From positions 1 to 39,981 of IMG/VR virus record IMGVR_UViG_3300045988_134362: DNA of 39,981 bases; one strand, written 5' to 3'. Positions within the stretch are counted from its first letter, which is position 1; the number at the start of each line of letters is the position of its first letter. Below are positions 1 to 39,981 of this stretch, in pieces. The notes beneath the pieces are model-generated. The model did no database searches. It saw only the letters and a program-made list of their open reading frames with translations, and was not told the origin of the DNA. Source of the stretch: a virus. Position numbers and translations under genes: made by a program.

Positions 1-55
1 CATTATACCGATGACATGCGTAAACAAGCATCAAATATAATTAATAATATATTTT
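1..55. repeat. 55-bp direct terminal repeat, identical to 39927-39981; encodes the last 18 codons of the integrase (..HYTDDMRKQASNIINNIF), stop TGA at 55-57
   Basis: Exact 55/55 identity by eye between window start and end. The reading frame from ATG 38919 continues through the copy and terminates at 55-57. Confidence 0.9.
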
Positions 56-404
56 GATTTTTGACGGTTTTATTGACGAACACTTAAAATATCTATATAT
101 CATTGCATTTATTAGGAATTTATATATTCTTATGGTTTATGAATATCTTGTTTGTTAAATTTATCAAATACTAATTTATTTAGTATTTGTGGGCATATAT
201 TCTATTATTTATTGTTTTGTTATAATTACAATTTCTCAAATTTTAATTATTTATTAATATAGTTTTTGCCGTTTTTTGACGTTAAAAGAGGGTAGGAATA
301 AAATCCCACCCTCTAAAAACTTATCATTTAAATTTATTTTGCATTTCGGTCAATTTTGATTAATAGGTATATTCGATAAGTTTTCTTAACTATATTATAC
401 CATA

Positions 405-641
405 TTAAATCAATGAATTCATGCTGTCCATTTCAACAAGTAGTTTATCTATGGTTGTTTCTTCTATATCATTTCCATACTTATTTATAAATTCTTCTTT
501 ATCATATCCATAATCAACGATAGGATTATATAACGGACTCTTTTTACGTTTAATATATACAACATCATCAAAAGATTTACCGTTATCGATATCATATTTT
601 ATATCTTCTATTAATTCTTCATAGTCATATGATAGGGTCAT
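405..641 (-). CDS. small acidic protein, 78 aa (start moved from 695 to ATG 641)
   Basis: ATG at 641 is preceded by AAAGGAGTGG with 5-nt spacing. The upstream ATG at 695 has no RBS. Product is about 25% Asp/Glu. It lies after the late-operon terminator and has its own promoter. Confidence 0.5.
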   Translation of the reverse strand: MTLSYDYEELIEDIKYDIDNGKSFDDVVYIKRKKSPLYNPIVDYGYDKEEFINKYGNDIEETTIDKLLVEMDSMNSLI

Positions 642-710
642 TTTATCCACTCCTTTATTTAAAGGTACAAAAATAAATGTGTTTTTAAAATACATTTATA
701 CGTTAAAAAT

Positions 711-740
711 ATTATAGCACTATATAATATAGTATGTCAT
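711..740 (-). promoter_or_regulatory. sigma-A-like promoter for the 78-aa gene (aTGACA-18-TGcTATAAT on the minus strand)
   Basis: Read on the reverse complement: -35 ATGACA (735-740), 18-nt spacer, extended -10 TGcTATAAT (711-719). Confidence 0.4.
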
Positions 741-830
741 ATCTCCACTGTTTTGTTAAAAATGGGTGAGATAAAAAATTAATACCACTATTTTACAAAA
801 AACATTGGAAATAAAAACATGAATTTTTCA

Positions 831-865
831 AAAATAAAAAGACCCCCTACAATTAGTAGGGAGTC
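831..865 (-). terminator. rho-independent terminator ending the late operon
   Basis: Stem gaccccctac/gtagggagtc (9 of 10 pairs, 5-nt loop) at 841-865. The A-run 831-840 on the plus strand gives a U-tract after the hairpin on the minus-strand transcript. Confidence 0.6.
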
Positions 866-960
866 TAGTGCCTAGCACGTGCTGCATACTATAGGCGTTT
901 CATTTTGGTGTACTTTGTGTAATACGCTGTACCTCAATCTTTTTATATTATATTATAAAA

Positions 961-1434
961 TTATTTTATAATCAAGCCTACTCCTAACGCTCCTGCAAGT
1001 GCCATATATAAATCACGTTGCCGCTTAATTACCTTTTGTTTGTGTTCCATTTTCTTTATTTCTTGTTTCAACGTCTTCAATGATTCCCTCGATTCGTTTA
1101 ATGCTTTCCTCGTGTCGGCTAATGATTCGTTCGCACTCAGCAATGAGTTTTTGGCTATTCTGATTTGTTCTTGTAATTTCATCAGTTGTTTTTCTTGCTC
1201 CGTTGAGTTGAGATTCAGCATTTGCAATTTCTCTTTGAGCAGTTCGAACTCCTCGCTCTGCTCTATCAATTCCATCTTCAACGCCTGCCATTGCCCGAGT
1301 GGCACTTGTATCATTTCGCCATCGCTCTCCTGCGGAACGTAAAAGGCATCCGCCAATGAATAAGCAGATGAATGAAACGGAAATAACAACGACACCAAGA
1401 TTATTACGCATAAAATCCCTAATTTTTTGCACAT
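961..1434 (-). CDS. membrane-anchored/secreted coiled-coil protein, 157 aa (N-terminal signal or TM, central coiled coil, C-terminal hydrophobic segment)
   Basis: ATG at 1434 with AAAGGAG 5 nt upstream. Product is K/L/E/Q-rich. An alternative overlapping frame (1025..1432, GTG start) also reads protein-like; see rejected list. Confidence 0.45.
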   Translation of the reverse strand: MCKKLGILCVIILVSLLFPFHSSAYSLADAFYVPQESDGEMIQVPLGQWQALKMELIEQSEEFELLKEKLQMLNLNSTEQEKQLMKLQEQIRIAKNSLLSANESLADTRKALNESRESLKTLKQEIKKMEHKQKVIKRQRDLYMALAGALGVGLIIK

Positions 1435-1577
1435 TTAAGCTCCTTTTTTACATAAAAATACCTATTTCCTTAAAAACACGCTTAATAGACCTATATACGC
1501 ATTTTAACGTTTTTGTGACAAATATATCACGACATACTATTAAAATGTGTCTAACCCCTACAATTTTTGGATAACTT

Positions 1578-2114
1578 TTAGTGATTTTGATAAAAAATCG
1601 CGTTTCCTCTTATAATTCGTCCGCCTTCGTCATATTCCCCATCGTTACTCAAAAATTGTAAATCCCATCTACAATCGGGGTCTCCAGAATACAATCCGTA
1701 TCCGTCAATGTCCGCCGCTTCTCCATGTGTCATGACATAGTCTTTAGTAATCGGGAATTCAAACTCATCTGACAAGATAGCTATCATTTGTGCGAGTGAG
1801 TTCATCTGTGCATCGGTCGGCGGATAATCTCCTAAATTACAACCGCCATTTGCATATGCTATAGCATTTTTACAACAACACAATGTAATAGCTATGCTTC
1901 CTGTGTTCCTCATATAGGTTGCATGATTTGGACGTTCTGTAATATCACGGGTCATTTTAATATCTCCGTCGCCGGTGATATTAAAATGATAGTCACTAAA
2001 TGTAGTATCATAGTCACCTGCTGTTACGTGAAGATAAACCATCGGCAAGCCGTATGAATCAACGAATTCTTGTTTGTTTTCTTTCACGTATTGTTTAAAT
2101 GCCTGTATATTCAT
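1578..2114 (-). CDS. endolysin, N-acetylmuramoyl-L-alanine amidase (Amidase_2/PGRP-like), no obvious cell-wall-binding domain
   Basis: Amidase_2-like blocks (VYLHVTAG, MTHGEAADIDGYG, DPDCRWD). ATGA start overlap with the upstream holin gene. Last genes of the structural/lysis operon. Confidence 0.6.
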   Translation of the reverse strand: MNIQAFKQYVKENKQEFVDSYGLPMVYLHVTAGDYDTTFSDYHFNITGDGDIKMTRDITERPNHATYMRNTGSIAITLCCCKNAIAYANGGCNLGDYPPTDAQMNSLAQMIAILSDEFEFPITKDYVMTHGEAADIDGYGLYSGDPDCRWDLQFLSNDGEYDEGGRIIRGNAIFYQNH

Positions 2115-2617
2115 ATCTTCCTTTTCCCTTTCAAAACTTCCACTAAATCATGTACCATTGCAACTCCTGCTTCGTCTAAGTTTTCAACGACTGACAACAT
2201 TTCAGTTGTAGCTAAATAACCTAAAGCGGTTGTAACCATCATCGGTTTAGTGCCGATTTTAACTAAAATAGTATCTACAATAAATGCTCCAAACACTGCT
2301 ATAAAATAAGTAAGCATCTTACTAACAAAATGCTTACGCATCATGTAAGAGTTGATGTATCCTGCTTTTCTAGCAACGTTCATGTTTTTAACACAATCTA
2401 AAAGTGAGGATTCTTTCCCCTCGCTATCTAGATACTTTTTAGTGAGTGCGATCCAACGTGTATATAAATCAAGACAAACCACGATAGAAAACAAAGCACA
2501 CAACATACTATGGTAAACAAGCATTATTACAACTCCAGACCCTATAATCTTAAGTATAAAATTATCCATTAAAGAATTGAAATTCTTCTGTATCTCATTA
2601 AAAATCATATTCCACAT
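2111..2617 (-). CDS. holin (multi-TM, 168 aa)
   Basis: Three or four predicted TM helices. Immediately upstream of the endolysin and translationally coupled to it (ATGA). Confidence 0.55.
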   Translation of the reverse strand: MWNMIFNEIQKNFNSLMDNFILKIIGSGVVIMLVYHSMLCALFSIVVCLDLYTRWIALTKKYLDSEGKESSLLDCVKNMNVARKAGYINSYMMRKHFVSKMLTYFIAVFGAFIVDTILVKIGTKPMMVTTALGYLATTEMLSVVENLDEAGVAMVHDLVEVLKGKRKI

Positions 2618-2730
2618 TATGTTTTATCCGCCTTTTCTGTAATTGGTTTACTTCTAACACACTTTTTATTAGTACATAATCCTGTATTAGGGTCTTCTTT
2701 TCTGTGGCACAAAAAGCAACGTTTAATCAT
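2617..2730 (-). CDS. 37-aa Cys4 zinc-ribbon peptide (MIKRCFLCHRKEDPNTGLCTNKKCVRSKPITEKADKT) coupled to the holin start
   Basis: Not in the ORF track (shorter than 60 aa). ATG 2730 is preceded by GAGAGGAGAA with 7-nt spacing. CxxC-x10-CxxxxC pattern. Stop TAA overlaps the holin ATG (TAATG). Confidence 0.45.
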   Translation of the reverse strand: MIKRCFLCHRKEDPNTGLCTNKKCVRSKPITEKADKT

Positions 2731-3070
2731 TTGTTAATTCTCCTCTCTTTTTCTTATACTCATTTTCCAGTTCTTCTCGTTCTTCTTTAAGCTCATTTAG
2801 TAAATCATTGTCGCCAACAGCTAGAGTTCTTGCCATCTCCGTCTCAATATCTTTTATTTTTTCCCCATATTCTAAATCTAAATCGTGTAACAACTCTTCT
2901 TTATTTTCCTCTTGTTTGACAAATTTTCCGTCTTTATAAATAAGACCTTGTCTTACTGCTTCTTTTCCTTGTGTATCATCGACTTCAACAATCGTAAACC
3001 CACCAGGGATAGCAAAACGCTCTACATATTCCATACATCTTCCGTTAGTTTCACACACTAATATTTTCAT
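2723..3070 (-). CDS. hypothetical virion/tail-associated protein (115 aa from ATG 3070)
   Basis: ATGA overlap with the upstream ORF stop and a GGTGGA-type RBS. The ATG at 3085 has no usable RBS. Confidence 0.4.
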   Translation of the reverse strand: MKILVCETNGRCMEYVERFAIPGGFTIVEVDDTQGKEAVRQGLIYKDGKFVKQEENKEELLHDLDLEYGEKIKDIETEMARTLAVGDNDLLNELKEEREELENEYKKKRGELTND

Positions 3071-3525
3071 GCTTTCCACCCCCATATTCCTTTTACATAC
3101 ATCTTAGTCCACGAATGTACCCAGCGAGTAGTTGTCGATTTATTACTGATAATCTTCATGTAATAACAAGGATAAACTATGCATTTTTTATTGTCTAGAA
3201 TCGCTTTTGTTAACGCTTGATAAAGCACATGTGAGTCTAATCGTGCATATCCTATTTCACCTGAATCACCATCAGAAAAACATAAAAATAAATAATCAAA
3301 ATCTGTAAAAGGTTTAGACAGTTCAATCGTTTCAGTCCACGCACCTCTACCACCATTAAAACTATCTCCGTTAAATATCTGCTCACAATTATCTATCGTT
3401 ATTGGTTTTTCCTTGATTAAACATAATGTTTCTGACGGGATTTCATGTTTATATCGGTCATATACTTCAGTATTTTCAAATGTAGCAATGATAGTTTTAT
3501 CTTTTTGTATAACTTGTTTTCCCAT
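3067..3525 (-). CDS. hypothetical tail-associated protein (152 aa)
   Basis: AAGGAG RBS 9 nt upstream. TAATG coupling with the previous gene. Lies in the tail-fibre region. Confidence 0.45.
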   Translation of the reverse strand: MGKQVIQKDKTIIATFENTEVYDRYKHEIPSETLCLIKEKPITIDNCEQIFNGDSFNGGRGAWTETIELSKPFTDFDYLFLCFSDGDSGEIGYARLDSHVLYQALTKAILDNKKCIVYPCYYMKIISNKSTTTRWVHSWTKMYVKGIWGWKA

Positions 3526-3998
3526 TACTTAACTCTCCTTATAAAACAATATCCCTGTTGCTGTGATCCGTTATTATTGCTTTCATATTTCTGATTCGTA
3601 TTACTACTTGCCCCCTTAGCTGTAACAGTAGACCCTTGATAGGAAAAAACGGAATCTTCAGATGGCACTTCTTCTACTGTATACCATTGTCCATTTTTTC
3701 CGCCCGATTTATAACTATACTTATTATTCCCTGCTTTCCCTACACGTATGGTTGTTTCTAATCCTGTAATAAGCGTAACAGTCTTTGTTATTAATTCACC
3801 TTTTTTATAAACGTTGTTCTGTTTGTCGCTGTATACACAACCCCCCGATAAAGTTATCTCATAGGTTCCATATTCGGGAACCCGCCAATTATATAAGCCT
3901 ACTTCATTAAATATGATTCCTCTATTTGAAACTTTCGGTAATGTATACTTCTTACCATTAAAAAACACTACATAATTTTTACTATTAAGCTTAATCAT
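3525..3998 (-). CDS. hypothetical tail fibre-associated protein (about 157 aa; start possibly 3998 rather than 4040)
   Basis: Beta-rich, G/N/S/T-rich sequence typical of receptor-binding or fibre accessory proteins. Start uncertain (weak RBS at either candidate). Confidence 0.4.
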   Translation of the reverse strand: MIKLNSKNYVVFFNGKKYTLPKVSNRGIIFNEVGLYNWRVPEYGTYEITLSGGCVYSDKQNNVYKKGELITKTVTLITGLETTIRVGKAGNNKYSYKSGGKNGQWYTVEEVPSEDSVFSYQGSTVTAKGASSNTNQKYESNNNGSQQQGYCFIRRVK

Positions 3999-5538
3999 AT
4001 TTCCACACTTCCATTGAGCCTGTTTTGATGTTTTCCTCATTTAGCCATGTTGCTAATTTAGGTAATTCTGTTTTAGGTATTTTGCCACTTACAAGATGAG
4101 CGTAATCCCCTTTGTCTTGTTTGTTGCTTAGTTTCGTTTCAATAGTCGACACTTTCCCTTTTAAAGCACTTAACCCCGTTTTATTTTCTTGTATAGTATT
4201 AAGTGTTTCAGGGGGAATAGCCCCACCGTTAGGTATTTTTGAAATTGCTCTAACAACAAATTCAGTGGTAGCCGCCTTGTTAGAATTATCTGATTCCTCA
4301 GGTGTAATTAAGTTTATAATATTTTTTACACTAAGTTGATTAATCGGATCTAACTCTAACTGTGATAACTTTTTAGGTATACGAGTGCCTACAATTTGTA
4401 AAATTAATTCACTTGCGGCATTGATTTTTTCATTTACTTCATTTTCTGTAATACCCCCACCGCCACTAATTTTCGATAATTTATCGTCAACCTGCGGTTT
4501 TGTATAGTAATTACTTAAGCTTGTTTTAACCGTATTAGCATTTTCTTTTGCTTCTTTGGCACTATTAGCCGCCTGGTTAGCACTATTTATAACCTGCTGT
4601 TTTGAGTTATTTATAGATTCTGTAGCACTGGAAATAACTCCGTTAAGCTTTTGTGTTTTGTTGTCTAAAACTCCGCTTGTTTCTTCTGCTTTTTGCTTGT
4701 ACTCGCTAAGTTTTACACCTAAAGAATCCGCCTGTTCTTTAAGGGTAGAAGTAATTGTGTTTACATCTTCTTGTGCTTTCCCTTTAAGCTTATCAACAAT
4801 GTCAGAAATCTTGTGTTTACCTTTTTCTATTTCCTCACTAACTGCATGAGAACTGTTCGCCCTTGCTTCTCCTACGTATTCAGATAATTCACGTTTTCCA
4901 TTTTCGATAGTATCTCTTAATTGCTGTGCTTTGGTAGTCGCATCGGATAAAACAGAATCCATCCTCGATTTCATTACTGATACCGCTTGTCTATCTTCTG
5001 CTGTTTGTTTTGCTGAGTTTTCCGCCCGTTCCGTTGCAACAGTGGGATTTATACAAGGTATAAGCTTTTTACCCTCACTATCCCATGCAAAAGTGCTATC
5101 CGGCGTAGGTTTAGGAAGTGTCATATCTATATCACCTTTGGCGGATATCGGAAGTTTTAAAACTCTAGTGTGTTCTACTTTTAAATCTTGAGCAATAAGA
5201 GTAAGTTTATCCCCCATTCGTTCGATTGAATCAAACGGATGTTTTTCTCCATATGTGTTTTCTTGTGTAATAGGAATATCTCGCACAAGAATTAATCTCT
5301 CTCCCGTTTTCATTGGGATTAGATTACTAGAATCTACATCTTTACCATTTGACGGGTAATGAAAAGTCTTGTCATTCATATCTACATAAAACTTTTCGGT
5401 TATAACCTTTTCTTTCCCGTCTTCTGTAACAAGCACTGCTTTAATATCGGTTTTGCTTATTACATTAAAAGGAATAGGGAAAGAGACGGTTTGTCCGTCT
5501 CCTTTATAATCCACTCTATTTAGTTCTTTGTTTATCAT
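3991..5538 (-). CDS. tail fibre protein (515 aa) with a conserved N-terminal virion-attachment segment and long coiled-coil shaft
   Basis: The N-terminus (MINKELNRVDYKGDGQTVSFPIPF) resembles the anchor domain of phage tail fibres. The central part is a heptad-rich A/K/E/S/N coiled coil. Sits directly after the internal virion protein genes. Confidence 0.6.
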   Translation of the reverse strand: MINKELNRVDYKGDGQTVSFPIPFNVISKTDIKAVLVTEDGKEKVITEKFYVDMNDKTFHYPSNGKDVDSSNLIPMKTGERLILVRDIPITQENTYGEKHPFDSIERMGDKLTLIAQDLKVEHTRVLKLPISAKGDIDMTLPKPTPDSTFAWDSEGKKLIPCINPTVATERAENSAKQTAEDRQAVSVMKSRMDSVLSDATTKAQQLRDTIENGKRELSEYVGEARANSSHAVSEEIEKGKHKISDIVDKLKGKAQEDVNTITSTLKEQADSLGVKLSEYKQKAEETSGVLDNKTQKLNGVISSATESINNSKQQVINSANQAANSAKEAKENANTVKTSLSNYYTKPQVDDKLSKISGGGGITENEVNEKINAASELILQIVGTRIPKKLSQLELDPINQLSVKNIINLITPEESDNSNKAATTEFVVRAISKIPNGGAIPPETLNTIQENKTGLSALKGKVSTIETKLSNKQDKGDYAHLVSGKIPKTELPKLATWLNEENIKTGSMEVWKYD

Positions 5539-5588
5539 GCATTCACTCCTTCATAAGCACAACAATATTTTTAATCTTTCTTTTTCTA

Positions 5589-8500
5589 CTATTTTATCTC
5601 TTCCCTTTTCCTGCTATTTCGTTTCTTATTTTTATCTCCTTTCTTTTTTATTTTTCTATCTAAAACTATAGCCGTTAGTGTCTCAAGTAAGCTTGAATCC
5701 GTATCTTGAGACAAATAACGTATAGCAGAAAACAACCCATCAGTAGCTGTATCAGATATCCCCATTAGTCTTGTTCCTAACTTGGTTACCTCTTGTGCTA
5801 CATCTAAACTGTCCTTTTTCTCAGACTGATAAGTTCTTAGTATTGCTACTATTTGCGAGGCAAAGTTAAACGCAGGTATATCGGGGGCTCCGTCATCTGT
5901 ATAACCAAATCCTTTAATACCAGTCTCCATAAGAGCGGGCACAAGGGTTCTAAGTACAGGGTCACCGCCTACCACGTTACCAGTAATAATTGCTTGTAAT
6001 ACGCTTTCTTGCCAGTCGTCATCACTTCCGACCGCTTTTTTAACTGCATATCGTATTGAGCCTTCCAATGATCCTTGAAGAAGTCCTAAGAACAATACAT
6101 CACGAATAAGCGGTCGCTTGTTTCCTGTATCTTTAAGTAAGTAACGGTCTTTTATAAAGTGATTTAAAATCATGTTGTTAAATGTGTAGAAAGGCAGCAA
6201 ATGTCTTAAAAATTTTTGTTTAAGAATATCAGGTCTGTCTTTCATCTCACCACTGCCAAAACACTCTCTAACGCTCTTGTCGCCTGCTTCTATTGCTCTT
6301 TGTTCAATTACTGCAGGGTCCGTTATCCCCTCTACCATTAAACGATTTCTTGTTTCCTTATAAGTTTCAAGCCACAACGGCAAAGAGAATATAAGGTCAG
6401 TTTCAGATATAAAGGTAAAAGCATATTGATTTAGCGTGTCCAAACTTACTTTCCCATGCTTAACCCTAGATATAATCTCGTTTTCTCCTTGAGAAACGGG
6501 AAGTTCTACCCCTCGTGCTAAATCTTTATCCATCGTGGTTATACGGTCTTTCATCATAGAGGATTTTTCCATAATAAACCGTCTGTTAGCAAGCCTGTTT
6601 TCTGTCCACTCTTTAACATTTCCGCCTGTTAAATAATAGTTAGAAATGGCTTTTAGTGTCCACATGCCGCCTTTTTTACCCCATAAGATGGCGATATTAC
6701 AAGCGTTAAGAAGTGCCGTACTAGTTCTATAAGCCAGTATAGCTTGTACATAATTCTTGCGTGCTGTATCTAAGAATCTTTCGACGATTCCTGCGTTATC
6801 AATCGGCGCACTCCAGTTATCTCCTGCCCATGTTTTAAGAGTTCTATACCAATCAAACCCATACTTAGAAGATATTGCCGTTGACACTTCTTTATTGGCA
6901 AGAAGTCTATAAACGTCAATTGCACATTCTCTCATAGAGATAAAGTGTACGGTATCTAAGATGTGATTTCTGTAAACTTCCAGATCCATTCTTAAAGCCT
7001 GTCCACCGCTCCCATTTGAACGCTGTTTAGTCATTCCTGTACCAATACCAAACGTGCTATAACCTGACATCTGTTTTTTAAGGATTTCATTATTGGCTTG
7101 TTCTTCCGCTCTTATAGATGTTTCCGTATCGTATTTAATCGGATAATACATCCCGTTTATTACACGTCCGTTATTTAAGGTAAATTCTTGCCCTTTTACC
7201 TTACCTAAAGGAATACCGTATAAATTGTCATAAACCTTGTTTAAATCTCCATAATAGGAATCAATATCTTTCCAGACGGATTCCACAAAATCCCAATCTC
7301 TATTGGTCATCTTCTCGTTAAGGATATCCAGTATAAAGTCGCTGTCCATTTGATAGGTTTCCATAACTCTATCGCGGTTACTTTCCGTACCCCAGTTAAG
7401 GGCGATTGTGAGCAGTGTTTCTTTTGTTACCATGCGAGGGTTGCCTTTATAATCAAACCCCAATTGGATATTCTTTTTAGAGCGGATATCTCGCCATTCA
7501 TCAAGCGTGTATTTATTAAAAATATCTTGCATACGCTTAGCGGCTTTATTCATCATCTCTCGTTCTTTAGATGCTCCACGTTCTATAGGTTTATAAATAT
7601 ATTCATAAGCAGATTCCCCCATTCTTTCAATCATGACTTCTGGCAAGGTGATAGAGTTTAAATACGATTGAGCCATTTCTTTTAATCCGTCAAATGTCCT
7701 TTTTGCAAGTTTTCTATCAACTGCATTAACAACGGGTGCGTTGATTTCTGTAACGATATCAGATACCGCCTGCTCCATTGATACAACCTTGCCCTCTATG
7801 GTTTTAAAAGACATACCATCATATTCACGTTTACCTAAATGATATATTGCCTTAATAGCTTTTATAAGCTCTCTAAACTCATTCATAGTGAGCTTTTTAA
7901 TGGGCTTTTGTTCTGGACTTTCAAAAATACTTCTTAGCCACGGGGCTATAACATCTTCCCCTTCATAAGGCTTGCCGTCCATCTTATTGGCGTTAGTCCG
8001 TTCTACTTCCATTGCCCTTGTCGGGTTTAAGTCATAGGCAAGATTTGCCCAAGAAAATGGTACTTGCACCCCGTTTTTATCTATCGGAAGCATTCCATCG
8101 GCATTAGTAAGTCCTAATTGATAGGCTAAATGCTGTACAAAATATCTGGCATTGCTAGACATCTTAATTGGGCTTGTAATACGTCCTACACGATTTATTA
8201 AACCGTTTAATCCGTATTTTTCAAGTCCGTCTTTGTTGTAAACATTACTTGCTTCTTTCGGATTTCCATGTAAAGCCTGTCTGATTTCTGCTTCATTCTT
8301 ATAGGCAATACGAGCCTTTAAAGCACACTTTCGCCCTTCGTTTATCCAGTAACTGGCATTTGCCCAATTACCTTTACGGATTTCTCTTGTGGCACTGGTG
8401 GTTACGCTCTTTTGTCTATTGTTCCAGTATTTCCAGTTAGTCGCCTTAGAAATGTTTTGTTTAGACATAGAGTTAATAATACTTTCTTCTAACTGTCTTA

Positions 8501-16423: not shown

Positions 16424-19151
16424 ACATCACCATTTCACGAATAATAGCCATCAAGGTAAACGGATAAGGTTCATCCGATTCTATATATACACGTCCGTTA
16501 ATCTCAAACCCCGTGTTAGGCATAGTAACGTGCTTATCTCCGCTGTAGAGTGTTACCTCTTGATTCGATAGTTCATCATACTTGATAGGATCTAATTTAT
16601 TCTCTTCAACCCCCACCTTGCCGCCAAGAGAATTAATAAGCCTTAGTGTTGCTCCGCTTATTTTCTTTTTTCTTCCCTGTAGCGTTCCTTTTTTGTCCGC
16701 CGCTATTTCAATATTTGTTAAAGCGACTTTCATTGTATAAGGAAGTCCAACCAAGAAAGAGGATTTAATTTCTCCTTGTAAAGTAAAGCTTCCATCGTTA
16801 TCTACCTGCACATTTTTAATCGTTCTGCCGTTAACCAAAGCGGTTATTTTCTTTCCGCTTAACCAACTGGCGTTACATAGCGTTTGTCCGTTTTCTGGCA
16901 TGCCGTTTACTACTTGAGACGAATCTAGCATAGTATAACTTGACGGGTCATTTGTTTCATGCATACCTTCCAATTTTTCTATATACATTTGCTTTTCGCC
17001 GTTTATTACTCGTTCTACAACCGCGTAAACAAAGTCTTCATCATCTTCTTCAACGTTTGCGATAGAAATATATTTGCCGTCTGTTTTAAGATGACTCCAA
17101 GCGTAAACCTTTTGATCTTGTATATATGCTAAACAAGCAATAGATCCGTCATCAAGCACAAAATACAATCTTGAATCGGGATTTTGCATATATGCTCCGT
17201 CAACAATGTTTTTCCCTCGTGTTAAGTGTTTTGCAAGAAGTGTTAAATCCATTCCGTCGTAAGAATCGGATTCAAACGTGTAAGCCATATCTCTTACGGT
17301 TTCTCCTCGCTTTTGTATATATATAACACGCCCACCAACAACAAGCGGCGTTACATCGTTACACCCTCTACTGGTTTGCACCTTAGGTGTTGCATCTGTA
17401 GGCTTAACTGTAGAACTCCCCGATATAGTCCATTCATTACCAGTAGTTAAAATACATAAATCAGTACAAGGAACTAAATGTTTTATCGCCTGTTGATTTC
17501 TTGATATAAATGACAAGGAAATAGCGGAATCATCGGTTATACTTCCTGCCACCTTTTCTACAGAAAAATTCGCATAATCCCCCGTTCTACTCATCCATAC
17601 TACATAAGGTTGTTTATACGTTCCGCCAAAACATAACCTGTCCTGAAAAAAACACACTGACAACGGATATCCAAAACGATTATTCCACGATCCGATGGTG
17701 TAGGCATCAATTTCTTTTGTGCTACCCAATCTCTCCAAAACTTTACAAGTCGCTTTTGTGGATGAATTGATTTCCAGTATCTCTATTAAGCCTTTATGAG
17801 TATATGGAAGTGATGTTAAATCAGCATCGCCACTTGTCGCCACCACTCGCAAATTGACTGGTTCATCAACTGTTCCCGATTCGGAAACGTTGAAGTCTTC
17901 ATCTGATTTATAACTTCTGAAATCTTTCCAAGCACCGCCTAATTGCTGTTTTTGTAGCTTAATCTCACCTTTCCATTTGCCGTGAGTAACAACCTTCCAA
18001 CCTTTACCAACCAACACCTCTTTACTTGTTCCTTCACCTTTTTGAGTAACAGTAACAGAAGGCATATCATGGATAAGCTGTAATTGCATTCCTTTCATAT
18101 CATCAGTAAAAAACTCTTTATTGGCAGTTAGCGTAATCTCTCCGTAAGTGTTAGACGGAGTAAGCATTGTTTTTTCATTGTTTACGATATATACCGCTCC
18201 GTCTTGTCCGTCTTTATCCCCTTTGCCACCTAAATTACCGTTACCAACCGATTCGCCGTCTTGTCCGTTAGTACCAATGTATTGTAAAAAACTGGATTTC
18301 TTACCGCCCTTGCCACCTGCTATAGACTCGCCAAAAGCGGTTGTTGTTTCGCCGTCTTGTCCGTCTTTTGTTTCTTGTTTCCACGTTTGACCATCTTCTT
18401 TTCTACCACCCCAATCGCCTGCTTTACCGCCACTACCAACAACTATAGGATAATAAGTTCCTTTTTCAAGTCTTACGATTTTAGTTAAATATCCACCTCT
18501 ACCACCATTACCACCATAGGCTGTAGCTTTGAGAGAATTCCAATAGGAATTACCGCCCCCACCGCCACCTGCACCATAAATAGTAATCGTGTAATTACCT
18601 GTTGCCTGACATTGGAATTGATAAGTTCCTTCTTTATCGTATTTAACTTCATAACCTTTAGACAAAACAGACTCTAAAGAATTATCAAAATATTGACTTG
18701 TAAACTCATACGGTTTGAATTCCCACTTTTCATTACTGTATCTTGATAAAGTGTGAACTGGATATTTGCCTGATGTGATATACAAAACATCAGCGGATTG
18801 ACAAAATCTTAAACTATCAAGTAATTCTTCTTCATAAGGTGTATCAATAGTAAGGTTTATTTTTTCTTCTTTATCCCATACATTAATATACTTGTGTCCT
18901 ATTTCAAGCAAGACACTATCACTTTCACTGACTGAAAAAGCCACTAATTTTACATTTTTGTCGCTGTATTTTGTCTTGCCTATATATTTACTCCCCCCAC
19001 GCTTATATACCGCTCCATACGGTCTAATATAAGCGTTTTCTGCATTTAGTAAAGAAGATTGATATTTATCTAAATCAACACGAGAGGATACTTCGGGGCT
19101 TATTTCGCCTGTAGAAAAAGACGGCTGTATTGCATATATCGTTTCTTGCAT
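16416..19151 (-). CDS. tail tubular protein B-like (nozzle) protein, 911 aa, with an inserted glycine-rich collagen-like segment
   Basis: Size and position follow the gp11-like gene. Its N-terminus (TGEISPEVSSRVDLDKYQ) loosely resembles T7 gp12. Gly-rich insert GAGGGGGGN..GKGDKDGQDG at about aa 190-330. Confidence 0.5.
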   Translation of the reverse strand: MQETIYAIQPSFSTGEISPEVSSRVDLDKYQSSLLNAENAYIRPYGAVYKRGGSKYIGKTKYSDKNVKLVAFSVSESDSVLLEIGHKYINVWDKEEKINLTIDTPYEEELLDSLRFCQSADVLYITSGKYPVHTLSRYSNEKWEFKPYEFTSQYFDNSLESVLSKGYEVKYDKEGTYQFQCQATGNYTITIYGAGGGGGGNSYWNSLKATAYGGNGGRGGYLTKIVRLEKGTYYPIVVGSGGKAGDWGGRKEDGQTWKQETKDGQDGETTTAFGESIAGGKGGKKSSFLQYIGTNGQDGESVGNGNLGGKGDKDGQDGAVYIVNNEKTMLTPSNTYGEITLTANKEFFTDDMKGMQLQLIHDMPSVTVTQKGEGTSKEVLVGKGWKVVTHGKWKGEIKLQKQQLGGAWKDFRSYKSDEDFNVSESGTVDEPVNLRVVATSGDADLTSLPYTHKGLIEILEINSSTKATCKVLERLGSTKEIDAYTIGSWNNRFGYPLSVCFFQDRLCFGGTYKQPYVVWMSRTGDYANFSVEKVAGSITDDSAISLSFISRNQQAIKHLVPCTDLCILTTGNEWTISGSSTVKPTDATPKVQTSRGCNDVTPLVVGGRVIYIQKRGETVRDMAYTFESDSYDGMDLTLLAKHLTRGKNIVDGAYMQNPDSRLYFVLDDGSIACLAYIQDQKVYAWSHLKTDGKYISIANVEEDDEDFVYAVVERVINGEKQMYIEKLEGMHETNDPSSYTMLDSSQVVNGMPENGQTLCNASWLSGKKITALVNGRTIKNVQVDNDGSFTLQGEIKSSFLVGLPYTMKVALTNIEIAADKKGTLQGRKKKISGATLRLINSLGGKVGVEENKLDPIKYDELSNQEVTLYSGDKHVTMPNTGFEINGRVYIESDEPYPFTLMAIIREMVMYG

Positions 19152-19160
19152 GTTAACTCC

Positions 19161-19751
19161 TTAAAATCTGGCATCAAAATACTTATGAGGATATGACGGT
19201 TTGTTTTCTCTCTCTCTTGCACTTTCAACTTCCGCTTGTAATAACTCCTGATGTGCTAGCTGTAATTGCATATTTGCCATGTTAGCACTGCCACTAAGCG
19301 GTAAAGCAATAGAGGAAGCAATCAAATGAGCAAGTACACTACAAAATGTAGCTGTGAATATTTCAGCATCCTTTATGTCCACCGTGTATTCAATGCTAGC
19401 TTTTTCCAAATTACAAGCTATACACTTTTTACCGCCCACGTTAGCCACTTCATACTCTTGATGTTTTGTGTCTATATCTTGTGTTGTTATATCGTTATAT
19501 ATTGCCTTCATTGATAAACAGTCTTCGGGATACTCATATACAAAATCATATCTAGGTATCTTTTCGTCCACTTCAGCTAATTTCTGGTACTTATGAGCAA
19601 ACCCCCATACAAACTTAGATAAAAGCTGTTTTCTTAATTGGTCATACCATAATTTGCACTGTCTTGCCTGTTCGCTTTCTTCATATATATCACTTATACT
19701 GCCCTGTCCTATCATTGACAAGGCAAGATTACATATTTCTGTATTGGTCAT
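19161..19751 (-). CDS. tail tubular protein A-like (gatekeeper/adaptor), 196 aa
   Basis: Same length as T7 gp11 (196 aa). N-terminal pattern (NLALSMIGQGSISDIYE ... RKQLLSKFVW) matches the remembered T7 gp11 pattern (ILASIGEPPVSTLE ... NRQIQSRGW). AAGGGG RBS. Confidence 0.5.
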   Translation of the reverse strand: MTNTEICNLALSMIGQGSISDIYEESEQARQCKLWYDQLRKQLLSKFVWGFAHKYQKLAEVDEKIPRYDFVYEYPEDCLSMKAIYNDITTQDIDTKHQEYEVANVGGKKCIACNLEKASIEYTVDIKDAEIFTATFCSVLAHLIASSIALPLSGSANMANMQLQLAHQELLQAEVESARERENKPSYPHKYFDARF

Positions 19752-19794
19752 ATTTTCCCCTTTTTCTACGCATATAAAAACTTTTATATAAATA

Positions 19795-19820
19795 GAAAAG
19801 GGGGAAAACTCCCCCTCTTC
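19795..19820. terminator. hairpin (GGGGG-aaaact-CCCCC) with flanking T/A runs, bidirectional terminator after the capsid block
   Basis: Stem-loop read directly. T-rich run follows it on both strands. Confidence 0.45.
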
Positions 19821-19832
19821 TTATATCTTTTC

Positions 19833-20180
19833 TTACTTCAATTCTGCATCTAATGTAAGACCTACACTAAGTGTGCCAGTGGTAGCTCCTGTAATAATTG
19901 CGTTAAGATAACGCTTGCCACCTGATGGAAGTCTTAAATCAACTACACCTTCTACTTCTTTCGGAAGTTTAATTATAGCTAATGTTTCAGGACTTCCCAT
20001 ATTATCCTTGTCGGAAGACTGGATAGTAATAGTTGCTACTCCGCTAAGCGGTGCGTGTACCATTGCATGCACCCACAACGCATCGTAAGCATCTCCTGCC
20101 CCTTTATCGATAATCTTAGAAGTAGTGCCTTTTGCTAAGTCTTGCTGATTAAAAAACATATTTTCTGCATCGTATATCAT
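19833..20180 (-). CDS. hypothetical capsid-associated protein (115 aa; possible decoration protein)
   Basis: Immediately downstream of the major capsid gene, before the terminator. Confidence 0.35.
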   Translation of the reverse strand: MIYDAENMFFNQQDLAKGTTSKIIDKGAGDAYDALWVHAMVHAPLSGVATITIQSSDKDNMGSPETLAIIKLPKEVEGVVDLRLPSGGKRYLNAIITGATTGTLSVGLTLDAELK

Positions 20181-20195
20181 GTGTGTTTTCTCCTT

Positions 20196-21194
20196 TTAAA
20201 CAGTTAAAATCTTCTTTTCAGTGTCGCGTAATGCATCTACCGGCTTAACGATGATACCGTTTACTCGCATTTCTGGCATAGCTCCCTGTGCTTCCGCTCT
20301 AGTAATGTATACGCTGTTCTTGTCGCTGTAGTACAAGGTAAGCATAGTATAGAGTTCAGCGGATACATACCATACAGGATTGATACCTGCGGATAAAGAA
20401 CGCATACGACCCTGTGCTCGAATCATAGATTCTACTACATCCTTACGGTCGTTAGAGGTTTTCTTGGAAAGGTCAATGTTACGAACAGCAGCTACCATGC
20501 GGTGGTCACGAACAGCAAGACCAGGTTTCCACTTAAACAAAGTGGTTACCGCTCTAAACTTATTACCTTCTCCGTCAATTGCATCATTTTCGCCTAAATC
20601 TTCTTGCTTAATACCAGCTACACCGTATTTAGGATAAATGCCAGTAGCACCCGAATCGCCCCAACCGACGAGCCAAGCAGAAGACAAAAATCCGTCTTTT
20701 GTACCGCCTACATCGATTACCTGATAAGTAGTATCTCCTACGTTTCCGCCAATCTTGTTATAACGAACAGACAACCCGTTAAACTCATCTTGGTTCTTGG
20801 AAGAGTCGCCGTAGAATACATAGCTTGCTACCTGTTGTGACATTCCCTGTACGAACGCATCATCTTCAGAACGTCTAAATGCTTGAGCATCTGGTTGCAA
20901 AGAGAGAAGTTCAACGTCTACTTCAGAACGTGCTTCAAGCAAACAACAAGTATCTACGATCTGCTTTGTGGTGGACTTGCTAGCTGGTACACCTCTATTA
21001 ATCTGTCTTAAATATCCTTTCGGAAGTGAGGTACGCTGTGTAGTCATGTTACCTGTCGGTAAATTACCCTGCATCCAAGGGATATCGTTTACTACTGGAT
21101 TAGACTGTGCCATTACCTCGATAATGTGGTCGATAGCTCCATCCGGAGCAAGTCTCTTTCTTAAATCGCTAAATGTTAATGCAATATTTCCCAT
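20196..21194 (-). CDS. major capsid protein (332 aa)
   Basis: Size and position (after the scaffold gene, before the terminator and tail genes) and the strong RBS. No family assignment possible by eye. Confidence 0.55.
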   Translation of the reverse strand: MGNIALTFSDLRKRLAPDGAIDHIIEVMAQSNPVVNDIPWMQGNLPTGNMTTQRTSLPKGYLRQINRGVPASKSTTKQIVDTCCLLEARSEVDVELLSLQPDAQAFRRSEDDAFVQGMSQQVASYVFYGDSSKNQDEFNGLSVRYNKIGGNVGDTTYQVIDVGGTKDGFLSSAWLVGWGDSGATGIYPKYGVAGIKQEDLGENDAIDGEGNKFRAVTTLFKWKPGLAVRDHRMVAAVRNIDLSKKTSNDRKDVVESMIRAQGRMRSLSAGINPVWYVSAELYTMLTLYYSDKNSVYITRAEAQGAMPEMRVNGIIVKPVDALRDTEKKILTV

Positions 21195-21208
21195 ATTTTA
21201 AATTCTCC

Positions 21209-21847
21209 TTATCTATATTTATCAAAATTTGTGTTTGGGTAAGGGTTATCATTAGTAGCCCCTACACCACTGCCACCAACTCCGCCGTCTTCTTTGAGAA
21301 GTTTGCCAAGAGTGGCAAATACCTTAATAATTTCTATACGATTGCCTGCGCCTGTTTCGTTAAGCACTTGTCGGATATTAGGTATCGTTCTTGAAATGTG
21401 TTCTACACCCGTCCCACACAAGGCAACTGTTTTGTCAAAATCTGCTCCTAACTCCTTACGAGCCGTATCGCCCCATGCTTTAACCTCGTTAACTCGCTCT
21501 TCTTCCATAGCGTTTCTAATGGTTTCAGCGTACTGATATCCATAGCTCGCCATTTGATTGGCTTGTTCATTAGTGAGGTTCATTCCTCTGCAAAGCTCGC
21601 CAAAAGAAGTTGCTATTTCTTTATCAAGTTCTCCGCCCTCCGGAAGAGAAGACGTAAAGTCGTAGCTTTCTGGTGCTCCTTGTGGTTCAGTTGCGGGTTC
21701 TGTCTGTGTACCAGGTTCACCTGCTCCACCTGCAAGAGTACTAGGCTCTGTATGTTCGGTAGCGGTTGCTACCTGTGTAGTAGTTTCTGTAGTGGATTCT
21801 GTCTGTGTACCAGTTTCCGTGTTAATGTTCTGGTCATTAGGTTCCAT
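21209..21847 (-). CDS. putative scaffolding protein (212 aa, very acidic, T/E-rich N-terminus)
   Basis: Position between portal and capsid genes. Acidic helical composition. Confidence 0.4.
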   Translation of the reverse strand: MEPNDQNINTETGTQTESTTETTTQVATATEHTEPSTLAGGAGEPGTQTEPATEPQGAPESYDFTSSLPEGGELDKEIATSFGELCRGMNLTNEQANQMASYGYQYAETIRNAMEEERVNEVKAWGDTARKELGADFDKTVALCGTGVEHISRTIPNIRQVLNETGAGNRIEIIKVFATLGKLLKEDGGVGGSGVGATNDNPYPNTNFDKYR

Positions 21848-21850
21848 CTC

Positions 21851-22207
21851 TTATTCCTCCTCGAATAACTGTTTAACTCGTTCTTGTTCAAGAACATATT
21901 CCTTTTCTGCTTTTTGTTTTAGTTTAAACCCCTCAATGCCAAGATTAGACATAATGCATTGGTCAAGATGAATACCAACCGCTCTCAATCCCTCATTAAA
22001 AAAGGTCTGTGAATTCCCAGTAAAGCTCGGTAGCTTGTACTTTGTAAAATCAAGTAGCCGCATTACAAACCATCTACCCTCTTTACTAGACATCACCTTT
22101 CGCCATGCTTTTATATCATTCTCCCGAATCAATCGGTCTTTAAACTCAAAATATCGTCTATCGTTCTTATCCGTTATCGTTCGGTTTTCTCTATTCATAA
22201 GAATCAC
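21851..22207 (-). CDS. hypothetical head-assembly protein (118 aa)
   Basis: Sits between portal and scaffold genes. Overlaps the portal stop. Confidence 0.3.
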   Translation of the reverse strand: MILMNRENRTITDKNDRRYFEFKDRLIRENDIKAWRKVMSSKEGRWFVMRLLDFTKYKLPSFTGNSQTFFNEGLRAVGIHLDQCIMSNLGIEGFKLKQKAEKEYVLEQERVKQLFEEE

Positions 22208-23966
22208 CCAATCCTAACATCTGCTGTAACGCAGGGTTTCCATCGTTCGCCGCCTCTGTTAAGTTCTTTGCGGCTTGTGCCGCCGGTGCCATTGCCTGTA
22301 TTTGTTGTAACTGCATTTGCTCGGCTTGTGCTTGTGCCTGTGCTTCCTGTTCTGCCCTTATCATTTGTTCTACTTCTTCTCTTGAGCGTTCCATCGTTGC
22401 AGGTGCTCCTAAGAGTTCAAAATACTTACGGGTCATACTCATAGGTTCAACAAGGTTTCTTACTTCTGGGTATATCTGACTTACTTGCCCTACAAACGAT
22501 AACGCTTGTTCGATATTAATAAGCCCCGACATCTTCTGCGCTTGTGCTAACGGCGAGATATACTCAATCTTTATATCTTGTCCTTGCAGTCTTTCTGCTA
22601 TGTCTGGCGGAAGTGGTTCAAACACTCCCATACGCTCAAGGATGTTATAAGACCGCTCGATAATCGGGCTTAAGAACTCGTCTTGTAGTCTTTCTACAAC
22701 TGGTCCTAGTTGTTGTAGCTTTTCTTGTTGTCTTTCTATTACTTCCCTTGCCGTCATATTTGATTGACTTAACTGGTCAAGCATTAAAAACAAATCAGCG
22801 GAGTATATACGTTTGATGGCGTTTTCGCTCTGTACTATCTGTTCAGCGAGCCACTGCGGGTTACTTGGCACTTGGAACACTGGGCTTAGCACGTTAGAAC
22901 TAGTTGTTTCGTTAACATAAGTCATCCCACCAGGAATAAGGTTTATCCCCCTGTTCTGTAGTTCAGCTGGTCCTTTCATCGGCGGTTTAACCATGAGTTC
23001 AGCCACCGTTAACATGTCTCTCTTCATGAGTTGTAAGGCTTTCGCCTCGCCTTCCGCATACCATCCAGGACCTTTGCCATATGCTTCAATCCCTAACACT
23101 TGGTAACGAGCAGTGGGGACTGGGAATTCCTCAAACCCACCAACGTACAAATATCCCTCGTTGTCGGTTTCGTCTTGTCCGTCCGCCCAGTAGAGAGATA
23201 AGTACGGCATGTTTACCGCTCCCGATTCTCCCGTCACTCGTTCGTCATTAGGAGTAACAAGCCACCATACGATAAACTCTTTATCATGCTTAGCCGACTC
23301 GTTGTTCATTACCTCTTTTACACATCTCGGCAGCCGCTCACTTCCGAACTGACTTACTATCTGGTTTCCAGTCATTCTAAGACGTCTCGCAAAAGAGTTG
23401 ATAGTTCCGCTCCCTGTGGTTCCTAAATAATAGGAACCTACTGTATAAGGTTGAAAGCGTATCCCTGTTTCAGGCGATGAAAAAACTCCGAGCGGTGCTT
23501 GACCGAATGGAAGTTCTGTATATACAGTATGTACAGCGTTGTAGAAATTAGAACGATGTAAGAAGGACTCTAATATCTCTTGCCGTTTGTCTAACACTCT
23601 TAACGCATCTATATCCTCGCTTGCCCCTTTGGAAAACCCAAACTTAAACCACTGACGAGATGGCGGTGTAAGTCCTGACATGATGCCAGCAGCGAACGCT
23701 TGATTAGCAAGCCATGCCACACCGTTTGATATCTGTAGGTCTTTACGCTTACCCCTTGTTATATCGTCGCTCGTCTCTGGGAATTCTCCCAAGAAAGGAA
23801 GTTGATAGTCTCTAATCGATAACCATCTATCCTCATACTGTCTACGCTTTTTCTTTAAGGTCTTTACGATTGCTAACGCCTTACGCTTATTAGGTGCTTT
23901 TCTAAAAGCCATATCTGACGGATTAACTGCATCAGGGGAAGCTCTAGCTAAAATAGTATCGTTCAT
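22191..23966 (-). CDS. portal (head-to-tail connector) protein, 591 aa, acidic Q/A-rich C-terminal tail
   Basis: First large gene after terL. Size in the podovirus connector class. Confidence 0.65.
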   Translation of the reverse strand: MNDTILARASPDAVNPSDMAFRKAPNKRKALAIVKTLKKKRRQYEDRWLSIRDYQLPFLGEFPETSDDITRGKRKDLQISNGVAWLANQAFAAGIMSGLTPPSRQWFKFGFSKGASEDIDALRVLDKRQEILESFLHRSNFYNAVHTVYTELPFGQAPLGVFSSPETGIRFQPYTVGSYYLGTTGSGTINSFARRLRMTGNQIVSQFGSERLPRCVKEVMNNESAKHDKEFIVWWLVTPNDERVTGESGAVNMPYLSLYWADGQDETDNEGYLYVGGFEEFPVPTARYQVLGIEAYGKGPGWYAEGEAKALQLMKRDMLTVAELMVKPPMKGPAELQNRGINLIPGGMTYVNETTSSNVLSPVFQVPSNPQWLAEQIVQSENAIKRIYSADLFLMLDQLSQSNMTAREVIERQQEKLQQLGPVVERLQDEFLSPIIERSYNILERMGVFEPLPPDIAERLQGQDIKIEYISPLAQAQKMSGLINIEQALSFVGQVSQIYPEVRNLVEPMSMTRKYFELLGAPATMERSREEVEQMIRAEQEAQAQAQAEQMQLQQIQAMAPAAQAAKNLTEAANDGNPALQQMLGLGDSYE

Positions 23967-23967
23967 A

Positions 23968-24168
23968 TTACCCTAATGTATCCTTTCCGCCTGCGATAGT
24001 TCCTTGACTAAGCATAGTCGATGCAAACCCTCTGCGTTTCTTTCTTCTTTGGTCTTCGCCATCTCCTGCGTTCCCCACATCACCAGTCGTTACTGTCGGC
24101 GGTGGTGCTATCTTTTGCACTTCTGGCATGGTCGGTTGTTTCACTTTAAATAAATTACTCAAACACAT
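23968..24168 (-). CDS. small hypothetical protein (66 aa, P/G-rich, basic patch)
   Basis: ORF between terL and portal with coupled stop and start. Confidence 0.3.
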   Translation of the reverse strand: MCLSNLFKVKQPTMPEVQKIAPPPTVTTGDVGNAGDGEDQRRKKRRGFASTMLSQGTIAGGKDTLG

Positions 24169-24186
24169 GTTCTGATTCTCCTTTAC

Positions 24187-25623
24187 TTAAAAAATGCTGT
24201 ACTCTGTATTGGTCATATGTTGCACTTTCCCGTATTTGTTCAGCGAGCGTGCAACTGGCACGGCAAAGGTTAAAGCTAAAGCATCGCCATCGTTTGGTGA
24301 TGGTATCCCTTTTTTCTTCATATACTCCTTGCTCTGTAACTGCAACTTGCCGTCAAGTGTCGGTTTTATCTCAACACCCGTTAAATCATCTTGGATTGAT
24401 TGCTCATCTGGTAACGCACCACCTTGTTTTAGCCATTTCAATATTTCTTTCCACATATACGAACGCATGTTCGTGCAGTCAATAACTGGCGGTTTAGCGG
24501 CAAAAGAGATAAGATTCCAATTTCGCCCCATCGTTACGCCTGCGGAATATATCCCCGTGCCGTATCCCATATCGATATTGACCGCCGCCGCTTTATACTC
24601 GTCCTCAAACCGACATAGCATGTTAGCTATGGTTAAGTCGTTGTCGTTTTTTGGAATTTTAGCCAAGCGTTTGGCACAAAGCCCCTGCCTCATCCATATG
24701 GACAAGTAGTCGTCTCCGCTCCACGCAGGGTCACACCCTATAACAACTGGTGCAAAGTCGTACATATACGGCTGTAGTTTCTTTTTTCTTGATTCCTCGA
24801 CTAATGAGGTCGGGATAAGCTGATTAGTCCCCGACTGCGGAAATTGCCCCATAACACGGACCCTGAAAAAGTCAGAGTCTTCCCCGTACATCTCCTGCCA
24901 TTGCTCTATCGTCGCTTTGTTTGAGAGTGGAACATCTCTTGAGTCTACTTGTTGTAACTTCCAAAATTTTCTGTATTTATGAAAGCAATCAAAAAACCGA
25001 CCCGTGTTTCTTGTCGGGTTACCAAATACCGACCATATTATCTCGGTGTTATCGTCTGTCATAGCACCTTCAGCGACCTCCCAAATACGGTTGTCGATAC
25101 TTGACGCCTCATCAAATATTAAAAGTATGCGATTGCCTTGATTATGTAGCCCTGCAAAAGCTTCGGGGTTGTCTTTACTCCAGGGGATAGCATCTATCCG
25201 CCAAGTTTTCTCCTTACCGTTTTGTGCAGAAAAAATAGAGGTGGCGGTAATTTTAAACAGGTCTTTGCCGATAAACAAACTATACCATTTACTAAGCTCC
25301 GCCCACGTTTTGGTTATCAGCTGCGTTTCTGTGTTTGCCGTTACTATCCCTCTTGTATCCTCTCTTGTGGATATAGCCCACAAAACAAGCCACGCAACGA
25401 GTGCCGACTTTCCGATCCCGTGTCCACTGGCTACAGCAGTACGGATAACATCGCCCGCGCTTTTAAAACCATCTCTTATAGCTTTTAACTCTTTTACTTG
25501 CCATTCTGACGGGGTTTTGCCCTCGAGACTGCCATCACCCCATGAAAAAGCAAAGTAAACAAAGCGAAAAGGGTCGTGAGTAAACCGAGCCAATGCATTA
25601 ATAACATCAACGTTACTCATCAT
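24187..25623 (-). CDS. terL: terminase large subunit
   Basis: Walker A (VASGHGIGKSALVAWLV), Walker B (ILLIFDEAS), RNaseH-like nuclease Asp motifs (VIGCDPAWSGDDY, NDGDALALTFA). Confidence 0.9.
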   Translation of the reverse strand: MMSNVDVINALARFTHDPFRFVYFAFSWGDGSLEGKTPSEWQVKELKAIRDGFKSAGDVIRTAVASGHGIGKSALVAWLVLWAISTREDTRGIVTANTETQLITKTWAELSKWYSLFIGKDLFKITATSIFSAQNGKEKTWRIDAIPWSKDNPEAFAGLHNQGNRILLIFDEASSIDNRIWEVAEGAMTDDNTEIIWSVFGNPTRNTGRFFDCFHKYRKFWKLQQVDSRDVPLSNKATIEQWQEMYGEDSDFFRVRVMGQFPQSGTNQLIPTSLVEESRKKKLQPYMYDFAPVVIGCDPAWSGDDYLSIWMRQGLCAKRLAKIPKNDNDLTIANMLCRFEDEYKAAAVNIDMGYGTGIYSAGVTMGRNWNLISFAAKPPVIDCTNMRSYMWKEILKWLKQGGALPDEQSIQDDLTGVEIKPTLDGKLQLQSKEYMKKKGIPSPNDGDALALTFAVPVARSLNKYGKVQHMTNTEYSIF

Positions 25624-26098
25624 TTAACTCCTCTAGCCGTTTGCGAGCTTTAGCGAGCACGTCAGCAATGTTAATATTGCCATCAACGTCCAGTTTACTT
25701 TTGTTACTCCACTCATCTGGTCTGCGATTGTTTAACCAGTAAATCAACGCAGCGGTGTTTGGTGGCTCTTGTTTGTGAGTGACAGTAATCTCTTTTGTTG
25801 ATTTTCCCTCGTTGTCCACTCCATCAGCGTTAACGACGTACTCCTCTCTTATTTCTTTGCAAGAATAACCAAGAGCACGTTTATAAAGTGCGTTGACTAT
25901 CTCTTTGTCGGCAATCTCTTTACCTTTTTTAATTGCGTCTGAAAATTCGGGGTAAACTTTTATCCACTCATACAAAGTACTTTTATTTATTCCCATTTTT
26001 TCTGCAATTTGACAGTCAAACAAACCATCTTTTGCCCATTTAGTCACTTTTGCTAAATTATCCTCTTTTAGCCAGTATTTGTACTTTCCGTTATTCAT
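25613..26098 (-). CDS. terS: terminase small subunit (HTH, P27/Terminase_4-like)
   Basis: N-terminal HTH (CQIAEKMGINKSTLYEWI), PPNTAALIYWLNNRRPDEW motif. Overlaps the terL start. AAAGGAGAG RBS. Confidence 0.8.
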   Translation of the reverse strand: MNNGKYKYWLKEDNLAKVTKWAKDGLFDCQIAEKMGINKSTLYEWIKVYPEFSDAIKKGKEIADKEIVNALYKRALGYSCKEIREEYVVNADGVDNEGKSTKEITVTHKQEPPNTAALIYWLNNRRPDEWSNKSKLDVDGNINIADVLAKARKRLEELNDE

Positions 26099-26137
26099 TT
26101 ATTTACTCTCCTTTCTTTTAAATTTTGACAACAAAAA

Positions 26138-26164
26138 AGACAAACGCTGTTTAAACGCTCGTCT
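26138..26164 (-). terminator. hairpin plus U-tract in the 5' leader of the late operon (between late promoter and terS RBS); candidate attenuator or antitermination site
   Basis: Minus-strand transcript: AGACGAGCGUUU-AAAC-AGCGUUUGUCU followed by UUUUUUGUUG, about 30 nt before the terS RBS. Confidence 0.4.
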
Positions 26165-26195
26165 TACTCAATTTTATCGATTCTTTTACAAATAC

Positions 26196-26224
26196 ATTAT
26201 ACCATTTTTTAAATTCCAAATCAA
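26196..26224 (-). promoter_or_regulatory. late-operon promoter TTGATT-17-TGgTATAAT (minus strand)
   Basis: Reverse complement of 26196-26224 gives -35 TTGATT, a 17-nt spacer and an extended -10 TGGTATAAT. Confidence 0.5.
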
Positions 26225-26289
26225 TTTTTATTATAACTTTTGTTTATAACTAACCTACTTGATATAAATTTCTTTTATAACTAAAACCC

Positions 26290-26318
26290 TTGACTTGTTG
26301 TATCTTTTAAGCTACAAT
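26290..26318 (+). promoter_or_regulatory. consensus sigma-A promoter TTGACT-17-TACAAT driving the plus-strand cassette
   Basis: Read directly. Followed by a leader of about 50 nt and AAAGGAG 9 nt before ATG 26376. Divergent from the late promoter about 65 bp away. Confidence 0.55.
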
Positions 26319-26375
26319 ATATACATAAGGTTAAGGGAGCAATAAACTCTCGGTTGTAAAAAAAGGAGTAAAAAA

Positions 26376-26642
26376 ATGAGAAAGAACTACTATTTAATTT
26401 CAGAACAAAGCAACAATACCAATCTTTTGTGTAAAGTGGTGCACGGGAGAAAAGAAGCTATCAAAGATGCACAAATGCATTTTGACCACTTTACAAATCA
26501 AAACAACAAGCAATTAGATATTATTAAATTAAACGTTAACAAAGACGCAGAAGATATTTCAGAAGAAATAGAAAGAGCCATTGAAGAGACTTTTGACTAT
26601 GGCTATACCCCAATATATACGATAGGTGAGTTTAACGGATAA
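26376..26642 (+). CDS. cassette gene 1, hypothetical 88-aa protein
   Basis: ORF with AAAGGAG RBS. Noticeably more AT-rich than the structural genes. Confidence 0.5.
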   Translation: MRKNYYLISEQSNNTNLLCKVVHGRKEAIKDAQMHFDHFTNQNNKQLDIIKLNVNKDAEDISEEIERAIEETFDYGYTPIYTIGEFNG

Positions 26643-26694
26643 TCCATAAAAAAGATTTGATAATTTAATTAATTAAAAAAAGGAGATTAAAAAA

Positions 26695-27207
26695 ATGAAA
26701 AACTTAGAAATGCAAAGAGAAAAAATTGAGGAATTAATGAATAAGCACTGGGAATATTATTTTAACCAGATGTGCAAAGAGTTATATAATATGGGAATTT
26801 CAGTTTCCGAACAACTTTCGGAAATAAATCCAATTTGTGAAATTTATAACAATTGCTTTGAGATTTGTTTGCCAAAGTCAGAACAGTGGAATAAAGAAAA
26901 GTACTTTGTATTTGTTGATGGAGTCGATTTTGAAAAGTTTTGCGAAGAACAATACTTTAAAATCCCCAAAAATTTAGCGTTAAATGTTAAGTATTCTGAA
27001 GATATTAAAGGTAAAGACTTTAAATATCTCGAACCTCAAACAAACATTAAAAAGATTTGCTCTAACGACCACCATTGTCACGAATTATTAGAAACACTCA
27101 TAGAAAAGCGTATTTATGAAATAATTGACGATCTAGTTGCTAACGCAATTTATCAAACAAACGAAGCTGTTAAATATGATTTTGACGGATCAGGAGAGTG
27201 GAATTAA
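26695..27207 (+). CDS. cassette gene 2, hypothetical 170-aa Cys/His-containing protein (..NPICEIYNNCFEIC.., ..ICSNDHHCH..)
   Basis: AAAGGAG RBS 7 nt upstream of the ATG. Possible metal-binding Cys/His clusters. Confidence 0.5.
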   Translation: MKNLEMQREKIEELMNKHWEYYFNQMCKELYNMGISVSEQLSEINPICEIYNNCFEICLPKSEQWNKEKYFVFVDGVDFEKFCEEQYFKIPKNLALNVKYSEDIKGKDFKYLEPQTNIKKICSNDHHCHELLETLIEKRIYEIIDDLVANAIYQTNEAVKYDFDGSGEWN

Positions 27208-27416
27208 TGGATAACCCACTAAAAAAAATAATGACCACAAAAGAGGCGGCGGATGTATACGCCGTCTCCCACTCCACTATTAAACAATGGTGTAACGGAG
27301 TTACTAAACAGGGGGTGTATTATCCCCCTAAGTTTAGTAAAAACGAATGTCGCAAAAGTGCTAGTACGTGGTTAATTACAGTTAATGCTTTAGATAAAAT
27401 ATTTAAAAAGAAATAA
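27198..27416 (+). CDS. cassette gene 3, excisionase/AlpA-family HTH DNA-binding protein (72 aa)
   Basis: TTKEAADVYAVSHSTIKQWC ... W.I..NALDKIF matches the HTH_17/excisionase-type fold pattern. Start overlaps gene 2 end. Confidence 0.5.
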   Translation: MELMDNPLKKIMTTKEAADVYAVSHSTIKQWCNGVTKQGVYYPPKFSKNECRKSASTWLITVNALDKIFKKK

Positions 27417-27428
27417 AGGAGTATATAT

Positions 27429-27953
27429 ATGTTTAATCCATCCGATTTGAAAGAAATCTCAAGAGAAGAAGCCAGAGACTATTGGTTTGCTGATATAGAT
27501 TGTCCAGCGAGAAAAGTTCGTCATGATTGGAATTTTAGTACTAAATTTAGACCAGACTTAAATAAAGAATTTACCCCACAAGAACTCATTGACAAACTAA
27601 AGAAAGAAAAGAGACCAATTATAAACATAGACCGAGAAGTAGAAAAAATTTATAAACATGAACTAGCACATACGTTTATTCACAAATTCGTACATCTTTT
27701 ATTAAAAGAAATATCCTTGATGTCAGAATATCAATTAGAATGGCTGGAAAACAAAGCTATAAAATATACGGGAAACAAAAAGGATCCACAAAGAAGAGAA
27801 AGAACAATTGTAGAATTTGTACAAAGAAATTACAAAGAATTTATAAAAGGAATTTCTTACGATAGCTTATTTTGGGAACCCGTATTTAGCAAAGAACTAA
27901 GTATTATAGCCGACCTTTTAGTCGAAAAACGTCTTTTTGCCCCTGCTTGGTAA
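27429..27953 (+). CDS. cassette gene 4, HExxH zinc-hydrolase-like protein (174 aa; IYKHELAHTFIHKFVH), family undetermined (SprT/YgjP/ImmA-like pattern HELxH...H)
   Basis: AAGGAG RBS. HELAH followed by further His residues. Confidence 0.45.
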   Translation: MFNPSDLKEISREEARDYWFADIDCPARKVRHDWNFSTKFRPDLNKEFTPQELIDKLKKEKRPIINIDREVEKIYKHELAHTFIHKFVHLLLKEISLMSEYQLEWLENKAIKYTGNKKDPQRRERTIVEFVQRNYKEFIKGISYDSLFWEPVFSKELSIIADLLVEKRLFAPAW

Positions 27954-28026
27954 AAGAAATAATCAACCATTGGGAAATCCCCAACAGTTCAAACAGGGCG
28001 ACATAATTAAACAAACAAAAAGAATT

Positions 28027-28058
28027 AGACCACTCAATCAAGAGTGGTCTTTTTATTA
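28027..28058. terminator. bidirectional rho-independent terminator (AGACCACTC-aatcaa-GAGTGGTCT plus T-run) between the cassette and the ArpU-like gene
   Basis: Perfect 9-bp stem read directly. T-run on the plus strand after the stem, T-rich run on the minus strand on the other side. Confidence 0.65.
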
Positions 28059-28562
28059 TCTCAAACATTTATAATACAGTTTTTCAAAATTTATACCGAG
28101 TTCATCAAGCTCCTTTAATGCTTGATTGTGATAATGATAACAACATGATACGGATATTCCTTTTTTGTTTGCTATATCCTTTATGTCCTCGCACAAAAGG
28201 TAACGGCTAAGAAGAATCGACTTACCAATATAACAGGATATCTTATTTACTAGCTTTAACCCCTCAAATAAAAAGGCGGTTGACCTCTCTAAGCTTTTTA
28301 CAATTTCTTTCCGCATCTCGTCAATCTTGGAATTAAACAGAAGCAAAGAATCTGCCACGTCCTTTTTCTCGCCACCCTTAACATGCTCACTATCATATGA
28401 TGTAGCACTAGGATACAAAAGCTCACTATATAACTCATTAATAAATTTTGTGCGTGCTTGCTTATCGTCAATGTTCGACTTTAATTTTAAAAAAGAATTG
28501 GCTTTCTTTTGCTCCTTTAGCACAGTCATTAAAAAAGATTTAGAATCCATTTTACGCATCAA
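28056..28562 (-). CDS. ArpU-family phage late-gene transcriptional regulator (168 aa)
   Basis: C-terminal sigma-70 region-4-like HTH (ILLSRYLLCEDIKDIANKKGISVSCCYHYHNQALKEL). Position is the last gene before the late operon. Confidence 0.6.
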   Translation of the reverse strand: MMRKMDSKSFLMTVLKEQKKANSFLKLKSNIDDKQARTKFINELYSELLYPSATSYDSEHVKGGEKKDVADSLLLFNSKIDEMRKEIVKSLERSTAFLFEGLKLVNKISCYIGKSILLSRYLLCEDIKDIANKKGISVSCCYHYHNQALKELDELGINFEKLYYKCLR

Positions 28563-28926
28563 TATATACCACCGTTCTATATTTCTTGTCTACACTTTGA
28601 AACCTTTCCATCACTAAATGACACCATCTAGGGCTATCATTTTTGATTATCCCCAGTGTTTGCAGGACATCAAGAATGATTTTACTCGCCCCAAACAAAA
28701 CGTTATCATCATCTCGTTTAAGGTTAGCCTCGTACACATGCACCGTAACAGTAACATGTGTATCAAAGCGTATCCCTTTTGCTTGCTGTTTAAAAACAGT
28801 TCCCACTATTTTGCTACAACTTTTCTTTAGATTAGCTCCAGCATATCTATTAGTTCTGTTTTTATCGATTATTTCATTCATTGACGGCAGCTTTTCAGCA
28901 AAAACAAGCGTTAAATCATGTTCCAT
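28552..28926 (-). CDS. rusA: RusA-family Holliday junction resolvase
   Basis: LPSMNEI ... KRDDDNVLFGASKIILDVLQTLGIIKNDS matches the RusA catalytic Asp-cluster pattern. Confidence 0.7.
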   Translation of the reverse strand: MEHDLTLVFAEKLPSMNEIIDKNRTNRYAGANLKKSCSKIVGTVFKQQAKGIRFDTHVTVTVHVYEANLKRDDDNVLFGASKIILDVLQTLGIIKNDSPRWCHLVMERFQSVDKKYRTVVYIDA

Positions 28927-28929
28927 TCT

Positions 28930-29121
28930 TCACTCCAGTACTTCACATTTAAGAGGGGAGTTATACGGCAGCCAATGGTCAATACAGCTTTCATCACACA
29001 TAAAATCGCCATATTTACCTAGTTCTCCATGTGTAAAATTATAAATCCACTGATAATAAACATCCTCACTTCCAAATTTAACAATAAATTCATCCGTGCC
29101 AACTGTAAATCTTACTCGCAT
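28930..29121 (-). CDS. hypothetical 63-aa protein
   Basis: Small ORF with coupled start and stop in the early-gene string. Confidence 0.3.
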   Translation of the reverse strand: MRVRFTVGTDEFIVKFGSEDVYYQWIYNFTHGELGKYGDFMCDESCIDHWLPYNSPLKCEVLE

Positions 29122-29483
29122 AATTCGTTTTCTCCTTTACAATACTTATCTATCACACGTTCAATTTCTTCGATTGCATAGCTTTGAGAAACTCCATATT
29201 TCTCGAATATATCCGCTCTAATCCATGTGCCCTCGTAAGCAACAAAAGAGTCAAAATACAAATCAATATATTTATATACAATTATTTTGTTTGTTTCTGC
29301 ATTACAAACAATTCTACAAATACTGTTACATTTTTTATAATCAAAGAAAAGCTTCAATTCTTTTAGATTGCTGTCACACACTATAAAATCTACATCAATT
29401 ATTTCTACGTTATTGTGTTTGTTTATAAAATTAGCAATAGCAGTAAACGTTTGTATTATATTGATTTTATATTCATTTTTCAT
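29112..29483 (-). CDS. hypothetical 123-aa protein
   Basis: ORF in the early operon. Overlaps neighbours. Confidence 0.35.
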   Translation of the reverse strand: MKNEYKINIIQTFTAIANFINKHNNVEIIDVDFIVCDSNLKELKLFFDYKKCNSICRIVCNAETNKIIVYKYIDLYFDSFVAYEGTWIRADIFEKYGVSQSYAIEEIERVIDKYCKGENELCE

Positions 29484-29688
29484 TTATTTCCCCTCTGTTA
29501 TTCCAAAATCTTACAACTTCATTTATTGTGTTTAAATTTTTTGTCCTTGCTCCGCAAATAAAACATATTGCATACATTTTTTTGTTGCCTTTTATTTCTA
29601 TCGTCCTACATCCACAAAACGGACAAGGCTTTAATTTATCTGTAAACCCTAAATTATTTGCATTAATAGTCTGTTTGTTTAATTCCAT
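29473..29688 (-). CDS. lar: Lar-family restriction alleviation protein (71 aa zinc ribbon)
   Basis: KLKPCPFCGC ... ICFICGA ... VVRFWNNRGE fits the Lar family signature (CPFCG ... C..CG ... WN.R). Confidence 0.65.
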   Translation of the reverse strand: MELNKQTINANNLGFTDKLKPCPFCGCRTIEIKGNKKMYAICFICGARTKNLNTINEVVRFWNNRGEINEK

Positions 29689-29732
29689 TTTTTACCTCCG
29701 TGCCTTTTAACGTCATTGCTTGTTTCTATCAT

Positions 29733-30182
29733 TTATTCATCCTCTGCTAATTTGCAATATTCCCAACCAATTCCTTCATGGTTATCCTTATTACTCCAAG
29801 ATGTACGTCCATCAGCAAAACATACATGCCTACGTCTAATATTTCCATTGTCATAGTGTTTAAAATATCTTTTTCTCCAATTTTCACCATCATCACTTAC
29901 AAACACCTTGGTATCTACAGGCACATTTGCCCAATCGATTATCCCTAAATACTTCCCAATATCAAATGGCGCTTCATCTTCCCATGAAACCAACGGGCTA
30001 ATTACTTTATAAAAACAAATACAACCACTGCTATAATCCCCAATCCACGCACACTCACCCTTAACGGGTTTATTTTTATACCAAAATATTTCTCCATCCT
30101 CATCCATTGTTATATATCTATTTCCAACATCATACGCTTTTTGTAGCAACCATTTTACTCCTTGTTCATCTGTTATGTTCAT
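29733..30182 (-). CDS. hypothetical 149-aa protein, translationally coupled (ATGA) downstream of the methyltransferase
   Basis: ORF. W/Y/C-rich. No recognisable motif. Confidence 0.4.
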   Translation of the reverse strand: MNITDEQGVKWLLQKAYDVGNRYITMDEDGEIFWYKNKPVKGECAWIGDYSSGCICFYKVISPLVSWEDEAPFDIGKYLGIIDWANVPVDTKVFVSDDGENWRKRYFKHYDNGNIRRRHVCFADGRTSWSNKDNHEGIGWEYCKLAEDE

Positions 30183-31018
30183 TGTTTCTTCTCCTCTGTT
30201 AAATAATCAAATAATGTTTTATCTTTGTTTTTAAAATTAAGCATCTTTTCTTTTGATTCTTTTACAAACGGTCTATATATTTCAAACCCAAACGAATGGC
30301 GGTTTAATTCCTTACTTGCTCTAAGAGTTGCACCACTTCCAGCTACAGGGTCTATAACCACATCTCCCTCATCCGTATAGATCTCAATAAGTTTTTTAAG
30401 TACGTTTACAGGTTTTTGTGTCGGGTGAATTTTAGGAATTAACCCTTTTTTATCTCGTTCCCAATTCATCCAATCAAGAATCATTCGTCCAGTTCCTTTA
30501 ATATTTCTTCCGTTTTCATCAACCTTTCTCCCGTTGTTAAATTTTGGGAGTTTATCTCTAAATAAAACTAACGCCCTTTCCGTTGCTCCCACTATCCGCA
30601 TATTAGCTTTTAACGCTTGCGGACTCGAATTCTTTATAAAAGTAAGCGGAATATATTTTTTAAACCCATATTTTCGTGCCGTTTCTATGACCATATGCAT
30701 TTGTTCAAAAGCACAAAACACAATCATACACGGAGCCGTTCCTTTTTCTTTTGGTTCTTTTTTTAATAACTTATTGCAAAAGTGAAAATATTCTACAATA
30801 TTAAAATTAAAATCACTGTTAAAAAATCCCTTATTAGCTTTCTTGCTTTCTCCATTATTTCTATCTCCGCCTTTATACCATGACGGATTACTTGCATATG
30901 CATTTCTCCCTAAGTTATACGGAATATCCGCTATTACGAGTTGTGCTTTTGGGATTCCATAACGCTTGAAATTTTGGAAATTATCATTATATAACTCACA
31001 CTTAACCTCTTGTTTCAA
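30179..31018 (-). CDS. DNA methyltransferase, beta-class N6-adenine/N4-cytosine (motif IV DIPY N-terminal, motif I VIDPVAGSGAT C-terminal); apparently orphan
   Basis: Circularly permuted motif order IV then I, typical of PF01555 enzymes. No adjacent restriction endonuclease candidate. Confidence 0.8.
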   Translation of the reverse strand: MKQEVKCELYNDNFQNFKRYGIPKAQLVIADIPYNLGRNAYASNPSWYKGGDRNNGESKKANKGFFNSDFNFNIVEYFHFCNKLLKKEPKEKGTAPCMIVFCAFEQMHMVIETARKYGFKKYIPLTFIKNSSPQALKANMRIVGATERALVLFRDKLPKFNNGRKVDENGRNIKGTGRMILDWMNWERDKKGLIPKIHPTQKPVNVLKKLIEIYTDEGDVVIDPVAGSGATLRASKELNRHSFGFEIYRPFVKESKEKMLNFKNKDKTLFDYLTEEKKQ

Positions 31019-31102
31019 AATTACACCCTCTTATATTGTATTATTTATTCATATCTACGTATAATTATTCAATTTATATTACTACCTCAAAAAGACATTT
31101 TA

Positions 31103-31483
31103 TTAAAACGGAATTGGCTCATTTCCCACCTTACCAAACTGCTCAAAATTCCCTTTTGTGTTAGCAAACAACGGTTTATACACACGTTCAACGACTATCG
31201 GATGTTGATATACCTTTGTCCCGTCCTGCTTTTGATAACTATTTGTGGTGTAGTGTCCAGTTACATATACTCGCTCGCCTTTTTTAAAGTTGTTCCCTAT
31301 AATTTCCGCTTGTTGTTCCCACGCTATGCAATCAACAAAATCTGCTCCACCGTCCGCACCGTCTTTTCTCTTTGGTTTTTGGCACGCAACGGTAAATCTA
31401 GCAACTATTTTACCAGTGCTTGTCGCTTTTACTTCTACATCTCTCACCAAATTACCCTCAAGTCTTATTTCGTTGTTCAACAT
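31103..31483 (-). CDS. ssb: single-stranded DNA-binding protein
   Basis: OB-fold N-terminus (NEIRLEGNLVRDVEVKATSTGKIVARFTVA). Gly/Asp-rich linker. C-terminal acidic tail ending PIPF. Confidence 0.85.
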   Translation of the reverse strand: MLNNEIRLEGNLVRDVEVKATSTGKIVARFTVACQKPKRKDGADGGADFVDCIAWEQQAEIIGNNFKKGERVYVTGHYTTNSYQKQDGTKVYQHPIVVERVYKPLFANTKGNFEQFGKVGNEPIPF

Positions 31484-31638
31484 TTCTTGTTTTCTCCTTT
31501 TCTTAAATTCGCTTTATTTTGCTGTTTTAAATCGTTTTTATTATTTTTATGATAAATACCACTCGTGATTAATTTAAATCATTCTTAGCGGTAATTTTAC
31601 TATGTAATTTTCGATTTTTAGTTTTACTTACTATCAAT

Positions 31639-32352
31639 TTACTTCACCTTTTCTTTATTTTTGAGTGCCACTCTTAAACTTTCTCCACCATCAACAATCA
31701 ATATGCTTGTCTGTTTCAACCTGTCATACACTCGTTGCATATATCGTTGTTGCATCTCTGACCGCTTTAGGTTTGTAGTGATTATCACTGGTAGCATGGC
31801 ATTATATCGATGTGTGATTATTGCATCTACTTTGTTTAACACCCAGTCATTGGGATATTCCGCCCCCATGTCATCTAGGATTAATAGGCTTGTTGTTTGT
31901 ATTGCATGTTCAAACGCTCTAAATTCCGCATAATTCCCCTTACTCATTGATACAAGCTTATCCATAAGCTCGGGCATGGATATAAAATATCCGCTATATC
32001 CCTGTTTTATGATTTCTTGCAGTACTGCAACCGCCATTGTGGTTTTCATTCTTCCTACACTCCCCGAGAAAATGATTCCGCTACCTTTCCGTTTATTGCC
32101 CTTGAAGTCTAGAGCGTACTCCTTAACAACCTCATAGTGTTTTTGTATATCACTTGGAACTTTCCATCGGCCAAGATTATCAAAAGTTGCCTGTAGATAT
32201 CGCTTAGGAATGTTCGCCTGCTTAATCCTTTTTGTTGTTTTTTGTGCCTTTTCTTCCTGTTTCTCCTGCTCCCACGCTTTCAGTTCTTCCTCGCTTAGGT
32301 TTGTATTCGCCACCTTCATTTTTTCAATGATTTGATTTACGTTTTCAAGCAT
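31639..32352 (-). CDS. DnaC/IstB-like AAA+ helicase loader (start moved to ATG 32352, directly after the organizer stop)
   Basis: Walker A GSVGRMKTT, Walker B LLILDDMGAE. GGGGAGAAG RBS 7 nt before ATG 32352. The longer track ORF would overlap the upstream gene by 150 nt. Confidence 0.8.
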   Translation of the reverse strand: MLENVNQIIEKMKVANTNLSEEELKAWEQEKQEEKAQKTTKRIKQANIPKRYLQATFDNLGRWKVPSDIQKHYEVVKEYALDFKGNKRKGSGIIFSGSVGRMKTTMAVAVLQEIIKQGYSGYFISMPELMDKLVSMSKGNYAEFRAFEHAIQTTSLLILDDMGAEYPNDWVLNKVDAIITHRYNAMLPVIITTNLKRSEMQQRYMQRVYDRLKQTSILIVDGGESLRVALKNKEKVK

Positions 32353-32354
32353 TT

Positions 32355-33170
32355 TTAATCTTCTCCCCAACCGTCTTTTTCGTTGCTCCAGTCTTTCTCC
32401 CAATCGGCTCTTACCTTTGCTTGTATCGTTGATGTTTTTTCGTTCCTCGCCCAATTTCTCACTGTAGCTTTCCAGTCTTTCATTGAGTTGCGACCTACTT
32501 TCCAACCGTTACTCTCGTAATAGTCAATGAAACAGTGAGGATCTATGTTGTATCCTTTTTCGTTGATATACGCTTGTACTTCTTCAACAGTCGGCTTTAC
32601 GAATCTTTTCGTTGTCTTCTTTTGGGATACTACGCTAGTAGTATCCTTTTCTTGTGTTCTATCTCTATCTCTATACTCTGTACTCTGTACTCTAATATCT
32701 ATACTCTTTACTCTGTCGGACATTTTGTCCACCGCTTGAGGGGACATTTTGTCCCCTTTTTTGTCCCCTAATCTGTCCACCGATTTTTTTATTAATTTTC
32801 TGTATTTTCTCTTTTTGACAGCTTCTTTGGATTGGCTATAACTCCCGACAATATCGGGGATAATTGGAATTAAGAGTTCTCCATTTTCCAAGCAATATAC
32901 AAGTCCAATTTTTTTAAAAATCTCAAGTGCAACTATAACAGTATCGCTATTGATTTTTGTAAGCTCGGCTATCTTTTTTATGTCATACGGAATAAGCATG
33001 TCCCCGATTTGTCTCCTCAAATGTCCCCCACTATTTGCAGTAAGTAAACATAAACGTAAATAAAGAACGATATACTCACATCCATGCTCTTGTTCTTGTA
33101 ACCAATCTATGGTAGATTCATCAAAAAAATTGGTTTTTAGCTTTATCCAATAGTATTTATTTTCACTCAT
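32355..33170 (-). CDS. phage replisome organizer / replication initiation protein (DnaD-like N-terminal domain)
   Basis: N-terminus YYWIKLKTNFFDESTIDWL matches the phage replisome organizer N-terminal family. Partnered with the DnaC-like gene. Contains internal iterons. Confidence 0.65.
   Translation of the reverse strand: MSENKYYWIKLKTNFFDESTIDWLQEQEHGCEYIVLYLRLCLLTANSGGHLRRQIGDMLIPYDIKKIAELTKINSDTVIVALEIFKKIGLVYCLENGELLIPIIPDIVGSYSQSKEAVKKRKYRKLIKKSVDRLGDKKGDKMSPQAVDKMSDRVKSIDIRVQSTEYRDRDRTQEKDTTSVVSQKKTTKRFVKPTVEEVQAYINEKGYNIDPHCFIDYYESNGWKVGRNSMKDWKATVRNWARNEKTSTIQAKVRADWEKDWSNEKDGWGED
32660..32780. repeat. iteron-like repeat cluster inside the organizer gene: TACTCT(G) five or more times, palindrome GGACATTTTGTCC twice (32718-32730, 32742-32754), TTTTGTCC a third time (32759-32766), TGTCCACC twice
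   Basis: Read directly. Encodes the repeated ..DKMSPQAVDKMSD.. in the protein. Candidate origin of replication. Confidence 0.5.
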
Positions 33171-33513
33171 TTATACACCTCACCTTCTCGTTAATCCCGT
33201 ATCGCTTAACAATCTCGCTTACCTCTTTGTTTATTGCTTTGTGATACGCTTTTTGTTTTGAATTGTTTAAATATTCAATAAACATCTTCTGCCACTTTTT
33301 TGAGGTCTTACCATGTGCATATATAGAGTGGCAATTATTGCATAAACATACAAGATTGTTAGGTAAATCACTTCCGCAAGCACTACGGAAAATAACATGA
33401 TGATGTTGTATCCCTTGCGTGGTATGGCAAACAATGCACCGCCCATTATCCCTCTCGTCTACGAGCTTACATATCTTTTCATAACCTTTAGGTTTTAAAC
33501 GTATTCGTGTCAA
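33163..33513 (-). CDS. HNH endonuclease
   Basis: CIVCH ... HHHVIFRSACGSD ... CLCNNCH (zinc-finger Cys pairs plus HNH His/Asn). Confidence 0.8.
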   Translation of the reverse strand: MTRIRLKPKGYEKICKLVDERDNGRCIVCHTTQGIQHHHVIFRSACGSDLPNNLVCLCNNCHSIYAHGKTSKKWQKMFIEYLNNSKQKAYHKAINKEVSEIVKRYGINEKVRCINE

Positions 33514-33982
33514 TTTCTACTCCCAACTCTTCACATTCGTCCATCAAGTAATTAATAAGTCTTGCCATTTGCTCGGTTGTATAAGTACTAGACCCTGCAT
33601 AAAGTAATATATCGGTAAGTCCATTATTTTCGGATATCTTTTCAGCTATCCAGCCAACCCCTTTTATACTCCAACTCTTTATAAGTCCATCGGCTTGCAC
33701 GCTTGCAACGGTTGTCGCAAAACAAGCTCCTACTGTTCTTACTGCCTGTCTATATACGTCTTCTTTTGTGCTGTCTATCTTTTTTGCTATCCTCTCGCAT
33801 AGTTCCCACATTAAAGCATTAGAGTTGAGCGACCGTTTCTTTTTATATTCCTTAATTTCAACGGTTAATTCTTTGTCTAAGGGCGGTAGATAGGCAAGAC
33901 TATTCTTACCTATCTCCACCTCTAAGATTGCTGTATTAAGGGAGTTAAAGCGTATTTGTAGGTTTTTAATTTTTGTTTTCAT
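33488..33982 (-). CDS. hypothetical recombination-module protein (164 aa)
   Basis: ORF between ERF and HNH. No motif recognised. Confidence 0.35.
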   Translation of the reverse strand: MKTKIKNLQIRFNSLNTAILEVEIGKNSLAYLPPLDKELTVEIKEYKKKRSLNSNALMWELCERIAKKIDSTKEDVYRQAVRTVGACFATTVASVQADGLIKSWSIKGVGWIAEKISENNGLTDILLYAGSSTYTTEQMARLINYLMDECEELGVEIDTNTFKT

Positions 33983-34607
33983 TTTTCATCTTTTCGTAAA
34001 CGTCAATTGCACTGTCTGGTCTTGCTAAAAATTCATTGACCATGTTAACGGAAATATCAAAGAAATCTTTTTTAAATACCACGTTACAAAAATCAAATAC
34101 ATCTATATTCCTTCCTTGTAATATTCCTTTCATCTTGTGCTTGAGTTCGTTTCCGCCCTCTCCCATGCTTGCTAAATCGTCATTATCTGGTCTAGGGCTT
34201 ATAGCAAGTAAAGCACTTATCGCATCTTTACGAGCGTACGAGGTACAAGTCCCCGTTAGTTGTGCTTCGTCCATTCCTTTTTTGCTTTCTGGCTCTCTTG
34301 CGTAAGCAGTTGATGTTTTAATAACTTCTTTTGTATCAACATCAATCAACGAACATTCCGCTTTTATATACACTCTATCTGCTACAACTTCGAACCCATC
34401 ATCAAAATGTATTACAGTATTTGTTTCTTTAAGAAACGGTTTTAACTTGGTTAAAATTCCATCTAAATTTCTGTATTTATATCCCCCAAATGAGTTATCT
34501 AAATCTTTATTCCCGTCAAGATTTACTTGTATATGTAATAATTTTTCTAAACCTGTCATGGTAGTGGGCGGTGTTTCAACCGCCTGTACTGTCTTTTTTT
34601 CTGCCAT
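33966..34607 (-). CDS. erf: ERF-family single-strand annealing protein
   Basis: GYKYRNLDGILTKLKPFL matches the conserved ERF block (fKYrslddil ... kPll). Confidence 0.65.
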   Translation of the reverse strand: MAEKKTVQAVETPPTTMTGLEKLLHIQVNLDGNKDLDNSFGGYKYRNLDGILTKLKPFLKETNTVIHFDDGFEVVADRVYIKAECSLIDVDTKEVIKTSTAYAREPESKKGMDEAQLTGTCTSYARKDAISALLAISPRPDNDDLASMGEGGNELKHKMKGILQGRNIDVFDFCNVVFKKDFFDISVNMVNEFLARPDSAIDVYEKMKNENKN

Positions 34608-34614
34608 ATATACC

Positions 34615-39981: not shown

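Follow-up and report, generated by a model that had tools for sequence, protein, structure and literature searches.

Why does an operon of four plus-strand genes stand between the small terminase gene, terS, and the late activator gene of a Dialister prophage, in the midst of a minus-strand transcription unit? All coordinates refer to the window, the whole 39,981-nt stretch of DNA that was analysed. A sequence-only reading had described the block as a cassette inserted at this site, possibly by horizontal acquisition, and had proposed that it could be a defence module. We find that the operon is a long-standing fixture of the ltrB-terS junction in a temperate Dialister phage lineage, and that within its scaffold short orphan genes for soluble, mostly acidic proteins are swapped, inserted and deleted at gene boundaries.

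Layout of the block and its flanking genes

The genes of the block, the flanking genes and the elements at the 3' end of the block are listed here.

25613-26098, minus strand: terS, small terminase, first gene of the late operon, left flank (phrog_309, E=1.4e-51)
26376-26642, plus strand: g1, 88 aa, acidic (pI 5.1), orphan; dN/dS 0.12
26695-27207, plus strand: g2, 170 aa, acidic (pI 4.8), orphan, dispensable; 6 homologue clusters only
27207-27416, plus strand: g3, 69 aa, basic (pI 9.7), HTH_59 DNA-binding protein (PF20038)
27429-27953, plus strand: g4, 174 aa, orphan helical protein with a HELAH motif
27970-27984: 15-nt palindrome TTGGGAAATCCCCAA, directly 3' of the HTH gene or the g4 indel in all variants
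28027-28058, both strands: bidirectional intrinsic terminator, common to the cassette and the convergent early operon
28056-28562, minus strand: late activator, DUF1492/LtrB type, last gene of the early operon, right flank

The four plus-strand genes at 26376-27953 lie where the sequence-only reading had placed them, except that g3 more likely starts at ATG 27207 (69 aa) than at GTG 27198 (72 aa). Each has a Shine-Dalgarno sequence, and the intergenic gaps are 52, -1 and 12 nt, the stop codon of g2 overlapping the start of g3 as TAATG. All four ORFs are coding genes under constraint (dN/dS 0.11-0.22). They form the sole plus-strand gene block from about 0.4 to 37.6 kb, as had been claimed, and run in the same direction as int, cI and the M78 gene, whereas all lytic genes run the other way. 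The proposed bidirectional terminator was confirmed: its hairpin (28027-28050, z about -5) has T-runs on both strands, and two compensatory stem changes and a loop inversion were seen in relatives. The palindrome was rejected as a repeated operator, being unique in the window.

The right-flanking gene had been called ArpU-like. Its matches to PF07374 (22.2 bits, cut-off 21.5) and phrog_36 (E=2.5e-7) place it instead in the DUF1492/LtrB type, a family that functions in late transcriptional activation (PMC3753634). Meaning had also been attached to the separation of this regulator from the late operon. Since Ltr proteins act in trans and bind direct repeats upstream of terS (PMC3753634), the separation carries no functional weight.

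The block belongs to the phage lineage

The GC content of the cassette (0.324) is lower than that of the late genes (0.392 +/- 0.039), as had been noted for the structural genes, but lies within the range of the early genes (0.353 +/- 0.034), and its GC3 (0.304) is not different from that of the rest of the phage (0.319 and 0.325). By GC and GC3 the cassette was not distinct from the surrounding phage, and its dS is similar to that of the flanks. The block was found at the same site in all 11 loci with enough flanking sequence (L001-L005, L008, L009, L011-L013 and L033); in the shorter contigs L014-L017, only parts of the same arrangement are visible. It is still there in L033, which has a different terminase, portal and capsid module, and a prophage of Dialister pneumosintes whose packaging and head module differs keeps it at the same site. 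A metagenome scan with terS yielded one informative locus, arranged like L001, and a scan of genome contigs with the regulator gave no match. The layout is also the same in L026, whose terS and HTH are 35% and 40% identical to those of the window. There, a minus-strand regulator gene is followed on the plus strand by three orphans, the HTH_59 gene and a gene for a 181-aa protein, and then by terS on the minus strand.

Presence or absence of the whole unit was not seen among similar relatives; only g2, g4 and a gene for a 239-aa protein vary in this way. Composition, dS and synteny argue that the unit co-evolved with the phage lineage and, judged from sequence, the block is not a recent insertion. 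Neither the insertion that had been proposed nor a recent horizontal acquisition is therefore upheld. The sequence-only reading had itself named the recurrence of the block at one position in all relatives as an outcome that would speak against it, and for the scaffold this is largely what was found.

Exchange and loss of the cargo genes

The constant scaffold consists of the promoter, which is of the host sigma-70 type, the 69-aa HTH_59 gene, the small palindrome and the terminator. The rest is variable, and the boundaries of swaps between relatives coincide exactly with gene borders. Slot 1 is occupied by one of two unrelated allele families, g1 or, in other relatives, an acidic protein of 148-152 aa. 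The slot-1 proteins and g2 have pI values of 4.4-5.1, and the cargo alleles are without transmembrane segments. g2 was lost twice, by a deletion between 10-nt repeats in L001/L009 and by an internal deletion in L015. g4 and its own ribosome-binding site make up a 546-bp indel, which is missing from seven sequenced relatives (L011-L013, L015-L017 and L033). It is also missing from L001/L009/L019, in which the unrelated 239-aa gene is added further downstream, at a separate site. The repeats at these borders are as follows.

26730 and 27200: 10-nt repeats GGAATTAATG bounding the g2 deletion of L001/L009
27406-27416, plus strand: left 11-nt direct repeat AAAAGAAATAA flanking the g4 indel
27952-27962, plus strand: right 11-nt direct repeat AAAAGAAATAA flanking the g4 indel

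A dedicated mobility mechanism based on these repeats was rejected. Pairs of 10-mer repeats occur at about 2 per kb here and, being common in AT-rich DNA, the flanking repeats are probably mere deletion substrates.

The earlier statement that no product falls in a named family holds for g1, g2 and g4, which had no family match in PHROGs, Pfam or NCBIfam, but not for g3. The window had no nucleotide match among INPHARED phages in near or distant modes, and an Rfam search of the region returned nothing above gathering scores. Searches of viral contigs with g2 and with g4 gave no match. Remote homology was found neither between g2 and the 172-aa protein of L027 or the 112-aa protein of L026, nor between g4 and the 181-aa protein of L026. 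The Cys/His clusters described in g2 are reduced to two invariant residues, C48 and C54, in a comparison of 7 homologues. The HELAH string of g4 had been read as a zinc-hydrolase motif, but it is not invariant: Tyr replaces H77, the first His of the string, in P0002 (overall identity 87%). In P0003, Tyr replaces H89. g4 belongs to 3 clusters among 5.8 billion proteins, and an exhaustive HMM search of 1.84 billion representatives with the g4 alignment retrieved its own cluster only. It had no match in Pfam at E<=1, and hence none to Peptidase_M78, nor any in PHROG, PADLOC, NCBIfam or PDB sequences. In PADLOC-DB v2, nothing significant was found for the cassette genes (best, g1 with E=0.0025 and 15 bits), and neither the alternative alleles nor the cargo of L026/L027 scored below E=0.01. 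No enzyme, nucleotide-binding or membrane domain was recognisable in the cargo, and the AlphaFold models (pLDDT 53 and 38, the latter for g2 with AF2) were too poor to add anything.

The HTH_59 gene is the constant gene

g3 scores 66.3 bits for HTH_59 (gathering cut-off 27, E=2.4e-18), and the match spans positions 1-61 of the 66-position model. It is found in every relative, is the only gene constant across all variants, and has a dN/dS of 0.11. The same HTH (84-90% identical) is accompanied by g4, by the unrelated 239-aa protein or by neither. In L027, Geobacillus virus E2 and NIIg3.2, an HTH_59 gene lies amid hypothetical genes in the interval from the late regulator to terS. An acidic protein is encoded immediately 5' of the HTH gene in the window, L026 and L027; no homology was found between these partners across lineages.

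The control region between the two promoters

The following elements lie between terS and g1.

26126-26165, minus strand: hairpin with a U-run in the terS leader, terminator- or attenuator-like (z -1.8)
26196-26224, minus strand: candidate late-operon promoter, TTGATT-17-TGnTATAAT, back-to-back with the cassette promoter
26232-26293: two 31-nt tandem direct repeats with TTATAACT boxes, nearly invariant in 12 relatives
26290-26318, plus strand: cassette promoter, TTGACT-17-TACAAT; 1 match in the window against 0.01 expected

The near-consensus promoter claimed for the cassette is unique in the window; its -35 is invariant among 12 relatives, and its -10 is TACAAT, TATAAT or TGCAAT. The late promoter to which it was said to be back-to-back corresponds to a promoter-like site at 26224-26196, in which TG and TATAAT are invariant across relatives and n is any of the four bases. 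A third TTATAACT box begins at 26231, and the second copy of the 31-nt repeat overlaps the cassette -35. These repeats are a candidate binding region for the LtrB activator, the HTH_59 protein or both. The terS-leader hairpin, about 25 nt before the terS ribosome-binding site, is kept in relatives, with changes that are mostly pair-preserving. The 65-bp divergent control region common to the two promoters is more conserved than the coding flanks. Together, the strong late promoter, the leader hairpin and a divergent operon over the activator repeats suggest extra control of the packaging/lysis operon.

No cI/cro operator motif was shared with the cassette control region, and no inverted repeat conserved across relatives was found over the cassette core promoter. 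Only a 71% palindrome (26307-26334) overlaps the -10, its left arm not being conserved in L001 or L002. CCCTTGAC and GTTAAGGG, which flank the promoter 35 bp apart, are without covariation.

Possible functions of the operon

The reading that we prefer, tentatively and somewhat short of calling it probable, is an autonomous accessory operon made of an HTH_59 regulator and exchangeable orphan cargo, possibly for counter-defence. The HTH_59 protein would be the transcriptional governor of the operon, acting on the 65-bp divergent control region; it would feed back on its own promoter like Aca proteins and may affect the late promoter too. The products of g1, g2 and g4 would interact with the host, most likely in counter-defence or host takeover. 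Since the cassette promoter needs no phage factor, the cargo could be made as soon as the DNA enters the cell, and perhaps in the lysogen as well. LtrB binding at the repeats that overlap the cassette -35 may then switch transcription from the cassette to the late operon. Several observations count against this reading. As no cargo protein matches a known defence or anti-defence family in the libraries used, the function is read from architecture alone. That no conserved inverted repeat was found over the core promoter is not what an Aca-like operon would predict, and the dN/dS values are those of ordinary purifying selection and show nothing of an arms race.

HTH_59 genes beside late regulators in distant phages fit a core regulatory role at least as well. 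HTH_59, perhaps with the acidic upstream partner, might regulate the late promoter or packaging, for example by binding the TTATAACT repeats, much as excisionase-fold proteins of the dual-function Cox/Apl type bind arrays of repeats, to repress or counter activation of the late promoter until LtrB accumulates. The remaining genes would then hitch-hike on the one transcription unit of the phage that needs no phage factor. In four or five divergent lineages HTH_59 is encoded in the interval from late regulator to terS, whichever the strand. That it is the only constant gene, that the shared control region exceeds the coding flanks in conservation, and that an acidic protein directly precedes the HTH gene in the window, L026 and L027 all point the same way, and the late promoter, being near-consensus and without a cI operator, needs some other silencing. 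We nevertheless consider such a late switch somewhat unlikely. In the systems tested, Ltr proteins were the only phage proteins needed to activate terS promoters (PMC3753634). The acidic partners are non-homologous, g2 is dispensable, and other HTH_59 genes stand in unrelated contexts. HTH_59 could also recur there because accessory genes find a natural neutral site at the ltr-terS junction. A wider proposal, unlikely when taken as a whole, would join both roles. HTH_59 and its acidic partner would be an unrecognised module that gates the early-to-late switch, sited in many Firmicute/Negativicute phages with terS on one side and the late activator (Ltr or sigma-like) on the other, and the orphan riders would be new counter-defence proteins. 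The module would act by anti-activation or antitermination, with the near-consensus late promoter and the terS-leader hairpin, and its partners would be mutually unrelated, always very acidic and often directly before HTH_59.

Lysogenic conversion is a further candidate: a moron expressed from the repressed prophage, in which g1, g2 or g4 protects the lysogen by superinfection exclusion or a new defence. Its orientation with cI, M78 and int, a sigma-70 promoter and terminator of its own, the lack of a cI operator and the differing gene content all fit. We judge it decidedly unlikely, as the earlier idea of a defence module found no PADLOC family for any allele, the products are small and soluble with no recognisable domain of the kinds sought, and defence cargo is usually sporadic whereas this block is universal in its lineage and compositionally native. 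It is very improbable that g3 is an excisionase or recombination directionality factor, possibly dual-function like Cox/Apl, with unrelated neighbours. g3 does match excisionase-named families (phrog_2655, E=2e-12; phrog_1553, E=2e-5) and, weakly, HTH_17; the phage has a tyrosine integrase, which runs off the right end of the window; and in L024 and L025 an HTH_59 gene is directly upstream of an integrase. However, some 11 kb separate g3 from int, the place in the early operon where an excisionase is usually found is already taken by an HTH_17 protein (36245-36547), and a promoter without cI control would destabilise lysogeny. The NCBIfam excisionase domain scored below its cut-off (15.4 against 28.8 bits), and the PHROG names are largely propagated annotation. 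The sequence-only reading had suggested that g3 and g4 could be a sensor pair of the ImmR/ImmA or CapH/CapP type that gates g1/g2. g4 is directly 3' of the HTH gene, and its KHELAHTFIHK locally resembles AHELGHVILHK, which the M78 protein of the phage carries about as far from its N-terminus. The pair is nonetheless extremely improbable, as is a type II toxin-antitoxin, and co-occurrence and domain tests largely refute it: the HTH gene is always kept while g4 is often absent, hhalign gave a probability of 1.8% between g4 and the M78 protein, and g3 is a single domain of 69 aa without room for a cleavable sensor tail. The toxin-antitoxin was rejected on this single-domain HTH, which has no toxin-specific neutralising domain and is not inherited together with g4.

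Comparison with known systems

ImmR/ImmA and CapH/CapP resemble the operon in that an HTH gene adjoins a gene with an HExxH-like string. They differ in that g4 has no M78/ImmA domain, a motif that is not invariant and a partner that does not require it, and in that the cassette HTH is of a different class, with no associated effector. Morons are autonomous promoter-gene-terminator units in temperate phages. The name moron given in the sequence-only reading suits a cassette that lies between two phage transcription units, runs counter to its neighbours and has a promoter and a terminator of its own, and whose individual genes (g1 alleles, g2, g4 and the 239-aa gene) are present or absent among relatives. 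It does not suit the unit as a whole, which is universal in the lineage, native in composition and equipped with its own regulator; only the inner cargo is moron-like.

acr-aca operons are likewise short same-strand operons of small proteins with a strong factor-independent promoter, in which one conserved small HTH gene is joined by variable, mostly acidic orphans swapped among related phages. The operon in the window lies within all short-operon limits that AcaFinder sets for guilt-by-association (same strand, gaps <250 bp, proteins <200 aa, HTH <150 aa; PMC9765179), and the 239-aa allele of L001 exceeds them. Aca11 and Aca13 also target divergent promoter regions (PMC12282945). In contrast, no Acr homologue was identified for the cassette in Pfam, PHROGs or NCBIfam, its excisionase-like HTH_59 is outside the Aca folds described in the papers reviewed, and no conserved inverted repeat overlapping the core promoter, the hallmark of an Aca operator (PMC12658196), was found. 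The cassette also runs antisense to every lytic gene, and its place at the ltr-terS junction is fixed, even in L026. Accessory-gene hotspots with a small HTH regulator are already a familiar theme. If the accessory-operon reading is true, an HTH_59 gene between the late activator and terS would be a positional rule for new host-interaction or counter-defence genes, useful for phages of little-studied anaerobes from mouth and gut, Dialister and other Negativicutes among them, and it would give the uncharacterised HTH_59 family its first functional context.

The junction itself follows the pattern described for Ltr proteins (RinA/ArpU/LtrA-C), in which the DUF1492/LtrB gene closes the early operon and a terminator, direct repeats and a promoter precede terS (PMC3753634). 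In the phages described, ltr and terS are adjacent on the same strand (PMC3753634), whereas here a divergent operon stands between the terminator and the repeats, and the late promoter, which is close to consensus and has an extended -10, has a terminator-like hairpin downstream of it. The late-control region thus departs from the published Ltr paradigm.

Structure of the cassette between terS and ltrB

From ~0.4 to 37.6 kb of the window all genes lie on the minus strand apart from a cassette of four genes between terS and the late activator gene ltrB, and the only other plus-strand content is the lysogeny genes at the right end. The four plus-strand ORFs proposed in the sequence-only reading (26376-26642, g1; 26695-27207, g2; 27198-27416, g3; 27429-27953, g4) were found at these coordinates, each preceded by a Shine-Dalgarno sequence. 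For g3 the most likely start is the ATG at 27207; it shares bases with the g2 stop (TAATG) and yields the 69-aa product that gene callers give in the relatives. The relevant features are as follows.

25613-26098, minus: terS (phrog_309, E=1.4e-51); terL on the same side
within 26126-26224, minus: candidate late promoter, TTGATT-17-TGnTATAAT, near-consensus extended -10, back-to-back with the cassette promoter
26231-26293, between both promoters: tandem pair of 31-nt direct repeats containing TTATAACT boxes
26290-26318, plus: cassette promoter, TTGACT-17-TACAAT
27970-27984: 15-nt palindrome TTGGGAAATCCCCAA, unique in the window
28027-28050, both strands: bidirectional terminator hairpin
28056-28562, minus: ltrB, DUF1492-type regulator (PF07374, 22.2 bits against a cut-off of 21.5; phrog_36, E=2.5e-7)
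36245-36547, minus: HTH_17 protein, coiled-coil tail, located where an excisionase gene usually lies
within 37626-38502, plus: XRE-type repressor, 140 aa, lysogeny module
within 37626-38502, plus: M78 peptidase-like/ImmA-like protein, 150 aa, with HELGH, lysogeny module
~38.9 kb to the window end, plus: tyrosine integrase, running off the end

The near-consensus promoter and bidirectional terminator claimed for the cassette were both borne out. The promoter is the sole such match in the window (0.01 expected), and the terminator has T-runs on both strands and a z-score of about -5 on each when folding of the hairpin was compared with shuffled sequence. Among relatives the terminator stem carries two compensatory pair changes and the loop is inverted in some. 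At 28027-28050 and the homologous site of comparison loci L001, L005 and L011-L017 three versions of the hairpin occur: one has the stem and loop of the window, one combines this stem with the reverse complement of the loop (an inverted hairpin), and one has a stem carrying the two compensatory changes. The palindrome at 27970-27984, of which L012 has a perfect version (TTGGGAAATTCCCAA), is retained by every variant immediately 3' of either the HTH gene or the indel that holds g4; it may form a hairpin at the RNA 3' end or be bound by a protein. A hairpin at 26335-26351, within the 5' UTR of the cassette, reads GGGAG-N7-CTCTC in the window and GGGAG-N7-CTCCC in L002, L008, L012 and L033, a G.U pair becoming G-C; this stem may stabilise the mRNA or have a regulatory role.

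The divergent control region

The flanking regulator, followed by a RusA gene, had been called ArpU-like; it is of the DUF1492 type, and DUF1492 late activators constitute the LtrB family (PMC3753634), which shares a functional superfamily with ArpU. Over the 277 bp between terS and g1 the relatives are about 92% identical, above the neighbouring coding DNA, and 26196-26290 is almost invariant, as are the 31-nt repeats. Three of the five TTATAACT boxes in the whole window lie here (26231, 26244 and 26275), that at 26231 just upstream of the repeats; the repeats of L033 have an additional 12-nt unit. Direct repeats ahead of terS are what Ltr activators bind (PMC3753634), so LtrB is likely to bind at the 31-nt repeats. 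As the second copy runs into the -35 element of the cassette promoter, LtrB bound there would compete with that promoter. The separation of the regulator gene from the late operon, emphasised previously, is no obstacle to activation because Ltr activators act in trans (PMC3753634).

In the late promoter the TG and TATAAT are invariant, and n is any of the four bases across relatives. Directly after it, the terS leader contains a 10-12-bp hairpin with a U-run, ending ~25 nt before the terS ribosome-binding site; this hairpin folds with a z-score of only -1.8 and contains a single A.C mismatch in L002. In lambda PR'-tR' antitermination a strong promoter is followed by a terminator, and the late promoter with its leader hairpin is closer to this arrangement than to an Ltr activator-dependent promoter.

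Cassette products

The claim that none of the four products matches a nameable family held for g1, g2 and g4, which had no match in Pfam, PHROGs, PADLOC or NCBIfam, and not for g3, which is confidently assigned as an HTH_59 protein (PF20038, E=2.4e-18) and is basic (pI 9.7). Only three g4 clusters were found among 5.8 billion proteins, and when 1.84 billion representatives were searched exhaustively by profile, nothing beyond its own cluster came up; for g2 there are six clusters, and the name of one comes from a Dialister pneumosintes MAG. The motifs previously read in these proteins are weak. In g4, H77 of the HELAH string is Tyr in homologue P0002 and H89 is Tyr in homologue P0003, and only two Cys of the g2 Cys/His clusters are invariant among homologues. 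The g1, g2 and alternative first-gene (slot 1) proteins are acidic (pI 4.4-5.1), and no cargo protein has a transmembrane-like segment.

A constant HTH_59 gene with exchangeable cargo

Relatives were collected through terS, g4, g2 and g3. Wherever a relative extends far enough into the flanks, a plus-strand block occupies the same site, which speaks against an insertion into an otherwise uninterrupted unit.

Gene arrangements of the cassette (product sizes in aa)
88 + 170 + HTH + 174: window, L003
88 + 156 + HTH + 174: L004
148 + 170 + HTH + 174: L002, L008
152 + 170 + HTH + 175: L005
148 + HTH + 239: L001, L009, L019
88 + 167 or 169 + HTH, g4 absent: L011, L033
150 + 170 + HTH, g4 absent: L012, L013; L014 (same genes, ends at the HTH gene)
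32-aa g2 remnant + HTH: L015

A constant HTH_59 gene is accompanied by exchangeable orphan cargo: only the promoter/control region, the HTH_59 gene, the 15-nt palindrome and the terminator are constant across variants. Swap borders fall exactly on gene boundaries by blastn. Slot 1 holds either of two mutually unrelated families, and g4 and the 239-aa protein are likewise unrelated. With its ribosome-binding site, g4 is an exact 546-bp indel between copies of the 11-nt repeat AAAAGAAATAA; the 239-aa gene occupies a separate point farther downstream. Loss of g2 in one sub-lineage is a deletion between 10-nt repeats, and L015 has a different, internal deletion. We considered the indel-flanking repeats as a mobility signature and rejected this; because the window DNA contains ~2 short repeat pairs per kb, they are read as deletion substrates.

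L033 is a prophage in the NCBI Dialister pneumosintes MAG GCA_052169535.1, from which the host genus is likely Dialister. It shares the early region, ltrB, the cassette and the control region, and these are joined to a different packaging/head module (Terminase_3, the P22-type portal P22_portal and Phage_capsid_3). The unit thus belongs to the regulatory junction rather than to a particular structural module. The mosaic joint appears to fall within terS or immediately beyond it, with the N-terminal part of terS shared. The window's podovirus-like structural module (Head-tail_con, Bbp16, Bbp19 and GP7 families in the gene calls of L002) has, in its tail region, a single 2453-aa ORF (5589-12950, minus).

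The cassette operon is autonomous and under constraint, and it is an old feature of its lineage. Relative to the homologues, dN/dS was 0.12 for g1, 0.15 for g2, 0.11 for g3 and 0.18 for g4, with 0.08 for terS and 0.09 for ltrB, and cassette dS (0.3-0.6) was comparable with that of the flanks. The reported AT-richness is real relative to late genes (GC 0.324 against 0.392 +/- 0.039); the value is, however, inside the early-gene range (0.353 +/- 0.034), and GC3 is indistinguishable (0.304 against 0.319 and 0.325 for the rest of the phage genes), so composition lends no support to a foreign origin. Recent horizontal acquisition is thus contradicted by native composition, flank-like dS and the shared site in relatives. 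What stands of the proposed self-contained moron is a unit of its own with moron-like cargo of unknown families.

HTH_59 proteins in other phages

An alignment containing a Geobacillus homologue of 34-38% identity retrieved divergent HTH_59 loci. L026 has the same architecture as the window, with terS only 35% and the HTH protein only 40% identical: RusA, DUF5131 and a regulator of phrog_36/DUF1492-like type (all minus) are followed on the plus strand by three orphans (one of pI 4.1), HTH_59 and a 181-aa protein, then by terS and terL (minus). Its large terminase (845 aa; 619-3156, minus) appears by eye to be split by an insert of intein or homing-endonuclease type, and the 181-aa product (phrog_6640) has LAGLIDADG-like strings by eye and no Pfam hit. 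In L027, Geobacillus virus E2 and Parageobacillus phage NIIg3.2, HTH_59 and the hypothetical genes around it share the strand of terS and of the sigma-like or ArpU regulator, between which they lie (PMC10530707). In viral contigs L024 (5001-6518) and L025 (4165-5683) it is directly upstream of a tyrosine integrase (phrog_1). This is the classical xis-int arrangement, so the family probably includes true excisionases as well as junction-associated proteins. No homology of partner proteins was detectable between HTH_59 lineages. HTH_59 is thus an excisionase-like DNA-binding module of general occurrence, found repeatedly at the junction between late regulator and terS.

Function of the cassette

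We propose the HTH_59 protein as the regulator of transcription from the divergent control region that both promoters share; the cargo may comprise host-interaction proteins. The main rival, which is compatible with this accessory-operon reading, makes HTH_59 a core regulator of the late switch, with the cargo as a hitch-hiker; conserved synteny favours it, whereas it is opposed by what is published on Ltr proteins, by the variety of contexts in which HTH_59 occurs and by g2 being dispensable. That g3 serves as the excisionase of this phage is less likely: its gene is far from int, its promoter is without cI control (no cI/cro operator motif was found in common with the terS-g1 control region), and the HTH_17 protein already occupies the usual position.

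A defence or exclusion moron, as suggested from sequence, is also less likely, given small, soluble proteins and no defence-family matches, including none in PADLOC for g1, g2 and g4. The related idea of an ImmR/ImmA or CapH/CapP sensor pair, an HTH protein with an HExxH hydrolase, fails on domain, motif invariance and co-occurrence. Local resemblance between HELAHTFIHK of g4 and HELGHVILHK of the phage's own M78 protein is all that is left, and hhalign gave the two proteins a probability of 1.8%. The XRE-type repressor and M78/ImmA-like protein of the lysogeny module indicate that the phage already has a genuine ImmR/ImmA-like pair elsewhere.

The accessory-operon reading finds its closest parallel in acr-aca operons, whose structural search criteria describe the cassette layout (PMC9765179). 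The cassette may work like an acr-aca locus and is not filed as a member because no homologue of a known Acr or Aca was recognised with Pfam, PHROGs and NCBIfam, and no clearly conserved inverted-repeat operator was recognised over its core promoter, as in aca loci (PMC12658196). An accessory-gene operon with a small HTH regulator is a known theme; what distinguishes this one is its fixed position at the Ltr-terS junction and its orphan content.
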